DNA of 64,000 nt, from the IMG/VR virus record IMGVR_UViG_3300046028_005224, positions 1 to 64,000 of that record. The stretch is one strand, 5' to 3'. The DNA is from a virus. Of this stretch, positions 1 through 64,000 are shown piece by piece. The number at the start of each line of letters is the position of its first letter. Within the stretch, counting starts at the first letter, position 1. The position numbers and the translations under genes were made by a program. Below the pieces are notes generated by a model. That model was not told the DNA's origin. It did no database searches and worked only from the letters and a program-made list of their open reading frames with translations.

Positions 1-841
1 AGATTGTTAGTTTCTCCGACCCAACTACAATTTTTTCTGATGTAATATCCTTAACGTGTAAAGTTGCGTCGGAATGTTTCCATGCGGTTAATTGAACTGT
101 GATAGAATTTTCATCTACAAGATCTTTCCAATACTCAGGAAGATAGATGATGTGTTCACCTTCAAGTTTCCCTCTATAAAATACAGCAATCTCTGGCCCC
201 TCAATCGCAACATGTCTAAGACGATGATTTGGTTTTGATGGGTGTGGAATATCAAAAGGCTTTGCTGGTAATGCTTTTGCCAGATTAACTTCTGTTGTTA
301 CATCACCAAGTCCAGTAATTGTAATACCAGTGTTAGCTGTGATTCTAGCGTTAGCAGTAATCGCACCATTTGAAGTAATTGTGCCTGTAAAAATTGCATC
401 CTTAAATGTTGCAAACTTCTCAACAAAAGCTACGCCATTAACATTCAATAAAGTCTTAATGTAAGTTGGAGCAAGAACGTCAACAAGACTTCCTTTGATT
501 GTTGTTAAAGGACTTGTTAATGTTGTTGCTGTTGTGGCTAAGATGTTGTGGTTGATGGCACTGGCTTGCAAACCAATTCCAGGAAACGGAGCAACTCCAT
601 CACCTAAGGCGCTGATTTTTAATGCAGCTCCTCCTGGTGTATTCGTTGATGGAATAATATTAACAACTGCAGTCTTAGGGAATGCAGGCCCCATAATTCC
701 ATCAATCAAAGTTCCACCAACAATCAAAGGCCCGTTAATGGTTGCAAGACCTGGAAGAACTGTAGGATTCTTAGGAATAAAAGTTGGATCTGAAAGTCCA
801 ACATGCAAAGTATTTTCTGCTGCTATCGAAGGAAAATTCAT
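1..841 (-). CDS. Tail/baseplate-associated protein with C-terminal KPFDIPHP...LRH...EGPE (S74 chaperone-like) region; truncated at window edge
   Basis: Manual translation from ATG at 841: MNFPSIAAENTLHVG...AKPFDIPHPSKPNHRLRHVAIEGPEIAVFYRGKL, open to position 1; not in ORF track. Confidence 0.6.
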   Translation of the reverse strand, partial: MNFPSIAAENTLHVGLSDPTFIPKNPTVLPGLATINGPLIVGGTLIDGIMGPAFPKTAVVNIIPSTNTPGGAALKISALGDGVAPFPGIGLQASAINHNILATTATTLTSPLTTIKGSLVDVLAPTYIKTLLNVNGVAFVEKFATFKDAIFTGTITSNGAITANARITANTGITITGLGDVTTEVNLAKALPAKPFDIPHPSKPNHRLRHVAIEGPEIAVFYRGKLEGEHIIYLPEYWKDLVDENSITVQLTAWKHSDATLHVKDITSEKIVVGSEKLTI

Positions 842-845
842 AATG

Positions 846-1424
846 TTATCCGATTCCAGTTAAACTTTTTAATAATGTTCCAGTGGCTCCAAGTATTCCC
901 TTAGATAAATCTAAAGTCGATCCGCCAGTGGACATACTGCCTGCAATATTTAAAAATGTTTGCCCAGCAATATCCATTGCAAGACTAGCATTCATTGTCA
1001 CATTTGTACCTGAAATTTTAATTGTATCATAAGATGATATATTGATATCATTTGTTGCAAGTATATCTATGTTGCCATTTGATTGATCTTCTGTTTCAGG
1101 ACCTGATGCAGAAATGACTACGTTTCTACCAGACAAATATAGTGTTCCCTGTGGCGCTTCAATAACTACATCACCTTTCTTAGCGCAAATCCATTTGGCT
1201 GGAATGTGTGGCTGTTTAGCATCGGCATTAGCTTGCAGCTCTGTTCCAACAACTTCAACAGAAACACCACTGACAACTTTAACATTTCTACCATCATCCA
1301 TCCCGTAAATTTCACCATCACCATTTTCACAGATCAGTGCATAATTTACTTTACCATGAATAGGCATGGTATTACCACTGTCTATTCTGTAACGCTTTTT
1401 TATTGTAGTTTTTACTTTACTCAT
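846..1424 (-). CDS. Baseplate spike-associated protein (gp5 C-terminal beta-helix-like)
   Basis: Repetitive GDVVIEA/GNIDILA/NDINISS beta-strand pattern; directly follows gp5; start MSKVK overlaps gp5 stop. Confidence 0.5.
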   Translation of the reverse strand: MSKVKTTIKKRYRIDSGNTMPIHGKVNYALICENGDGEIYGMDDGRNVKVVSGVSVEVVGTELQANADAKQPHIPAKWICAKKGDVVIEAPQGTLYLSGRNVVISASGPETEDQSNGNIDILATNDINISSYDTIKISGTNVTMNASLAMDIAGQTFLNIAGSMSTGGSTLDLSKGILGATGTLLKSLTGIG

Positions 1425-3526
1425 CTCTGTACACAATCAACAACTTGAATCACTCTTCCAACTCCTAATGCACCAGCATCTTCTTTATTTACCTCAATAA
1501 AATCAAAGGTTGGTTTGACCTTTGCACCAGCACCAGTCAGACTTACTAATAATAGTTCTGGCAGTTCAGTAAATCCTGATCCAGGTGCAACAACATCAAT
1601 GTTTAAAATAGATCCATTAGGCCCGTAAGTAATTTGGAACTCAGGTAAGGTGACTAAACCAATATCGTTATCACCAGGAATAACTACGATTGAAGTATCC
1701 TCACCATAACCAACACCAATATTATCTACATTAACACCATTGAATTGTGTTACATAAGAATTGGCGTTAGCATCTGTACTGCCATCAGAAGGTGCAGGTG
1801 CAGGCTCCGATCCATAGGTTTGTACGGTTTGAGTATTTAAATAACCAGATCCAGGTTCATCGATAACAATACTTGTTACCTGCCCACCATTAATAATCGC
1901 TCTTCCTCTAGCATTTTGTCCATTATTACATGAATCAATGAACGAAACATAAGGAGGTTCAAAATAACCACCGCCGCCATTAAGAATATTAGCACCAATA
2001 ACTTGCCCAAGATTGTTTACAATCGCAGTTGCTGATGCACCATTACCACCGCCACCTAAGATTGCAATTGATGGAGGCCCGCATCTTAAAACATCTGGAG
2101 TGCAGCTTCCAAAGCTTAAGTCAACATCCTCAAGCCCAAGATCCTTATAAAGATCACTCTTTAAATTCTTAAGACCACCAACACCTGCTTGCTTTAATAT
2201 CTTGTTGAAGTTATCAATTTCTTTTTGTGAGGGGCCATATCTAGTGGTATAGCTTTGTGGAGGTGTGCAATTTCTTGGTTCACAATTAAATAGATTTTTA
2301 ATGAACCCAACAACATTCATTGCCTTGGCAAGAATATCATTTGCATTACCTAGTGCTCCACCTAAGAAATTACTTAACTGTTGAAGTGTAGGGCCAACTG
2401 CATCTGCTAAAGAATTGAACATGCTGTTTAGCATTTGTCCGACAAAATTTTCTACTAAGCAAGTTGCAGTTCCTAAGACTTGACCAACCAACGACTTTAA
2501 TTGATTGACAACATAAGTAAATATCTTTTTGATAAACTTTTTGAACAAACAATATATTGTGGACATGTATGTTCTGATGACTTGTCCAGCAGCATTTTGT
2601 TTTGGTTTTGGAAACAGATCTGCAATCAACTTATCCATTTTCTTGGAATACTCATCAAATAACCATTTCATTCCAAGCTTAACCATGTCAGTGAATAGAG
2701 AAGCAATCTCCATTCCTGTCTCTCTAATTTCACTTTCAATGTTGCCTAACTTATTTGCAATACCACCAACATAAAGATTTGCATAAGCCTGATAGCCTTC
2801 TAATCTTGCTAGGAAATCTTCCAACTTATCTGTAATCTTAGAAATCTTATCTGACTTACATGGATTAGGTGGATTAGATTTAATATCACTCCTCTTGGCA
2901 AAACTTCCTGCTGCCTGGTCAACATTTTTATCAGTGGTTCTGGAGATTTTTTCTATACCAGACTTAGATACGCTCGTGGAAACACCAACGTTAGCAGGAT
3001 TTCCTACACCAGTTCCTACATTCTGTCCACCATTGGCAGGTGGAACTGGAATTTGATGAGCACCTAATTCTCCAGGAGATACTGGTAAAAATTCAGAACT
3101 ATTTTTGGACGCTACTTGTGCAGATGTAATTAAGTCACTAATGTTAGATCCTTTATACAAAGATCCAATGATAACTGGTTGCTGACCATCATCACCATCT
3201 AAAAAGAAGCCAAATACAGTCTCTCCACCTTGATACTCATGAGAATCACCTTGAGACAATACCCCATTGGCAACTCCAGGTGGAACTAATACATGTGCCC
3301 AAGGTAAATCAGCATCTGGTAGTTGACCACCTTCTTTAGTATGATAACCAAATATTCTTACCTTTACTCTGTTATAATATTCTGGTGGTTTTTTGCCGTT
3401 GATGATGTCTTGACCAGACCACTTACCAGTGGTAGGTAAAACAACCACGCCAAGCCACCACACGAAACCATCCCTTCCAAGGTAGTGTGTTCTAATTAGT
3501 TGGTTGGATGATTGATCAAGAAACAT
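1421..3526 (-). CDS. gp5: Baseplate hub subunit gp5 (OB-fold N-terminus, cyanophage type)
   Basis: GRDGFVWWLG...RVKVRIFGYHT...LPWAHV...GETVFGFFLDGDDGQQPVIIG motif of gp5 N-terminal domain. Confidence 0.85.
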   Translation of the reverse strand: MFLDQSSNQLIRTHYLGRDGFVWWLGVVVLPTTGKWSGQDIINGKKPPEYYNRVKVRIFGYHTKEGGQLPDADLPWAHVLVPPGVANGVLSQGDSHEYQGGETVFGFFLDGDDGQQPVIIGSLYKGSNISDLITSAQVASKNSSEFLPVSPGELGAHQIPVPPANGGQNVGTGVGNPANVGVSTSVSKSGIEKISRTTDKNVDQAAGSFAKRSDIKSNPPNPCKSDKISKITDKLEDFLARLEGYQAYANLYVGGIANKLGNIESEIRETGMEIASLFTDMVKLGMKWLFDEYSKKMDKLIADLFPKPKQNAAGQVIRTYMSTIYCLFKKFIKKIFTYVVNQLKSLVGQVLGTATCLVENFVGQMLNSMFNSLADAVGPTLQQLSNFLGGALGNANDILAKAMNVVGFIKNLFNCEPRNCTPPQSYTTRYGPSQKEIDNFNKILKQAGVGGLKNLKSDLYKDLGLEDVDLSFGSCTPDVLRCGPPSIAILGGGGNGASATAIVNNLGQVIGANILNGGGGYFEPPYVSFIDSCNNGQNARGRAIINGGQVTSIVIDEPGSGYLNTQTVQTYGSEPAPAPSDGSTDANANSYVTQFNGVNVDNIGVGYGEDTSIVVIPGDNDIGLVTLPEFQITYGPNGSILNIDVVAPGSGFTELPELLLVSLTGAGAKVKPTFDFIEVNKEDAGALGVGRVIQVVDCVQR

Positions 3527-3738
3527 TAGTCTTCGTATACTTTACACTCTAAAGCATTAGGATTAGCGTCACAAAATAATTCTAATGGGGTTGGATCATG
3601 ATCATCTTCAGGATGACGCTCATGATATTTTTGAAGATCTTCTAATTCACCCTCAATATGGCGGCGCATTTGTGGGGAAACTGTGGGATCACTTAAAATT
3701 TCTTTATCCTTTTGGATATGTTGTTGAATGTTTTCCAT
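3526..3738 (-). CDS. cp12: Phage CP12 Calvin cycle inhibitor
   Basis: C-terminal DPTPLELFCDANPNALECKVYED CP12 motif, 70 aa. Confidence 0.9.
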   Translation of the reverse strand: MENIQQHIQKDKEILSDPTVSPQMRRHIEGELEDLQKYHERHPEDDHDPTPLELFCDANPNALECKVYED

Positions 3739-3739
3739 T

Positions 3740-5020
3740 TTATGCTAATTGCGTTTTAATGTCATATGAATCTTTAACCAATTCAAGCGCAGTGTAACAA
3801 TCCTTCCCAGAAAACGCATGGTGTAATGCCGTTATCATATAGCGACCAGAACTAATTGATTCGTAATTTTTATTTTGCATTTGGGAAGCTGTCTCGGGTA
3901 TTCTACACTCTATAATTTGACCTGCTCTTAATGAAGGATTACATGGAATAGTAATTTTTAATATCTGAGAGAATAAAAGATTGTACCTTACGACAGCTTC
4001 TGCTTGATATTTAGGTAGGTCTGGATACAAAGAATCTTTGCTTAACTTTCCAGTCTTATCTAATGCACCAACATCTAAAGTTCTAACAAAATATCTAGAT
4101 GGGAAATCTTGCATGTTCCCTGGCAGTGGTGGATATGTATCTGTAAGATTACCTGATGAGGTTACAATCTCACCATTATACTTCTGTTTTAATTGAAAGT
4201 CAACAAACTTAGGTTCATTTGTATACAGATTGTAAAACAAACTTTTGTTTGCATACATTCCCAAACGCAATGAATTCAATACATCATTGTTCTTTTCAAT
4301 ATACGAATTTAATATCCTGTATTTGTTAGCAACACGATTTGCATTTGTAACATCTTCCTGAGTATAGATTGGAACATTAGTTCCGCCTTTTAATAGTGTG
4401 TTAATACTTTTAAATACAAATCCATCTTGTGTTTCAAAGAAAAAATATCCTGGTGATTTTTTGTCAGGCGCTACAGCTTTAGGACATAAGAAGTTAAGTA
4501 AATCAAATGGTCTTTTATTATTTCCTACAAAAGAATAATTATTAGAACTCTTCTCGGTTACAATTGTTTTATTACTTTTTAATTGGCGGAATATTTTTTC
4601 TGCACTGACTCCTACGTTACCATCAAATCGATTTGGAACTCTAACAATTTCATTCATTAGAGTTTCATAACTAGTCAACTCTAAATTGTAAACACTTTTT
4701 GTAGATTCTCTTAAAGATTGTATCGTTCTAATTCTCAATCCTTTTCCTGGAGTAGAAAAATTAATCTCTCCACCTTGAAAATCTGGCACATTAATTGATC
4801 CTAATAGTTCTTCTCCACCATATAATTCAAGTCCAGAACTTTTAGTAATATCAATTATAGCAAAACTAATTCTTGCTGTAACCCCTGGCGATAATACGTT
4901 TTCATAAAAAGAAAAACTCGCAATGGATTTTGCACCTAAATCAATCTCCTTTAAATTAGAACTTGATTTAAGTGGTTTTATTTTAAAGCTGCCATATTCA
5001 AAACTATTTTCTGCAGACAT
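3740..5020 (-). CDS. Baseplate hub structural protein (gp27-like)
   Basis: FYENVLSP...YFFFETQDGFVFKSI...LRAGQII...SGRYMITALHH pattern; position in baseplate operon. Confidence 0.55.
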   Translation of the reverse strand: MSAENSFEYGSFKIKPLKSSSNLKEIDLGAKSIASFSFYENVLSPGVTARISFAIIDITKSSGLELYGGEELLGSINVPDFQGGEINFSTPGKGLRIRTIQSLRESTKSVYNLELTSYETLMNEIVRVPNRFDGNVGVSAEKIFRQLKSNKTIVTEKSSNNYSFVGNNKRPFDLLNFLCPKAVAPDKKSPGYFFFETQDGFVFKSINTLLKGGTNVPIYTQEDVTNANRVANKYRILNSYIEKNNDVLNSLRLGMYANKSLFYNLYTNEPKFVDFQLKQKYNGEIVTSSGNLTDTYPPLPGNMQDFPSRYFVRTLDVGALDKTGKLSKDSLYPDLPKYQAEAVVRYNLLFSQILKITIPCNPSLRAGQIIECRIPETASQMQNKNYESISSGRYMITALHHAFSGKDCYTALELVKDSYDIKTQLA

Positions 5021-6003
5021 TAACCAGTGGGGGTGATGAAGAAAGGATTAGCCGTAATCTTATTTAGTGACAGATTTGGAGGTGTCGTGGGTTCATTTTG
5101 CTTTACTGGTGGTGAAACACTAGGATTATCTGGTGGAGCAACTAATGCTAGTAATAAAGATTCAGGTTCTTCTTTCGTATTATATGAAACAAGATTGTTG
5201 TTTTGATTATTAGTTTTTTTAGTTACTGGTTCAACTTTACTTTGAGGTGTATTAATTGCACTTCCTTTCCATTCAAAATGCCAAGGTTCATTTGATACTG
5301 TTGAATACCAACCATACTGACCACCATATCTTCGGATCCATTGTTGTGCTCCTGGTGAACTAATATCAATTGCAATTCCCCAACCATGTGCAGAAGTTCC
5401 TGGTGGTGCAGCTCCTGGATTTGTTGGACTCCATGTTCCAAGTTCTTCCTCTAACTTTGCCTGTTCTTCATAAGTTCTATAAGCACTTGACAATTTAAAA
5501 TATACTTTATTTCTGGCGGCGGCAGCTTTCATTTGCAAGTAAGATTCTGCTGCTGGAGCCCATAGTTTAAACCCATCACCTACATCTCTTAATTGATCTG
5601 GTTTTAATCTTCCATTTGAACCGTCTGGTTTAGTTTCTTGCTGCTCCTGTATCTCTTCACTAATAACCATTGAGGCAACACCAGTTCCCAAAAATGTCTG
5701 GAGAATTTCTTTATTAAAACTTGTTTCTTGAGCAATTTCTGCCTTTTGTTTTTCTTCCTGTTGTCTCCTTTCATCTATTCTTTCAAGATCAGTTTTTTGT
5801 ATTTGATTTGTTCTTTGCAATTCCTTTTCAAGTTCATGAGAACGTTTTTTTAATTGTTTTAATAAAGATAAATTACTTTTAATTAGTTTAGATGTTTTAA
5901 TATAATCATACTTTGTTTTATCAATAAAGACAGTGATATCTTGTACTCTATCTTTTACAATATCAATATCTTTACTAATGGTTTCCGCAGTTATTTTTGC
6001 CAT
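5020..6003 (-). CDS. Coiled-coil tail protein with VanY/M15B D,D-peptidase domain
   Basis: SAYRTYEEQ...APPGTSAHGWGIAIDI...EPWHFEW zinc-peptidase motif after N-terminal coiled coil. Confidence 0.8.
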   Translation of the reverse strand: MAKITAETISKDIDIVKDRVQDITVFIDKTKYDYIKTSKLIKSNLSLLKQLKKRSHELEKELQRTNQIQKTDLERIDERRQQEEKQKAEIAQETSFNKEILQTFLGTGVASMVISEEIQEQQETKPDGSNGRLKPDQLRDVGDGFKLWAPAAESYLQMKAAAARNKVYFKLSSAYRTYEEQAKLEEELGTWSPTNPGAAPPGTSAHGWGIAIDISSPGAQQWIRRYGGQYGWYSTVSNEPWHFEWKGSAINTPQSKVEPVTKKTNNQNNNLVSYNTKEEPESLLLALVAPPDNPSVSPPVKQNEPTTPPNLSLNKITANPFFITPTG

Positions 6004-6005
6004 AT

Positions 6006-7334
6006 CTACGCTTGCTTAACAGCATTGAGATTGATTGCTGTTGCAATTGGATAAGGATCTTTAGGATTTGTTGCTGGAAGAATAGGAGCAGATGCATGAG
6101 ATGTTGTTGGTGCTCCCCCAGTTCCTTCAGGAATTGTTGGTGATTTAGTTGGAGCATTTAATAATGCTATTTGTGGTGACATGGCTTTGCCACCAGTTTC
6201 TTGTGCTAAAACTTGAGCATTTAATTTTTCTTGCTGAACACTAATCATAGTTCCTGGGGAAGATATTTGTGCTACTTGTGGTGGATCACCTGTTGCCCCT
6301 CTGCCTTTCATTTTGCTTGATTGATTACCAAGATCCTTAAATTTATCAAACGTATTAATTGTGTTTAATCTTTCTAATGATTTTTCTTCTTTGTTTGCAG
6401 GGTTTTCAAAATTTATTGTAAAATCCTTTGATGCATCTGCTGGTGTTGCAAAAGATTTTTTCAAATATGTTTTCATCGCTGGCTCAGACAGTGCATAATC
6501 AACCTGACCTTTCCAATCTTTTGCCCAATCTGTGCCTACAGATTTAAACATTGTTTGAGCACGTCCACCACCCAAATTAAATTGAAACAATCCAAAAGAA
6601 TTAGGTTTTCCATTTTCATAATCTCCCATTGCACCAGAATCAAATCCAGATTCATGTTCAATGTTGTTTAATATTCCAACTGCATGTGTATGACTAATGC
6701 CTTTTGAAATTAAATAATGATATATTTCTTGGGCTCGTACTGGATTAGAAATAGGCTCTCCACCAATAAATTGATTTAAATCTTCTTCATCTTTCCCCCG
6801 CATCATTCCAGATATTCCAACACCAAAACCCAAAGCCGAAATTAGCGTACCCATTTGACGCTCTTGTTCCATTTCAGCTTGACGTTGCTGCCCTCTTTCT
6901 TCAGCTGCTTTAATTATGTCTTGTGTTGTTGCTTGCAATGCTTGCAATTTAGTAGCTTTAGAAATCTCAGAGCTTCTTTGTTGTTCTTCTTTTACTGATT
7001 GTCTTGCTTCAATATTTCTACCTTTTATATCACCAAGTATTAGAGAAAATAATCCTGAGAGTTGTGAAGTTAATAAATCAACTCTACCAGTTAATCCATC
7101 AACTAATGATTGCAATCTTATCTTTTCTGGATCTTCTTTTAATTGATCTTCCTCATCATTTATATCTATTTCAGTTTTAATAATTCTAAGAAGTCTAGAT
7201 AAATCATCTCCACCAGAATAGACAGCTCGTGTTCTTTGCACACTTGCAGCTGGAGATGCAGCACCTTCAATTACTGCTTCTCCAGCACCAAAAAACTTAC
7301 TTGCGTCTATAGCCTTTGGGGATTCTTCATCCAT
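6006..7334 (-). CDS. Coiled-coil tail protein with phage tail lysozyme (Phage_lysozyme2-like) domain
   Basis: AVGILNNIEHESGF...FGLFQF...GQVDYAL...FENP motif. Confidence 0.75.
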   Translation of the reverse strand: MDEESPKAIDASKFFGAGEAVIEGAASPAASVQRTRAVYSGGDDLSRLLRIIKTEIDINDEEDQLKEDPEKIRLQSLVDGLTGRVDLLTSQLSGLFSLILGDIKGRNIEARQSVKEEQQRSSEISKATKLQALQATTQDIIKAAEERGQQRQAEMEQERQMGTLISALGFGVGISGMMRGKDEEDLNQFIGGEPISNPVRAQEIYHYLISKGISHTHAVGILNNIEHESGFDSGAMGDYENGKPNSFGLFQFNLGGGRAQTMFKSVGTDWAKDWKGQVDYALSEPAMKTYLKKSFATPADASKDFTINFENPANKEEKSLERLNTINTFDKFKDLGNQSSKMKGRGATGDPPQVAQISSPGTMISVQQEKLNAQVLAQETGGKAMSPQIALLNAPTKSPTIPEGTGGAPTTSHASAPILPATNPKDPYPIATAINLNAVKQA

Positions 7335-7505
7335 TTTGTTTTTCTGCTTCCTTTTCTTCTATGTATTGTTTTAGAAGTTCAAGATAGGTTTCTCTTTCCC
7401 AAGGAATCATATTTTCTATTTCAGTAAGAGAATACTTATGAACTTGCATTAGCGCAAAGTTGATCCTGAAATATGTTTCAAGATCTTCTTTGGCTAGGGC
7501 TAGCC
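7327..7505 (-). CDS. gp51: gp51-like baseplate hub assembly catalyst frame, probably reached by -1 frameshift from gp26
   Basis: Manual translation RLALAKEDLETYFRINFALMQVHKYSLTEIENMIPWERETYLELLKQYIEEKEAEKQNG*; YSLTEIENMIPWER motif; not in ORF track. Confidence 0.75.
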
Positions 7506-8225
7506 GAAAAAATCAGTTAAACCCTCCAGAACGATACTATTCTCTTTTCCAGTGTTAGGATTGACTACTTGTAATGTATGACTCAACTTAGGCATTGTTT
7601 TAAAGAACTGTTCAATTTTTTTATATTGCTTGGGAGTTAACTTCTCAACATAATCAATCAGTTCTTTTTCAGTACAGTCAGAAGCCATCCAACAATCTTC
7701 TTCATTATAAACGCTTTCCATACATGATGCAATAAGTTTTACAGATCGTTCTACATTCTCTGAAGACTTTTCTGAAACATCAAAGTTGTTTTCAATAAAT
7801 TGATTTAAAGATGGATATTTCATTTGCCAATGATATCCATTTTCCATATCAATTTTATTGGTATGTCCCTCTAGATATTGAACTTGAATTTCATCTACAA
7901 ATAATGTAACTGGAACTTCTGTTTCACCATCATCACCACAAGTGATTACAAGTTCAATAGACTCGCCAATAGATTTAGCACGAATATTTAAAAACAAGTA
8001 TTCAATATCAAACGAAGGAAGTTCTTCAATTTTAATTCCTTTAGTGAGAATACAATTAGACAATACTTGTTTAATTGCGTCAGTAATTTGTTTTGGATTT
8101 CTAGATTCTAATGCAATGATTAAAACCTTTTCTTCCTTAACAAGGAATGGTCTATATTTGATCTTCTTTTTATTTGATGGAAGAGTCAAATCATATTGTG
8201 GAACAGTATATTCTGGTAATGGCAT
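7500..8225 (-). CDS. gp26: Baseplate hub subunit gp26
   Basis: KYRPFLVKEEK...FDIEYLFLNIRAKSIGE...LEGLTDFF motif. Confidence 0.85.
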   Translation of the reverse strand: MPLPEYTVPQYDLTLPSNKKKIKYRPFLVKEEKVLIIALESRNPKQITDAIKQVLSNCILTKGIKIEELPSFDIEYLFLNIRAKSIGESIELVITCGDDGETEVPVTLFVDEIQVQYLEGHTNKIDMENGYHWQMKYPSLNQFIENNFDVSEKSSENVERSVKLIASCMESVYNEEDCWMASDCTEKELIDYVEKLTPKQYKKIEQFFKTMPKLSHTLQVVNPNTGKENSIVLEGLTDFFG

Positions 8226-8251
8226 ACTATAAGATCAGTTAAATTTATTTA

Positions 8252-9211
8252 TTAGGCATTACCACGACCAAAATTGGTTGCATCTTGTGATCTTTGTCCA
8301 GGACCTTGTGTTTGTTGTGATGGTGTATTTCCACGTATAATTCCATTATTATAATATTCATTTGTCAATGTTCTGCTAAAAGGACTAGTATCAAATGGCT
8401 GTGCTCCAGAAAATTCTTCAAAACCTTGCAATGCATTTCCAGTTGGAACATCAGGAACTGTGATAGCACTATGATATTGTTTAACTGCGCTTAAGTTTCT
8501 TCTAATGATATATCTACTATAGTTAAAGTTAACAGTAAAAGTTAAAATTTCACTTGCCTGATAGCTTACAGGAGAAACAATAATGTTGGATGGATATGCT
8601 TGAATAAATTCATAGCTTAAATATCCACTATTATAACTTTGAATTGTAGTATCATTAACTCGTGTTGTTGTATTTAAATCTTTCTCAAACTTAGTAACAA
8701 GAATTCTTTGGCAATAAGTATTTGGATATCTAAACTTCATAAAATTATTTTCATTTCCAGCAACAGGATAATCCTGTCCTGCTTCTGAGGATGTAACAAC
8801 TCCATCGCCTGAATACAATGGGTTAATAAAATTAATCCACTCTTCAAAAAATCTAATGATCCTATGATTATTGTCAACGTAAAAAGTCATCGTCAATTCG
8901 GGATACTGACGAAGAATAGGATATTTTTCAATTACTCCTTGCCTATTTCCAATCGTATCTGTTGTTTTAAAATTAGGACCAGGAAGAACTGTTCCAGCAC
9001 ATAACAGTTCAATTGCTTCAATCGGATCTAGACCATTGGTTGATGCAGTATCATATATTCCAGCAGCTCGCAACCAACTAACTAATCCAGCATTCCCTGC
9101 AGCTCTATCGCTTAATGGAAATGCTACCTTGTAGTAACTATTAAGAGATACCTTTGAAAAGGTATTCTTTACACTTTCTATTGGAAAATAAAGTCTTGTA
9201 TTACTAGACAC
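8252..9211 (-). CDS. Tail tube family protein (gp19/gp54-like)
   Basis: LTMTFYVD...FFEEWINFI...FIQAYPSNI...LTFTVNFNY tail-tube fold pattern. Confidence 0.6.
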   Translation of the reverse strand: MSSNTRLYFPIESVKNTFSKVSLNSYYKVAFPLSDRAAGNAGLVSWLRAAGIYDTASTNGLDPIEAIELLCAGTVLPGPNFKTTDTIGNRQGVIEKYPILRQYPELTMTFYVDNNHRIIRFFEEWINFINPLYSGDGVVTSSEAGQDYPVAGNENNFMKFRYPNTYCQRILVTKFEKDLNTTTRVNDTTIQSYNSGYLSYEFIQAYPSNIIVSPVSYQASEILTFTVNFNYSRYIIRRNLSAVKQYHSAITVPDVPTGNALQGFEEFSGAQPFDTSPFSRTLTNEYYNNGIIRGNTPSQQTQGPGQRSQDATNFGRGNA

Positions 9212-9238
9212 AAGCTAAATATTTGGGGTATCTATACT

Positions 9239-9682
9239 ATGTATATGTATTATCAAGGGAAATTTTCGCCCAAGAATTATCAAAAGTATAAAGGAGATCC
9301 TACAAATATATTTTATAGGTCTTCCTGGGAGTTAGTTTTCATGAAATACTGTGATGAGAATTCAAATGTTTTGGAGTGGGGAAGTGAAGAGATTGTAATA
9401 CCTTATCGTTCTCCATTGGACAATAGATATCACAGGTACTTTGTGGATTTTTATATTAAAGTCAAAGAAAAAACTGGAGTTGTAAAAAAATATTTGATTG
9501 AGATTAAACCAAAGAAACAAGTTATTGGCCCTGTCCAAAATCCTAAAAGAAAAACTCAGCACTGGAAAAAAAGTGTTTTTGAGTATGCAAAGAACACTGC
9601 TAAATGGGAGGCTGCAAAAGAGTGGTGTGAGGACAGAATGATGACATTCAAGATTTTGACTGAAGAGGATCTTGGATTATGA
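9239..9682 (+). CDS. gp4: Head completion protein gp4
   Basis: KYKGDPTNIFYRSSWE...WGSEEIVIPY...HRYFVDF...EIKPKKQ...KWEAA motif. Confidence 0.9.
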   Translation: MYMYYQGKFSPKNYQKYKGDPTNIFYRSSWELVFMKYCDENSNVLEWGSEEIVIPYRSPLDNRYHRYFVDFYIKVKEKTGVVKKYLIEIKPKKQVIGPVQNPKRKTQHWKKSVFEYAKNTAKWEAAKEWCEDRMMTFKILTEEDLGL

Positions 9683-10185
9683 AGCCATCAGAAATAATCA
9701 AAGATGAAGTTAAAAAAAGATTAAAAGGACAATTTCAAACTCAAGATTGGTATCGAATGAGATTGTTTGAAGAGTTAAATGTTGTTCAAAAAAATTATGA
9801 TGTTAGTGATAATCTAGATACTTTTGGTTTGGAAGTTGGTAAAGTATACTATTTTAATTACGTTGCAAAGTTTCCAAATCGTTATCCATACTATGATAGA
9901 TTTCCTTTAGCTATTATTTTAGGTATTGACACTAAGACTGGTTTGATTCTAGGCGGAAACTTTCATTATTTAAATCCATCTATTCGTGGAACATATGCAC
10001 TGAATGCATTAAAAGCAACAAACGTTTTGCCAGATAAATGTCTTCATTCATATTACCCTCAAGGTATCAATGATATTAACAGAGTTCCTGATGAAGATGT
10101 GAAAGGATGTGCTGAGTTTATAACCGAGTATTTTGTCAATAAATACAATCAACAAGTAAAAAATAGTAGAGTTTGGGCGGCATAA
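9679..10185 (+). CDS. DNA end protector-like protein (gp2-like)
   Basis: PYYDRFPL...GGNFHYLNP motif resembling T4 gp2; adjacent to gp4. Confidence 0.6.
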   Translation: MKPSEIIKDEVKKRLKGQFQTQDWYRMRLFEELNVVQKNYDVSDNLDTFGLEVGKVYYFNYVAKFPNRYPYYDRFPLAIILGIDTKTGLILGGNFHYLNPSIRGTYALNALKATNVLPDKCLHSYYPQGINDINRVPDEDVKGCAEFITEYFVNKYNQQVKNSRVWAA

Positions 10186-10188
10186 TTA

Positions 10189-11583
10189 ATGTCAGTACAA
10201 CAATCTGGTACACAACAATTTATTGTTAGAGATGCGGTAGGACAATACTATACGGTATATACTGATTCAAACACATCTGGTAAAGTTGTATCGGTCATCA
10301 ATAATTCAACAAGTGAAACTTTAACAAGACAGCAAAGTTCATCATTATTAAATAGTTTAATAATTAGTGATTCTTTAAATAAACAGTTTAGAGCTGCTGG
10401 TGGTGTTCATAAAGAATATACAAGCGCAAATAATGTTTTAGCTCCACAGGCACAGTTTGATTCGGAAAGCACTAAGCTTGATAAAGCAATTGCAAATGTT
10501 AGCGCCACAGAAAGATCTAATGGGGCTGAATTCCAAGGAAGAAATTTACAAAATATTAATTCATTAGTTGGTAAAAGTCAACCAAAAACATCTGGTGTAA
10601 TAGTGTTCCCATCAGATTTGATTGTAAAGTCTGAATCTGGAGGAGTAAAATATTCTCAAGACACCATAAGAATCAAAGCATTAAAATATGTTCCTCCGCA
10701 ACAAGATTTCTTAGAAGGTGTTTTTAATACTGGAAGTTTGTTTACTGAAGGAACAGTATCAAATAATCAAGAGTTTGATAGTTATCAGCAATTAAATGCG
10801 TTAATAAAAAATTATGATCAACGTGGAGAGGTTATCTTACCAATGCCATTGGCAGTAAGAGATGCTGTAGGTGCAGAGTGGGGAATTGATACTGTAAATG
10901 CATTAGCACTTGGTCTTTACAGTTCTATTCGGAACAAGTATGAAATGGATCCTACAGGAATGGGGACTCTCTTAAGATCTGGATTTAAACAATCTTCAAA
11001 TTTAGAAGCTTGGGCATCATTAGCATCAGCATATGGAAGTGCTGGAGATGGTGGGCAAATAAGAACTCAAGTATTAAACAATTTAACCCGCGACATTCTT
11101 GCTAGTTTAGGACCAGATTTTAAAGTTGATCCTTTAGCTGCATTAGCAAGATCAACTGGTAGTGTTGTAAATAATAATGCTGAGCTGTTGTTTAGAGGAC
11201 CTAAACTAAGATCATTTGATTGTGCTTGGAAACTTTCACCGAGAAGTGCTGAGGATTCTTTAAGAATTCGTAAAATGATTCGTTGGTTTAAAATAAATAG
11301 TTTACCTTATTTAAGTCAAACGGCAATCTTCATGGAGACACCTAATGTGTTTGCCGTTCAATATACAAAAGCAAACAATGAAAGAAATGAGGCATTACCT
11401 CAATTTAAACTCTGTGCTCTTGTAGACTTTCGTGTTGATTATGCTCCCGATGGAGTTGGTTGGGCAGCATATGAAGATGATTCTCAACCAATCACCAGTT
11501 TAATTATAGCAACTTTCCATGAACTGACTCCACTATTTGCTAATGAATACGCAAAAGTTCCAGAAGGTAGTGTAGGTTACTAA
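10189..11583 (+). CDS. gp48: Baseplate tail tube cap gp48
   Basis: VILPMP...NNNAELLFRGPKLRSF...KLSPRS...FKLCAL...VDYAPDG...FHELTP. Confidence 0.8.
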   Translation: MSVQQSGTQQFIVRDAVGQYYTVYTDSNTSGKVVSVINNSTSETLTRQQSSSLLNSLIISDSLNKQFRAAGGVHKEYTSANNVLAPQAQFDSESTKLDKAIANVSATERSNGAEFQGRNLQNINSLVGKSQPKTSGVIVFPSDLIVKSESGGVKYSQDTIRIKALKYVPPQQDFLEGVFNTGSLFTEGTVSNNQEFDSYQQLNALIKNYDQRGEVILPMPLAVRDAVGAEWGIDTVNALALGLYSSIRNKYEMDPTGMGTLLRSGFKQSSNLEAWASLASAYGSAGDGGQIRTQVLNNLTRDILASLGPDFKVDPLAALARSTGSVVNNNAELLFRGPKLRSFDCAWKLSPRSAEDSLRIRKMIRWFKINSLPYLSQTAIFMETPNVFAVQYTKANNERNEALPQFKLCALVDFRVDYAPDGVGWAAYEDDSQPITSLIIATFHELTPLFANEYAKVPEGSVGY

Positions 11584-12233
11584 TGTCTTACTTCAGATAC
11601 TTACCCAATGTATATTATCCTTCTCTTAGAAATGAGAGGACATCATCTGGTGACTATACACTGATTAAAAACATTTTTAAACGTGCCAAAATTCGTGATG
11701 ATGTAGCCAGTATCTTTACTGCATTTAATCAGTATTCAATTGTTGGAGATGAAAGACCTGATAACATAGCAGAACGAGTTTATGGTAGCGCCAAATATGA
11801 TTGGATTATCTTAGTTACAAACAACATTCAAAACATAAAAGAAGACTGGCCCCTCAGCCAAGCAGATTTAAATTTATATCTTAATCAAAAATACACTCCA
11901 GAAGAACTCGCACAGATTCATCACTACGAAACTACTGAGGTTGTCACAAGTTCTGGTGCAGTAGTCATGCCAGCAGGAGTTGTTGTAGATGCAGACTTTG
12001 TTGTTAGTTATTCTGATCAAGATACATGGAAACAAAATAATGCCTGTGTAATTTCTGTGTCAAACTTTGAATATGAACTTAGAAAAAATGAAGAGAAAAG
12101 AAATATCTATTTACTTAAGCCAGACTACATTAGTGTAATTGAAAGAGATTTAAGATCTGTACTTGCCAATGAACCTTCATCTGAATACGTGGATGCTAAA
12201 ACGTTGAAGACATTCAATCCTAGAAGAGCATAA
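11583..12233 (+). CDS. gp53: Baseplate wedge subunit gp53
   Basis: MSYFRYLPN...GDERPDNIAERVYG...DWIIL...WPLS...IHHYET...NEEKRNIYLLKP. Confidence 0.9.
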   Translation: MSYFRYLPNVYYPSLRNERTSSGDYTLIKNIFKRAKIRDDVASIFTAFNQYSIVGDERPDNIAERVYGSAKYDWIILVTNNIQNIKEDWPLSQADLNLYLNQKYTPEELAQIHHYETTEVVTSSGAVVMPAGVVVDADFVVSYSDQDTWKQNNACVISVSNFEYELRKNEEKRNIYLLKPDYISVIERDLRSVLANEPSSEYVDAKTLKTFNPRRA

Positions 12234-12262
12234 AAAAGGGGGCATAAGCCCCCAATTTTTTT
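12232..12262. terminator. Bidirectional intrinsic terminator between convergent gp53 and gp32
   Basis: AAAAAA-GGGGGC-ATAA-GCCCCC-AATTTTTTT. Confidence 0.85.
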
Positions 12263-13187
12263 AGAACTCTTCAGCGAGTCGTTGGAAGTAACTCAGAGCA
12301 TCATCATCGTCATCATCAGAAGAGGACGAAGCACTTCGACTCGGAACTCCACCAGACTTTCCCGCAGACACTTCTTCTTGAGTAGGAGCAGGGCTGCGAT
12401 AATCATCTTCATCTTCAAAAGATTCATCAACTGCAGCAGGAGCAGAAGTGGTCTTTCCAAGAACAACATTCAGACGATCCTTCAGTTGATCGTAGGATTT
12501 GAACTGATCATCTGCAACAATCTGGGCAAGAGAATACTCTTTGTTCCAAATAGCTTCCAGAGCATCATCGTCATCGAGAAGAGCAGAAGGACGAGCAAAC
12601 TCAGAGCTATCGTAGTTCCAATAGCCAGCAACCTTCTTGATCTTCAGTTTGAAGTCAGCACCTTGCCAAAAGTCAAAGGGGTTCAAGGGCTCTTCATCTT
12701 CAAACTCAGGCTTCATTGCGGCTTGGATCTTGTCAAAGATCTTCTTACCGTACTTATACAGGAACACACGACCTTCGTTTTCAGGATTAGCAGGATCCTT
12801 CACGACATAAATGTTGCTATAGTAAGAGAGCTTACGCTTACGACCACGAGCAATTTCTTTGTTGGCATCAGAACCACTGTTCCAAAGGAGGCTGTTTGCT
12901 TCGCAGATGGGGCACTTACCACCAACGCTAGTGAGGCAATTGTCAATCAACCAACCACCAGTTCCTTGGAAGGCATGGTTGTACATTTTCACCCAAGGAA
13001 TATCTTCTCCATTGGGGGCGGGAAGGAAGCGAATAACTGCATAGCCATTACCAGTTTTGTCTACTTCAGGCTTCCAAAGGCGTTCATCAGAATTGGAAGC
13101 ACTGCTATTCAGTTTTTCAACTTCTTTTTGAAGTTTGGCAGTCAAGCTGCCAAGGGAGGATTGTTTCTTAAGATTAGAAAAAGACAT
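12261..13187 (-). CDS. gp32: Single-stranded DNA-binding protein gp32
   Basis: DERLWKPEVDKTGNGYAVIRFLP...CPICE...NPFDFWQGADFKLKI...NYDSSEF, acidic tail. Confidence 0.97.
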   Translation of the reverse strand: MSFSNLKKQSSLGSLTAKLQKEVEKLNSSASNSDERLWKPEVDKTGNGYAVIRFLPAPNGEDIPWVKMYNHAFQGTGGWLIDNCLTSVGGKCPICEANSLLWNSGSDANKEIARGRKRKLSYYSNIYVVKDPANPENEGRVFLYKYGKKIFDKIQAAMKPEFEDEEPLNPFDFWQGADFKLKIKKVAGYWNYDSSEFARPSALLDDDDALEAIWNKEYSLAQIVADDQFKSYDQLKDRLNVVLGKTTSAPAAVDESFEDEDDYRSPAPTQEEVSAGKSGGVPSRSASSSSDDDDDDALSYFQRLAEEF

Positions 13188-13222
13188 CGGATAAATCGGA
13201 TAGGTTGGATGTGGTCTTTGTT

Positions 13223-13251
13223 AGTCTAACAGCGTCAGCGTTGTTTGTCAA
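13223..13251 (-). promoter_or_regulatory. sigma70-like promoter upstream of gp32
   Basis: TTGACA-N17-TAGACT. Confidence 0.6.
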
Positions 13252-13573
13252 GCGACGCTTCCATGTTGTCAATTTTGTTTTGTAGGAATTTAAAAATTTC
13301 CAACATGGTCAGGTTTGCGGGAATGCCCATTCTGACAGCCACAGATTTCATTCTGTCAATCATTGATCTGGCATCGGGATCATCGGACAAAGAAAATCTC
13401 ATGTATAAGATCTTCTGTTTTTCAAAAAGATCTTTTAATAATTGGATGTGATATTTCTTTTGTTCGTAATCATAATTTGGATATGCCAAGGTGCTCTGCA
13501 GAATTCTTTGTTGCAAAGCACCAATGGTTGCAATTTCCTCTTTGACTATTTCAGAGTCAAAGAAATCACTCAT
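13235..13573 (-). CDS. Conserved cyanophage protein (DUF1825-like)
   Basis: MSDFFDSEIV...EKQKILYMRFSLSDDP motif. Confidence 0.65.
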   Translation of the reverse strand: MSDFFDSEIVKEEIATIGALQQRILQSTLAYPNYDYEQKKYHIQLLKDLFEKQKILYMRFSLSDDPDARSMIDRMKSVAVRMGIPANLTMLEIFKFLQNKIDNMEASLDKQR

Positions 13574-13790
13574 CTTCCTTAGCAGCTTCTGCAGGGACTT
13601 CTTCTTGAGGTTGTTCTGCTGGTGCTTCAGGAAGTGTTACACCATTGCTTGTCAGGTACTCAATAATACCTTGAAGCTTAAGAGCAAGTTCTCTCTTCTC
13701 AGTCAGTTGAGTTTGAAGAGTTTGCATATCTTTCAAAAGATCAGCTTGTTGATCAACACAAGCTTTCAAATGTTGTTGTTGGTCATCCAT
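13566..13790 (-). CDS. Small coiled-coil hypothetical protein
   Basis: 74-aa ORF overlapping both neighbours; LKLQGIIEYL. Confidence 0.6.
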   Translation of the reverse strand: MDDQQQHLKACVDQQADLLKDMQTLQTQLTEKRELALKLQGIIEYLTSNGVTLPEAPAEQPQEEVPAEAAKEDE

Positions 13791-14379
13791 GGATTACTTT
13801 CTCCTTTAGAATAGATTTAAAGTTTGTCGAATCGATGTTTAAGAACGGTCGATATTTTTTGATCTTCATACTATAAAACTCCCAGATGGGATCTGTCAAT
13901 ACCTTATCATAATCCTTAACATAATTTAGAATCATATCAAGAATCACAAGTGTCTCTATGGACACCTTATTTATCATGTGTGATTTGAGGAGACTGGAGT
14001 GATTACCGACATCACATTTAAGAACATCATCAAGTTTATATCCTTCAAACAAATACGCAATGTCTTGTCTGAACTTATAAGTTAAACTTTCAGCTCTTGT
14101 TTTCCAAGCTTCATAATACTCATTGCCAGAATTAATGATTTCTCCAATCCAAAGTTTCTGAGGATTATCACATTCAATAAAACTGGCAAGAAAGTATTCT
14201 TTTATCTCTTGATCATCTTTTTGTCTCGACATCTTTTCAAAAAAATATCGATCCTTTCTTTTGTAAAATGATTCTGCGGTTGCTCTAGTTTTACCGCCGT
14301 ATTTAAAGTAATCAAAACTTGGTTTTGAAAAATGATTTTTGAATGCTAGGTATGTTTTATAGCAATCAATGGGTGTCAT
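13783..14379 (-). CDS. gp59: Helicase loader gp59
   Basis: YLAFKNHF...FDYFKYGGK...FYKRKDRYFFEK. Confidence 0.85.
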   Translation of the reverse strand: MTPIDCYKTYLAFKNHFSKPSFDYFKYGGKTRATAESFYKRKDRYFFEKMSRQKDDQEIKEYFLASFIECDNPQKLWIGEIINSGNEYYEAWKTRAESLTYKFRQDIAYLFEGYKLDDVLKCDVGNHSSLLKSHMINKVSIETLVILDMILNYVKDYDKVLTDPIWEFYSMKIKKYRPFLNIDSTNFKSILKEKVIHG

Positions 14380-14636
14380 ATAGCAAGTTTTGCTTTAGAA
14401 GAACGGCGAAGATAGTTAAGTTCCATGGCTTCACATCTAATTCTTTCTTTTAAAGGCTTAGATAAAAGCTTTGGAACATTATCAATTTCAATGTTGTGTT
14501 GTTCACAATACTGAACGATAGCCTCAATGTAATTAAGGTTTCCAGTCTGAACAAAGCTTTCAATATCACTAGAAAACTTTGATTGATTTAAGAATTTGTT
14601 TTTTAATTCTAATTGCAAATCATTTGCTACTTCCAT
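14376..14636 (-). CDS. gp33: Late transcription coactivator gp33
   Basis: NYIEAIVQYCE...LSKPLKERIRCEAMELNYL; start set at MEVAND. Confidence 0.85.
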   Translation of the reverse strand: MEVANDLQLELKNKFLNQSKFSSDIESFVQTGNLNYIEAIVQYCEQHNIEIDNVPKLLSKPLKERIRCEAMELNYLRRSSKAKLAI

Positions 14637-15297
14637 ATTCGTTAAGTTTGTCGTGTACAAATTGGTTAATATACTTCTTTAGTAATATAATATACTCCTT
14701 TTTGTCTCGTTTGTCAAACACTTTCGTTTCACCGTCAGGTGTTACCATGATTGTGATTAATTTCTTAACCACATTTTGTGTCATCTCATAATACATGCAA
14801 GCGTAAGCAACCTCTTGCACAAAATACTGTTGGATCCAGGCTTCAGGTTTGATCTTCTTTGATGTTTTGAAATCGATGATTGCAAGCTCTCCTTCATATT
14901 CAGCGATGCAATCTACTCTACCAGCGATACCAAGCACATCACTGTACAAGCATTTTTCAATAGCATGAATATTATTTATCTTATCAAGATAAGGTTTTGC
15001 TGCGTCAAACATGAATTCAATTTCTGAACTTTCATGTTCTACAATTTTATTCTCAAGGTAATCTTGTGCTGATTTATGGAAAGAAGTACCACGAGTTGTT
15101 GATTCTTTAATTACACGATCAGCTTCTTTGTCTCCAACCTTGGCTCGCCAGTCTTTAAAGACTTGACGATTGTAATGAGAAGTAATTGAAGTAATCGATG
15201 GGTATAAGTTCCCTGTAGTTGGAGACGGATAGTAACGATTACCATCCACATAAGTTGTCTCCAACTCAGCAAAATTAATATCAAGATGAGTAAACAT
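14620..15297 (-). CDS. PD-(D/E)XK exonuclease (ExoA-like)
   Basis: YPSITSI...RGTSFH...AGRVDCIAEY...IIDFKTS...YFVQ..AY. Confidence 0.85.
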   Translation of the reverse strand: MFTHLDINFAELETTYVDGNRYYPSPTTGNLYPSITSITSHYNRQVFKDWRAKVGDKEADRVIKESTTRGTSFHKSAQDYLENKIVEHESSEIEFMFDAAKPYLDKINNIHAIEKCLYSDVLGIAGRVDCIAEYEGELAIIDFKTSKKIKPEAWIQQYFVQEVAYACMYYEMTQNVVKKLITIMVTPDGETKVFDKRDKKEYIILLKKYINQFVHDKLNEYGSSK

Positions 15298-16046
15298 TAG
15301 AAACCTAGTGCCAATTTGTTAACGATGTAGGATTTAACGAGACCAGATCTGACAATATCTTCAACCCCAAATTCAATACAATCAAACTCGGGCATAGCCA
15401 TAAGAATTTTGGTGAAATCAATGATACCATTTCTTTCATTTGTCTTAATCAAATCAGATTGAGTTGCATCACCACAGAACATGATCTTACAGTTTTCACC
15501 AACACGGGTGATGATCGAATCAAGTTCATGGAAATTAAGGTTTTGACATTCATCAATTAGAAGAATGGAGTTGTCAAAAGTTGTGCCACGAATAAAGGAA
15601 GTAGACCAAAAAGAAATTGTCTCTTGTGTTTTAAGATTGCCATAGAGCATTTCAAACGAAGGATCGTCTGGCATCTCAAACATATATTTTACCATATTCT
15701 TGTATGGAATTTGGTAAAGAGAAGACTTATCTTCATGATCTCCAGGCAAGAAACCAATCTCTCGGGTTGCAACCAGCGATCTTACGATGTAAAGCTTTTC
15801 ATAAGGTGTTGAAGAATCAAGCACATCACGCAGAGCGAGATACATTGTGATAAATGTTTTACCTGTACCAGCTGCACCGTATGCAAACAGGTTTTGCCCT
15901 TTCTCATAAACATCAAAAAGTTTCTTTTGATTATCTGTGAGGGGTTCAATATCAATCAAGAAGTCATCATTAATGGGCTTCTTGCGACGAAGTTGCTTGG
16001 CGCTCATGCCAATACCAACTTGGGTGATTTGCTTTTTTCTTGCCAT
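15297..16046 (-). CDS. phoH: PhoH-like ATPase
   Basis: GAAGTGKT Walker A, IGFLPG, RGTTF, DECQN, GDATQSD, DIVRSG. Confidence 0.95.
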   Translation of the reverse strand: MARKKQITQVGIGMSAKQLRRKKPINDDFLIDIEPLTDNQKKLFDVYEKGQNLFAYGAAGTGKTFITMYLALRDVLDSSTPYEKLYIVRSLVATREIGFLPGDHEDKSSLYQIPYKNMVKYMFEMPDDPSFEMLYGNLKTQETISFWSTSFIRGTTFDNSILLIDECQNLNFHELDSIITRVGENCKIMFCGDATQSDLIKTNERNGIIDFTKILMAMPEFDCIEFGVEDIVRSGLVKSYIVNKLALGF

Positions 16047-16050
16047 GTAA

Positions 16051-16290
16051 TTACTTATAGGGTTTTACTACAGAACCAGGAACTTTAGATACGCGATGAA
16101 GGACTTCATTCCATCCACCATCAGTTTTGTTTTGGAAATCGCCAATGCCACTTACAGCACTAGCAGTTCCAGCAGACCAGTCTTTATCCCAGTCTGGATT
16201 TTCTTTTCTCCACTTATCATATTCAGCCATGGGCATGAATAGTTCTTGTTTTTCACCAGTCACTTTGTTGACTACAGGATACGTTGGCAT
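16051..16290 (-). CDS. Conserved cyanophage hypothetical protein
   Basis: MPTYPV...GWNEVL..V.KVPGS, in the typical thyX-phoH position. Confidence 0.7.
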   Translation of the reverse strand: MPTYPVVNKVTGEKQELFMPMAEYDKWRKENPDWDKDWSAGTASAVSGIGDFQNKTDGGWNEVLHRVSKVPGSVVKPYK

Positions 16291-16298
16291 AAGACCTC

Positions 16299-16994
16299 CT
16301 ATTCAATTAGAATTGCAGATTGATCATTGCAAGTCCAATCAAGTGCTTCTGCAATTGTTGGAAACTTACTCACAAATACACAACGACATTGTTCAGCAAT
16401 CAGCATATGTTCTTTCTGAGTGCCGTGTGAAGAACGTAGATTGATATAATGAATCCACGATCTCACGCTGCCTGTCATGTAAATTTTAGTTGGGGTTGCA
16501 ATAGGAAGTACAAATCTAGCGCACTCCTTTGCCACTCCGTATTCAAGAAGTTTATTATAAAGATCTTGAGATTCCTTAAAGTGCATCTCAATCATACCTT
16601 CCATATATGCTTTGTCACGAGGATTAATATCATCAATTGAATTTTGACGATTCTTGGTATCCTGACGGCGAAGATCTGGAACTTCAATGTTATCAGCTAA
16701 CAGGTTAGTGTCAGCATAACGTTGGGAAAATTCTTGAAAGGTAAAAGATCTGTGGCGGAGAATTTGAGCGGCAATACCTCTGGTGGTATTGATTTCCAGA
16801 GTCATATATGCTTGCTCAAAGATGCTCCAATGCTCATGCTTGATACAGTACTTAAGAAGTCCAGCTGCTGTATCAAAGTTAAGTTGATTATTGGGATTAC
16901 TTACACGAGCAATATAAGAGATAACTTCTTGAGCATTATTATTAACAAGTTCTCCTGCGCCTTGCGTAATTGCAATCAATTTAACATCAGTCAT
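16299..16994 (-). CDS. thyX: FAD-dependent thymidylate synthase ThyX
   Basis: HWSIFEQ, RHRSFTFQEFSQRY, KECARFVLP, HGTQKEH. Confidence 0.97.
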   Translation of the reverse strand: MTDVKLIAITQGAGELVNNNAQEVISYIARVSNPNNQLNFDTAAGLLKYCIKHEHWSIFEQAYMTLEINTTRGIAAQILRHRSFTFQEFSQRYADTNLLADNIEVPDLRRQDTKNRQNSIDDINPRDKAYMEGMIEMHFKESQDLYNKLLEYGVAKECARFVLPIATPTKIYMTGSVRSWIHYINLRSSHGTQKEHMLIAEQCRCVFVSKFPTIAEALDWTCNDQSAILIE

Positions 16995-17139
16995 CTCGTT
17001 CACCTTTCATATGCAGTAGTTTAATAGCTTGGTTTGCAAGTCGTTTAGCTTTCCGTAGATAAGCAAGCTCTTGTTCAGTGTACATCCACGGCTGCTTCAG
17101 AGCTTTCTTTGCTAGTTTTGTTGTATCCTGGAATCTCAT
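16987..17139 (-). CDS. Small basic hypothetical protein (50 aa)
   Basis: Manual: MRFQDTTKLAKKALKQPWMYTEQELAYLRKAKRLANQAIKLLHMKGERDD*; stop overlaps thyX start. Confidence 0.65.
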   Translation of the reverse strand: MRFQDTTKLAKKALKQPWMYTEQELAYLRKAKRLANQAIKLLHMKGERDD

Positions 17140-17151
17140 AGAGATAAAAAT

Positions 17152-17190
17152 AGACCCTAGTATTATAGCCTAGAGTCTTATAGAAGTCAA
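17152..17190 (-). promoter_or_regulatory. sigma70-like promoter overlapping terminator-like hairpin
   Basis: TTGACT-N17-TATAAT; stem AGACTCTAG/CTAGGGTCT followed by ATTTTT. Confidence 0.7.
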
Positions 17191-17191
17191 G

Positions 17192-18244
17192 TTATTTTTT
17201 AGGTGGCTTAGAAACCCCAGTTCCAGTGATGCCAAGTTGCTGTCTATATCTTAAAGTATTTTGCATTGCTTGCTGTCTTTCTCTATTCGTAGCAGCAATA
17301 TCTCTTTCTCTTTGTCCGCCAATGCCAGTGGCTCTAGAGAGTCTAGATAAAACATTAGTATCTCTAGATGCAACTGAAGCTCTTGCAAGATAAGTAGCTT
17401 TGCCACCACGGTATGCAAGATCCCCTACTCTACCACCAGGAAGAATTTGTGTCTTAGGAAGTTGTACGGTTTTACCACTAGTGGTAATAGTATTAGCTGC
17501 CTTATTGAATGTTGTTGGTCTTCCAGTTCCTACAATACCAGATCCTCTTGTTGCTCCATATACTCCAGCTTTTGATGCTTGTTGTCTAGATGTTTGTACA
17601 TCTTGCCTTTGCTTTCTTTGCATTCTGGCTTGATCAATTTTAGCCATTCTTGCTTTGCCGCCAAAAGGATCTTCTATCTTTTTAATTATACTTGATGCTG
17701 CAGTTTCTCCTGCAGCATAACCAGCAATACCAGCTAAAGCACTTCCAGGAACATTAATCCAAGGATTTTTAGGAAGCACTCTTGAAGCAGCAGTAGCAGC
17801 TGCAGTTGAAGCAAGAATGCCAGAACCAGCTTTACCAGTTTCCTTTGGAAGTGCAGTAGCTAATGGCTCTCCTTTTGCTTGCCTTTCTTTTGTGCCCGTG
17901 TAAATATCATATCCAGCAACACCAACATTAAGAGCACCCATTGCACCACGACCTACTTTTCCTGCAAGTCCAGAAGGTTTTGGTGCTGGTGTTGGTGGTT
18001 TGGGGGGTGGTGGAGTTGTTCCTGTTGGTGGTTTGGGGGGTGGTGGAGTACCTGCGCCACTACCCGCCCAACCAGGAGGCTTACCAGTTGATTGGTAAGT
18101 TCTCATGAATTCTTTAGCCGCTTTACTAAGATCTTCACTAGATTTAAATGAAGAAGCCTTTCCAGCAGGAGTATTTAACCAAGCTTGCCACGCTTTTTGC
18201 GCGTCTTCAACACCTTCGTTAATAAATTGACTAAAAGTTTTCAT
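17192..18244 (-). CDS. Putative internal head protein with capsid-targeting-like N-terminus
   Basis: MKTFSQFINE resembles T4 internal protein CTS; Pro/Gly/Ala-rich, basic; late-promoter-like ATAAATA upstream. Confidence 0.55.
   Translation of the reverse strand: MKTFSQFINEGVEDAQKAWQAWLNTPAGKASSFKSSEDLSKAAKEFMRTYQSTGKPPGWAGSGAGTPPPPKPPTGTTPPPPKPPTPAPKPSGLAGKVGRGAMGALNVGVAGYDIYTGTKERQAKGEPLATALPKETGKAGSGILASTAAATAASRVLPKNPWINVPGSALAGIAGYAAGETAASSIIKKIEDPFGGKARMAKIDQARMQRKQRQDVQTSRQQASKAGVYGATRGSGIVGTGRPTTFNKAANTITTSGKTVQLPKTQILPGGRVGDLAYRGGKATYLARASVASRDTNVLSRLSRATGIGGQRERDIAATNRERQQAMQNTLRYRQQLGITGTGVSKPPKK
17990..18049. repeat. 27-bp direct repeat encoding TPPPPKPPT twice
   Basis: tgttggtggtttggggggtggtggagt at 17990-18016 and 18023-18049. 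Confidence 0.85.
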
Positions 18245-18266
18245 GTATTAATATCTTTTTAGTTAT

Positions 18267-18659
18267 TTATCTACCTCTCTTCTTCGGAGGCTCTGGTTTA
18301 GTTGCACCATAAAGCTTTGGATTAATTGTGCCACTAGTCCATACCATAGACTTCAAAGCACCTGCACCAAACTTATCGTAGTATGCATCAAAGATTTTAA
18401 CTTTTGCACTGCATTGAACAATATCATAAAGAATGTTACCGTTAACTTCATAAGTTACTAGGTAAGAATCAAGAGGAAGTTGTTTTGATTCTGCTATCAA
18501 TCGATCACATTTTTCATGGAGAATTTTAACTCCCCATCTCTTAATTTCTTCTTTCTCCTGTTTTGTCCAAACAGTATCGATACTACGATCTATTTCCCCA
18601 TTCAATTGTTGGGAAGGCTTCTTTGATGACATTGTGCGTAATCCTATATTTTTTTCCAA
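18267..18659 (-). CDS. Conserved cyanophage hypothetical protein (start uncertain)
   Basis: LPLDSYLVTY...YDIV...IFDAYYD...G.INPKLY. Confidence 0.65.
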   Translation of the reverse strand: MEKNIGLRTMSSKKPSQQLNGEIDRSIDTVWTKQEKEEIKRWGVKILHEKCDRLIAESKQLPLDSYLVTYEVNGNILYDIVQCSAKVKIFDAYYDKFGAGALKSMVWTSGTINPKLYGATKPEPPKKRGR

Positions 18660-19029
18660 GATTTTTATCCTTTACTAAACATAAAACTTCAGCCTCATCT
18701 TGATGCAAAGCCTCAATCATTTGAATAAAGAGAACTTCTTTCTTACTTTGGCTCATCTCATAGTCACCACCTTCAATGAAGTGGTAAAATTTTCTATACT
18801 CACTTTGAATACGTGTGTGCTCTGTTCCAGCAGGTGCATCGTTAGCGGTATAAGGAACTTCACCTTCAGGCAAACAGCTCTTAAGTGAAGGATCAAAGTT
18901 CCAGATTAAGAGAGCCTTAAGACCAGGACTCTCATATTGTCTAAGCAAGGAAGTCTTTTCTTCCTTCGTTTTTGCGTTTGATACTTTTTGTAGAATTTCC
19001 GAAATCAACGGGTTATTAGGTAGTTTCAT
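18583..19029 (-). CDS. Conserved T4-like hypothetical protein
   Basis: LISEILQKVS...LIWNFD...LPEGEVPY...FIQMIEALH..EA..L.LVKDK. Confidence 0.75.
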   Translation of the reverse strand: MKLPNNPLISEILQKVSNAKTKEEKTSLLRQYESPGLKALLIWNFDPSLKSCLPEGEVPYTANDAPAGTEHTRIQSEYRKFYHFIEGGDYEMSQSKKEVLFIQMIEALHQDEAEVLCLVKDKNLGKKYRITHNVIKEAFPTIEWGNRS

Positions 19030-19046
19030 TTCATCTCCTTAACTAG

Positions 19047-19262
19047 TTACTCATCATCGTCATCATCATATTCTTCCATTTCATCAAAACGAAATGCAAT
19101 TACTTCGTCTGGAATTAGGGTTCCATTCTCATCAAACATTTCAGGATGGATACGCTTTTTCTTAAAGTAATCCTTTGCCACCCAACCAACAAGTCCACCA
19201 ACAATCAAAAACATTAATGAAAATAAAACGGTGAACGTTATAGAAAAAGCAATTAATTCCAT
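19047..19262 (-). CDS. Small membrane protein
   Basis: N-terminal transmembrane segment, HPEMFDENG motif, acidic tail. Confidence 0.7.
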   Translation of the reverse strand: MELIAFSITFTVLFSLMFLIVGGLVGWVAKDYFKKKRIHPEMFDENGTLIPDEVIAFRFDEMEEYDDDDDE

Positions 19263-19438
19263 TTCTTTTCTCCTCTACGTTTGTCCTTTACATCAAAGGA
19301 TAATTCAAAGTAGATGGTTATTTCTTTTCGGAAGAAAGTTACCACCTTTCCAAACTTAATAAAACAACTTTGTGGCTCTGGTGCTTTCCTCCTTTTACGA
19401 CGAAGCATTAACTCAACACCTTTATTTATTGATGTCAT
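19253..19438 (-). CDS. Small basic hypothetical protein
   Basis: INKGVELMLR start; packed between neighbours. Confidence 0.6.
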   Translation of the reverse strand: MTSINKGVELMLRRKRRKAPEPQSCFIKFGKVVTFFRKEITIYFELSFDVKDKRRGEKKWN

Positions 19439-19439
19439 A

Positions 19440-19694
19440 TTATGATTGTATTTTTAAGTGCCCCTCATTAATTAAGTATGCAATAGTGTCAGCACAGCCT
19501 CCAAGTTGTTTTTCATCAAGAAGAATTTGTGGGAAAGTTGAGCCTTCTCCAAATTCTTTATAGAATTGTTCTCGTGTGAAATGTTCGTCTAATTTATAAA
19601 CTACATGCTCTAGATGTGCTTGTTGAAATAAATCAACAATTTTATCGCAATAAGGGCAGCCAGTTTTTGAATACACAGTAAATTTTTGCTTCAT
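19440..19694 (-). CDS. nrdC: Glutaredoxin
   Basis: CPYC active site, TFPQI, LGGC. Confidence 0.92.
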   Translation of the reverse strand: MKQKFTVYSKTGCPYCDKIVDLFQQAHLEHVVYKLDEHFTREQFYKEFGEGSTFPQILLDEKQLGGCADTIAYLINEGHLKIQS

Positions 19695-19704
19695 AAGAAT
19701 CTCC

Positions 19705-20367
19705 TTATTTAAATTTAATCAGATGTTCTCCGTGACAGATGTACCAATCGATTCCTTTACCGTCAGTATCACCACTCATGTCAATATCTTCACCATTATA
19801 TCTAGCACCAGTCACAATGGTAAATGCTTCTGCAATTTGACGAACTCTGATTACCAATTTCTTAGAATCAAATTCTTCGTCATCAGGAAGTTCAAAGGTT
19901 CCTTCGTAACTTCCCTTTTCAATTGAATGATAAAGCATCCAAACCCCACTAGGATAGCAAAGTTCATCAACATACTCACAAATAGCAGAATCTTGTTCAT
20001 CATTTACAGGAGCATTTTCTGCAATTTCTTCTGCAGTATAATATGCAAGATTTTCTACTTCAGTAAGCAAAAGAGGTTCATCATCATCGTCAGCATCAGT
20101 CTTACAAACACCTACATACTGATCGGTATAAGCACCCCAACCCATACATCCATCAGTGATGGTGTCCCACGTAGGAAGATCGGTATCTTCAGAAGACCAC
20201 ATATCAGTTTTTTCTGAAAGAAGTTCTTCATCAAACTCAATACCATCTTCAGTAAAGGTAAAATATTTTTTAACTTGTTCTTCGGTCAGTTCTACTGCAC
20301 CAACCTCTCCAAGATAAGTGCGTTGCCAAGAACGTTCTCCGCCAACCCAGATAGTGTATTCAGTCAT
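19705..20367 (-). CDS. Highly acidic hypothetical protein
   Basis: 220-aa ORF with its own promoter; no recognised motif. Confidence 0.65.
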   Translation of the reverse strand: MTEYTIWVGGERSWQRTYLGEVGAVELTEEQVKKYFTFTEDGIEFDEELLSEKTDMWSSEDTDLPTWDTITDGCMGWGAYTDQYVGVCKTDADDDDEPLLLTEVENLAYYTAEEIAENAPVNDEQDSAICEYVDELCYPSGVWMLYHSIEKGSYEGTFELPDDEEFDSKKLVIRVRQIAEAFTIVTGARYNGEDIDMSGDTDGKGIDWYICHGEHLIKFK

Positions 20368-20374
20368 GTGTAAT

Positions 20375-20419
20375 AAAAAACCACCTAGGTATTCTAGGTG
20401 GTTTAATGTTATTTGTCAA
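20375..20419 (-). terminator. psbA-operon terminator doubling as sigma70 promoter
   Basis: AAACCACCTAG-AATAC-CTAGGTGGTTTTTT; TTGACA-N17-TAGAAT. Confidence 0.75.
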
Positions 20420-20525
20420 GTGGTCGATTAGCTGGCGGTTTATAATCTTTAGATGGTCGATACAAATTAGGAAATGTATCTCGGATTATTTCCGCCAACT
20501 TATACGGCGTATGTGTAGTGATCAC
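20409..20525 (-). CDS. Small protein coupled to psbA (38 aa)
   Basis: GTG overlapping psbA TGA: [38 protein letters not shown]. Confidence 0.55.
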
Positions 20526-21601
20526 CCGATAGCTGGAGCAGTAAGAGCAACGGGAGCAGTCTCAGCAGCAGCAAGATCCAGAGGGAAGTTGTGTGCGTTA
20601 CGCTCGTGCATTACTTCAAAACCGAGGTTAGCACGGTTAAGAATATCTGCCCAAGTGTTGATTACACGACCGTTATTATCAAGCAGCGACTGGTTGAAGT
20701 TGAAACCGTTGAGGTTAAATGCCATGGTGCTAACACCAAGAGCAGCAAACCAAATTCCAACGACGGGCCATGCAGCAAGGAAGAAGTGCAGCGAACGTGA
20801 GTTATTGAACGATGCGTATTGGAAGATCAAACGACCGAAATAACCGTGAGCAGCAACGATGTTATAGGTCTCTTCTTCTTGACCGAACTTGTAACCATAG
20901 TTCTGTGACTCGTTCTCGGTGGTTTCACGCACCAGCGAAGAAGTAACCAGAGAACCGTGCATAGCACTGAACAGAGAACCACCGAAGACACCAGCAACTC
21001 CAAGCATATGGAAGGGGTGCATCAGGATGTTGTGCTCAGCCTGGAACACCAGCATGTAGTTAAAAGTACCAGAGATACCCAAAGGCATCGCGTCAGAGAA
21101 AGAACCTTGACCAAAAGGATACACCAGGAACACCGCAGAAGCAGCAGCAACAGGTGCGCTGTAGGCAACACAGATCCAAGGACGCATACCCAGACGGTAG
21201 GAAAGTTCCCACTCACGACCCATATAAGCATAGATGCCGATGAGGAAGTGGAAGACTACCAGTTGGAAAGGCCCACCATTGTAAAGCCATTCATCAAGAG
21301 ATGCAGCTTCCCAGATGGGGTAGAAGTGTAGACCAATGGCGTTACTTGAAGGAACTACAGCGCCAGAGATGATGTTGTTACCATACATGAGTGAACCAGC
21401 AACGGGTTCACGGATACCATCGATGTCCACAGGAGGAGCAGCGATGAAAGCGACGATAAAACAAATTGTTGCGGCGAGCAACGTAGGAATCATCAGAACG
21501 CCGAACCAACCCACATAGAGGCGGTTGTCGGTGCTGGTGACCCACTGACAGAATTGTTCCCAAGTATTTGATTGTCGTTGTTGTGCAATTGAAGCAGTCA
21601 T
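20522..21601 (-). CDS. psbA: Photosystem II D1 protein
   Basis: Full-length 359-aa D1 (NRLYVGWFG...[13 protein letters not shown]), uninterrupted. Confidence 0.99.
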
Positions 21602-21614
21602 TTTTGTTAAAAGA

Positions 21615-21720
21615 GTAGTAAGACCATCAGGGAAATGGTGGAGTTACTATGCTCCCGCCACCCTCAGGCGGGATATGAGAGACGTAATTTAGACACCCAT
21701 AGGTCTCGGTTAACGGGTGT
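21615..21720 (-). ncRNA. PhotoRC-II-like cis-regulatory RNA in psbA 5' UTR
   Basis: ACCGAGACCTATGGGTGT...CGTCTCTCATATCCCGCCTGAGGGTGGCGGGA...ACCATTTCCCTGATGGTCTTACT hairpins; matches recalled cyanophage psbA leader motif. Confidence 0.7.
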
Positions 21721-21762
21721 TACAAACATTAAAGAACCGTTACATTCCTTAACGTATTGATC

Positions 21763-21796
21763 TATTTAGTATAGCAGCGATCCATTTTCTTGTCAA
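21763..21796 (-). promoter_or_regulatory. psbA promoter (sigma70 plus overlapping late-like CTAAATA)
   Basis: TTGACA-N17-TATACT followed by AAATA. Confidence 0.7.
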
Positions 21797-21843
21797 GGGG
21801 GTCTGTAGAATAAATATCTTTAGCCTCTATTGGTTTAGAAAAA

Positions 21844-22290
21844 ATGAAAAGATTAGCCCTTATCTTTTCGCTATTCTTAGTTACTCCCGTAAGTGCCGCT
21901 GAAATCACATCAAAAATCACTGACTCTGTACAGCTTAAGGTTGACGCTGCCGCTTCACAAGCTCTTCGTGTTGGAGCACAATACTCAGTTTCTGGGACAA
22001 ATATTCAATCATCTACATTTGGTGGTGTAGGTGGTGCTGGAACATATTCAATCAACACTGCTGGTCAGGCATTCACATTCTCGGAAAGTTTAATTGATGC
22101 GGATACTACACCTGCATCTATATCAACTGGAGCAATTGCACCTTATGGAAATATTACCTCTACTGCTGCTGGTGTTGCTGGAAGCCTTGCTGGTACTCTC
22201 TCTGGCACATCAGTTCCCACTGTAACTGCTGGCGGTGCTGGTACAACAGCGACAGGTCAAAGATCTATTGAGTTAAGCGTATTCAAATGA
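21844..22290 (+). CDS. Secreted Gly/Ala/Thr-rich protein
   Basis: Signal peptide MKRLALIFSLFLVTPVSA; YSVSGTNI and GQAFTFSES motifs. Confidence 0.75.
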   Translation: MKRLALIFSLFLVTPVSAAEITSKITDSVQLKVDAAASQALRVGAQYSVSGTNIQSSTFGGVGGAGTYSINTAGQAFTFSESLIDADTTPASISTGAIAPYGNITSTAAGVAGSLAGTLSGTSVPTVTAGGAGTTATGQRSIELSVFK

Positions 22291-22652
22291 GACACATAAC
22301 TCCCGTTCTGCTTTTAGCAGCGGGAGTCATTTGTACTCCTGCATATGCTGAAAGTGTTGTGCCTAATTTTACCAGAGGCACGATTACTGCAACCACAGAA
22401 ACAACCACAAAGATAGTAGAAGCAATTCGTCAGATTGAATATACAACTGGCACATCATACACTGTGACTGGAACTAATATTAACATTCCTGGCAATCCTG
22501 CGCCAGGATCAAGTTACACAATTATGAATCAAGGTGCTCCATTCCAGTTCAGTGAAACCCATCTCGGTCCTGGAGTGGCTAAAGAAACATGGATAGATCG
22601 CACCACCGAACAAAAATCTACCACAAACTCTATATCTGTCTTTACGCAATAG
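22287..22652 (+). CDS. Secreted protein, paralogous motifs to upstream gene
   Basis: Signal peptide; VVPNFTRG, YTVTGTNI, GAPFQFSET. Confidence 0.75.
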   Translation: MRHITPVLLLAAGVICTPAYAESVVPNFTRGTITATTETTTKIVEAIRQIEYTTGTSYTVTGTNINIPGNPAPGSSYTIMNQGAPFQFSETHLGPGVAKETWIDRTTEQKSTTNSISVFTQ

Positions 22653-23182
22653 GTCTTTATGTATCGCCTGTGCTGGCTCAAACAGCTCCTAGTAATACTA
22701 ATATCGCTGGGCCTTCTGCTAGTGCTACTGGAAACGTTACAAACCAAGCAGTCCAAGTCCTCCAAGGGCCGTATGCTGTTAATACCTACGGAGCAGGGAT
22801 TAGTTGTCAAGGGCCAACTTTAAGCGTTTCCCCATTTGTTTTGGGAAATATGAATGGTGGCAATGATCCTTCAACGTATCAAACTCACAGTGGAAATGGT
22901 GGAGTAAGTATGGGCTTCAATTTCCCCCTTGATGGTGGTTTGACAGAACTATGCAAAGCAAGGGCAAGAGTTGAAATCACTAGACAACAAGCGGAAGCAG
23001 ACAAAGCAAGATTAGATTTTGAATTAGTAAGATTATTAAAGTGTGGGGAAGCAATTAAGTCGGGTATATATTTTCACCCAGAAAGTCCTTATGCAAAAAT
23101 ATGTTCTGATGTTGTAGTAAAGTATCCTAAAGTGCAGGACGTGGTAAATGGAAATAAAACCAATAAGATCAGCAAAAATTGA
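22589..23182 (+). CDS. Secreted/outer-membrane protein with C-terminal Cys-containing helix
   Basis: NVTNQAVQVLQG...GISCQGPTL...GVSMGFNFPLDG..C...RLDFELVRLLKC. Confidence 0.7.
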   Translation: MDRSHHRTKIYHKLYICLYAIGLYVSPVLAQTAPSNTNIAGPSASATGNVTNQAVQVLQGPYAVNTYGAGISCQGPTLSVSPFVLGNMNGGNDPSTYQTHSGNGGVSMGFNFPLDGGLTELCKARARVEITRQQAEADKARLDFELVRLLKCGEAIKSGIYFHPESPYAKICSDVVVKYPKVQDVVNGNKTNKISKN

Positions 23183-23822
23183 TCCCCCATCAATTATACC
23201 AACTATTGATGTTCCAATAACTCAAGAAGCTCCTCGTCCTATTATAAGAGGATTGGCTGTTCCTGTAATTAATATGCCTAATGGATCTATCAAATATCCA
23301 GTTATAGATGTTCCTACACAAGAAGAGTTTGATGCTGCGGTAAGAGCAGAGCAAAAAGCACAAGAAGAAGAAAAACAAGAAAAGACCAGAGGACTGCCTG
23401 ATACAACCCCTACTCCTCAACTGCCTCCAGTTGTTCAAACCCCCCAGGATAATCGGGTTATTTCCGATGATGCCCCCAAAACTAACCTAGGAGTACCTGT
23501 CATTGAAGTACCAATCGTCGGGGAAGTTCCCATTCCACCTAAAGAGCAAGTTATTCTTGCTGGGACTACTGCTACTGCTTCTGTTGCTGCGGCTCTTGTT
23601 GGGAAATCTTTGGTGGAATGGATGGTAGGTAAAATGAAACCTATCGTTCAGCAGATATTTGTAAGGGGTAAGAAACTCTTGAACAGAGACCTTACCCCAT
23701 ATGAACTTCAAATATATTTTACTTTTGAGAAGAGTCAGTCTCTTAAGAAAGTCAATAAATTACTGAAGAAAGAACAGAAGAATCAAAAGAAAGAACAATA
23801 TAAGAAGTTTCACTCAAAGTGA
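23148..23822 (+). CDS. Pro-rich membrane-anchored protein
   Basis: Pro-rich N-terminus, AGTTATASVAAALVG hydrophobic segment, basic tail. Confidence 0.7.
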   Translation: MEIKPIRSAKIDPPSIIPTIDVPITQEAPRPIIRGLAVPVINMPNGSIKYPVIDVPTQEEFDAAVRAEQKAQEEEKQEKTRGLPDTTPTPQLPPVVQTPQDNRVISDDAPKTNLGVPVIEVPIVGEVPIPPKEQVILAGTTATASVAAALVGKSLVEWMVGKMKPIVQQIFVRGKKLLNRDLTPYELQIYFTFEKSQSLKKVNKLLKKEQKNQKKEQYKKFHSK

Positions 23823-24236
23823 TTACTTCTTACGCTTCGCATCCAGTTCAGCAAAGTTCTTAACCTTTGTTCCACCATCATAAGTCCAAGCATAACCCTC
23901 AGCAATCATCTGGTTATTCAATGAAGTCTCTTCACCATTGATAAACAGATGACCGATGATACGACCATACTTCTCTGTAGAGTCTGGAAGTTCGGTCTTG
24001 ATAAGAATATCCTTTGCGTTCTCACAACGCTTCTTCAACCATTCTTTTGATTCAAGTCCGTATTTCTTTTCGTTCGCATTTGTTGTACGTGACTCAGGAG
24101 TATCAACCCCAGCGAGGCGAATCCGTTTAGTAAGAGAAATATCGAACCCCAAATCAATATCAGCGTCAATAGTGTCTCCATCGACTACCTTATGGATTTC
24201 TCTGATACGATATATGTATGGATCTTGGTTTGACAT
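23823..24236 (-). CDS. Thermonuclease (SNase-like) nuclease
   Basis: VVDGDTID...RIRLAGVDTPE...KYGRIIG. Confidence 0.85.
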   Translation of the reverse strand: MSNQDPYIYRIREIHKVVDGDTIDADIDLGFDISLTKRIRLAGVDTPESRTTNANEKKYGLESKEWLKKRCENAKDILIKTELPDSTEKYGRIIGHLFINGEETSLNNQMIAEGYAWTYDGGTKVKNFAELDAKRKK

Positions 24237-24448
24237 CAGAAAGGAAACTTAATACTCCCAGTATTTAGTTTAGGGATAGGTAGTTTCTCAAATGCTTTGT
24301 TGACCTGCTTCTCTACAACAGCACCAACAAATTCTTCTGGATTGTCCAGAATCTTCTGTGCTTTTTGATAAGTTACATAAGCACCATAACAAAGTGCTCC
24401 ACTAATCGCCAGACTTGTCGCTGACAGAATGAGTGCTAGGTTCTTCAT
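24236..24448 (-). CDS. Small membrane protein
   Basis: N-terminal hydrophobic helix. Confidence 0.65.
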   Translation of the reverse strand: MKNLALILSATSLAISGALCYGAYVTYQKAQKILDNPEEFVGAVVEKQVNKAFEKLPIPKLNTGSIKFPF

Positions 24449-24554
24449 CTTTCATCTCCTCAAATGCTAACTTTAATATGTAGTAAATGATGTATGCTAC
24501 AAAAGTAAGTCCGCAGCTAAGTATAATTAATACTCCCCACGGAAACTCAGACAT
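24402..24554 (-). CDS. Small membrane protein (50 aa)
   Basis: Manual: MSEFPWGVLIILSCGLTFVAYIIYYILKLAFEEMKDEEP...*; ATG overlaps upstream stop. Confidence 0.55.
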   Translation of the reverse strand: MSEFPWGVLIILSCGLTFVAYIIYYILKLAFEEMKDEEPSTHSVSDKSGD

Positions 24555-25300
24555 TAATATTTACCTTCTACACAATAATTTGACTTTTTGTTTGGTGTAT
24601 ATTCTTTATAACCTTCTTGTGGTTTCATCCATCCACAACCAATTAACCATTCCATTGTCATAGGTGTTGGACGAATCTGTTCCCACAAAGGAGCTTTAAC
24701 ACACATTTCTAAATGCCTTGCAGTTTGACCAGACTGTTCTTCTGCCCAATTAGCATCTGCTTCCCAAGGCACGGCACGACTCTGACCCATAGATTCATAA
24801 GATAGTTTAGTCATCTTCATGACCCAAGCAGGAATCTCTGAGTCCTGATGAACTTGTGCCATAAAGGAAGTTTTTAATCCACCTCCCATACAGTCTTGTA
24901 CAACATGCCACCCTTCATGCCGTAAAGTTCCCAGAAACTCTCTAGGATCTTTTAGAAGTTCTTCGTTGATAAAGAACCGATTATAATCTGGCTTATAAAG
25001 CCCAACTGTTCTTGGAGTAAAATACCTACTAGGAGCAACGTAAACAGGAACGTTTAATTTATTGAGTGTTACTAAAATAGATTTAATTTCAGTTCTAAAG
25101 TTATCAAATTCTTTACCAGATAAAAACGTAGAGTCTGGAGTAAGTTGTTCTACTCCATTTGTACATTCTCTAAGTATCATACAGCCCATTGCAGCAAGAC
25201 TATATGCTGGAACTGTTGGCTGTTTTTTTTCTAAAGAACTAGCAACAGCTGGAAATGTTAAAGTTAATGATAAACCAAATGCTGTAAGGAGTTTTTTCAT
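24554..25300 (-). CDS. Secreted HExxH metallopeptidase-like protein
   Basis: Signal peptide; LRHEGWHVVQDC plus downstream WEADA. Confidence 0.65.
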   Translation of the reverse strand: MKKLLTAFGLSLTLTFPAVASSLEKKQPTVPAYSLAAMGCMILRECTNGVEQLTPDSTFLSGKEFDNFRTEIKSILVTLNKLNVPVYVAPSRYFTPRTVGLYKPDYNRFFINEELLKDPREFLGTLRHEGWHVVQDCMGGGLKTSFMAQVHQDSEIPAWVMKMTKLSYESMGQSRAVPWEADANWAEEQSGQTARHLEMCVKAPLWEQIRPTPMTMEWLIGCGWMKPQEGYKEYTPNKKSNYCVEGKY

Positions 25301-25491
25301 CCTCGCCCCTCTTGTTGATGTATCCAAACCTTCAAATTTTTTACATATTTTCTTAATATTTCTGCTTGTGATAAATGCCAGCTGTCTTCAGTTTTGACAT
25401 AGTTCTTGATGTGTTCATCAACAGCATCAAGACACTTCTTAATTACAGGATTCCAAGGCTCCCGAATAGGAGTATTCCATTCTCTTGGCAT
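25297..25491 (-). CDS. Hypothetical protein
   Basis: MPREWNTPIREPWN; operon-packed. Confidence 0.7.
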   Translation of the reverse strand: MPREWNTPIREPWNPVIKKCLDAVDEHIKNYVKTEDSWHLSQAEILRKYVKNLKVWIHQQEGRG

Positions 25492-25497
25492 AATACC

Positions 25498-25605
25498 TCA
25501 TTTTTTCTTGCCACCGTTTTTTGCTTTATTCGCAGTTGCATTTCCTTGGTTCTGTTTTTTATTATTTGCAGAACCTTTTTTTCCTTTGTTAGATGACTTA
25601 GCCAT
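25498..25605 (-). CDS. Small Lys/Asn-rich peptide (35 aa)
   Basis: Manual: MAKSSNKGKKGSANNKKQNQGNATANKAKNGGKKK*; ATG overlaps upstream TGA. Confidence 0.55.
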   Translation of the reverse strand: MAKSSNKGKKGSANNKKQNQGNATANKAKNGGKKK

Positions 25606-25937
25606 CAAGCTCCTGTGCGTGGTTGAACTTGTCCTTCTTCCAATGCTTCAACTCTTTCTTCAAGAGATGGTGCTACTGCTTCAGGAGCAGGTGGTTCGGG
25701 AGGAGCTTCTACAACTTCTTCTCTACGTGGCTCTTCTTTTTTCTCTTCATCTTCCCCACCTTTCTTCATTGTATTAATACCAAAAGTGGCGGCAGATGCT
25801 GTGAAGACCGTAGCAATAAAGGTAGGATCCATTTTAGATAACATACCAGCATAACTAGCGGTCAGAAGAGCGGCAGACCAACTCAAAATCGCAATACGAA
25901 TCACTTGTCCCATAGCTTTTTCCTTTGTGTTTCCCAT
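25605..25937 (-). CDS. Two-TM membrane protein (holin candidate)
   Basis: Two hydrophobic segments (ILSWSAALLTASY; MDPTFIATVFTASAATFGI) and charged tail; downstream of endolysins. Confidence 0.5.
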   Translation of the reverse strand: MGNTKEKAMGQVIRIAILSWSAALLTASYAGMLSKMDPTFIATVFTASAATFGINTMKKGGEDEEKKEEPRREEVVEAPPEPPAPEAVAPSLEERVEALEEGQVQPRTGA

Positions 25938-25972
25938 CAGTCTGTGTGATGAAGTCTCACTTATTTAGGTTT

Positions 25973-27838
25973 TTAAAACCTAAATTTGACTTTACCAGCA
26001 ATAGAATTGTTGGTAACTCCATTGTTCACACCATGAGATGCTTCAACAATTAACATCTCTTTATAATCTACTTCTGCAGCAATCCCATAAGAGTTATCAG
26101 TACCATAAGCACCTTCTACACTGACTCCAAACAGATCCTTCTTCTTACCACCAAAACGAGTTTCCAGTTTGAGACCTGCTTCACCAACATGTGTAGTCTG
26201 ATTAAACTCATCGACACTTCTAGCAGATTCTGAAGAACCAGTTTCGGTGTATGCGTTTCTCTTTACATTCTGAACAGTATATCCAACAAATGGTTTTACT
26301 GCCTTATGAAGATGCCAGTATAAACGATTAGAAACCCACCACTCAGAACCAGTTGTTTCACCAGCATTATTAAAGACACCTTCTACATTTCTGTTATACT
26401 TATAGTTGCTGTTCGCAATCGCAGCATTAGTATTCAGAGTCAGTGTGTTTCCTCTGAGTTCACTGAATACACCGAAGTGATCTTTGTTCTGTTGTGTACT
26501 TGAGTCAACACCATTGAGGTTTACGTTAACTCTATTGTACTGTCCACCAAGAGTCCAACCTTTGGTCACATCAAACTCAAATCCACCACCAAAGATCTTG
26601 GAATCAGCAGAATATCCGTCAGCATTATAGGACTGAACAAATCTGTTGTTCTCAAATACTCTTAATCTTTGCTTACCTGCAGTTGGCTCATGGTTGAGAA
26701 GTCCATTGATACCATCATTGATTCCATCAAGAACTTCTAGTTGATCTACACGACCAAAGTAATCTCTGTAAGTGTTAGCAACTTCAACAGTTGCAGCACC
26801 AAATGTAACTTGAGTAGCAGCACCGTTGGTGAATACTCTTGTATACACAGGAGTAGTTGTGGTTGTGGTAGTTGTATGTGCATTAATTTTCTGTCTTCCA
26901 CCACTTTCAGATGCAGTGTGATTTACTGCAGAAACAGGAACAACACTAAAAGTTCTAGTTCTTACCCAATCAGATACAGTTGCTTGAGTTATAACAGAAG
27001 TTCCAGCATTATCATCAGTTGTTACTGTAGTTACAACTGGAGTTCCATTTGTTGTGGTGGTAGAACCATCACTCATTGTTGTAACAGTTGTTGGAGTGGT
27101 GGTTGTAACAGTTGTGGTTGTAGGAATCGTAATGACTTCTGTGTCGGTATAATGGGTTTCAGTTTGATTTCCATTCGCATCAGTTCCCATCACATGTCTG
27201 TGAGGATTATTTGTTACCGTTCTGGTTCCAGTAGTTGTGCTAGTTGTAACAATATTCGCACCAGCAGCAGTTGATACAACTGTTGGTGCTGGTGGAGGTG
27301 TTCCACCAGTTTCGTAAATATCAAGAATACCATTCAGGTTAGCGTCACCAGAAAGAAGACCCGCAGAAAGAGTTACAGTTCCAGTACGAATAACTTGTGA
27401 TGATGGATCCCAATCCATCGTTGGTTGTGCGATTGGGTTATAAGTAAACTGATAATCTCCCGCAGCAAGTCCCGTGAATGTTACACCCTGCCAGGTATAA
27501 CTATCCATTCCATATAATCTGGCAGGATCCCCATAAGGAATAAGATTAGTTCCATCAGACTGGAAATAGTTTGTACCAGAAATTAGTCCGTCTGGTGTTG
27601 TATTTTGGAGAAGTGTCCAGTTGACGGTTGTTGGTGTAAATGCAGTTCCATTGACACCCTGTAAAGTCATAGAACCTTCTGTAAAGGTAGTTCCAGCGTG
27701 CCAAGAACCATACCAGAATGTTACTGTTCCGCCGCTAGCACCAACATAACCGATAGAGTTGGTGTGAGATAATGCTGCTGTTGGCACTCCAAGAAGAAGC
27801 GCAGACGCTGCAGCAAGCGTCCTCGTAGCGTAAGACAT
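25973..27838 (-). CDS. Autotransporter-like outer-membrane protein with Thr-rich passenger
   Basis: Signal peptide, Thr-rich middle, amphipathic beta-strand C-terminus ending KVKFRF. Confidence 0.7.
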   Translation of the reverse strand: MSYATRTLAAASALLLGVPTAALSHTNSIGYVGASGGTVTFWYGSWHAGTTFTEGSMTLQGVNGTAFTPTTVNWTLLQNTTPDGLISGTNYFQSDGTNLIPYGDPARLYGMDSYTWQGVTFTGLAAGDYQFTYNPIAQPTMDWDPSSQVIRTGTVTLSAGLLSGDANLNGILDIYETGGTPPPAPTVVSTAAGANIVTTSTTTGTRTVTNNPHRHVMGTDANGNQTETHYTDTEVITIPTTTTVTTTTPTTVTTMSDGSTTTTNGTPVVTTVTTDDNAGTSVITQATVSDWVRTRTFSVVPVSAVNHTASESGGRQKINAHTTTTTTTTPVYTRVFTNGAATQVTFGAATVEVANTYRDYFGRVDQLEVLDGINDGINGLLNHEPTAGKQRLRVFENNRFVQSYNADGYSADSKIFGGGFEFDVTKGWTLGGQYNRVNVNLNGVDSSTQQNKDHFGVFSELRGNTLTLNTNAAIANSNYKYNRNVEGVFNNAGETTGSEWWVSNRLYWHLHKAVKPFVGYTVQNVKRNAYTETGSSESARSVDEFNQTTHVGEAGLKLETRFGGKKKDLFGVSVEGAYGTDNSYGIAAEVDYKEMLIVEASHGVNNGVTNNSIAGKVKFRF

Positions 27839-27843
27839 ATAAA

Positions 27844-27926
27844 AGTCCTCTATGACTTAGTGTGTACTAAACGAAACAGACCGAAGTGTGTTTAAAAGTA
27901 AAGTATTCACCAAGTCCTAGAGGACT
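27844..27926 (-). promoter_or_regulatory. RBS-sequestering hairpin in leader of autotransporter gene
   Basis: AGTCCTCTAGGACTTGGTG pairs with CACTAAGTCATAGAGGACT (contains AGAGGA SD). Confidence 0.65.
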
Positions 27927-27981
27927 CGGACTATGTAGATTCAGATCAGAAGATCAAGAATCAGTAATGATTGTATTTTAT

Positions 27982-28647
27982 TTATCCCTTCTTCCAGGCT
28001 TCACCTTCTGCCTTTCTTCTACGTGCCAAACCTGCTTCTACATTTGAACCAGGATTGCGATAGAGGAATAGAGCATCGGGAACTAAGTCCCACTCTTTAT
28101 TCTTCAGGCGTTTAGTAATAGTATTAAAGTTAGCGCCACCGTAGAAACCAGCACCGAGATTATAAGCAAAGCTGAGAAGAGCCCCTCTTTTTCCATCTGA
28201 CATTTCACTCCAATGTGGGATTTTGCGTAATGCTGGAAGAAATTCCTTCTTGCATTGTTCAATCAAAAGTTCATCTGCTTCCTGTTGTGTAAGTGTATCG
28301 CCAAGTTTGAATGCTGAGCCATCCTTTTTGCGAGTTGAACCCCAACCAATAGTAATTGGGAGACCTCCAGAAAGAGGATCAGGATATGCTTTTAGATGAC
28401 ATCCTTCAAACTCTTTAATTAACTTAATGCCCATTTGTGGAACATCATCACCACCTGTTACTGGAGCTGCGGCAGCAGGGGCTGGCGCAGCACTAGTCTT
28501 TTTTCCTCTGTAGATCTCCGCCCAATCAACGTTGTCCTCAAGGAACTTGACTGGAAGATTATCTTCTAACCACTGAACTGCTTTGACATGGTTAGGATTC
28601 TTCTCCTCATAAAATTTGAAGAAGTTGTGAAGGTCGATTCTTGCCAT
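27982..28647 (-). CDS. Endolysin, GH24 lysozyme
   Basis: IKEFEG...AYPDP...TIGWGST...ALLSFAYNLG...GLARRRKAE. Confidence 0.92.
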   Translation of the reverse strand: MARIDLHNFFKFYEEKNPNHVKAVQWLEDNLPVKFLEDNVDWAEIYRGKKTSAAPAPAAAAPVTGGDDVPQMGIKLIKEFEGCHLKAYPDPLSGGLPITIGWGSTRKKDGSAFKLGDTLTQQEADELLIEQCKKEFLPALRKIPHWSEMSDGKRGALLSFAYNLGAGFYGGANFNTITKRLKNKEWDLVPDALFLYRNPGSNVEAGLARRRKAEGEAWKKG

Positions 28648-28661
28648 TGTTTGTTCTCCTA

Positions 28662-29333
28662 TCAATCGAAAATTCTGCCCCAACCATCGTTGCCACCTGG
28701 GCACCAGCGATGCTTAAGAACTGCTTTGGTGTAAACGGTCTTTTTACCGTTAGTTACAGGACCAGTATAGTTATCATTTAGAGAACCATATGGATCGTTG
28801 ACGTAGTATCCTTTACCGTCTGGTGTCTTACCGATTACAACACACATGTGCCCACCAGTAGGTGCAGAAAGAGAACCCCTATGTAGGATACCAATAACAA
28901 CAGGTTTCCCAGCATCGAGACTTTTATCAACGTCAGCAAAAGAAAGATTGTAACTAAAGTGTGACTTAACTCCATAACCTGCAAGTACCTTCGTTTGTAC
29001 CGCATGGTCTGTAGTATCGCCAATCGCAAATACTTTCTTAACGTATTCGTCATCGCCTTTGATGCTACCTGGCTTGAGGAAAGCGAGGCACATAGCACAC
29101 GATGAACTGTTACAAGTTCTATGTGCATCTCTATAGTTGTCTACTTGGTTGAAGTATGGAACTGCTAGAACTGCTGGGGTTGGTGGCTTAGTTCTAAAAA
29201 TTCCAATCCACTCGGTTTCTGCGTCATCCATGAAGTTAGCAGGTAGGTTGTCTTCCAACCATTGAACTGCTGCTACATGATTTGCATTACCATCATCATA
29301 AAATTTGAAAAAGTTATGAAGGTCTAGGGTCAT
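28662..29333 (-). CDS. C39-like cysteine peptidase (putative endolysin)
   Basis: VPYFNQ...CNSSSCAM...GHMCVVIG...VNDPYG catalytic C/H/D. Confidence 0.85.
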   Translation of the reverse strand: MTLDLHNFFKFYDDGNANHVAAVQWLEDNLPANFMDDAETEWIGIFRTKPPTPAVLAVPYFNQVDNYRDAHRTCNSSSCAMCLAFLKPGSIKGDDEYVKKVFAIGDTTDHAVQTKVLAGYGVKSHFSYNLSFADVDKSLDAGKPVVIGILHRGSLSAPTGGHMCVVIGKTPDGKGYYVNDPYGSLNDNYTGPVTNGKKTVYTKAVLKHRWCPGGNDGWGRIFD

Positions 29334-29369
29334 TTTTATTCTTACAACGACACCCAGGTATTTATAAAA

Positions 29370-29996
29370 TTAATGGATAGTCAAGTTTATTCTAGAATAT
29401 CTTAAATCAGAAGTAGTGCTATGATTAGTTTTTCCCTCTGGCAGACTATTAAAACTCATACTCCAACGTTTATCGGTATGATTATTTTTTGTCCCATGGT
29501 GCAACCAGCTTGGAAAAACTAATAACAATCCTCGTTTGGGAGTATGGCACATGTGATATACATCTAACTCATTTTGAACCATTAATTGACTCAATCTCTT
29601 ATCCACTGGATCTTTAAAGCATATATCACCACCATCACCAAAATAAAAAACACCACTTAAAAATGAATTTGGATGATAATGTGTAGGATGATATCCATCC
29701 TTTAATGTTTTATTAACCCACATTTGAGTGAGTGAAAATTTTTCAGTATCAAAACCGTAAGCGGTTCTTATTTCTTCCAAACATAATTCAAAATATTCAA
29801 CAATTCTTTTGTTCTCTACAGTTTTATGCAGCTGTTCATTTAAAGTCTGTTGAATGACTCCATCATCATTCATCATTTCTTTTTCTATATTTTTTTCTAC
29901 TTGATTTACAATGTCTTCTGCGTCAGAAATTCCTGATTCAAAAATATTAAACACAAAAACAGGTGTTGGAAAAACAGTATGAAGTTGATGATGCAT
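29370..29996 (-). CDS. 2OG-Fe(II) oxygenase-like (TIGR02466-like)
   Basis: FPTPV...MWVN...HYHPNSFLSGVFY...VFPSWLHH...RWSMSFN. Confidence 0.85.
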   Translation of the reverse strand: MHHQLHTVFPTPVFVFNIFESGISDAEDIVNQVEKNIEKEMMNDDGVIQQTLNEQLHKTVENKRIVEYFELCLEEIRTAYGFDTEKFSLTQMWVNKTLKDGYHPTHYHPNSFLSGVFYFGDGGDICFKDPVDKRLSQLMVQNELDVYHMCHTPKRGLLLVFPSWLHHGTKNNHTDKRWSMSFNSLPEGKTNHSTTSDLRYSRINLTIH

Positions 29997-30022
29997 AACG
30001 ATTAATAATACTATGGTATATA

Positions 30023-30187
30023 TTATCTTCCATATTCTTCTATTTTATCTAAAACTTTATTAAGGTATTGATGTGCTAACCATTTAGGATCATGTCCCAA
30101 TTTATTCATCCACTCACTATCTAAATCTCTTTTAAGTTTAAGAACCTCACATCGTATAATATCTTTAGTCAATTCTCCGCTTGGCAT
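30023..30187 (-). CDS. Small hypothetical protein
   Basis: MPSGELTKD...LAHQYLNKVLDKIEEY. Confidence 0.65.
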   Translation of the reverse strand: MPSGELTKDIIRCEVLKLKRDLDSEWMNKLGHDPKWLAHQYLNKVLDKIEEYGR

Positions 30188-30193
30188 AATACT

Positions 30194-30229
30194 AAAAAAA
30201 AAACTCTGCCCTGTATTTAGGGCAGAGTT
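30194..30229 (-). terminator. Intrinsic terminator after hli operon
   Basis: AACTCTGCCCT-AAATAC-AGGGCAGAGTT followed by T-run. Confidence 0.85.
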
Positions 30230-30249
30230 AAAGAACATTAAGTCTTACA

Positions 30250-30369
30250 TCAAAAGATGCCAGGAATGATTTGTCCAGTAGTAAGATAAGCACCAACACC
30301 AGCAACAAAACCAATCATTGCCAGACGTGCATTGAGGATCTCTGCCTCAGGAGTGAATCCGAATTTCAT
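30250..30369 (-). CDS. hli: High-light-inducible protein
   Basis: Manual: MKFGFTPEAEILNARLAMIGFVAGVGAYLTTGQIIPGIF*. Confidence 0.93.
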   Translation of the reverse strand: MKFGFTPEAEILNARLAMIGFVAGVGAYLTTGQIIPGIF

Positions 30370-30380
30370 AAGTTTTCTCC

Positions 30381-30467
30381 TTAGTAAGTTTCAGCAAGTT
30401 GCTCTACAGCATAGCATAGAGTAACAAAAAAAGCAATAGAGGTTGCAGTAAAAACAACTTCAGTCAT
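30381..30467 (-). CDS. 28-aa single-TM peptide between the hli genes
   Basis: Manual: MTEVVFTATSIAFFVTLCYAVEQLAETY*; TGATG coupling. Confidence 0.55.
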   Translation of the reverse strand: MTEVVFTATSIAFFVTLCYAVEQLAETY

Positions 30468-30661
30468 CAGAAGATGCCGAAGAAGAGCTTGCCAGTGCCG
30501 AGATAAGAAATGAGACCAGCAACAATACCGACCATAGCCCAGCGTCCATTATACTTCTCCTTTACTTGGTTGGGAGTGTCCATGCCATAGTTTTCATAGT
30601 ACATGGTAGGCTCTTTGGCAAACATGTTTTGTTGACCACGATCATTAGTTGTTACCGTCAT
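30467..30661 (-). CDS. hli: High-light-inducible protein with N-terminal extension
   Basis: EKYNGRWAMVG...TGKLFFGIF. Confidence 0.9.
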   Translation of the reverse strand: MTVTTNDRGQQNMFAKEPTMYYENYGMDTPNQVKEKYNGRWAMVGIVAGLISYLGTGKLFFGIF

Positions 30662-30759
30662 TTAAGATTTGTAAAGAACTGTTACACAATTATATAGCAA
30701 AAATAAAGGGCTGTCAAGCCCCCTTGTTATGAAATACTGACTTTAATAAGTATAAATGC

Positions 30760-31518
30760 TTACAGATTATTGAATTCAAAGTCGAAGAATTGATGAATTT
30801 CCATTTTATTAGATTCATTTTGCCACCAAGAAATAAGTCCGTCACGACTTCCTTTATGGAAAACATCAACATGTTCAGGATGAATCGTAGATCCAAGATC
30901 TAGTTTATACAGAAATACTGGGATAGCATAAGTTTTTCCTGCGTTGTAGATTAGATCGTCAGCAACAGCTCTAGGTCTAACGCCATTGTCAAGCTTATAC
31001 TTTTCTCCACGAACATGCAGTGCCATAAGCTTTTCAGCATAGCGTCGATTGATCATGTATGCTGCTGTAGAAAAATCATCCACAAGTCTTGGATGAAGAT
31101 TACCAAGAAGTTTACGAGGATTAATAACTGCAAGCTGCACCACATCCCAATCATAAGGAATGTAAGAATAAAACTCCTTCCAAGTGAAGGGCCAATACTT
31201 TACAGTCTCCAGATCCAAATCATCTTCACAGAAAATAGCATGGTCGGTATCAGAAGTTTCCAACCAATGCTTCATTCCTTTAAGGTGAGAAGTGACGCAA
31301 CCCACTTCGCCAGACGAAATCTCTGGATATCTCCCAATGAGTATATGGCTAAGATCATCATCCCGACCATCGTAAGCAGAAATTCTTTCATAATTTGTGA
31401 CTTGCCAGTAAGCAAATTGGTCTTCAATGTTTTTTCTTCTTTCTGGTTGCCCATCTAGATTCAGATAATAGATTGGACATATACCATTTAATTTATAAGC
31501 AGATTTATTTGTATCCAT
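30760..31518 (-). CDS. Glycosyltransferase family 25
   Basis: YYLNLD..PERR...ERISAYDG...GEVGCVTSH...IFCEDD. Confidence 0.85.
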   Translation of the reverse strand: MDTNKSAYKLNGICPIYYLNLDGQPERRKNIEDQFAYWQVTNYERISAYDGRDDDLSHILIGRYPEISSGEVGCVTSHLKGMKHWLETSDTDHAIFCEDDLDLETVKYWPFTWKEFYSYIPYDWDVVQLAVINPRKLLGNLHPRLVDDFSTAAYMINRRYAEKLMALHVRGEKYKLDNGVRPRAVADDLIYNAGKTYAIPVFLYKLDLGSTIHPEHVDVFHKGSRDGLISWWQNESNKMEIHQFFDFEFNNL

Positions 31519-32455
31519 TGATAATTTCAGTCACACTAGGAATGTAATGTTTTTTAATGACCTTGATCCAATCAAAGTTCTTTGAGTATTCTAGTATATC
31601 TTTGCGATGTTGTAAAGAGTACTCACGGTTTTCTATGATCTTTTGCTCAACATATTCTACATCTGTCACTTTGTCTTCTGGAATTACAGTGATGAATTCC
31701 TTAGTTGTATCTAAATTAGCTTTACCCCATTCACAAACAACTACTCCAAGTCCTGCAGTCAAAGCTTCCATACAAACCAGTGGATGTGCTTCGCCATCAG
31801 ACAGTAATACAAGATTACCATATTGAGTTAAATCTCGATGTAAGGTTTCCTTGTCCCACTCACCTAAGTAATTTTTGTTTGGATTAAATCTAGAGTCTGC
31901 AATATTGCCAGCAAACCAAAGACTATCAATAGATTGAAAAAGATGCTGACGCTTACGATAATCAACCTTAGCAAGGTAAATGCTGCGATCTGCAAACTCT
32001 GGAGTATCAGTGTAATTAAACGCTTCCGAATTGACACCATTTGGAGTTACAAATAATTGCTCTGGCGGAATGCCTAACATTACTTGATAAATTTTGGCAA
32101 TGCCATCAGACAAACAAAAAATGTTTGGCTTGACTTCACCAAATGCATTGAAAATATTTACATATCCATTGAACATTTGTGGACGTTCTAGATATCCAAA
32201 GTGGCTTGTAATTGCTTTTGGATATTGAATATAAGGATAAATTGGAATAAATTCATCATAATGTACATGTACAAAATCTGGACGAAAGCCATTGATTTCA
32301 TCAATGATCTGTCGAGCATCTTTTGTGTTTACAATTTGTACTTCATGTCCAAGTCTTTCTAATGCATTTTTTGTATCCCATATTAGGATTTCAACTGCCC
32401 CCCAACCTGTTGGTGGAATGGGCATAATCCCTGGGCCTACGAGAGTGATTTTCAT
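31505..32455 (-). CDS. Glycosyltransferase family 4 (GT-B)
   Basis: IPPTGWGAVE...TPNGVN...SDGEAHPLVCMEAL. Confidence 0.8.
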   Translation of the reverse strand: MKITLVGPGIMPIPPTGWGAVEILIWDTKNALERLGHEVQIVNTKDARQIIDEINGFRPDFVHVHYDEFIPIYPYIQYPKAITSHFGYLERPQMFNGYVNIFNAFGEVKPNIFCLSDGIAKIYQVMLGIPPEQLFVTPNGVNSEAFNYTDTPEFADRSIYLAKVDYRKRQHLFQSIDSLWFAGNIADSRFNPNKNYLGEWDKETLHRDLTQYGNLVLLSDGEAHPLVCMEALTAGLGVVVCEWGKANLDTTKEFITVIPEDKVTDVEYVEQKIIENREYSLQHRKDILEYSKNFDWIKVIKKHYIPSVTEIINGYK

Positions 32456-32459
32456 AAGT

Positions 32460-33215
32460 TTACCAAGTTGGGCCTTTACAATCTACCCCACGAACAAGAC
32501 GTAGTGGTAGGAGAATTCTAACTAAATCGTTTTGACTGTAGTATCGGTTATAGCACGAATACTTAAATGCTTCGGCAACGGGAGCCCAACATTCATCTAA
32601 GTTAACCAATCCATCCATTGTATGAGTATAAGCATTTAAAAATTTCTTATATCTTCTTCCAAATATAAATCCCAAATCAGGAAAATGTGGAGAATGTGAT
32701 GAAAGATAAAACTTATTATTATGTAATTCGTACAGATCTGGATAATCCCAAATATTTATGTCAGTGCGAATAGTGATAATGAAGTCATATGTATAATCTA
32801 ATTTTGTTAGAAGCTTCCCTACCTGCTCTATAGAATATAACTGGGATAGTTGATTGTGAAAGTTTTTGTTATGAAATCTTTCCGAATCAAACTTCTGTTC
32901 AATTTGAGAAAACATTTTTTCATTCTCAAATTGTTTTGGTTTTTCAGTAATTAAATGATGGGGTTTCCATTTCTCAATAAATCGGTTCAAATCATAGCGA
33001 TCCTTGGGACATTTTTCCATCTGAAGCCATGTGGAAAATTCCCAATCGGATGATACATGAGATCGATCCCATTGCTGAGCATCATCTTCATCCCACCAAA
33101 GGTGGGCATAGATGTCGGTATCATATCGATCAAAAATAAATTTTTTATGTGACTCATAGCAATAAGGATTTGCTGTGAATCTTGGCTGCCCGTAATACAA
33201 ACATGCTACTTTCAT
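32460..33215 (-). CDS. Putative glycosyltransferase, GQPR family paralog 3
   Basis: MKVACLYYGQPR...SQLYSI...YDFIITIRTD. Confidence 0.55.
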   Translation of the reverse strand: MKVACLYYGQPRFTANPYCYESHKKFIFDRYDTDIYAHLWWDEDDAQQWDRSHVSSDWEFSTWLQMEKCPKDRYDLNRFIEKWKPHHLITEKPKQFENEKMFSQIEQKFDSERFHNKNFHNQLSQLYSIEQVGKLLTKLDYTYDFIITIRTDINIWDYPDLYELHNNKFYLSSHSPHFPDLGFIFGRRYKKFLNAYTHTMDGLVNLDECWAPVAEAFKYSCYNRYYSQNDLVRILLPLRLVRGVDCKGPTW

Positions 33216-33670
33216 TTGAGTTTCTCAACGTAATCACTACAGATACCGTAACAATTTAAAGCCTTTAGATCTCCAATATCATTTACAACCCATTCTGGCA
33301 TTACAACTACTGACATTGGTGTAACAGATTTTCCAGGATAAGTCCAAATATAATTTTTACTTGTCAAAGTATGGTCATCATTTTGATGCCAAAAGAAATT
33401 GAATCCTCCTGTACCATAAGTAAATTGATATAATGCTTGTATATTCTTACAATGAATCCAAAGATTATCTCTTCGTCCACCTAACCAATACCAATTAACT
33501 TCATAGGTAGGTTCATCATGACCTAATAATATTTTTTCAGTTTTTGTATTATACCATGCATCAATTTCTACATCATATCCTTGAGAAATAGCTTCATCAA
33601 TGTAATCTGGACTATTTTCTCTTTCGGAAATAATTCCAGATACATTACCTCGATGTGCAATAAGTTTCAT
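33212..33670 (-). CDS. PLC/GDPD-like phosphodiesterase domain protein
   Basis: LIAHRGN...ENSP...GYDVEID...LGHD...WIHCKN...ICSDY. Confidence 0.75.
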   Translation of the reverse strand: MKLIAHRGNVSGIISERENSPDYIDEAISQGYDVEIDAWYNTKTEKILLGHDEPTYEVNWYWLGGRRDNLWIHCKNIQALYQFTYGTGGFNFFWHQNDDHTLTSKNYIWTYPGKSVTPMSVVVMPEWVVNDIGDLKALNCYGICSDYVEKLK

Positions 33671-34274
33671 TTTCTTTAAATGTTGTTCGCGTTAATTGAT
33701 CAAAACTAGAAACTTCATAAACAAAAGCTCCACTTGCATAAGCTGCTTGCTTTCCAACTTCACTATCTTCAAATATTAAAGTATTTTCTGGAAGAACATT
33801 AAAATATTTCATAGCACTAAAATATATTTCTGGATCTGGTTTAGGAGTAACAGATTGAGCACTAAGAATTAAATCTACATATTCTTCAACTTTTAATTTA
33901 GAAACTACTTTATCTAAAAAACTATACCTAGCATTAGATGCTAGGGCAATTTTAAGATTATTTTCCTTTAAATTTTTAAACAGTGGTCTTATTTCATTAT
34001 TAACCACAATGTTTTTTTCAAATAATTCACATGCATATTCATCTTTAAGATCCCAGATAAAATCAATAGCATCTTTGTTAATTTTCCCTTGCTCAGCTAG
34101 AAGATTTAATTTTTGTCTGGTAGGAATTGTCCCAAAATTTTCATCCTCTTCTCTAGTATAAAGATACCCATAATCTTTTAGAGCAAGCATAGTTGCAGGA
34201 TAGTGGAGGAGTCTACTGTTAACTAAGACTCCATCTACGTCAAATACACAAAGTTTGATTTTATCAAAATTCAT
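33645..34274 (-). CDS. HAD-superfamily phosphatase
   Basis: FDVDGVL, ASN, KPDPEIY, FEDS..G. Confidence 0.88.
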   Translation of the reverse strand: MNFDKIKLCVFDVDGVLVNSRLLHYPATMLALKDYGYLYTREEDENFGTIPTRQKLNLLAEQGKINKDAIDFIWDLKDEYACELFEKNIVVNNEIRPLFKNLKENNLKIALASNARYSFLDKVVSKLKVEEYVDLILSAQSVTPKPDPEIYFSAMKYFNVLPENTLIFEDSEVGKQAAYASGAFVYEVSSFDQLTRTTFKENETYCTSR

Positions 34275-34275
34275 T

Positions 34276-35013
34276 CTAACCTCTTACGGCATGTGCATTC
34301 ATTGGGCAAGGTGCTAAATCACTATGACTATATCGTCTAAGGAAAGAACCCATTTTAAATGCTTCTGGAGAAGGTTCCCAAATACCTTCATAGACATGAT
34401 CAACATCATCAAATGCATTCTTTGCCCAACCCAAATACTTTGTTCCAAAGAATTGAATCGTATCTGGAAATCTTGGATGATGACCAGGAAGATAGAACTT
34501 GCTTGGATCACATTCTTCAAGATTTGGGAAGTTTTCTAAGATTGTATCATATCTCGCAAGAATAATCCACTCGTAAGATTGATTTGTTTCTGGTGCTCTA
34601 CGATAAGCATCAAAGATTTCAGCCACTCTTTTAATGGAGTATAGCTGAGACATAATGTTACTGTAGTTATGATGATTCCAATGTCCTTCTGGATGACGAT
34701 CTGTGTATCTTGCATCTACCCACTCAAGTGCATTTGGTGGAAGTTCAAATCTTACAGGCTCATCGTGCATTAAAATTAGAGGACTGTATTTTTCACAAAT
34801 TAATTCTAATGCATTCTCTGGGATTGGACATTGTTTAATTTTAGACCAAGTGGAATATTCATACTCCTTTGCCCAATCTTTTTTTTCTTCCCACCATGTA
34901 TGACCAAAAACATCTACGTCATAACGTGATAAGATACTTTCTTTATACACTCGTTCAATTTCTGGATTGTCAATAAAACGAGGTTGCCCAAAAAATAACA
35001 GAGCTACTTTCAT
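34276..35013 (-). CDS. Putative glycosyltransferase, GQPR family paralog 2
   Basis: MKVALLFFGQPR...SQLYSI...YEWIILARYD. Confidence 0.55.
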   Translation of the reverse strand: MKVALLFFGQPRFIDNPEIERVYKESILSRYDVDVFGHTWWEEKKDWAKEYEYSTWSKIKQCPIPENALELICEKYSPLILMHDEPVRFELPPNALEWVDARYTDRHPEGHWNHHNYSNIMSQLYSIKRVAEIFDAYRRAPETNQSYEWIILARYDTILENFPNLEECDPSKFYLPGHHPRFPDTIQFFGTKYLGWAKNAFDDVDHVYEGIWEPSPEAFKMGSFLRRYSHSDLAPCPMNAHAVRG

Positions 35014-36398
35014 CAGACTTCTCCTTTATAGTTCTCCAGGAAGTAATCAAGATCTTCGGGAGTCCCAAGACCCCACATATCTTCTTTTCCAATCTCTTTA
35101 ATACGAATCTTTTTGCCATCTTCAATAGCTTCATTGTAGACTGGACAAACATAGAACTCGTTATTAACACGAATATTCTTTTCGATCATTTGTTCAGCAT
35201 ACTTTACATAATCTGAACCATGCTTCCAATAATAAATTCCTGCAGTTGCGTGTTCAGAAATGGGTTTCTTTTCAGCAACTTCACAAACATAACCGTCATC
35301 CCCAAGCTTAGCAAAAGACCACTTGGGATGTGTGGCAGGGAAAGTAACAATTCCACCATCGGCATTGTCGTTATTAAACGCATACAAAGTTTCATTGGAA
35401 TCCCAAAGAATAAGTTGATCAGAGTTGGTCATGATCAGAGGTTCTTCAGTATTGATAAACTCTTTTGCCAATAGGGTTGTACATGCAGCACCTTCAGTAA
35501 CACCGTCAACTTGAACGATGTTGCAATTAGGAGTGAGAAGATTAAGCAGATATTGAAGATTGTACTTTTCGTAATGACTCTTCTGTACAACATAAGTATA
35601 CTTTGCTTCAACATTTAAAGCTTCAACCACAACTTGAATCATGGGTTTACCACGAACTTCAATCAAAGGTTTGGGAAAGGTGTAACCAGCATTAGCAAAA
35701 CGGCTTCCAGCGCCAGCCATAGGAACAAGAACATTCATTTTTTCAGATCTCCATGCAATTTTTTTCTTAGTTGTATCATTTAAAAGAGATTTAATCTTAT
35801 CAACCTTTTGTTGATTAAAATCTTTACGGTCATCTACAGGCACGAGATGACATTTACTATCGATAGCACCTTGTCTTCCAATATGACTATCTTCTACAAT
35901 CACGGTATCTTTAGGTAAAGCACCTAATCTTATCATACACTTCCAATACATTTCTGGAAATGGTTTGTTGCGATAAACATCTTCATTACTGATGTAGATG
36001 TCTACAAACTCCAATACTCCTAATCTTAATAAAATGATTTTAACAGTATTCCTAATAGAATTTGATGCAACCGCAATGTTGTATCCTTCATCCTTAAGTT
36101 GTTGAAAATAATTCATCAACTCATAATCTTTGCGTACTTGCTCGTCAAAGATTGTAAAAGTTTCTTCCTGCTTATCACGCCAAATTTGTTCGTAATATTC
36201 TGTGGGAAGACCTTTGTTTTTTGTCAACAATTCCAATTTAGGTCTAGTAGGGAGACCATCGTAAATGCTAACATGCTCTTGACGAGTGATAACATATTGT
36301 TCACCAACTTTAGCAAGAGCTTTGTTCAAAGCATCAAAGTGATAATCCTTACTATCAATAAGGACACCATCTAAATCAAAGATTACAAGTTTAGTCAT
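35013..36398 (-). CDS. HAD phosphatase-sugar nucleotidyltransferase fusion
   Basis: N-terminal FDLDGVL/KPFPE/EDS; C-terminal PMAGAGSRF...PKPLI...GAACT...VAEKKPIS...NNEFYV...LGTPEDL. Confidence 0.85.
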   Translation of the reverse strand: MTKLVIFDLDGVLIDSKDYHFDALNKALAKVGEQYVITRQEHVSIYDGLPTRPKLELLTKNKGLPTEYYEQIWRDKQEETFTIFDEQVRKDYELMNYFQQLKDEGYNIAVASNSIRNTVKIILLRLGVLEFVDIYISNEDVYRNKPFPEMYWKCMIRLGALPKDTVIVEDSHIGRQGAIDSKCHLVPVDDRKDFNQQKVDKIKSLLNDTTKKKIAWRSEKMNVLVPMAGAGSRFANAGYTFPKPLIEVRGKPMIQVVVEALNVEAKYTYVVQKSHYEKYNLQYLLNLLTPNCNIVQVDGVTEGAACTTLLAKEFINTEEPLIMTNSDQLILWDSNETLYAFNNDNADGGIVTFPATHPKWSFAKLGDDGYVCEVAEKKPISEHATAGIYYWKHGSDYVKYAEQMIEKNIRVNNEFYVCPVYNEAIEDGKKIRIKEIGKEDMWGLGTPEDLDYFLENYKGEV

Positions 36399-37051
36399 CT
36401 AACATCTCTATAGAGTTTAGGATAAAATGGATGTTTATGAACGATTAAATTATTTCGTTTAACATTCCATCCAAGAATACATTCAGGATTCACAATTACA
36501 CCTTCAGTACAAATATCTTCAAAGTCTGGATACATTCTACAATAAGCCATCATGGTATCATAATCGCCAAAAGCAAATGTATCTCCTAAAGCATAATCTG
36601 TATGGCTCTTAATATCTGTAATATGAAGTCCTTTTGGATCATAATCAGATAACTTACCCAATGGTTCTACGAACCAATTGTCTGTGCGGGTTCTAATAAC
36701 ACAATCAAACTTTTCAATTTCCGCATCCTGAACATATTTATCCATCAATAAAGATGCTTTATATAAACTATATGCCTGAGAAGCAATGTTGTTTAGCGGA
36801 TGATAATATCTTGGATCTGATTCAATTGTTGGATGAGAGAACGTTTTGGCTTCTTCAAAATCTACATCATGAGGATCAACCTCGTCAATAATAAAATCTT
36901 TAGTTTTATAATCACAGTTCCAGAAATGTGCAAAAATAGCAATTTCAGTTGCTGCACAAAAACTAAAAAGATATTGCTGATGGTTGGGCCAACACTCAAT
37001 AAAATCTCTCGGTTGACCAGAATAAAGAATGGCAACAGATTTATTAGACAT
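36395..37051 (-). CDS. Putative glycosyltransferase, GQPR family paralog 1
   Basis: VAILYSGQPR...SQAYSL...FDCVIRTRTD...DTFAFG; start set at MSNKS. Confidence 0.55.
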   Translation of the reverse strand: MSNKSVAILYSGQPRDFIECWPNHQQYLFSFCAATEIAIFAHFWNCDYKTKDFIIDEVDPHDVDFEEAKTFSHPTIESDPRYYHPLNNIASQAYSLYKASLLMDKYVQDAEIEKFDCVIRTRTDNWFVEPLGKLSDYDPKGLHITDIKSHTDYALGDTFAFGDYDTMMAYCRMYPDFEDICTEGVIVNPECILGWNVKRNNLIVHKHPFYPKLYRDVR

Positions 37052-37760
37052 GGAATTGACTATTATCTTTAGATAAGTGTAGCATTTTTGGTTCAAATTC
37101 GCAATAGTTTGCAAACACTTCTGGGAATGCATATTGCGGATGTAAGGTATTTACTTTATCTTTATTCTGAGAGAAAAATTTATTTAAGTGGCTTTCATCA
37201 TGCCATTGTGCAATTATATTATTATCCAAATCTTTATTAACTTGATCTGCAAGATATGAAATTAAAGAACTAACTTCTTCACCCTTTCCTCCCCACAAAC
37301 ATCCTTGATAATAAACAGAAATATCATCACCCTCTTCAACACATGCGCGGGAAAGATTTGTTACGTCAAATGCTCCAGGAGGTTGATTATGAGGAGGCAT
37401 GTCAAGAAAATGACAAGGATGATGTACACCGAAGTAAGGCTTACTATCATCAAAAAATTCTTCAGCAGTAATCTTAGTTACTGGAATGAGGTCTGCGTCA
37501 AGAAAAACATACCAATCACTTTCTTTGATTACATCTCTAGCTTTTTGAAGAATTTCAAATCTCTTTAAAGTGATAAAGGGCCAATCAAGATGTTCTTGTT
37601 TATATGCTTTAACATCCTCTGGAAAATCTCCTTCACCATCAGTAAAAACTAAAAAGGTTTTTTCTGCTTCAGGTAAAAAATTATCGCTAACTTGCTCATA
37701 CCATTTAGGAAGAAAATTAAGATAACGACCAGTGCCAATAAAACTAATTGCAACTTTCAT
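37044..37760 (-). CDS. Glycosyltransferase family 6 (alpha-1,3-Gal/GalNAc transferase-like)
   Basis: IGTGRY...VFTD...WPFITLKRF...DAD...YYQGCLWGG...WHDESHLNK. Confidence 0.9.
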   Translation of the reverse strand: MKVAISFIGTGRYLNFLPKWYEQVSDNFLPEAEKTFLVFTDGEGDFPEDVKAYKQEHLDWPFITLKRFEILQKARDVIKESDWYVFLDADLIPVTKITAEEFFDDSKPYFGVHHPCHFLDMPPHNQPPGAFDVTNLSRACVEEGDDISVYYQGCLWGGKGEEVSSLISYLADQVNKDLDNNIIAQWHDESHLNKFFSQNKDKVNTLHPQYAFPEVFANYCEFEPKMLHLSKDNSQFHV

Positions 37761-38548
37761 CAAACCAGCTCCCATGCTTTAGGAATTAAATCTTTAGTAT
37801 CTAGGTGAGAATTATTTGAACCTTCAAACCAACCTTTTGGTGCTACGACATGTTCACTATTTGATAACCATGCACCCCACCAACTAAAAGAACTATTTGC
37901 AATGATGTGTCCTTTACACAAAGTCATAAGACACATATCCAAATATTGATTTGTATTTTCTGAAATCATAAAACGATTATCATTAAACATTTCTTGTTCA
38001 AAACACCATTTAGGATCATCAGAAAAAACAAGCACTTGGCGATTAGGGAAAGCCTCCAATGCCTTTTTATAATATTCTAGGGAAAGTGCGGTATGATTTG
38101 TATTGGTTACATAATCAGTTCTTCGTACATGGAGGCTAACTGGATTATTAAATGATGTCATTGCTTCCATTGCTGGTCCTAGAATGTCATCATTGAACAC
38201 AAAGTCACCCTTTATTTCTTCTTTAATAAAAGTAAAATATTTTTCGCTTTGAAAGAACCCTTGTAATGTTACCCAGTCAGGACACTCATTAAAAAGCTTT
38301 TCATTAAAATGAAAAGTCTCTTCAAGAATTGTAGGTCTTCCTTCATCAATATATTGAACGTTTAAGTAATTTGTATTTTTAAGTTTAAACGGGATAAACA
38401 ATTGATGATCATACCATTCATCTTTTTGATAAGATGGGGGAATGCAAAATTGATATCCTCGGTTTCTAGCTATTCCCTTTACTGCGGCAAACTGAAACAT
38501 CTGATTTCCAAGTCTGCCTAATTTGCCCAGGGCATTAAATCCAATCAT
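37760..38548 (-). CDS. Glycosyltransferase family 11 (alpha-1,2-fucosyltransferase-like)
   Basis: GRLGNQMFQ, GFFQSEKYF, HVRRTDY, FSDD, IIANSSFSWWGA. Confidence 0.92.
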   Translation of the reverse strand: MIGFNALGKLGRLGNQMFQFAAVKGIARNRGYQFCIPPSYQKDEWYDHQLFIPFKLKNTNYLNVQYIDEGRPTILEETFHFNEKLFNECPDWVTLQGFFQSEKYFTFIKEEIKGDFVFNDDILGPAMEAMTSFNNPVSLHVRRTDYVTNTNHTALSLEYYKKALEAFPNRQVLVFSDDPKWCFEQEMFNDNRFMISENTNQYLDMCLMTLCKGHIIANSSFSWWGAWLSNSEHVVAPKGWFEGSNNSHLDTKDLIPKAWELV

Positions 38549-38570
38549 GATTAGTAGTTAATTATCGTAT

Positions 38571-38599
38571 ATTATACAAAAAAATAAGTTTAAAGTCAA
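38571..38599 (-). promoter_or_regulatory. sigma70-like promoter for glycan cluster
   Basis: TTGACT-N17-TATAAT. Confidence 0.65.
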
Positions 38600-39630
38600 G
38601 TTTCTTTTTGGATAGATTTAATTTCTATCATTGAACTTCTATCCATTTTATCTACATTTTCTGGATCATTAAAAGATTTTATAGCTAAAGTAAATCTATC
38701 CGCCTGTGCAAATGGTGTTAATGGTAATACTTTATGTTCTATTTGAGAATCGAAAACGACAATTCTACCAGGAATAAAATCTACAACTTTATGTACTGTG
38801 GAATTTTCTTCATATATTTTTAACTCACCTCCCCAAGTTTCATCCCAATACTTATTACAAAAAATAATAATAGTTAGACATCCAGAAAATGCTGCGTCTA
38901 TATGTCTGTTTACATAAGATATTTGTGGATAATGATTAATATAAAAATCATACAGATATAAAGTTTGATTAAGATTATTTACAATTTTTTGTACAGAGGG
39001 TAACACACCTGAGTCTTCAAGTTCTCTGGCAGATAAGTGGCAAGTAAATCTAAGATCTCTTGATGGAAACAATGGATCACTAGTGTGTTCAAACTTATAC
39101 TTAGATTGTATACAATATCGATGTAAGTGATTTAACTCCGCCCTAGTAAGTTTATCATCAAAAACAAATAATTGATCTTTATAAAAATTAGTGCTCATGT
39201 TAATATTATAATGTAAATATAATCTTTTTTTAATTTCTTTAAAGTATTCAAATTCTTTATCATTTAATTCAATAATCTGATCTAATAAATTTGCATACTC
39301 TATAATATATAACTCTTTTTGTAAATCAATATCAAATTTATGTTCTAAGATTTGATCAATACGTTTTTCTAAATTTGAATAAAAATATACAAGTTCTTCG
39401 GCACGAGTTCCTATTATTTTTTTTACATCTTCACGATCAATATTTAAATCAAATTTAAAATAATCAGTTCCATAGATTGCATGATACAATCCAGCATCAA
39501 TTAAATATTGTTCATTGGGAAAATGCTGTTGTATTATTTTAGAAGTATTATATAAATGTTCGTAAAAAGTTTTATTTCCATGCTGAACATTTATAGTCTT
39601 ATCTAATATAAATTTAAGTTTGTTATTCAT
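38596..39630 (-). CDS. HD-like (DUF6817-like) domain fused to 2OG-Fe(II) oxygenase
   Basis: N-terminal EHL...AGLYHAIYGT...IG..AE.LV; C-terminal HID...WGGEL...PGRIVVFD...H.V...RFTL. Confidence 0.75.
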   Translation of the reverse strand: MNNKLKFILDKTINVQHGNKTFYEHLYNTSKIIQQHFPNEQYLIDAGLYHAIYGTDYFKFDLNIDREDVKKIIGTRAEELVYFYSNLEKRIDQILEHKFDIDLQKELYIIEYANLLDQIIELNDKEFEYFKEIKKRLYLHYNINMSTNFYKDQLFVFDDKLTRAELNHLHRYCIQSKYKFEHTSDPLFPSRDLRFTCHLSARELEDSGVLPSVQKIVNNLNQTLYLYDFYINHYPQISYVNRHIDAAFSGCLTIIIFCNKYWDETWGGELKIYEENSTVHKVVDFIPGRIVVFDSQIEHKVLPLTPFAQADRFTLAIKSFNDPENVDKMDRSSMIEIKSIQKET

Positions 39631-39644
39631 TTAGCATTGAAAGT

Positions 39645-39670
39645 AAAAAAGGTGGGTATGCAACCCACCT
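39645..39670 (-). terminator. Intrinsic terminator after structured RNA
   Basis: AGGTGGGT-TGCAT-ACCCACCT-TTTTT. Confidence 0.85.
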
Positions 39671-39674
39671 CATG

Positions 39675-39855
39675 TAACTCAGGCTCGCCACTTGCCCTTT
39701 GTCTGGAGGCAAGAAACCAGGCGGGGTTACCCCATCCGCACCACCAGTTTTTTAAGGAAACTGGAAACCTCAGGGGTCATTTGACCATCCCGACCAGGGT
39801 TGTTAACGTGTCTCCATCACGGGCATATTGGGGATGACTCCACCAGGATAAGTTT
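39675..39855 (-). ncRNA. Structured cyanophage ncRNA, manA-like (wcaG-related modules)
   Basis: GC-rich ~180-nt non-coding island with repeated GGTTTC...GTGG modules, GGTGCGGATGGG..CCCGCC and GTGGCGAGCCTG; family assigned from memory. Confidence 0.65.
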
Positions 39856-40136
39856 TAAGTCGTTCCAGGACTATTACTTTCTTTATCCCATTTCATTATG
39901 GGGCAAAAAGTCTCTGAGAATTTAACTTTATTAGAAATGTAGCAACCGCAGATTTTACAACGATCATCTTCGGCAACATAAAATTCACATTGTTTACAAA
40001 TTTCAGTTCTATTTTTTTGCGTATTATCACTAGCAAAAACTGATTTGTTTTCAAAAGCACCAACTACAACATCTTTAGCCGAAGATAAAACATTTTTTAG
40101 TTGCTTTATTGCAGGAGGATATTGTGTGTTTTCCAT
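39855..40136 (-). CDS. Cys-rich small protein (DUF6171-like)
   Basis: R.EIC.QC...RCKICGC...K......CP..KW. Confidence 0.7.
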   Translation of the reverse strand: MENTQYPPAIKQLKNVLSSAKDVVVGAFENKSVFASDNTQKNRTEICKQCEFYVAEDDRCKICGCYISNKVKFSETFCPIMKWDKESNSPGTT

Positions 40137-40141
40137 TGTTT

Positions 40142-40360
40142 TTAAATTTCTACTTCTACATGCTTAAGATCATTATAGATATACTCCATCAAAATTTCAT
40201 AGTCATCAAGTGGGTCTCCTGAAAAAATTACTCCTTCGTTTTCATAAAAACGACGAACTTTTTTATAAAGTTTCGGATTCTTTACATCAAGAAGAATTTC
40301 TCCATGTGCTGCAGCACGAAGAGTACTAACGTCTTTCTTAAATTTAGCAGTGAGTGACAT
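40142..40360 (-). CDS. Conserved cyanophage hypothetical protein
   Basis: LDVKNPKLYKKVRRFYENEGV.FSGDP.DDY; own TTGACA-N17-TATAAT promoter. Confidence 0.75.
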   Translation of the reverse strand: MSLTAKFKKDVSTLRAAAHGEILLDVKNPKLYKKVRRFYENEGVIFSGDPLDDYEILMEYIYNDLKHVEVEI

Positions 40361-40427
40361 TGTTTTGAATGAACTACGAACAAATTATAAAATGAATTTG
40401 AGAGATTGTCAAGAGGGCTTAAGCCCA

Positions 40428-40500
40428 TGCTGGTTGTGGGGAACGATCCCACCTGTGTCCGATTATGAGTCGGGTGCTTTCACCAGATAGCTAAACCAGC
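40428..40500 (-). tRNA. tRNA with CAT anticodon (Met or Ile2)
   Basis: GCTGGTT/AACCAGC acceptor stem; CT-CAT-AA loop; atypical T-loop ATCGTTC. Confidence 0.85.
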
Positions 40501-40504
40501 AGCA

Positions 40505-40578
40505 GGTAGGACTGCAGGGAGTTGAACCCCGTTCACTCCGTTATAAGCAGAGGGCTTTAACCGATAAGCAACAGTCCC
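40505..40578 (-). tRNA. tRNA-Ile(TAT)
   Basis: GGGACTG/CAGTCCT stem; CTCTG-CTTATAA-CGGAG. Confidence 0.85.
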
Positions 40579-40587
40579 ATTATAAAA

Positions 40588-40755
40588 TTAATCAGTAAAC
40601 CCGCTACATATTCGCACCATATCCTCATACTCATCTATTGGCATAAGAACACAATCTCCGTTGACACTTTTAATTAAAAAAGTTTCTCCTTCGCCAACGC
40701 GATCAAGGTAATCTTCAAAATACTGTTGCAATTCATCAACTGTAATTTCAGTCAT
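40588..40755 (-). CDS. Phd/YefM-like antitoxin domain protein
   Basis: MTEITVDELQQYFEDYLDRV..GETFLI....G..VLMPIDEYE pattern. Confidence 0.6.
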   Translation of the reverse strand: MTEITVDELQQYFEDYLDRVGEGETFLIKSVNGDCVLMPIDEYEDMVRICSGFTD

Positions 40756-40794
40756 TTGTCGTATCAATTTTTTCATTTTATTTATAAAATGATA

Positions 40795-40868
40795 TCGGGG
40801 TGATAGGATTTGAACCTACGGCCCCTCGCTCCCAAAGCGAGTGCTCTACCAAACTGAGCTACACCCCG
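40795..40868 (-). tRNA. tRNA-Pro(TGG)
   Basis: CGGGGTG/CACCCCG stem; CTCGC-TTTGGGA-GCGAG. Confidence 0.95.
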
Positions 40869-40982
40869 TTATTTTGTTTTATGCACTACCATTATACCCA
40901 TAATTGGTAAGATTGTCAACCCCATTCCACAAAGTCCCAACCAAATCTGACTTGCTGCTAATGCCTCTACAAGATGAAACAT
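40869..40982 (-). CDS. 37-aa membrane peptide
   Basis: Manual: MFHLVEALAASQIWLGLCGMGLTILPIMGIMVVHKTK*; TAATG coupling. Confidence 0.5.
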   Translation of the reverse strand: MFHLVEALAASQIWLGLCGMGLTILPIMGIMVVHKTK

Positions 40983-41176
40983 TAGTATCCCCTCCAAGTC
41001 TTGAACTCATAATAGAAGTATTGATCCATATCACCACTCAACGGTGCGTTAACATCCTTATGAGCCCATTCCATACAAAACTCTTTTATTTTTATATCAC
41101 TCATTGCACCTCTTCCCCACATTCTCACAAATGCAGAAGCAGCAAAGTGATATCTTTGTTTAATGTTGGATTCCAT
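40982..41176 (-). CDS. Hypothetical protein
   Basis: RYHFAASAFVRMWG...DQYFYYEFKTWRGY. Confidence 0.7.
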   Translation of the reverse strand: MESNIKQRYHFAASAFVRMWGRGAMSDIKIKEFCMEWAHKDVNAPLSGDMDQYFYYEFKTWRGY

Positions 41177-41180
41177 TTAA

Positions 41181-41360
41181 TTACTTGTCTTTTAATAGTT
41201 CTTCTACTCGTTTACGCATGTTGGTACTATCTTGATTGAGATAGTCTCTCAAAGAATAACCACGATGACCTCGTAGGATACATGTTCCTTGATAGAACAT
41301 CGTGGAAGCAAAAACTAATAACAGTATACAACCAATTAGTTCAATGTGATTTTGAGCCAT
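41181..41360 (-). CDS. Small membrane protein (59 aa)
   Basis: Manual: MAQNHIELIGCILLLVFASTMFYQG...MRKRVEELLKDK*. Confidence 0.55.
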   Translation of the reverse strand: MAQNHIELIGCILLLVFASTMFYQGTCILRGHRGYSLRDYLNQDSTNMRKRVEELLKDK

Positions 41361-41539
41361 GGCAGTAAAGGTGGAATGATACCTATGAGTCTGAGGAGAC
41401 CTTCAGCAAATAAAGCAAGAACGAACCAACCGACACACATAGAAATAATTGCAGCATTACGGTTGTGCTTACGAATTGCATCATCGATCATCTCCTGTAC
41501 TTCTGAACGACTGATAAGTTCATCCTGTTCTTGAATCAT
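41336..41539 (-). CDS. Small membrane protein
   Basis: EVQEMIDDAIRKHNRNA followed by TM helix. Confidence 0.7.
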   Translation of the reverse strand: MIQEQDELISRSEVQEMIDDAIRKHNRNAAIISMCVGWFVLALFAEGLLRLIGIIPPLLPWLKITLN

Positions 41540-41685
41540 TTTTCATCTCCAAGAAATTTTGCCAGTGGATCTTTTCGGGTTTTGACAATTTCACAAGCTC
41601 GATAATAGAACATATTGTCCATATTACCAGACTCTTCAAAAGTGGCTTTTATTTTAAGCCAATTCTCATAAGTATGCTGATCCAT
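41536..41685 (-). CDS. Small hypothetical protein (49 aa)
   Basis: Manual: MDQHTYENWLKIKATFEESGNMDNMFYYRACEIVKTRKDPLAKFLGDEK*. Confidence 0.6.
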   Translation of the reverse strand: MDQHTYENWLKIKATFEESGNMDNMFYYRACEIVKTRKDPLAKFLGDEK

Positions 41686-41780
41686 AAACGGATTTCATAA
41701 CATAATATATAATAGTTCAGACACAAAAAAAGTCAAGAAAGGTTAGACTTTCAAGACTTAGATTAAGAAAATATTAAAAG

Positions 41781-41866
41781 CGGTGAGGGTGGGATTTGAA
41801 CCCACGGAGGCTATTAACCTCGGCGGTTTTCAAGACCGCTGCCATAAACCACTCGACCACCTCACC
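41781..41866 (-). tRNA. tRNA-Ser(TGA)
   Basis: GGTGAGG/CCTCACC stem; GCGGT-CTTGAAA-ACCGC; long variable arm. Confidence 0.95.
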
Positions 41867-42117
41867 TAGCGGATTTCAAAGTCCAATTTACGAACTTTAC
41901 GTTGCCTTCTTGCTTCTTGATAAACAAGATCTTCGGCAGAAAAAATTGTCTTTTTACTAGATTCTTTTACTGAATTTAACATGACAATTTGTGTTAAATC
42001 AACTGCTGAGATTTTATCCCCACGTACAGTTGTCATATTTGAACAACCACAACATCTAGTTTGTGTTGGATGGCTTTCTAATTCTTTATTACAAGTTTTG
42101 CATCTAATTTTTAACAT
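41866..42117 (-). CDS. Small Cys-rich hypothetical protein
   Basis: IRCKTC...CCGCSN...RKVRKLDFEIR; start moved outside tRNA-Val. Confidence 0.7.
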   Translation of the reverse strand: MLKIRCKTCNKELESHPTQTRCCGCSNMTTVRGDKISAVDLTQIVMLNSVKESSKKTIFSAEDLVYQEARRQRKVRKLDFEIR

Positions 42118-42155
42118 GTCACATATTATACTCAATAAAGTATATATGTGACAAA

Positions 42156-42227
42156 TGGGAAATGTCGGATTTGAACCAACGACCGTCTGCGTGTAAAGCA
42201 GCTGCGCTACCACTGCGCCAATCTCCC
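42156..42227 (-). tRNA. tRNA-Val(TAC)
   Basis: Cloverleaf with CTGC-TTTACAC-GCAG anticodon arm, GGTTCAAATCC. Confidence 0.92.
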
Positions 42228-42231
42228 AGGA

Positions 42232-42314
42232 GTGTTACGGCATTTTGGTTTATCTTTCCAACGCAAGTAACACAACTTGGTCTCTTTCTAGGCTATCTGC
42301 CTAACGAGTACCAA
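42232..42314 (-). ncRNA. Unassigned two-hairpin structured RNA between tRNA-Asn and tRNA-Val
   Basis: Two bulged hairpins, both with AGATA in the loop. Confidence 0.5.
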
Positions 42315-42386
42315 CTGCCCAGGCTGGGATCGAACCAGCGACCAGTCGATTAACAGTCGAATGCTCTACCGCTGAGCTACTGGGCA
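42315..42386 (-). tRNA. tRNA-Asn(GTT)
   Basis: TGCCCAG/CTGGGCA stem; TCGA-CTGTTAA-TCGA. Confidence 0.95.
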
Positions 42387-42392
42387 ACAATA

Positions 42393-42563
42393 TTAAGGTT
42401 GTTTAGTTTCCATCATGTATTCTACTGTATTTGCAATGTCATTCATTGCATCACGAAGAAAAGGTTGTTGTCCAGATTCTTGACGAACAACTGGGCGGTG
42501 GTCATCTGTGAGTGACCATCTCCATTGTTTCATGTGAGAGCAATACCACAGATTAATTTTCAT
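42393..42563 (-). CDS. Small hypothetical protein
   Basis: MKINLWYCSHMKQWRWSL...AMNDIANTVEY. Confidence 0.65.
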   Translation of the reverse strand: MKINLWYCSHMKQWRWSLTDDHRPVVRQESGQQPFLRDAMNDIANTVEYMMETKQP

Positions 42564-42711
42564 GTTTGAAATATTCCAGTTCGATCCAATTAAGAAGTGT
42601 TTGGAAGGAATTGATTGCTGCTTGATTACAGTTGTCATCTTTCAATTTTTGAACATAATACTCCAATGCTTCAATCGCCATTTGGCGGTCTGTTTGCGAA
42701 ATAAGTGACAT
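42553..42711 (-). CDS. Small hypothetical protein
   Basis: GGAGG SD, MSLISQTDRQMAIEALEYY. Confidence 0.65.
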   Translation of the reverse strand: MSLISQTDRQMAIEALEYYVQKLKDDNCNQAAINSFQTLLNWIELEYFKHEN

Positions 42712-42727
42712 GTGAACCTCCAGTAGG

Positions 42728-42808
42728 TGCCCGAAAGAGGACTTGAACCTCCACTCCTTACGGAACATGATCCTAAGTCATGCGTGGCTACCATTACACC
42801 ATTCGGGC
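42728..42808 (-). tRNA. tRNA-Leu(TAG)
   Basis: GCCCGAA/TTCGGGC stem; CATGA-CTTAGGA-TCATG; variable arm. Confidence 0.95.
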
Positions 42809-42866
42809 AAAAACCCCTATAGGGTATATAGCTATTATACACCATATAGGGGAAGGCTGTCAACTA

Positions 42867-44369
42867 TCAGAAACGGAAGGTTGTCTGAATCACACCACCA
42901 TAATTATCCGAAGCTTGCTTCAGACCTTGGTTGTTGGACACATAGAACACAGCAGGAGTTACGCTGATATTATCGCTAACTTTGTAACGATAGAATGCTT
43001 CCCACATAATCGCTTTCTGATCTGCTTTGAGTGAAGAAGCATTACCAGGAGCACCAATGGCGAAACCAGCAGCATTACCCTTAGAAAATACATCGCTCCA
43101 CTGAGTACCAACAAACCAAGTTTGGGAGTCGGTAGCACCATTAGGAGTTGGACGGTTGTTAGAAACACTCACAGTGTTCCAACCATAAGCACCACTCACA
43201 GAAGGAATGATACCAGACTTCTTGGGTTGCCAGTATGCGTTGAAAGCATAACCATTGGAGGTTTGGTTAGCAGCAAGAGCACCAGAACCACCACCGATAG
43301 CGTTGAAGTTACGAACACGAGTTCCTTCAGTACCGTAGCGGTAACCGAAAGCAACACCATACTGAGGAGCACGGTAACCAACCTGTGCCAGAGTGTTCAG
43401 AGAACCATCTTCATCAAACTGACCTTTGGTAGAATCGTTTCCGTTCTGGGCAACATAGTTGATACCAGCAACAAAACCAGGCTTACCTTTCTTGGTAGGT
43501 TGAACCCACTGAGCACCGAAACCAGAACCAGTTGCCTTGTTGTAGACACCAGGAGCACCAGCAACAGAGAAGAAGTCCAGAATGTCTGAACGATAGGCAG
43601 TAGGAACCCAAGCCATCTCAGTGTTACGAACCTGAGCACCAGCAGTCAGAGTCATACCTTTGGTAAGACCAGGGAAGCTATAATACAGACGATCAAGAGT
43701 TACAGTGTTTGCATAAGTTTCTGCCTTGTCCAGTTTGAACAGAGACGAGGAAGAACCAAAGGGTTGACTGGAGAAATTACCAGAACGCAGACGGGTCTTC
43801 AACAGATCCTTACCAGTGAAGGAAGTATCAAAGCTCAGACGAACATCGTAGTTGAAAGCAGTGTTACCGACATTGCTGCTGTTAGCAAGACGAGCACCAT
43901 CTACACCACCCAGAACGAAGGTTGCTTCACCTTTGAGTTTGGTTGTAGTGGAGAATTGAGTTGCTTGGAGAGTCCCAACTTGTTTCTCCAGTTTAGCAAC
44001 ACGACCTCGAATAACTTGCAGTTCGTTAGAGAACTCATTAGCAAGACGCTGGAGTTCATCGGTAACTTCGGTTACACGATCAAGGCAAGCATTCAGAAGT
44101 GCTGCTGCCTCAAAGCGGGTCATTGCCTTTCCACCAAGGAAAGTTCCATTCTCGTAACCAGCAACGCAACCATAACGCTCTACGAGGTTGCTGAGTGCCT
44201 GATATGCCCAATCTGTAGGTTGAACATCAGACAATTTAGTAATACTTGAAACCTGCTCAGCGGAAGTATATTGGTTGACTGCTGCCATATTAAGATCTGC
44301 GGCATTCGCAGCAACAGGAGCAACCATTCCCAGAGCAACAGGTGCAAGCATAAGTTGTTTGAGTTTCAT
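42867..44369 (-). CDS. Cyanobacterial outer-membrane porin (SLH domain + OprB-type barrel; Som/iron-uptake porin family)
   Basis: SDVQPTDWAYQAL..LVERYGCVAGY...TRFEAAALLNACLD SLH; QFSTTTKL.G; C-terminal TTFRF. Confidence 0.93.
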   Translation of the reverse strand: MKLKQLMLAPVALGMVAPVAANAADLNMAAVNQYTSAEQVSSITKLSDVQPTDWAYQALSNLVERYGCVAGYENGTFLGGKAMTRFEAAALLNACLDRVTEVTDELQRLANEFSNELQVIRGRVAKLEKQVGTLQATQFSTTTKLKGEATFVLGGVDGARLANSSNVGNTAFNYDVRLSFDTSFTGKDLLKTRLRSGNFSSQPFGSSSSLFKLDKAETYANTVTLDRLYYSFPGLTKGMTLTAGAQVRNTEMAWVPTAYRSDILDFFSVAGAPGVYNKATGSGFGAQWVQPTKKGKPGFVAGINYVAQNGNDSTKGQFDEDGSLNTLAQVGYRAPQYGVAFGYRYGTEGTRVRNFNAIGGGSGALAANQTSNGYAFNAYWQPKKSGIIPSVSGAYGWNTVSVSNNRPTPNGATDSQTWFVGTQWSDVFSKGNAAGFAIGAPGNASSLKADQKAIMWEAFYRYKVSDNISVTPAVFYVSNNQGLKQASDNYGGVIQTTFRF

Positions 44370-44438
44370 AAAAGTTTGTATTGTTATTAAACGACAATAG
44401 TGTTTAGAAGTCTTAAAAAAATCTTAAGACACAAGGAT

Positions 44439-44483
44439 ATACTAAGATATTTTCGTGTGTATGTCAACTAAGATTTGGTTAAG
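44439..44483 (-). promoter_or_regulatory. Porin promoter with Pho-box-like repeats
   Basis: CTTAACCA-AAT-CTTAG then TTGACA-N17-TAGTAT. Confidence 0.5.
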
Positions 44484-44484
44484 A

Positions 44485-44555
44485 AGCGGACAACGGGGAT
44501 CGAACCCGTGACTGGAGCTTGGAAGGCTCAGATGTTACCTCTACACCATGTCCGC
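44485..44555 (-). tRNA. tRNA-Gly(TCC)
   Basis: GCGGACA/TGTCCGC stem; GAGC-CTTCCAA-GCTC. Confidence 0.93.
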
Positions 44556-44559
44556 AAGG

Positions 44560-44632
<73 letters not shown>

Positions 44633-44646
44633 ATGAGAATATTATA

Positions 44647-45060
44647 TCAGATTTTGGGGCAATCGTCAACCCATGGGGCACAGATCCTCATGGGTGGGGC
44701 GAGTGACTTACACTCGTTAGTATAGCACACTTTTTCATCGTTTGCTTCTTCAACATAACGAGGTCGGTACTTCCTGTTTGCTTCTTCTATTATTCTATCA
44801 TACTCTGGGGTTACTTTGTCAATAGCATCCCCAACTGCTTTCTGTGATCTACAAGTTATGATCTCATCAATCTTCAGTTTTACATCCTCTAATACTTCGA
44901 TATTTAGTGGTCGTGTGACTTGATCTACCACACACCAAATTTTTTCTTCTGGCATAGCAACGCAACTAGCTAGTCCAGATACAACAAAAGCAAGAACTCC
45001 AGACACAATCATCATGTCTTTTGTACTTACTTTCTTCTTACCTATTTGAAAATTAAACAT
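44647..45060 (-). CDS. Membrane-anchored/lipoprotein-like Cys-rich protein
   Basis: Hydrophobic segment ending LASC; C-terminal CYTNEC...MRICAPWVDDC. Confidence 0.65.
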   Translation of the reverse strand: MFNFQIGKKKVSTKDMMIVSGVLAFVVSGLASCVAMPEEKIWCVVDQVTRPLNIEVLEDVKLKIDEIITCRSQKAVGDAIDKVTPEYDRIIEEANRKYRPRYVEEANDEKVCYTNECKSLAPPMRICAPWVDDCPKI

Positions 45061-45102
45061 GGTAAGGGGGTGTGATCAGCACCCCCTATTTATTCTATTT
45101 TG

Positions 45103-45732
45103 TCAAACTTCTACCTTGATCAGCTTGGAAGCATATTCATATGCATAAGATGTACGAGCACCATGATGCCCCCATCCGATCCAACTATACGCATAGTCCA
45201 TGTAACGGTCAATAGATTTCCCAGGAGTCTTCATACGCTCCTCAATCTTTTGCCATTGGACTTCATTTGTTAGATAACGAAGTTGCGTGTGAAGTGTTGA
45301 TGGTGAACCACCATACTTCTTAGCGAAATCACCCAATCCATAATATCGATTGGCAGATGTCCATTGAATCAGTCCGTAACCGCGTCCACAGTTACCCCAA
45401 CTGGTTCTGCTACCACCTTCACAAATGTTAGGAACAAAAGTTGATTCCTGACGAATATTACCCATGATGGTAGCAAGGGCGTTTCTGTCTTTAATTCCAA
45501 TGTTCTGGAAGTATTCCAGAGCTACATTTTCATTTTCATTACACCCTTTACAAATTAGCCTTTTCTCTTTAGGTTTTTCGGGAGCAACCTCTTTGGTCGC
45601 TGTCAGTGTTTCAAACTCCTTAATAATAGAAAACGGCGGAGGAGCCGTCAAAGGAGGAAACAGGGGCAGTGTTGCCACGTTGGTTGTAACCGTTGCCAAA
45701 AAAGGCAGGGCTACAGTAAAGAATTGTTGCAC
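45103..45732 (-). CDS. Phage tail lysozyme-like (Phage_lysozyme2) secreted muramidase
   Basis: ATIMGNIRQES...GYGLIQWT...TQLRYL. Confidence 0.85.
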   Translation of the reverse strand: MQQFFTVALPFLATVTTNVATLPLFPPLTAPPPFSIIKEFETLTATKEVAPEKPKEKRLICKGCNENENVALEYFQNIGIKDRNALATIMGNIRQESTFVPNICEGGSRTSWGNCGRGYGLIQWTSANRYYGLGDFAKKYGGSPSTLHTQLRYLTNEVQWQKIEERMKTPGKSIDRYMDYAYSWIGWGHHGARTSYAYEYASKLIKVEV

Positions 45733-45739
45733 TAGGTTA

Positions 45740-45811
45740 AATTGAACTCTACATCCGTATAGGAAAAGCGCACTTCCCCTTTCTCAAGGGGCAGATCCCA
45801 CGGCTCTAATT
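45740..45811 (-). ncRNA. Candidate structured cis-regulatory leader upstream of lysozyme gene
   Basis: Nested stems AATT.GAGC/GTTCAATT, CCGT/ACGG, CCCCTT-GAGA-AAGGGG. Confidence 0.5.
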
Positions 45812-45837
45812 GTCACATAGAAATGATGTTGGTCTAT

Positions 45838-46032
45838 TTATTGTTCTAAAAGACACATAATATAGTAGTCTCCATAATCTTCTTGAAACCAAACATCAAA
45901 TTCCCTAGACAAAGCCTCAGCTTCTTTGATCTTCCCACTATCGTAAAGTTCAAAGATTTGATCGATAGCATGTTGAATGCTACCCTTTACAACCTTTTTG
46001 AGGTTTATCTCTTGTGAGTTTGTAAGGGACAT
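45838..46032 (-). CDS. Hypothetical protein
   Basis: 64-aa ORF in operon orientation. Confidence 0.6.
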   Translation of the reverse strand: MSLTNSQEINLKKVVKGSIQHAIDQIFELYDSGKIKEAEALSREFDVWFQEDYGDYYIMCLLEQ

Positions 46033-46059
46033 TGTTTCTATGTGAACCTACCTACTATA

Positions 46060-46413
46060 TCATATAGGCTCAGTTGTGTCAATCCTTCCAATTAATTTAA
46101 TAAACGTTTCGGCATCAATGACTACCAAAGGTTTCTTGTGATTCTTTTTCATGACCACGATTGGTTCATATGTACCAGCATTTACTTTTGCCTGTTCGTA
46201 TGCTTCCCAAACATTAAGCTTTTCTACATTCTTACATTCAATGCTGAATGGAAATTTTTGCCTAGCAGCTCTAGCCATGATAAGATCTTCTCCACCAGCA
46301 CCCATTGATCTAGATTCAATATCTTCTGGGTGAATGTTTAGTTGTTCAATTAATTGATCCCTAACCCACTTCTGTAGATTCCTACCCTTTGCTTTACACG
46401 ATTGTGGTTTCAT
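46060..46413 (-). CDS. PD-(D/E)XK endonuclease (Holliday junction resolvase-like)
   Basis: KAKGR.LQ...GEDL...IECKN.EKL..W.AY.QA. Confidence 0.75.
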   Translation of the reverse strand: MKPQSCKAKGRNLQKWVRDQLIEQLNIHPEDIESRSMGAGGEDLIMARAARQKFPFSIECKNVEKLNVWEAYEQAKVNAGTYEPIVVMKKNHKKPLVVIDAETFIKLIGRIDTTEPI

Positions 46414-46442
46414 TCATAATCTTATAAGATAATGTATATATT

Positions 46443-46465
46443 AAAAAGGGAGGTGTTACCCTCCC
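46443..46465 (-). terminator. Terminator of glutamine-riboswitch operon
   Basis: GGGAGG-GTAACA-CCTCCC-TTTTT. Confidence 0.85.
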
Positions 46466-46471
46466 AATCTA

Positions 46472-46555
46472 TCATTTCATCGCCATTACAAGCTGTGCTG
46501 TATGTAAGCGATTTTGTTTTTGAATTTGTTTACGGATTACATTCAACCAGTTCAT
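46472..46555 (-). CDS. 27-aa basic peptide coupled to DUF4278 gene
   Basis: GGAGG SD, ATGA overlap: MNWLNVIRKQIQKQNRLHTAQLVMAMK*. Confidence 0.6.
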   Translation of the reverse strand: MNWLNVIRKQIQKQNRLHTAQLVMAMK

Positions 46556-46710
46556 TTTGCTACCTCCGAGTTTTTGCAAGGACGATAAGCAACACCGCGA
46601 TAGGTGTTTGTTGGATGTGCTGGTGCATGTGTTTCTGAATACCAGTGCTGATATTCTTGCTTGGCGGTGTCAGTATTATACTGACAACCACGATAGGTTG
46701 CTTGTGACAT
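46552..46710 (-). CDS. DUF4278-family small protein (52 aa)
   Basis: AAGGAG SD; MSQATYRGCQY...TYRGVAYRP with two YRG motifs. Confidence 0.8.
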   Translation of the reverse strand: MSQATYRGCQYNTDTAKQEYQHWYSETHAPAHPTNTYRGVAYRPCKNSEVAK

Positions 46711-46741
46711 TAGGTGTCTCCTTAGTTTTTTAGGTTAAAGA

Positions 46742-46911
46742 GCGTTCCTTCAGTCGGCTTTTGCGTCTATGGGGCAATTCTTTGGGGTAATTTGTTTGAT
46801 TTCCCAAATAATATCATTCTTCACATGATTAGGAATGCTGTGTTTAAGAACTCTTCCTGTCATTAATTGTGATTGTAAGCAAGTGAGAATGACTGCTTCC
46901 ATAGATGAACG
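46742..46911 (-). ncRNA. Glutamine riboswitch (glnA motif) aptamer 2, with P2 expanded by an ORF
   Basis: CGTTCA-TCTATGG...CCATAGA-CGCAAAAG-CCGA-CT-GAAGGAACGC. Confidence 0.7.
46750..46902 (-). CDS. 50-aa ORF nested within riboswitch aptamer 2
   Basis: Manual: MEAVILTCLQSQLMTGRVLKHSIPNHVKNDIIWEIKQITPKNCPIDAKAD*; weak SD. Confidence 0.55.
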   Translation of the reverse strand: MEAVILTCLQSQLMTGRVLKHSIPNHVKNDIIWEIKQITPKNCPIDAKAD

Positions 46912-46914
46912 ATC

Positions 46915-46965
46915 CGTTCCGAGTCGGCTTACTTCCGTTCGCTATTCGGAAATAGCGAATGAACG
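46915..46965 (-). ncRNA. Glutamine riboswitch (glnA motif) aptamer 1
   Basis: CGTTCA-TTCGCTATT-TCCG-AATAGCGAA-CGGAAGTAAG-CCGA-CT-CGGAACG. Confidence 0.8.
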
Positions 46966-46972
46966 TAAGGTC

Positions 46973-47023
46973 AGTATAGACCTTGTAAGTTATATAGTCA
47001 AGTAATTTTGTAATTTTTGATAC
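46973..47023 (-). promoter_or_regulatory. sigma70 promoter with upstream NtcA box
   Basis: TGTA-TCAAAAAT-TACA (GTA-N8-TAC at 47010-47023), then TTGACT-N17-TATACT. Confidence 0.7.
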
Positions 47024-47029
47024 AATTAT

Positions 47030-47554
47030 TTACTTTAGATAATTTAAATTTAATGTTATTCTTGCTTTTTTTGATGGCATTGAACTTGAGTGGAGGGTTT
47101 TTCCATCAAAAAGAACAGTTCTTCCTTTTTTAGGAGTTACTCGTTCTATAATATTTTTATTATCATCAAAGAAAAACGTATCTCCATCACATTCATTAAT
47201 ATAATATAAAACTACATTATGTGGCTCTGCCATATCAACGTGAGGATTGTTATGAAGTTTTGAGTTAGCCAATGGCAGATATAATCCAAATCTTGCACGT
47301 ACTACATTTTCATGTTTTAAATTAAATGCATTACTTATCATCAAGATTGGAATTTTAAAAAATATCCCAACATTACTAAACTGATCAAAGTTATCTATAC
47401 CAAGATGACCGAATGCTGGGTTACCTTTCATTGCAGGAAATGCAGTGTCATTTAGAAAACTCCAAGGAAAGTTTTCTTCAAAACACGATTCCTCTAGATA
47501 GTCTTGAATATAAGACGGGAATACATCATCAATAATTTTTACAAGGTCTGTCAT
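47030..47554 (-). CDS. 2OG-Fe(II) oxygenase-like protein
   Basis: PHVD...VLYYINECDGDT.FF...PKKGR.VLFDG..LHSS...RITLN. Confidence 0.8.
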   Translation of the reverse strand: MTDLVKIIDDVFPSYIQDYLEESCFEENFPWSFLNDTAFPAMKGNPAFGHLGIDNFDQFSNVGIFFKIPILMISNAFNLKHENVVRARFGLYLPLANSKLHNNPHVDMAEPHNVVLYYINECDGDTFFFDDNKNIIERVTPKKGRTVLFDGKTLHSSSMPSKKARITLNLNYLK

Positions 47555-47557
47555 AGA

Positions 47558-48748
47558 TTAGAGTTTAAATCCTGCAAACGTATCTTTTTTAACATCTTGC
47601 TTGATGCCCCCAACCACATAAGATTCGACTTCTGTTTCTTGGGGAGCGACTTGTAGACCTTTGGATGAGATCCAGTGTTCTGTCCAGGGTAGCGGATTAT
47701 TTTTGGCAGAGATATCATAAATGGGTTTAATGCCAATGGCTTTCATACGACGATTTGCAATCCACTCAACATAGTTGTTAAGAAGCTTGTCATTCAATCC
47801 TATCATAGATCCGTCTTTAAAAAGGTATTCTGCCCAACTTTTTTCCTGATTGACACAGTTTTCAAAAGCAGCAGCTACCCAAGCTTCTTCTTCTCTAGCA
47901 ATTTGTTGCATTTCTGGATCATCTCCCTCACCCCATTTATTGAGGATGTTTTGAGTAATGACAAGGTGTTGATTTTCGTCTCTGGCGATGAGAGAGATAA
48001 TTTTAGCGGATCCTTCCATAAGCTTGAGTTCACCAAACGCAAAGCTGCAAGCGAACGAGACATAGAAGCGGATGCCTTCAAGAATATTGACATTAGCAAC
48101 GGCTCGATAAAGTTTTCTCTTCAATTCTAGACGAGACTCTTTTGCATAAGGAACACCTTCTTGGGCAAAAACCCAATCATTAGAAGTTCCATACTGCTGT
48201 GCAGAGTTGATAAAATCGTTATAAGCTTCTGTAACAGAAGAAGCTCTCTCTAGAATAGTTTCATTATTTAGAATATTGTCAAACACAATTGAAGGATCTG
48301 AGTAAACATTCTTAATAATATAAGTATAGGAACGACTATGAATCATCTCCATAAATTCCCATGCTTTCATACATGCTTCAAGTTCAGGGAGAGAACAGTA
48401 TGGAGCAAATGCCATACCAGGCCCACGACCTTGAACAGAGTCAAGCATAATCTGATACTTTAAGTTAGAAGTAAAGATGTGCTTCTGTTCAGGGCGAAGA
48501 GTTTGATAATCTGAACGATCTTTCTGCAATGAAATTTCTTCAGGTCTCCAAAAATATCCAAGCTGTTGTTGAGTCAGTTTCTCAAACACTGGATACTTAT
48601 AAGAATCATAACGTTGAATACCTAAAGGTTGACCAAAAAACATATATTGTTTTTTAACATCAACGTCATTAGTATTAAAAACAGTCATGCCTTCTGGTTT
48701 AGTCACGTACTTTGGGGATTCTTGGAAATTAAATTTTGCAGCTTTCAC
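47558..48748 (-). CDS. nrdB: Ribonucleotide reductase class Ia beta subunit
   Basis: FWRPEE, EMIHSRSY, LEGIRFY, RDENQH, APQETE. Confidence 0.97.
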   Translation of the reverse strand: MKAAKFNFQESPKYVTKPEGMTVFNTNDVDVKKQYMFFGQPLGIQRYDSYKYPVFEKLTQQQLGYFWRPEEISLQKDRSDYQTLRPEQKHIFTSNLKYQIMLDSVQGRGPGMAFAPYCSLPELEACMKAWEFMEMIHSRSYTYIIKNVYSDPSIVFDNILNNETILERASSVTEAYNDFINSAQQYGTSNDWVFAQEGVPYAKESRLELKRKLYRAVANVNILEGIRFYVSFACSFAFGELKLMEGSAKIISLIARDENQHLVITQNILNKWGEGDDPEMQQIAREEEAWVAAAFENCVNQEKSWAEYLFKDGSMIGLNDKLLNNYVEWIANRRMKAIGIKPIYDISAKNNPLPWTEHWISSKGLQVAPQETEVESYVVGGIKQDVKKDTFAGFKL

Positions 48749-51023
48749 AATCGTCTTCTCCTGAATTTAAGAGTTCTTGTACTAAAGAATCGAGAGATGG
48801 TTTATCTTCTTTGATTTCATCAGTCTTATGATCATAAGTATTTTGATAATAAGATGTTTTCCACCCGTACTTATAAGTATTTAATAAGTCCTGTGCCATC
48901 ACTGAGACTGGTACTTCATTGTCGGGATAGTTCTCTGGATTGTACGACCAGTTTCCACTGATGGCTTGGTCGAAGAACTTCTGCATAACAGCAACAACAT
49001 TAATATAACCAGAGTTATTAGGCATGTCCCATAGTAACGTATAATTATTTTTAAGAGTTTGATATTGTGGGACGATTTGTTTAAGAGGACCTTTCTTTGA
49101 TTTTTTAACGGACAGATAGCCTCTAGGAGGTTCGATTCCGTTTGTAGCGTTTGACACCACGGAACTGCTCTCTGATGGCATTTGAGCGGACAAGGTTGAG
49201 TGCCGTAAACCCGAGTCCATAATATCTCGGCGTAGTGTTTCCCAGTCATGTTGATACTCCACTGAGGAAATTTCGTCTACATCTTTCTTGTATGTATCAA
49301 TTGGAAGAATGCCATGAGAATACTTTGTACGTTCAAAATACTGACAAGCTCCTTTTTCTTTAGCCAATTGATTTGATGCTTTCAGCAAATAATACTGGAA
49401 GGATTCAGAAAGTCCATGTACAGCATCCCAAGCTTCTTGTGAATCATACTTAAAGCCAAGTTTAGCTAAGTAATGAGCAAGACCAATATATCCTACTCCA
49501 AGAGATCTACGTGCTTTTGTAGACAGTTCTGCAGCTGCTACAGGATACTTTTGATAGTCAATAATCTCATCAAGACCACGAACAGAAAGATCACAAAGCT
49601 CCTCCAGTTCTTCATCAGACTTAACTTTACCTACGTTAATAGCAGAAAGAATGCAAAGAGCAATCTCTCCAGCACCATCAATATGATGAATAGGATCTGT
49701 TGGTAAAGTAATCTCCTGGCAGAGATTGGACATATTTACTTTATCAACAAATGATGAATGTGAATTACAATGATCAATGTTCATTATATAGACACGACCT
49801 GTCTCAGCACGTTCTTTGAGGAGATTAAGAATGAGTTCTTGTGCTTTAACAGTTTTTTTTGAAATGGACGAATCTTTTTCATATTGAACGTATAGATCAT
49901 CAAATGCGTCTGTTCCGAAAGAATCATATAATCCAGGTACATCATGTGGGGAGAATAATGTGATCTCACCGTCTTGAATAAATCTCTCATAGAACAACTT
50001 ACTAATCTGAATTGAATAGTCAAGTTTACGGACACGATTATCTTCCGTACCCTTGTTGTTTTTAAGAACAATAATGTCTTCTATTTCTTGGTGCCAAATG
50101 GGGAAGTGGACTGTGGCTGATCCGCCGCGAATGCCGTTTTGAGTACAGCATCTGACAGTGCTCTCAAACTTTTTGAGAAATGGTACAACCCCCGTGTGTT
50201 GAACTTCTCCGCCTCTGATTTTAGAATTGATGCCACGGATTCTACCTGCGTTGATACCAATTCCTGCTCTTTGAGCAACATAGCGACCAATTGCCATATC
50301 AGAGCTGAAGATGCTATCAAGGGTGTCATCAACGTCAACAAGAACGCAACTTGCAAATTGGCGAAGTGGGGTTCTAACACCTGCCATGATTGGCGTAGGA
50401 ATGTTGATTTTGTGTTTGGAGATTGCGTCATAATATCTCTTAACGTAGGACAATCTTGTTTCTTTAGGATATTCTGCAAAGATCGTCATAGCAATAAGCA
50501 TATACATGAACTGAGGAGTTTCAAAAACTTTCCCAGTGCTACGATCTTGAACAAGATATTTATCTACTACTTGACGAAGACCAGCATAAGTAAATAGGAA
50601 ATCACGATCATGATCAATGTAACGATCAAGTTCATGGAACTCTGCCATGTTATACTTTTTGATTAAATCAGAATCATAGATTCCACCATCAACTCCAACA
50701 AAAACTTGCTTAGAAAGATTCGGAAGATCTTTCATCTTTCCATAAATGGATTTACGAATAGAAAACAATAACAATCTAGCTGCAACAAATTGATAATTTG
50801 GATTATCCAAATCAATAAGATCGCTAGCAGAACGAATCAAGATCTCTTGAATCTCTGCAGTGGTAATACCATCATAAAATTGAATGCCCGATTGCATCTC
50901 TACTTGAGATGCAGAGACACCTGCAAGACCCTTACAAGCCTCTTCAACCATGATGTGAAGCTTTTCTAGGTTCAATGGCTCTAGAGCGCCATTTCTTTTG
51001 ACTACTTTGGTTCCGTTACTCAT
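48729..51023 (-). CDS. nrdA: Ribonucleotide reductase class Ia alpha subunit
   Basis: ATP-cone VVKRNG, QFASCVL, SNLCQEI, C-terminal CESCKI. Confidence 0.97.
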   Translation of the reverse strand: MSNGTKVVKRNGALEPLNLEKLHIMVEEACKGLAGVSASQVEMQSGIQFYDGITTAEIQEILIRSASDLIDLDNPNYQFVAARLLLFSIRKSIYGKMKDLPNLSKQVFVGVDGGIYDSDLIKKYNMAEFHELDRYIDHDRDFLFTYAGLRQVVDKYLVQDRSTGKVFETPQFMYMLIAMTIFAEYPKETRLSYVKRYYDAISKHKINIPTPIMAGVRTPLRQFASCVLVDVDDTLDSIFSSDMAIGRYVAQRAGIGINAGRIRGINSKIRGGEVQHTGVVPFLKKFESTVRCCTQNGIRGGSATVHFPIWHQEIEDIIVLKNNKGTEDNRVRKLDYSIQISKLFYERFIQDGEITLFSPHDVPGLYDSFGTDAFDDLYVQYEKDSSISKKTVKAQELILNLLKERAETGRVYIMNIDHCNSHSSFVDKVNMSNLCQEITLPTDPIHHIDGAGEIALCILSAINVGKVKSDEELEELCDLSVRGLDEIIDYQKYPVAAAELSTKARRSLGVGYIGLAHYLAKLGFKYDSQEAWDAVHGLSESFQYYLLKASNQLAKEKGACQYFERTKYSHGILPIDTYKKDVDEISSVEYQHDWETLRRDIMDSGLRHSTLSAQMPSESSSVVSNATNGIEPPRGYLSVKKSKKGPLKQIVPQYQTLKNNYTLLWDMPNNSGYINVVAVMQKFFDQAISGNWSYNPENYPDNEVPVSVMAQDLLNTYKYGWKTSYYQNTYDHKTDEIKEDKPSLDSLVQELLNSGEDDCESCKI

Positions 51024-51997
51024 ACTTTCTTCCATTGGTACAATTTGATTTTGGCTTCCAAACCCCCAAAAATGTTGCATTGAATTACATGATCGACATT
51101 TCTATTTGCTAAAAACATATCGTTTATATCTTTCTCACAAATTTCTTCGGGCCATATAACTACCTTCTCTCCAGAATTAATCATCTTTTCATAGCGTTTA
51201 ACTATTTCAAGATTTCGTGGTTCATTGTCAAAGATAAAAACTCTGTTTGGATAAATGTCTTTATCTAAAGAAACATCAGCGCCACACATAGCTAATGAAT
51301 TATCAATAAACATAGAATCAAAAGGACCTTCTGTAATAAAGATTCTTTTATCATGATTAATTCGATCTAATCCGTATAGTTTTGGATATCTTTTATCCAG
51401 GATCGTAGTAAGATAACGAAGTTTTGAATTCGGATCCAACGATCTTGCTTGATATCCAAATAGTTTTTTTTGTTTTGATAATAGTGGAATGATGATTCTT
51501 GATTCTCTATTAATATTAGGTATGCCAGCCCAATCATTAAAGTCCTCTGCGAAGTATAATTGAGAAAAAAAATCCTCTGGAATCTTGCGATTAGAAAGGT
51601 ACTCTCTAGCTGGATGTGATGTATTTAGTTTTGATATTGTTGGTAGATCAAAAAGTGGTTTAGTGAAGTTAGGTTTTTCAAACTTAAACTCTGGCTCTGG
51701 AGCTACCATATTTTTCCCAGTCAGCCCATCTTTATATCTTTCAAGCAAGTACTCTTTGTATAAACTTTCGTTTTGATCTTTTAAAAAGTAAGTAAAAGTT
51801 TTAGATACGCCGCAGTTGTGACATTTAAAGTTATGATTGTTCTTAAACTTGTAAATAAATCCTCGTGCTTTATTTTTATTCTTGGTAGAATCTCCACAAT
51901 AAGGACAACGAAAATTATAAAGACCGTCTTTCTTTCTGGAAAATTTACCTAGTTGCGTAGAAAGTAAGCCAATATATTTGGAATCAATAAAACTCAT
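51020..51997 (-). CDS. gp61: DNA primase gp61
   Basis: FRCPYCGDS...KCHNC zinc finger; EGPFDS and DNEPRN TOPRIM; KDIND. Confidence 0.95.
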   Translation of the reverse strand: MSFIDSKYIGLLSTQLGKFSRKKDGLYNFRCPYCGDSTKNKNKARGFIYKFKNNHNFKCHNCGVSKTFTYFLKDQNESLYKEYLLERYKDGLTGKNMVAPEPEFKFEKPNFTKPLFDLPTISKLNTSHPAREYLSNRKIPEDFFSQLYFAEDFNDWAGIPNINRESRIIIPLLSKQKKLFGYQARSLDPNSKLRYLTTILDKRYPKLYGLDRINHDKRIFITEGPFDSMFIDNSLAMCGADVSLDKDIYPNRVFIFDNEPRNLEIVKRYEKMINSGEKVVIWPEEICEKDINDMFLANRNVDHVIQCNIFGGLEAKIKLYQWKKV

Positions 51998-52425
51998 TAC
52001 CTAGGCGTAACTTGCTGACTTCCTCCATTATAGGGTATCCTTACCACATTGTCAACAAAAGGAGGTATGAGCCCTAAAAGAACCACTGTTACTGCAACAA
52101 TTCCTCCAATTTGCCACCTGAACTTAGAAAGTCCTTCTACTTTTACTTCTACCTTTTCTATTCTTTCTCCCAACTCTCTACTAATTTCATCATGTTGTTC
52201 TTTTGAAGATCTTTTAATATCTTCAATCATTGATACAATTAAATTATCTGTTCTATTGCACTGTTCAATTTTTTCATTATGAACAGCAAGCATTTGACTG
52301 ATATTTTGACTTGTCTCTCCTATTTTTTGAATCGCAGTATCAATACGCTCCATCATCTGCTCATATGCAGTAATACGTTCTTCAAGTATTGCTATTTTTG
52401 TTTCAGTGGATGATGGGGGAAACAT
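51997..52425 (-). CDS. Coiled-coil protein with C-terminal TM segment
   Basis: MLAVHNEKI coiled coil; KFRWQIGG + TM. Confidence 0.7.
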   Translation of the reverse strand: MFPPSSTETKIAILEERITAYEQMMERIDTAIQKIGETSQNISQMLAVHNEKIEQCNRTDNLIVSMIEDIKRSSKEQHDEISRELGERIEKVEVKVEGLSKFRWQIGGIVAVTVVLLGLIPPFVDNVVRIPYNGGSQQVTPR

Positions 52426-52427
52426 TT

Positions 52428-52619
52428 TTATACAGGCGGTTTTCTTTTTTGCATCCATGGTGTACGTGATTTAGCACCCAAATATAGATACTTATTTCTT
52501 ACTGGCGGTTGATCTCCAGCTTCAGGTGTTCCTGCTATTTTACCCGCACCCAAACTCATTGTGGGTGCTTCTTCATTTAACGATCTGATGATATTTATTA
52601 TTCTATCGAGTTTGTTCAT
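52428..52619 (-). CDS. Small hypothetical protein
   Basis: MNKLDRII...EEAPTMS.G.G.IAG. Confidence 0.6.
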   Translation of the reverse strand: MNKLDRIINIIRSLNEEAPTMSLGAGKIAGTPEAGDQPPVRNKYLYLGAKSRTPWMQKRKPPV

Positions 52620-52987
52620 AGGTTTTGTAGTTGTTGTAAACATTCAAAATCTAATTCAATATCATGCAAAACTGATTTTGGATACTCAGGGAATCTTTGC
52701 AAGAACACCATGAATGTTTTTACAATACCCCATAAGTCTCTGTCAATTTTATAAAACAGTAATGGAGTTGCAGCTTCTCCAAAAATATTATAAAGTATCA
52801 AAAAATGATTGATGAGTAAATGAGTTTTCAATTCTCCACCATTTTTATATTTTCTAAGTAGTCTTTTGACATACTTAAATTTTTTCATGTCCTCAAGAAA
52901 ATCCTCTTGAGTTACTGCTTGTGGGTTTTCATAATGTTTAATTGCAAACATCATGTAATTATTTTCATTCAACTCATCAAACCTCAT
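52616..52987 (-). CDS. Conserved T4-like hypothetical protein
   Basis: FAIKHYENP...DMKKFKYVKRLL...HLLINH.LILYNIFG. Confidence 0.8.
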   Translation of the reverse strand: MRFDELNENNYMMFAIKHYENPQAVTQEDFLEDMKKFKYVKRLLRKYKNGGELKTHLLINHFLILYNIFGEAATPLLFYKIDRDLWGIVKTFMVFLQRFPEYPKSVLHDIELDFECLQQLQNL

Positions 52988-52988
52988 A

Positions 52989-53774
52989 TCATGCTCTGAT
53001 TCTTAATGTAGTTGTTCCGATACCTACTGAAGCTGAAGATCCATTTCCACCAACGTTCTTAATCACACCATCAAGAGTGGTACGAATGCCAACGTTATTT
53101 AAGTCAGTTCCTGTTCCAACAATTCCTCTAGTTGTATTGATTGATAAGAAACTACCAATTCCAGAAAGTGCTGTAGGGGCAGTAAATCTGAACACAACTC
53201 TATTGGTAATTTGACCATTAAAGTTTTGTTTGATGCTACGCTCAGCACCATTAGCAGGTACACCAATAACATTAACAGGAATTGATCTTCCTACCGATGC
53301 TGCAGTCCCCACAATGTCACCAGCTGTAGCTGCCGTTGTAACACCAGCGGCATTGACTTGTCTAATGCCAATAGTAGCACCAGCAGAGACATATACTAAT
53401 TCATTATAGACAACATGGACTTCTCCAACAGTTCCTGTACCAATTCCTGAAGTACCACCAGCACCAATACTAACAGGGCTAGCATTATTAGGATCTGCAA
53501 AGAACACTGCAGTTGGAGTTGCAACAGCTAATCCTTTAGTATTTGCTCCACCACCAGCAGTTGTCAAGCCTGCAATATGAACAAGAATTTCATCATAGAA
53601 AGATGAAGATAGTCCACCATGAGTCTTAGTACCATAATTTCTATATACCCATCCCTGACCGTTTGCAAAACAGTTATGAGGTGTTCTATTTCTATCAGCT
53701 TCCGACAAATGCTTTGGTCTATTAAAAGAATTAGCAGAAGTTTCAGTCGTTGTTGAAATGCCCCAGAGAGCCAT
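52989..53774 (-). CDS. Gly/Thr-rich virion structural protein
   Basis: MALWG start typical of cyanophage structural proteins; late promoter TATAAATA upstream. Confidence 0.6.
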   Translation of the reverse strand: MALWGISTTTETSANSFNRPKHLSEADRNRTPHNCFANGQGWVYRNYGTKTHGGLSSSFYDEILVHIAGLTTAGGGANTKGLAVATPTAVFFADPNNASPVSIGAGGTSGIGTGTVGEVHVVYNELVYVSAGATIGIRQVNAAGVTTAATAGDIVGTAASVGRSIPVNVIGVPANGAERSIKQNFNGQITNRVVFRFTAPTALSGIGSFLSINTTRGIVGTGTDLNNVGIRTTLDGVIKNVGGNGSSASVGIGTTTLRIRA

Positions 53775-53817
53775 ATGCTTTACCTATAACTTAAATTTTT
53801 ATCTAAGAATATTTATA

Positions 53818-53848
53818 AAAAAAAGAGATCTCTAGATCTGATCTCTTT
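53818..53848 (-). terminator. Intrinsic terminator
   Basis: AAAGAGATC-AGATCTAGA-GATCTCTTT-TTTT. Confidence 0.7.
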
Positions 53849-53873
53849 AAATTATAATATTACGTTTTGTTTT

Positions 53874-54053
53874 TTATGGAGTTAAATCCTTTCCACCTCT
53901 TTTCTTCAGTTGCTCTTGAGCCTGAAGAAGTAAGAACGACAAAATACCGTTTGATTTAACTTTTGGATTAGCGCCAAGAAGTTCAGATACTGCAAGCAGT
54001 ACGGTGGCAATAAGAGTTTGGTTTGCTAATGCCCAAGCAATTGCTGCAGACAT
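53874..54053 (-). CDS. Small membrane protein
   Basis: LLAVSELLG.NPKVKSNGIL. Confidence 0.65.
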   Translation of the reverse strand: MSAAIAWALANQTLIATVLLAVSELLGANPKVKSNGILSFLLLQAQEQLKKRGGKDLTP

Positions 54054-54081
54054 AGTGACTCCATGCAAATTATGTAATTAT

Positions 54082-55686
54082 TTATGCTTTAATTGTCGAA
54101 GCTGGAGCAACGGGATCAGATAAACCTGGACTTGGTTTTACTTTTGGCAATCTGCCAGCTCCTTTACCTGCTTTTGGACCTGGAGCTGGGGGCTTTCCAG
54201 TTGTCGGCGGTGCTGGAGGAGCAGGAGTTGATGTCTGGGTCTGTGTTTGAGTTTGTGTTAATGGTAAAGCTAATGTTTTTGTTTTTGTTTGCGTTTTAAC
54301 TTTTGGATCTGCTACAACAATTTGACCAGTTTTTACATCCACTTTAACAAGTTCACCAGTTTTTGCATCTACTTTAGTAGCTGTTTGCTGCTTTGTTCCA
54401 GGTTTGGTAATTGCAGTGACTTCAGGTTTTGCTTTTGTAATTGCAGTTACTTGAGGTTTGTATTTTACTATTGCCCCTGGAGCTGTTTGACCAAGTTTCA
54501 GTTCTGCAGGCGCAGCTTTAGTTGCGGTTTTTAAAACAGTTTGTAAAATTTTTCTGCCAACATTCTCTGTAATGTTAATAAATTCAGCACCAAGTTCTTG
54601 TGCAAGAAGTTCTGCAGCTTCTTTTACTTCATGTGAACAATCACACTCGGACTCATCGGCATTCTTTTTCCTTTTTTTTTTATCCTCTCCATTTTCATAG
54701 GAGGCGTGGGCTTTTCCTTCTACGCTTTTCTGCGCTTTTGTTGCTTCAGCAATATCTGGACTTTCTGATCTCCAATCGGAGTATTCTTCTTTTCTAGTTT
54801 TCTTCTTTTTCTTAAAGGAACCAGAAACTTCTCCTTTCTCATAACCAACTCCATCACCATCATCATCCCACCAACGTGCTGTCTTTTTCTTTTTCTCTTC
54901 ATTCACATTTGATGTCTTCGCATCTTTACCAGAACCACCTTCAGTGGAACCAACAACAACTACAGTCTTATATCTCTTTCTATAATCTTGAAGTGCCGAA
55001 GCTGGAATCTTTTTCTGGAATACTGATCCATCTTCTTTGGTAACTCTTACAAGAATCTTGGCTTCTTCTTGCAATTCAAATTCTTCGTTTTTAGTTTTTT
55101 CTGCATCTCTACGTGCTTGAAGAACTGCAGCAATGGCTGCTTTTCTTCTTTCATCACTTGATCTACCAGCTAACTGTGGAGATTTTGATGCTCTAAAATC
55201 TCTAATAGCAGTTCCAATATCTGTGCTTGCGGTAATTTTTTCGTCTAATGAATCACCTTCTGGCTCATAAGACATCTTAAGATTAGGATCAACCTGTTTG
55301 ATATCTTTTATTTTTTGTTGTTGAATTTGATTTAATTTATCTCTTATGCCTTTAGCAGCTGGAATAAGTTGAGAACCAGCAGCTGCAGTTCCCGCCATTA
55401 AACCAAGGCGTATTAATTGTGCTGCACTCTCATCTACAAATTCTTCAGTAACACTTACACCCAAAGACCTAGCAAGTCTAGCCTTTCTCTCAGGAGACAT
55501 TTTAGAACGCTTAAGGTATGCAATAACAGCATCCTTACCCATGTTCTTCATTTTATTACGAAGATCGTAAAGTGCTTGAGTTTCTTCTTGATCATCGCCT
55601 TTATGCTGACCATATTTTTCAGCAATATAGGTTTGATCAATTGCGTCTCTATGCGACTCAAATACTTGCTGCCAAGGATTAGACAT
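54082..55686 (-). CDS. Modular putative internal head polyprotein
   Basis: Low-complexity modules separated by xxE motifs (EEFVDE, SYEPEGDSLDE, EEFELQE, NITE). Confidence 0.5.
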   Translation of the reverse strand: MSNPWQQVFESHRDAIDQTYIAEKYGQHKGDDQEETQALYDLRNKMKNMGKDAVIAYLKRSKMSPERKARLARSLGVSVTEEFVDESAAQLIRLGLMAGTAAAGSQLIPAAKGIRDKLNQIQQQKIKDIKQVDPNLKMSYEPEGDSLDEKITASTDIGTAIRDFRASKSPQLAGRSSDERRKAAIAAVLQARRDAEKTKNEEFELQEEAKILVRVTKEDGSVFQKKIPASALQDYRKRYKTVVVVGSTEGGSGKDAKTSNVNEEKKKKTARWWDDDGDGVGYEKGEVSGSFKKKKKTRKEEYSDWRSESPDIAEATKAQKSVEGKAHASYENGEDKKKRKKNADESECDCSHEVKEAAELLAQELGAEFINITENVGRKILQTVLKTATKAAPAELKLGQTAPGAIVKYKPQVTAITKAKPEVTAITKPGTKQQTATKVDAKTGELVKVDVKTGQIVVADPKVKTQTKTKTLALPLTQTQTQTQTSTPAPPAPPTTGKPPAPGPKAGKGAGRLPKVKPSPGLSDPVAPASTIKA

Positions 55687-55760
55687 ATTCCTACGTTGGA
55701 TTTTTACCTATTTTTATTTATTTATCAAAATTCTATATACAATATACTGATTTTATTTAC

Positions 55761-56453
55761 ATGCACTTTGACACTGTTAAAATTTTCCCCACTACAATTT
55801 ATATTGGGGAGTTGCCCAATCATGAAGAAAACAAAAAATATTTTTACAATTTGTACCCAAAATATGATTATGAAGAAACTGAATACATTACAACTGTTAG
55901 CGAAGAATGTGGTAATCCTTTATTACATTTAGAAGCAGACTTAGAACCATTATTTAAAAATATTTCATTACATATAAAAAATTATATTCAAGATACTTTA
56001 CTCTTAAAAGATGTATTTGATATTACAATAACTAAAACTTGGTTGTCAAGAACTAGAAATCCAGAATATCATATTCCAGCACATACACACTCAAGTAGTC
56101 ATATATCATTTGTATACTATATTAATATTCCCAAAAATTCTCATAAACTTAAATTTTTAAATATACATGAACCAAATAGTTTGTTCTCTGATATTTTCCA
56201 TGGAGCTAGAAACAAAGATAGTGCATTTGTAAATTCATACAATGAGCACAATGCTCAATCTTTTTCATTAACTCCTGAAGAAGGTACTATAATAATTTTT
56301 CCAAGTAAGCTTCCACACGGCACAGAAGCTATTGATAAAAATTTTAATGGGGAGAGATTAGCTATAGTTGGTGATTGTATTTTAATTTTAAAAGAAGATC
56401 AATTAAAATATTCAATGGGTTATATCCATGAAAAACATTGGAAAAAATTTTAA
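55761..56453 (+). CDS. 2OG-Fe(II) oxygenase-like (TIGR02466-like)
   Basis: IFPTTI...HTHSSSHISFVYY...PEEG.IIIFPSKLPH...RLAI; inverted AT-rich insertion. Confidence 0.8.
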   Translation: MHFDTVKIFPTTIYIGELPNHEENKKYFYNLYPKYDYEETEYITTVSEECGNPLLHLEADLEPLFKNISLHIKNYIQDTLLLKDVFDITITKTWLSRTRNPEYHIPAHTHSSSHISFVYYINIPKNSHKLKFLNIHEPNSLFSDIFHGARNKDSAFVNSYNEHNAQSFSLTPEEGTIIIFPSKLPHGTEAIDKNFNGERLAIVGDCILILKEDQLKYSMGYIHEKHWKKF

Positions 56454-56686
56454 ACCTCTTTACTATCAGTAATCCATGGTTTAAAAAGTTCACCATCATC
56501 AGTCAAACAAATTAAATAATTTGTTCCTCTTCGCATTACAGTACCAATTCTTCCTGTTGACATTTGTTCAATCAAAGAACCTTCTTTAAAAATTTCCCCA
56601 GCAATATAATGCTCCCGAATATCTTCTGTAGCGATTTCGGGAAGTATATTTTTTACTTCGGTTACAAATTGCAAAAATGTTTTCAT
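56450..56686 (-). CDS. Small protein with CTS-like start, resembling C-terminal domain of cyanophage cytidylyltransferase
   Basis: MKTFLQFVTE...REHY..GEIF..G...RRGTNYLIC...FKPWI.D. Confidence 0.55.
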   Translation of the reverse strand: MKTFLQFVTEVKNILPEIATEDIREHYIAGEIFKEGSLIEQMSTGRIGTVMRRGTNYLICLTDDGELFKPWITDSKEV

Positions 56687-56687
56687 T

Positions 56688-56927
56688 TTATTTGTGTAAT
56701 TGTTTGATGATTTTTTTGCTGTTTATTTTAATATAATCTAATCCAGCTTTTTTTAATTTGATATATTTATTTTTTTCACGTTTATTTTTTGCAATTAAGT
56801 CATCCATAAAAAAAGAAAAATAGAGATACAAATCAATCATTGCATCCCTATCATTTCTAATTACTTTTTTTTCTGACTTGTATGCATCTAAAAATTCATC
56901 TAGAATAGGAGTCAGAACTGTAAGCAT
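56688..56927 (-). CDS. Hypothetical protein
   Basis: 79-aa basic ORF in operon orientation. Confidence 0.55.
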   Translation of the reverse strand: MLTVLTPILDEFLDAYKSEKKVIRNDRDAMIDLYLYFSFFMDDLIAKNKREKNKYIKLKKAGLDYIKINSKKIIKQLHK

Positions 56928-56952
56928 TTTAACACATTATTTCTTTTATTTA

Positions 56953-57132
56953 TTATTCTTCCAATGCAGATCCAATTGCATCATCAAGATCTGTAATTAC
57001 ATCTCTCATTTCAAAAATGCGAGGAGGAACACTATTTACATCATATGTGTATCCTTTTTGAGCTTCAAACAAAACTTGACGAACAGCAGCAGCTGCATGA
57101 ACGTTCATTGTAATAGTTACTTCTTTTTTCAC
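56953..57132 (-). CDS. Small hypothetical protein (59 aa)
   Basis: Manual, GTG overlapping mazG stop: MKKEVTITMNVHAAAAVRQVLF...PPRIFEMRDVI.DLD*. Confidence 0.6.
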   Translation of the reverse strand: MKKEVTITMNVHAAAAVRQVLFEAQKGYTYDVNSVPPRIFEMRDVITDLDDAIGSALEE

Positions 57133-57539
57133 AGATCATCCTCCGCACGATTTTCAGAATAGTAAGGATCAAAAGATCCACCAGGATAACGCTTCTCAAG
57201 TTTAGTCACATTGCGAGCAATAACTTCATCAATAGAAATTTCTAAAGCCATACATGCTTGAGCAACATACCACATAAGATCACCAAGTTCAATAATCAAA
57301 TGTTCTTTGTTGTCAAGATTCCAAGGCTTTCCTTGGAAAATCATTTTCTTAATAATCTCAAGAAACTCACCACCCTCAGCATTAATACCAACACCAGCAG
57401 TAAGCAGTCGTTCAATATTTGCTCCCTTTCCATCAAGCTCAACGATGCGATCAGAGAATGAAACAAAATCTCTAGATGCATCAGATGTTACAGCATCTAC
57501 AAATTTTTGATATCGGCTAAAATTAATCTGTCGTTCCAT
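57129..57539 (-). CDS. mazG: MazG-like NTP pyrophosphohydrolase
   Basis: AEGGEFLEIIKK...ELGDLMWY...N..KL.KRYP. Confidence 0.93.
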   Translation of the reverse strand: MERQINFSRYQKFVDAVTSDASRDFVSFSDRIVELDGKGANIERLLTAGVGINAEGGEFLEIIKKMIFQGKPWNLDNKEHLIIELGDLMWYVAQACMALEISIDEVIARNVTKLEKRYPGGSFDPYYSENRAEDDL

Positions 57540-57577
57540 AAAATTTTAGTAAGTAATAGTATTATAGAATAAAAAAA

Positions 57578-58357
57578 TTAAAATGTCAAATTAAAAACAT
57601 CTTTCAATCTAAATTTTTTCCAAAGTTCTTCATCAGTAGATGGTGTAAAATTTGGATAAATTTGCAGAAACGCTGCTAGGCTAATTCTATCATAAGTTTC
57701 AAACCAGTTTGTTTCAATATAAGGACTATGTAATGTAGTTGTTGGATAAGCCACTAATGTGTTATATTCCATTGGTATTACTTTTTCCATCTCAAAATTG
57801 TTATCACCCGTAAATTGTTTCCATGGCATAGAATTATTACTGTTGAAAGAATTCATGATGTGATACAATTCATTAATTTGCCCTAAAGACATATCAAACA
57901 AATTCATTTTATTTTTAAATGACCAAAAGCTTGTACCTCCTAACATATTTTCAGTTAAACAAACATTGACAGCTATATGTGTTTGAACTGATAATGGAAA
58001 AATAGAACAGTCTACATGTGGCAATTGATAAGAACAATTCATTTTACCATTAAAACAATTTACATACAAATCATAACATTGAACATCATTGCTTTGAAAA
58101 ATATTAGCAAATTGTTTTGATATAAAAGATCCAAATTTAGGACAATGTGAACTGGGGAATCCTGCAGTTTTTCCTGGTCTCCAAGTTGGTTGTGAATCAA
58201 AGTATGGAAAAGAACGTATAAGATTTTTTAATTTATCTGGATATTTTAAAAAATCTCTAATGACCAAAACATTTTCTGTTCCTGCAGTAAATATCTCGTA
58301 CTGTTTATTATTAACTTCTGTAGAATCTTTCCAAAGATCATCTATAGTTGTAATCAT
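57578..58357 (-). CDS. DUF6445-like 2OG-Fe(II) oxygenase-fold protein
   Basis: VI.DFLKYPD...PHVD...GGTSFW...YNTLV.Y....LHSPY...DR. Confidence 0.7.
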   Translation of the reverse strand: MITTIDDLWKDSTEVNNKQYEIFTAGTENVLVIRDFLKYPDKLKNLIRSFPYFDSQPTWRPGKTAGFPSSHCPKFGSFISKQFANIFQSNDVQCYDLYVNCFNGKMNCSYQLPHVDCSIFPLSVQTHIAVNVCLTENMLGGTSFWSFKNKMNLFDMSLGQINELYHIMNSFNSNNSMPWKQFTGDNNFEMEKVIPMEYNTLVAYPTTTLHSPYIETNWFETYDRISLAAFLQIYPNFTPSTDEELWKKFRLKDVFNLTF

Positions 58358-58359
58358 AA

Positions 58360-59730
58360 TTAAAATTTAAATCCTTCAAATGCTTTAGATTTTGGTTTAG
58401 ATTCAATCTCAACTTCTTCTTGTCCACTATCAAGTATATCTTTTTGAGCAGATTGTTCAATATCATAGAGACGCATTTTTGATCTATCAACTCCAATCAA
58501 AAATTTACGGTTTGCAGTTGGATCATTATAGCGATTCTTTAACTGTTTTACCAATATCTGCCCACGCTGCTCCAACTCTTCTGTGCTAATAAGGGCAAAC
58601 ATAAAATCAGCAGTAGCAGGAAGACCAAAGGACTCACTAGTATCAGTGAGTTCAATATTAGAGCTATTAAAACCTGAACGAGTAGTTTGGGTAGCCGTGA
58701 CAATAGGTACATTATGCTCAACAGCAAGACCACGAAGCTCTTCAGCAATAGCTTTAACATAAGTATAACTATTAACTATGCTACCCTTATATCTAGATGA
58801 GGCACAAATGTTTAAGTAGTCTACAAAAATGATGTCTGGTTTGAAGCTTTTTTTCATGGACAATTCATTCAGCAAAGTTTTGAAATGTCCCACATGTGCA
58901 GATGCAGTTGGATACTCTTTGATGATCAATGTGCCAATACTTCTATTAACCAAACTTTGAATCTTCGTTTCAAACATTCGTTTAGGAAGTTCGGCAATAG
59001 ATTTAATATCTACGTCTAAGAGATTTGCGTCAATTCGTTCAGCAATTTTCTCTTCTGCCATTTCAAGCGTAACGTACAAAACGTTCCGTCCTTGGAGCAA
59101 CACGGAGCTAGCCAAGTGGCACATGAATAAAGATTTCCCGACACCTGTACCAGCAAGTACGACATTGAGAGTCTTGCTAGGTAAACCATCTTTGGTAATT
59201 TTGTTAAAGTATTCAAGATCAAAGGGGATTTTTTCTTCAGTTTTGTGATAGAAATCATATCGTTCTTCAAAGTTTTTTACATAGTCGTGACCAATATTAT
59301 GGTCAAAAGATACTCCAAGTGCCTCACTCAAGATGTGAGGAATAGCATCTTTATTCTTTTTACCAGTGTCATCATCAACAATATGAACTGACTCCATAAG
59401 AGCCAGATAAATTGCTCGATCTTTACACCACTTTTCAGTAGAGTTTAAAAGCCAATCAAAGTCTGCTTCATCATCAGTAAGATTGCTGATGATATCATTA
59501 CATTGTTTAAGTTGATCTTCTGAAAGATCTCTACGATTAGATACCTCAATCGAAAGAACTTCTTTAGTTGCTAGCTTATCATACTTTGCTATGAACTCAT
59601 AAATTTCTTCAAAGATAATACGCTCAGCATACTCTCCAAAATATTCTTGACGAATAAAGGGAATTACCTTTCTACAATAATCTTCATTAAAAATTAAACT
59701 CCTTAAAATTGTGATTTCAATTCTGTCCAT
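58360..59730 (-). CDS. gp41: Replicative DNA helicase gp41
   Basis: AGTGVGKS, TLEMAEE, IIKEYPT, VDYLNI, ATQTTR, ESFGLP, QLKNRY. Confidence 0.97.
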   Translation of the reverse strand: MDRIEITILRSLIFNEDYCRKVIPFIRQEYFGEYAERIIFEEIYEFIAKYDKLATKEVLSIEVSNRRDLSEDQLKQCNDIISNLTDDEADFDWLLNSTEKWCKDRAIYLALMESVHIVDDDTGKKNKDAIPHILSEALGVSFDHNIGHDYVKNFEERYDFYHKTEEKIPFDLEYFNKITKDGLPSKTLNVVLAGTGVGKSLFMCHLASSVLLQGRNVLYVTLEMAEEKIAERIDANLLDVDIKSIAELPKRMFETKIQSLVNRSIGTLIIKEYPTASAHVGHFKTLLNELSMKKSFKPDIIFVDYLNICASSRYKGSIVNSYTYVKAIAEELRGLAVEHNVPIVTATQTTRSGFNSSNIELTDTSESFGLPATADFMFALISTEELEQRGQILVKQLKNRYNDPTANRKFLIGVDRSKMRLYDIEQSAQKDILDSGQEEVEIESKPKSKAFEGFKF

Positions 59731-59731
59731 G

Positions 59732-60292
59732 TCAAATGTAATGAAGGTATGTGCTCAAAAGATACTTATCGTTACTAATTGGAGGATTACCTTTATGGGG
59801 GAACATCCAAAGAGGCGGGAAGATCACCAGTTTACCAGCTTCAGGCTTAATTGTCAAATCGGTAAACACAGTTTCACCACCCTCATCTACCGTATTCAAA
59901 TACCAAAAGAATGAAAGATATCGTCTAGATGTCATATAATCTTGAACATCTACATGTGTATTAAACATGTCATTGCCATCATTCTTATATTTTTTAATTC
60001 TAAATTGCTCAAACCCATGTTGATGTTCTTTAGGAAAACAACGTCTTTCAACTAAATGGTAGTATTGTTTTAAATATCTACCCATATGAACCAAAGTTTG
60101 CCTTTGCAGTTCAACGGCTTCTGCGTTATGTGTTAATTCTGTAAGATTAAGTTGTGTAAAGGTTGGCTTTTTGTAATTATCAACTCTTTCTTGATTCTCA
60201 GGATTTGTTTCAAAAAAATTAATTAACGCATTGCACAGATCCAAAGGCAATGCATTTTCATGGACTTGGATTAAATCAATTAGAGTTACCAT
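59732..60292 (-). CDS. 2OG-Fe(II) oxygenase (prolyl-hydroxylase-like)
   Basis: HVD...YLN.V.EGGET.F...P..GKL.IFPP.W.FPH.G..P...KY. Confidence 0.88.
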   Translation of the reverse strand: MVTLIDLIQVHENALPLDLCNALINFFETNPENQERVDNYKKPTFTQLNLTELTHNAEAVELQRQTLVHMGRYLKQYYHLVERRCFPKEHQHGFEQFRIKKYKNDGNDMFNTHVDVQDYMTSRRYLSFFWYLNTVDEGGETVFTDLTIKPEAGKLVIFPPLWMFPHKGNPPISNDKYLLSTYLHYI

Positions 60293-61283
60293 AAGAAAAC
60301 TCCTTCTGAGCGATTTCATCAAGTGCTTGCATTACTTCTGGCGTAAAATATTTTTCAGGTTCTGCAAGAATTTGTTTTGCATAAATTTTCTTACCATCCA
60401 TCTCATAACGCCCCGCAACATTCTTCCAGAGTCCGCCGAGTTCCCCGAGTTCCAGAAGACCATAATAGCGATCAAGACCACGCTCATCATAAAATAAACG
60501 GACTTCAACTTCTTGATTCTCCTTACTCAAACGCGACTTTTGAGTTTTAGCACGAATAATATTTCCAACAACTTCTTTCCCATCCTTTTCCTTTGACTTT
60601 GAAAGATAAATGATAGTTGATGATGCATATTGCAATCCAGAACCACCTGACATTTGTTTTCCACCATACAAACTCATCGATTCGTATGTATGATTCGTCA
60701 CTATCATAGGGATACTTGCCTGCCCCAACTTCAAAGTCAACATACGAAATGCACCTTTTATAAGCTGTGATTTAGTCATATCACGAACTTGTTTATCATT
60801 CAGTGCATCGGTAATTTCTTTCTCAGTTGAAAGCATACCCAAAGAGTCTAACACAAACATACAGGGTTTGCGTTCTGTTTCAGGTTTTTTTAAGTACATG
60901 TCAACCGCTTTTAGTGCTTTAGTGCGAAATTCTTCTACGGTGACAACATTAACCACGACAAGACGAGATGTGTCGATGTCGCGTGACTCCAAGAGTGATT
61001 TGGTAATAGCGGATTCAGTATCAAAGTAGAGACAATAACCATCGGAGTTATTATCAAGAAAATTCTTAACCACAGCGAGAGAAAAGAAAGTCTTTCCAGT
61101 ACTAGACTCTCCAGCAATAGCAGTAATCTTATTCCCAGATACACCACCAAATATGCTACCTGAAACCAGTGCATTAAAAATGTACGAACCTGTGTCAACA
61201 TAAGTCTCCGTCTCGTCAATATCAGAAGCAAGCTTGGTGTACTCGCCACCAACTTCTTTTACAATTTCTTTAAGAAAGTCCAT
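60276..61283 (-). CDS. uvsX: RecA-like recombinase UvsX
   Basis: AGESSTGKT, YFDTE, LDSLG, NHTY, SGG.G..YASS. Confidence 0.95.
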   Translation of the reverse strand: MDFLKEIVKEVGGEYTKLASDIDETETYVDTGSYIFNALVSGSIFGGVSGNKITAIAGESSTGKTFFSLAVVKNFLDNNSDGYCLYFDTESAITKSLLESRDIDTSRLVVVNVVTVEEFRTKALKAVDMYLKKPETERKPCMFVLDSLGMLSTEKEITDALNDKQVRDMTKSQLIKGAFRMLTLKLGQASIPMIVTNHTYESMSLYGGKQMSGGSGLQYASSTIIYLSKSKEKDGKEVVGNIIRAKTQKSRLSKENQEVEVRLFYDERGLDRYYGLLELGELGGLWKNVAGRYEMDGKKIYAKQILAEPEKYFTPEVMQALDEIAQKEFSYGNSN

Positions 61284-61289
61284 AATAGT

Positions 61290-63782
61290 TTAAGCAAAAA
61301 AGTCTTCTAGTGAACCGCGTTGTTCTGTTTTCCAACCAATACAATCTAATACAGATTTTAGTGGATCAAGGAATGATTTGTCAAATTGTAGAGAATAATC
61401 AATATAGCTTTCAGCAATGATTTCTTTTGGAAACTGCTGAATAAATGAGATTACATTTTCTCGGATTGGGTTTTGTTTTTTAAGGTAACAGTATTTAATT
61501 TTTTCACCATTGTTAATTATAGCATACTTGTTCGTTAATTTTTTATCTCGGATGTAATGATTAAAAAGCAAAGATCCTCTAACATGAATTGGAGTTGATT
61601 TCTTGTAAATGGTTGACGTGGATTTCCATTTTTCAACATCACTTGCGGTTTTTGGAAATGCAATTTGATCTACAGGTAGAGTCGGAAATTCTTTTTTAAA
61701 TGTTTCAATAAACTTGACTACCTCGTCTTCAGTAGATGTCATGATAAGTTTAAAAGCTTCTTTAATTTTAGCTCTACACGCCGCTGGAGTAGATGATTTA
61801 ATAGCCTCCAGACCCATAATTTTTAATTTAGGAGCTTCATATCTAACTCCTTCACTGTCCCATACGTTGAGCATATATCGTTTTTTGGCTGTCCAAATAC
61901 CACGATTAGCAATGTTCTCACGCTTCATGAACATCTTTTGTTCGTAAGCATTTACATATTGAGATAGCTCTTGATACGATTGATCAATAAATGGTTCAAA
62001 CTTTTCCTTACAAATTTTATCCAAGAAGTTAACAATCTTAGTATCATCTGTTTCATTTGGGAATAACTTTGATACCAAGTTCCCAAGATTCAAATAGATT
62101 GAATCAGTATCAACAGCAATCACATAATCTTTATTTTCACTTTTTAAAATTTTATTCAAATAACCATTCATTTTATTTTCAATCCAACGGATTGAAACTT
62201 GTCCAGACAGTGTAATTGCTTCTGCATTTGCAAGTTTATAGTAACGAAAATATTCATTACCAATAGCACCATAAGCAGAGTTCAACTGGATTTTTCTTGC
62301 CATCTGAATGTTATTGCAGCGGGCAATTTCTTTAATCAAATTTTTATCTTTAGTTTTTTCGTATTGTTGTTTTGCCTCAAGCATTTTTTTCTTATAGATT
62401 ACTCGATCTTGATAAATCTTATCCATAAGTTTTGGTAGAAATCCTCGTTTTGTTGTATCAAAGAATGCTCCGTTTGCACAAACAGTTTGTCCTTTAAGAT
62501 CAGACAAATCCAACTCTTTGTTCAAAATTTTATCAACACTAATACTTGGATGTTTATGATCTTGCAGTGTTTCTGGTGAAATGTTATATTGCATAATCAA
62601 GTGTGGATATAGACTGTTTAAGTCAAAACTTACCACCCAATCATATCTACCAGGAATCGGTTCTTTAACATAAGCTCCTGCATACTGAGCATCTTTTTTA
62701 CCATCCACTTTTGGTGGAATAACAATATCTTGTTTTTTCAAGTAGTTATAAATGATGCTATCCCACATTTTTACTTGAGAAAAAACATCGGTGTAATTAA
62801 CCTTAGCATCATATGCCATGGTAATTGCCAATTCAATTAACTTCATCTTGTCTTCCAAACGGTCAACAAGTTCTACGTCAACGATGTTGTACTCTACAAA
62901 TTTCTGCCAATCTTGAGTATAAAAATCTTTGAAGGTTTCAAACTCAGAGTGATCAAGTTTTTTTTGTCCAAGCTCAACAAAAGCAATATGATCCAGTCGA
63001 TAAGATTCTTGGTTTGAATAAGTAAACTTCTTATACAAATCCAAATAATCTAATACTGTAATACCCCCAACATCATAAACAATATTTGATCTTCCATTAA
63101 GAGTGACTTCATTACGAGTCAAAAGTTTCCATGGAGAGATACGACGAGCATCACGTTCTCCAAACAGTCGATCAATACGTCCACACAAATATGGAATATC
63201 GTACAAAGAACAGTTCCACCCTGTTATAACTTCAGGATAATTATTTTCCCAAAAGTACAAAAATTTAATAAGCAAATCTTGTTCATCTTTACATTGAATG
63301 TAAGTCACATTATCTTGCTTATTGATGAATGTCTTTACACCCCATGTGGTAATTTTTTTGGACGCATAATCTTGCATCGAAATTGTGAGAAGTTCTTCGG
63401 CACAATCTCTAACATTCGGAAATCCGTTTTCTGAGGCTACCTCAATATCAATTGTTGATATTTTAATTTTACTAATATCAAACTTAATTTCATCTTCAGG
63501 ATAGTTATCAGAAATATATTGATAGATGAATCTATTATTGCCGTAGATGTCAAAATTTTCAACATCTTCATATTGACGATAAAACTCTCTACAATCCTTC
63601 ACCAATCCAGGTTGAATTGGTTCTACATACTTACCGTCGAGAGTGGTGTACTTTGTTGGCTTTTGAGATAAGACAAAGAGTGTTGGAGAATATTTTTCTC
63701 TGAACTGAAAGTGATCGCCATTATTATAACCGCGAACGAGAAACTCATTTCCAATCAACTGAACATTAGTATAAAATCTCAT
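61290..63782 (-). CDS. gp43: Family B DNA polymerase gp43
   Basis: DIEV exonuclease I, SFDLNSLYP, KIQLNSAYG, VDTDS, KKRY. Confidence 0.98.
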   Translation of the reverse strand: MRFYTNVQLIGNEFLVRGYNNGDHFQFREKYSPTLFVLSQKPTKYTTLDGKYVEPIQPGLVKDCREFYRQYEDVENFDIYGNNRFIYQYISDNYPEDEIKFDISKIKISTIDIEVASENGFPNVRDCAEELLTISMQDYASKKITTWGVKTFINKQDNVTYIQCKDEQDLLIKFLYFWENNYPEVITGWNCSLYDIPYLCGRIDRLFGERDARRISPWKLLTRNEVTLNGRSNIVYDVGGITVLDYLDLYKKFTYSNQESYRLDHIAFVELGQKKLDHSEFETFKDFYTQDWQKFVEYNIVDVELVDRLEDKMKLIELAITMAYDAKVNYTDVFSQVKMWDSIIYNYLKKQDIVIPPKVDGKKDAQYAGAYVKEPIPGRYDWVVSFDLNSLYPHLIMQYNISPETLQDHKHPSISVDKILNKELDLSDLKGQTVCANGAFFDTTKRGFLPKLMDKIYQDRVIYKKKMLEAKQQYEKTKDKNLIKEIARCNNIQMARKIQLNSAYGAIGNEYFRYYKLANAEAITLSGQVSIRWIENKMNGYLNKILKSENKDYVIAVDTDSIYLNLGNLVSKLFPNETDDTKIVNFLDKICKEKFEPFIDQSYQELSQYVNAYEQKMFMKRENIANRGIWTAKKRYMLNVWDSEGVRYEAPKLKIMGLEAIKSSTPAACRAKIKEAFKLIMTSTEDEVVKFIETFKKEFPTLPVDQIAFPKTASDVEKWKSTSTIYKKSTPIHVRGSLLFNHYIRDKKLTNKYAIINNGEKIKYCYLKKQNPIRENVISFIQQFPKEIIAESYIDYSLQFDKSFLDPLKSVLDCIGWKTEQRGSLEDFFA

Positions 63783-64000
63783 CCAGCAGTGATCCCATCA
63801 TACTTACTCAGTATGTTATCAGAGGGATCGTAAATTGTCAAGAACTTATCCGAAGACATTAAAATTTCTGATTGACCACAATGTTTTGGAAAGGTTTCCA
63901 AATAACCAGTTTCAGTAATTGTGAATGGATTTACCAACTTACAGTTAGGCATTCCATACTCAGCAACAATTTCTTCTATCTCAGAAATTACATACAGACC
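63779..64000 (-). CDS. Hypothetical protein, 5' end outside window
   Basis: Manual: ...ISEIEEIVAEYGMPNCKLVNPF...MSSDKFLTIYDP...*; stop overlaps gp43 ATG. Confidence 0.6.
   Translation of the reverse strand, partial: GLYVISEIEEIVAEYGMPNCKLVNPFTITETGYLETFPKHCGQSEILMSSDKFLTIYDPSDNILSKYDGITAG

Follow-up and report, generated by a model that had tools for sequence, protein, structure and literature searches.

Riboswitch aptamers are usually viewed as compact non-coding domains. In T4-type phages, group I introns carry ORFs in their peripheral loops, and entry of ribosomes into the intron core competes with its folding. These ORFs encode homing endonucleases and have their own initiation signals, and the RNA that harbors them is a ribozyme. 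The Mg2+ leader of the Salmonella gene mgtA contains the leader ORF mgtL. The role of mgtL and of the mgtCBR leader ORFs lies in the manner of their translation and is not known to reside in the peptide. The mgtCBR ORFs, too, are leader ORFs inside sensing leaders (PMC3641672). Thus ORFs embedded in sensing leaders are already known, and the nearest case is uMetE2, a uORF inside the aptamer of the B12 riboswitch of M. tuberculosis metE, which is translated and alters downstream expression (Kipkorir et al. 2024, PMC11260477). It spans +123 to +170 nt, starts with UUG, has its own Shine-Dalgarno (SD) box, occurs in one species only and is not known to encode a conserved protein (PMC11260477). 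The sequence-only reading of the locus described here had held that no riboswitch with a gene in its aptamer was known; given this published case of a translated uORF, that was too strong. A literature search, in which few subscription journals were covered, yielded no paper on a gene nested in a glutamine riboswitch. The searchable literature contained no example of a conserved protein gene having its start and end in common with aptamer helices in hundreds of phages.

An example of the type 1 glutamine riboswitch is the gifB/IF17 leader of Synechocystis (Klahn et al. 2018, PMC6212724; Weinberg et al. 2010, PMC2864571). The host gifB gene is controlled by NtcA and by the glutamine riboswitch, and the linchpin C adjoins a helix masking the ribosome-binding site (PMC6212724, PMC8682795). 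According to Ren et al., as cited in PMC6212724, a critical long-range Watson-Crick pair, G23-C60, forms on glutamine binding.

The window analyzed here, 64,000 nucleotides of viral DNA, contains a T4-like cyanophage locus with two glnA-type glutamine-riboswitch cores on the minus strand at positions 46965-46742. The features of this locus are as follows, with helices named according to the composite structure proposed below.

47010-47023, minus strand: NtcA-type box GTA-N8-TAC, upstream of the -35 hexamer (sequence reading)
46973-47001, minus strand: candidate sigma-70-type promoter TTGACT-17-TATACT (consensus scan, 10/12 matches)
46967-46911, minus strand: core 1 (RF01739 alignment)
46961-46965, minus strand: segment a, CGUUC, 5' strand of the outer P1 (Rfam alignment; invariant among relatives)
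46938-46959, minus strand: P2a, compact 8-bp hairpin of the outer aptamer, UUCGCUAU / AUAGCGAA (pairing kept in relatives, sequences differ)
46930-46937, minus strand: junction strand CGGAAGUA, including the E-loop strand AGUA and linchpin G (x, 46935) (Rfam consensus match)
46922-46929, minus strand: segment d, AGCCGACU, outer P3 (inter-core helix), 5' strand (changes compensated in segment j)
46907-46919, minus strand: local hairpin of segments e and g, GAACG-GAU-CGUUC, at the base of the inner domain (MFE fold and RNAalifold)
46899-46905, minus strand: 5' arm of P2b, UCUAUGG, holding the nested AUG (46902-46900) (invariant among all ORF-bearing relatives)
46750-46902, minus strand: nested gene of 50 codons and UGA, predicted two-helix micro-protein with conserved C8 and C43 (ORF listing)
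46766-46772, minus strand: 3' arm of P2b, CCAUAGA, codons Pro-Ile-Asp (fold and alignment)
46752-46765, minus strand: inner-domain junction CGCAAA (z = C 46763) and segment j, AGCCGACU (46759-46752) (d-j covariation)
46742-46751, minus strand: GAAG with the E-loop strand GAA, then segment k (GAACG, outer P1, 3' strand) and linchpin C (w, 46742) (Rfam consensus GAAGGAACGC; x-w covariation)
46718-46741, minus strand: candidate expression platform, anti-SD UCUUUA (46741-46736) with SD UAAGGAG (46724-46718) (MFE and ensemble)
46552-46710, minus strand: DUF4278 / IF17-like gene, 52 aa, predicted regulated gene (PF14105 and phrog_5049)
46472-46555, minus strand: 27-aa ORF, its ATG overlapping the DUF4278 stop (ATGA), GGAGG before it (phrog_545, E 5.6e-7)
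46440-46465, minus strand: intrinsic-terminator-like hairpin and T run, end of the cassette (sequence scan)

Core 1 consists, in this order, of CGUUC, A, the 8-bp hairpin, CGGAAGUA, AGCCGACU and CGGAACG. Core 2 begins with CGTTC (46911-46907, minus strand) after a 3-nt spacer. It consists of CGUUC, A, UCUAUGG, 126 nt, CCAUAGA, CGCAAA, AGCCGACU and GAAGGAACGC; at the DNA level, CGCAAAAGCCGACTGAAGGAACGC comes after the CCATAGA arm and ends, as the core does, at 46742. The two 7-bp arms of P2b are separated by exactly 126 nt. With no constraint applied, MFE folding of the window RNA returns P1 of core 2 and its long-range P2 (z = -2.8). All these elements had been placed correctly by the sequence-only reading: both cores, their spacing, the arms and the insert. 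The same is true of the nested ORF (46902-46750), with its ATG (46902-46900) in the 5' arm, 50 open codons and the TGA (46752-46750) within the conserved core. Two overlapping scans of IMG/VR yielded 411 and 392 matching loci, of which 160 were read together with four phage records. The arrangement is far beyond chance, as it recurs in all 164 of these related loci.

The relation between the two cores was analyzed in an alignment of 85 distinct leaders. Four positions are informative: x, the variable base in ACG[x]AAGUA of core 1; y, the base following the GGAACG of core 1 itself; z in the junction of core 2; and w, the base following GAAGGAACG of core 2. Bases x and w (46935-46742) are paired in 85/85 leaders (GC in 81, CG in 4). 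They are complementary in each of the 39 distinct combinations (G..C in 33, C..G in 6), whereas in only 8 of these does x match the base next to its own GGAACG. The pairs expected of independent aptamers are formed in 6/85 (x-y) and 4/85 (z-w) leaders. A helix is formed between the two AGCCGACU segments, d and j, and three of its pairs show compensatory changes (AU to CG in 7 cases, GC to AU in 3, UA to GC in 1). In the same 85 leaders, compensatory changes are absent from the self-hairpins of the single cores, each of which has about 10 broken cells. In the variants CGCCGACU/AGCCGACG and AGCCGACG/CGCCGACU the hairpins are broken and the inter-core pairs are kept; in the variant GGUUAACG/CGUUAAUU, seen at one locus, all eight inter-core pairs form and both self-hairpins would be mismatched. 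The nested model has nine pairs with double changes and a covariation score reached in 0/500 shuffles, the covariation events being few and stemming from about five lineages. RNAalifold with no structure supplied predicts the GAACG-GAU-CGUUC hairpin, the P2b stem and the helix between cores 1 and 2.

The E-loop, whose strands we take to be AGUA and GAA, is divided in the same way. Core 1 contains AGUA and no GAAG, and core 2 contains GAAG and no AGUA. Thus the elements of the outer aptamer are split, the 5' half coming from what had been called aptamer 1 and the 3' half from aptamer 2. The parsimonious reading is that the two cores interlock in one composite switch, a canonical outer aptamer and an inner domain with the gene in its stem. 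The outer aptamer would then comprise P1 (46965-46961 with 46747-46743), P2a, the E-loop, P3 (46929-46922 with 46759-46752) and the linchpin pair 46935-46742. P3 would enclose an inner three-way junction that has no E-loop, and the arm P2b of this junction would carry the gene. Since covariation interlocks the cores, the ORF is placed in the stem of the inner domain at the tip of the outer P3. Assigned by its consensus position, the x-w pair would correspond to G23-C60. One alternative topology agrees with these data: independent P1 stems (a:e and g:k) with a cross-domain d:j helix, forming a pseudoknot. P1 and the e:g hairpin are invariant, the latter thus showing no covariation, and therefore the covariation fits this pseudoknot and the nested pairing a:k, e:g alike.

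At the gathering score, Rfam reports no glutamine riboswitch in the window. A permissive scan of the window with RF01739 finds only core 1, at 32.4 bits (E 5e-5; E = 1.4e-6 when scored for the genome), the gathering score being 35. In relatives the RF01739 scores are 28.9-37.2 bits. Core 2 is missed in the window because of its insert; its compact homologues with an identical core are detected in S-CREM1 (33.5 bits) and S-PM2 (33.3 bits), and the GenBank record of S-CREM1 annotates a glnA riboswitch. The composite cannot be scored by the model because the inner domain and the gene separate its two halves.

When the 5' half of core 1 is joined to the 3' half of core 2, the conserved nucleotides CGUUCA / ACGGAAGUA / GAAGGAACGC are all present. 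P1 (CGUUC/GAACG) is invariant in the 85 leaders. The pairing of P2a is maintained over many different sequences, and in P2b five pairs change on both sides between the compact and the ORF-bearing forms. P3 is present in an altered form, as the inter-repeat helix d:j. By its core sequence, helices, linchpin pair and gene context, the leader is a putative type 1 glutamine riboswitch, and it is a structural variant beyond what the Rfam model can represent. The proposal that a glnA-type riboswitch precedes a DUF4278 gene is supported by the core, the helices and the PF14105 and phrog_5049 matches of the downstream gene.

The NtcA-type box upstream of the switch was found in 151 of 178 distinct related loci, compared with 2 in shuffled controls. 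The transcription start predicted from the promoter lies 1-2 nt ahead of the riboswitch, and equivalent hexamers are present in relatives. The candidate anti-SD UCUUUA directly follows the linchpin C on its 3' side. The 52-aa protein matches phrog_5049 with E 5.9e-10 and PF14105 with E 1.7e-4 and 22.3 bits, the latter score being under the cut-off of 25.3. The DUF4278 proteins of relatives begin with MSKVVYRGV.. or MSQATYRG... In the preferred explanation the leader belongs to a small phage operon, consisting of the promoter, the leader, the DUF4278/IF17-like gene, the 27-aa gene and the terminator (46465-46448).

The nested ORF is intact in 164/164 related loci. Homologues with frameshifts or premature stops were sought in these loci and none was found; the sole indel in the family is of 3 nt. 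Cultured Synechococcus phages that carry the insert are DSL-LC03, DSL-LC02 and S-SRM01, and two of these records annotate it as a CDS. S-PM2 and S-CREM1 lack the insert and have a compact stem with the same core. The peptide is represented by 44 metagenome clusters, mostly of 50-51 aa, among which the residues L6 T7 C8 L9 Q10 N29 W33 E34 Q37 C43 are invariant. In 42 distinct 50-codon sequences, the entropy at the three codon positions is 0.38/0.19/0.92 (codons 5-43), the median dN/dS is 0.12 and the pooled pN/pS is 0.19. In the other two frames the ratios are 1.0 and 2.2, and stops are always present. Judged by this pattern of substitutions, the nested ORF is a real gene under purifying selection. 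AlphaFold confidently predicts a hairpin of two helices (residues 2-20 and 25-38; pLDDT 88), followed by a disordered tail. The function of the 50-aa protein was not revealed by searches of Pfam, PHROGs, PDB with Foldseek, or the ESM Atlas. The insert was also considered as a structured RNA domain; this was rejected, since RNAalifold shows no conserved structure inside the ORF.

The end of the ORF evolves differently from its body. In codons 44-50 the three positions are equally frozen (entropy 0.19/0.18/0.24), as they are within segment j, the 3' strand of the inter-core helix. Isoleucine in the tail is encoded by ATA in 78/78 cases, compared with 7% of the isoleucine codons of the body, and thus a pair of the P2b 3' arm is kept. 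Similarly, aspartate is always GAC (204/204, compared with 28% in the body), and alanine is always GCC (86/86, compared with 9%). The last seven codons serve at the same time as the P2b 3' arm, the P3 3' strand and a strand of the E-loop, and conservation extends 3' of the stop codon into GAAGGAACGC. Frozen synonymous sites together with conservation past the stop indicate that the C-terminal tail IDAKAD is dictated by the aptamer. The same IDAKAD tail forms the disordered part of the protein model. A candidate extension of P2b, with codon 3 (GCA/ACA) pairing with the cysteine codon (UGY), was discarded: it shows no covariation, and ACA co-occurs with UGC.

The nesting is not confined to this gene family. 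A sample of core junctions was taken from IMG/VR blindly with respect to the family, and 37 of them had a recognizable second core. P2b is long in 19 of the 37, and each of these contains an ORF of 50-58 codons that starts 3-5 nt after CGUUCAU and ends in a core-encoded tail. These ORFs are diverse, with a hydrophobic N-terminus and two cysteines in common. When the window family was compared with the other P2b-nested ORFs by hhalign, the match had 98% probability and E 1.4e-14. The ends that the RNA dictates (ME.., ..DAKAD) account for part of this strength; a common ancestor is likely. Many relatives have an ORF within the outer P2a too, of about 68 codons and with a signal-peptide-like N-terminus. 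Its AUG likewise lies in the 5' arm (CCUAUG.. / ..AUAGG). It ends before the 3' arm of P2a, and hence read-through into the core is not universal. BLASTP of the 50-aa P2b protein against the 68-aa P2a protein was not significant (E 6.3), though the two cysteines align.

The nested gene has no SD box of its own; positions -17 to +4 of its start are occupied by the local hairpin and the P2b arm. In the full-leader ensemble P(unpaired) of the nested AUG is 0.00, consistent with the earlier suggestion that folding buries the start codon, and the AUG is largely free in a transcript lacking the 3' arm. Thus ribosomes would be loaded mainly during transcription of the insert or on unfolded RNA. The related suggestion, that a translating ribosome unfolds the aptamer, also holds: the last seven codons are core strands, and reading them must unfold the core. 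For the SD box of the DUF4278 gene P(unpaired) is 0.01, and 0.31 with a modelled ribosome at the nested stop, which lies 3 nt ahead of the P1 3' strand. Forcing the outer aptamer in ViennaRNA hardly opened this SD box (0.05-0.12). Hence the ON-switch logic rests on the analogy with gifB; as modelled here, secondary-structure thermodynamics cannot reproduce the ligand effect.

The regulation may proceed as follows. The folded RNA would bury the nested start site, more so with glutamine locking the outer aptamer, and the glutamine-locked fold should keep ribosomes off this start. The linchpin C would be withdrawn from the anti-SD helix, by analogy with the host gifB, and the DUF4278 gene would be translated. 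In nascent or unfolded RNA the AUG would be free while the 126-nt insert is transcribed, and ribosomes could load. A ribosome completing the ORF would unzip P2b, P3, the E-loop and P1. On termination its footprint would cover the P1 3' strand, the linchpin C and the anti-SD; this would momentarily erase the sensor and transiently expose the SD box of DUF4278. As the completing ribosome must unwind the core, sensing and nested translation would exclude each other on one molecule, which is a steric necessity if the ORF is translated. The nested product and the DUF4278 product would probably be made reciprocally, or in sequence, depending on glutamine. The outcome may also be a timed burst or a coupling to DUF4278, whose joint gating the sequence-only reading had proposed. 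On balance we favor, if not by a wide margin of confidence, a composite glutamine switch with a gene-bearing P2b and competition between folding and translation. A fuller version is tentative, and we would rather bet against it as a whole. It describes a two-output glutamine switch, in which the ligand-locked fold would silence the gene of the two-cysteine micro-protein and turn on the IF17-like gene, and the unliganded or nascent RNA would make the micro-protein, the terminating ribosome resetting the sensor. The coding sequence and the fold would have co-evolved as a unit across a family of cyanophage micro-proteins, with the last codons and the stop dictated by the aptamer.

Several other explanations were considered. 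The sequence-only reading treated the cores as two independent tandem aptamers with P1 stems a:e and g:k, AG-CCGA-CU mini-hairpins and the ORF in P2 of aptamer 2. Tandem glnA RNAs have indeed been reported (PMC2864571), Rfam aligns each core as a separate near-threshold aptamer, and the pairs of the mini-hairpins are formed in about 88% of sequences. However, a single core has just one of the two E-loop strands, the linchpin base of core 1 matches the base after its own P1 in 6/85 leaders and the base after core 2 in 85/85, and helix d:j covaries, the three variant combinations listed above disrupting the hairpins and retaining the inter-core pairs. Independence of the two aptamers is thus not borne out, and we regard it as very unlikely. 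It could also be that the riboswitch is a relic with decaying cores, and that the 3' core is kept only as the coding sequence of the peptide C-terminus. This is extremely improbable: the synonymous sites of the ORF tail are frozen, conservation runs past the stop codon into GAAGGAACGC, covariation preserves the RNA pairs, the tail of the peptide is predicted to be disordered, and relatives without the ORF retain the same core. What speaks for decay is the Rfam score below the gathering threshold in the window and the inner core without an E-loop.

The remaining explanations concern the gene. If only the act of translation mattered and the peptide had no function, the ORF would be a leader-peptide device, for which mgtL of the mgtA leader is a precedent. 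A further one is uMetE2 in the metE B12 aptamer of M. tuberculosis (PMC11260477), and the nested stop does sit on the anti-SD. Strong purifying selection on amino acids over 39 codons (dN/dS 0.12-0.19), invariant residues including two cysteines and a confidently predicted helical hairpin make this highly improbable. A hitch-hiker in a permissive loop is a more serious candidate, though still an unlikely one. Under this explanation the P2b loop tolerates inserts, the switch regulates DUF4278 only, and the gene is translated independently, e.g. only co-transcriptionally, with no selected coupling. Such a passenger should come with an initiation region of its own, whereas every sampled family starts 3-5 nt after CGUUCAU, in the stem and with no SD box of its own. 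The ORF family is still nested despite divergence to about 25% identity, and its stop is a fixed few nucleotides ahead of the P1 3' strand and the anti-SD. On the other hand, peripheral stems of structured RNAs often accept inserts, phage genomes are tightly packed, compact and ORF-bearing forms with identical cores coexist, and conserved RNA structure is absent inside the ORF.

If the composite switch is accepted as the preferred reading, a conserved gene in hundreds of cyanophages has its start, stop and last seven codons in common with helices of a predicted metabolite sensor. The locus may then serve as a natural system in which ribosomes compete with ligand-dependent RNA folding. Switches of this kind are overlooked or wrongly parsed in standard covariance-model scans; Rfam sees here a single sub-threshold "aptamer". 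Many annotations of tandem glnA RNAs in phages may need to be re-read as one interlocked structure. The locus may also add a family of two-cysteine micro-proteins to the phage toolkit acting on host nitrogen metabolism, the gene being a neighbor of an IF17-like putative inhibitor of glutamine synthetase.

The phage leader resembles the gifB and other glnA RNAs in the core CGUUCA, ACGGAAGUA, GAAGGAACGC, in P1 and P2 and in the critical long-range G-C pair. Further similarities to gifB are the DUF4278 gene downstream, the RBS-masking helix starting from the linchpin C and the NtcA-type box upstream. Unlike in glnA RNAs, the core is divided between two repeats that lie about 190 nt from each other. 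P3 is an inter-repeat helix of eight positions and not a 3-bp hairpin, and it encloses a second core without an E-loop. The stem of the inner core, and in relatives also the outer P2, encloses a protein gene; the binding of glutamine is, in the phage RNA, a prediction from sequence.

As in group I introns, a structured RNA has a protein gene in the loop of a peripheral stem. However, the phage RNA is a predicted metabolite sensor, and its ORF encodes a micro-protein and shares its start and end with the RNA core. With mgtL and mgtCBR the locus has in common that translation of an embedded ORF decides which helices form. Those ORFs are short, act by transcription attenuation and lie outside a defined ligand-binding fold. 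The likeness to uMetE2 is that of an ORF inside a riboswitch aptamer. In contrast to uMetE2, the phage ORF has 50 codons, is under strong purifying selection, has its AUG in a stem and is common to hundreds of phages.

In the stem of the inner domain that encloses the nested 50-codon ORF of the window (P2b), other IMG/VR phages carry diverse ORFs of 52-58 aa (L296, L303, L335, L338, L363, L376, L378, L400, L402). All of them have a common layout: a hydrophobic N-terminus, a cysteine, a helical region, a second cysteine and a ..DAKAD tail encoded by the riboswitch core. They look like a single diverged micro-protein family retained inside the riboswitch. In one sublineage of the nested ORF (L202, L227, L264) the otherwise invariant motif KNDxIWEIKQ is replaced by KMELITELKI, and thus W33 is not shared by all members of the family.

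The cultured Synechococcus phage S-SRM01 (L003) contains an extended form:
L003:1538-1705, nested ORF of 55 aa.
An A-U pair of the inter-core helix is changed here to C-G, which costs the nested UGA stop codon its U. The frame continues for five more codons to a UAA within the anti-SD segment. In this case the length of the protein is set by an RNA pair.

The first (outer) P2 stem, too, holds a gene in many relatives, with a length of approximately 68 codons:
L006:1247-1453, plus strand, gene nested in the outer P2 stem, also found in L010, L014, L032, L038, L039, L053 and L065.
The order of elements is CGUUCAU-CCUAUG.., the coding region, the stop codon and AUAGG-ACGGAAGUA. The N-terminus of the encoded protein resembles a signal peptide; the protein contains two cysteines about 36 residues apart and has no match in Pfam or PHROG. 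Some relatives (L013:1426-1695, L024, L026, L063) have an additional hairpin of about 18 nt (AAAACCUACUUAUAGGU) in the inter-core spacer, where the local GAACG/CGUUC hairpin has its loop.

The window contains further elements on both sides of the switch:
47010-47023, minus strand, NtcA-type box GTA-N8-TAC, upstream of an intact -35 hexamer.
46472-46555, minus strand, 27-aa ORF (phrog_545) with GGAGG ahead of its ATG.
The box, whose centre lies approximately 50 nt ahead of the predicted start, is kept in 151 of the 178 distinct related leaders, compared to 2 in shuffled controls. The ATG of the 27-aa ORF overlaps the stop codon of the DUF4278 gene (ATGA), and this ORF is probably the third, translationally coupled, micro-protein of the cassette.

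The IMG/VR record (91,434 bp, about 48% complete) also encodes, within the window:
39677-39772, minus strand, wcaG RNA (99 bits).
21639-21732, minus strand, PhotoRC-II RNA (79 bits).
40428-44632, minus strand, nine tRNA genes.
Together these identify the window as coming from a T4-like cyanophage.
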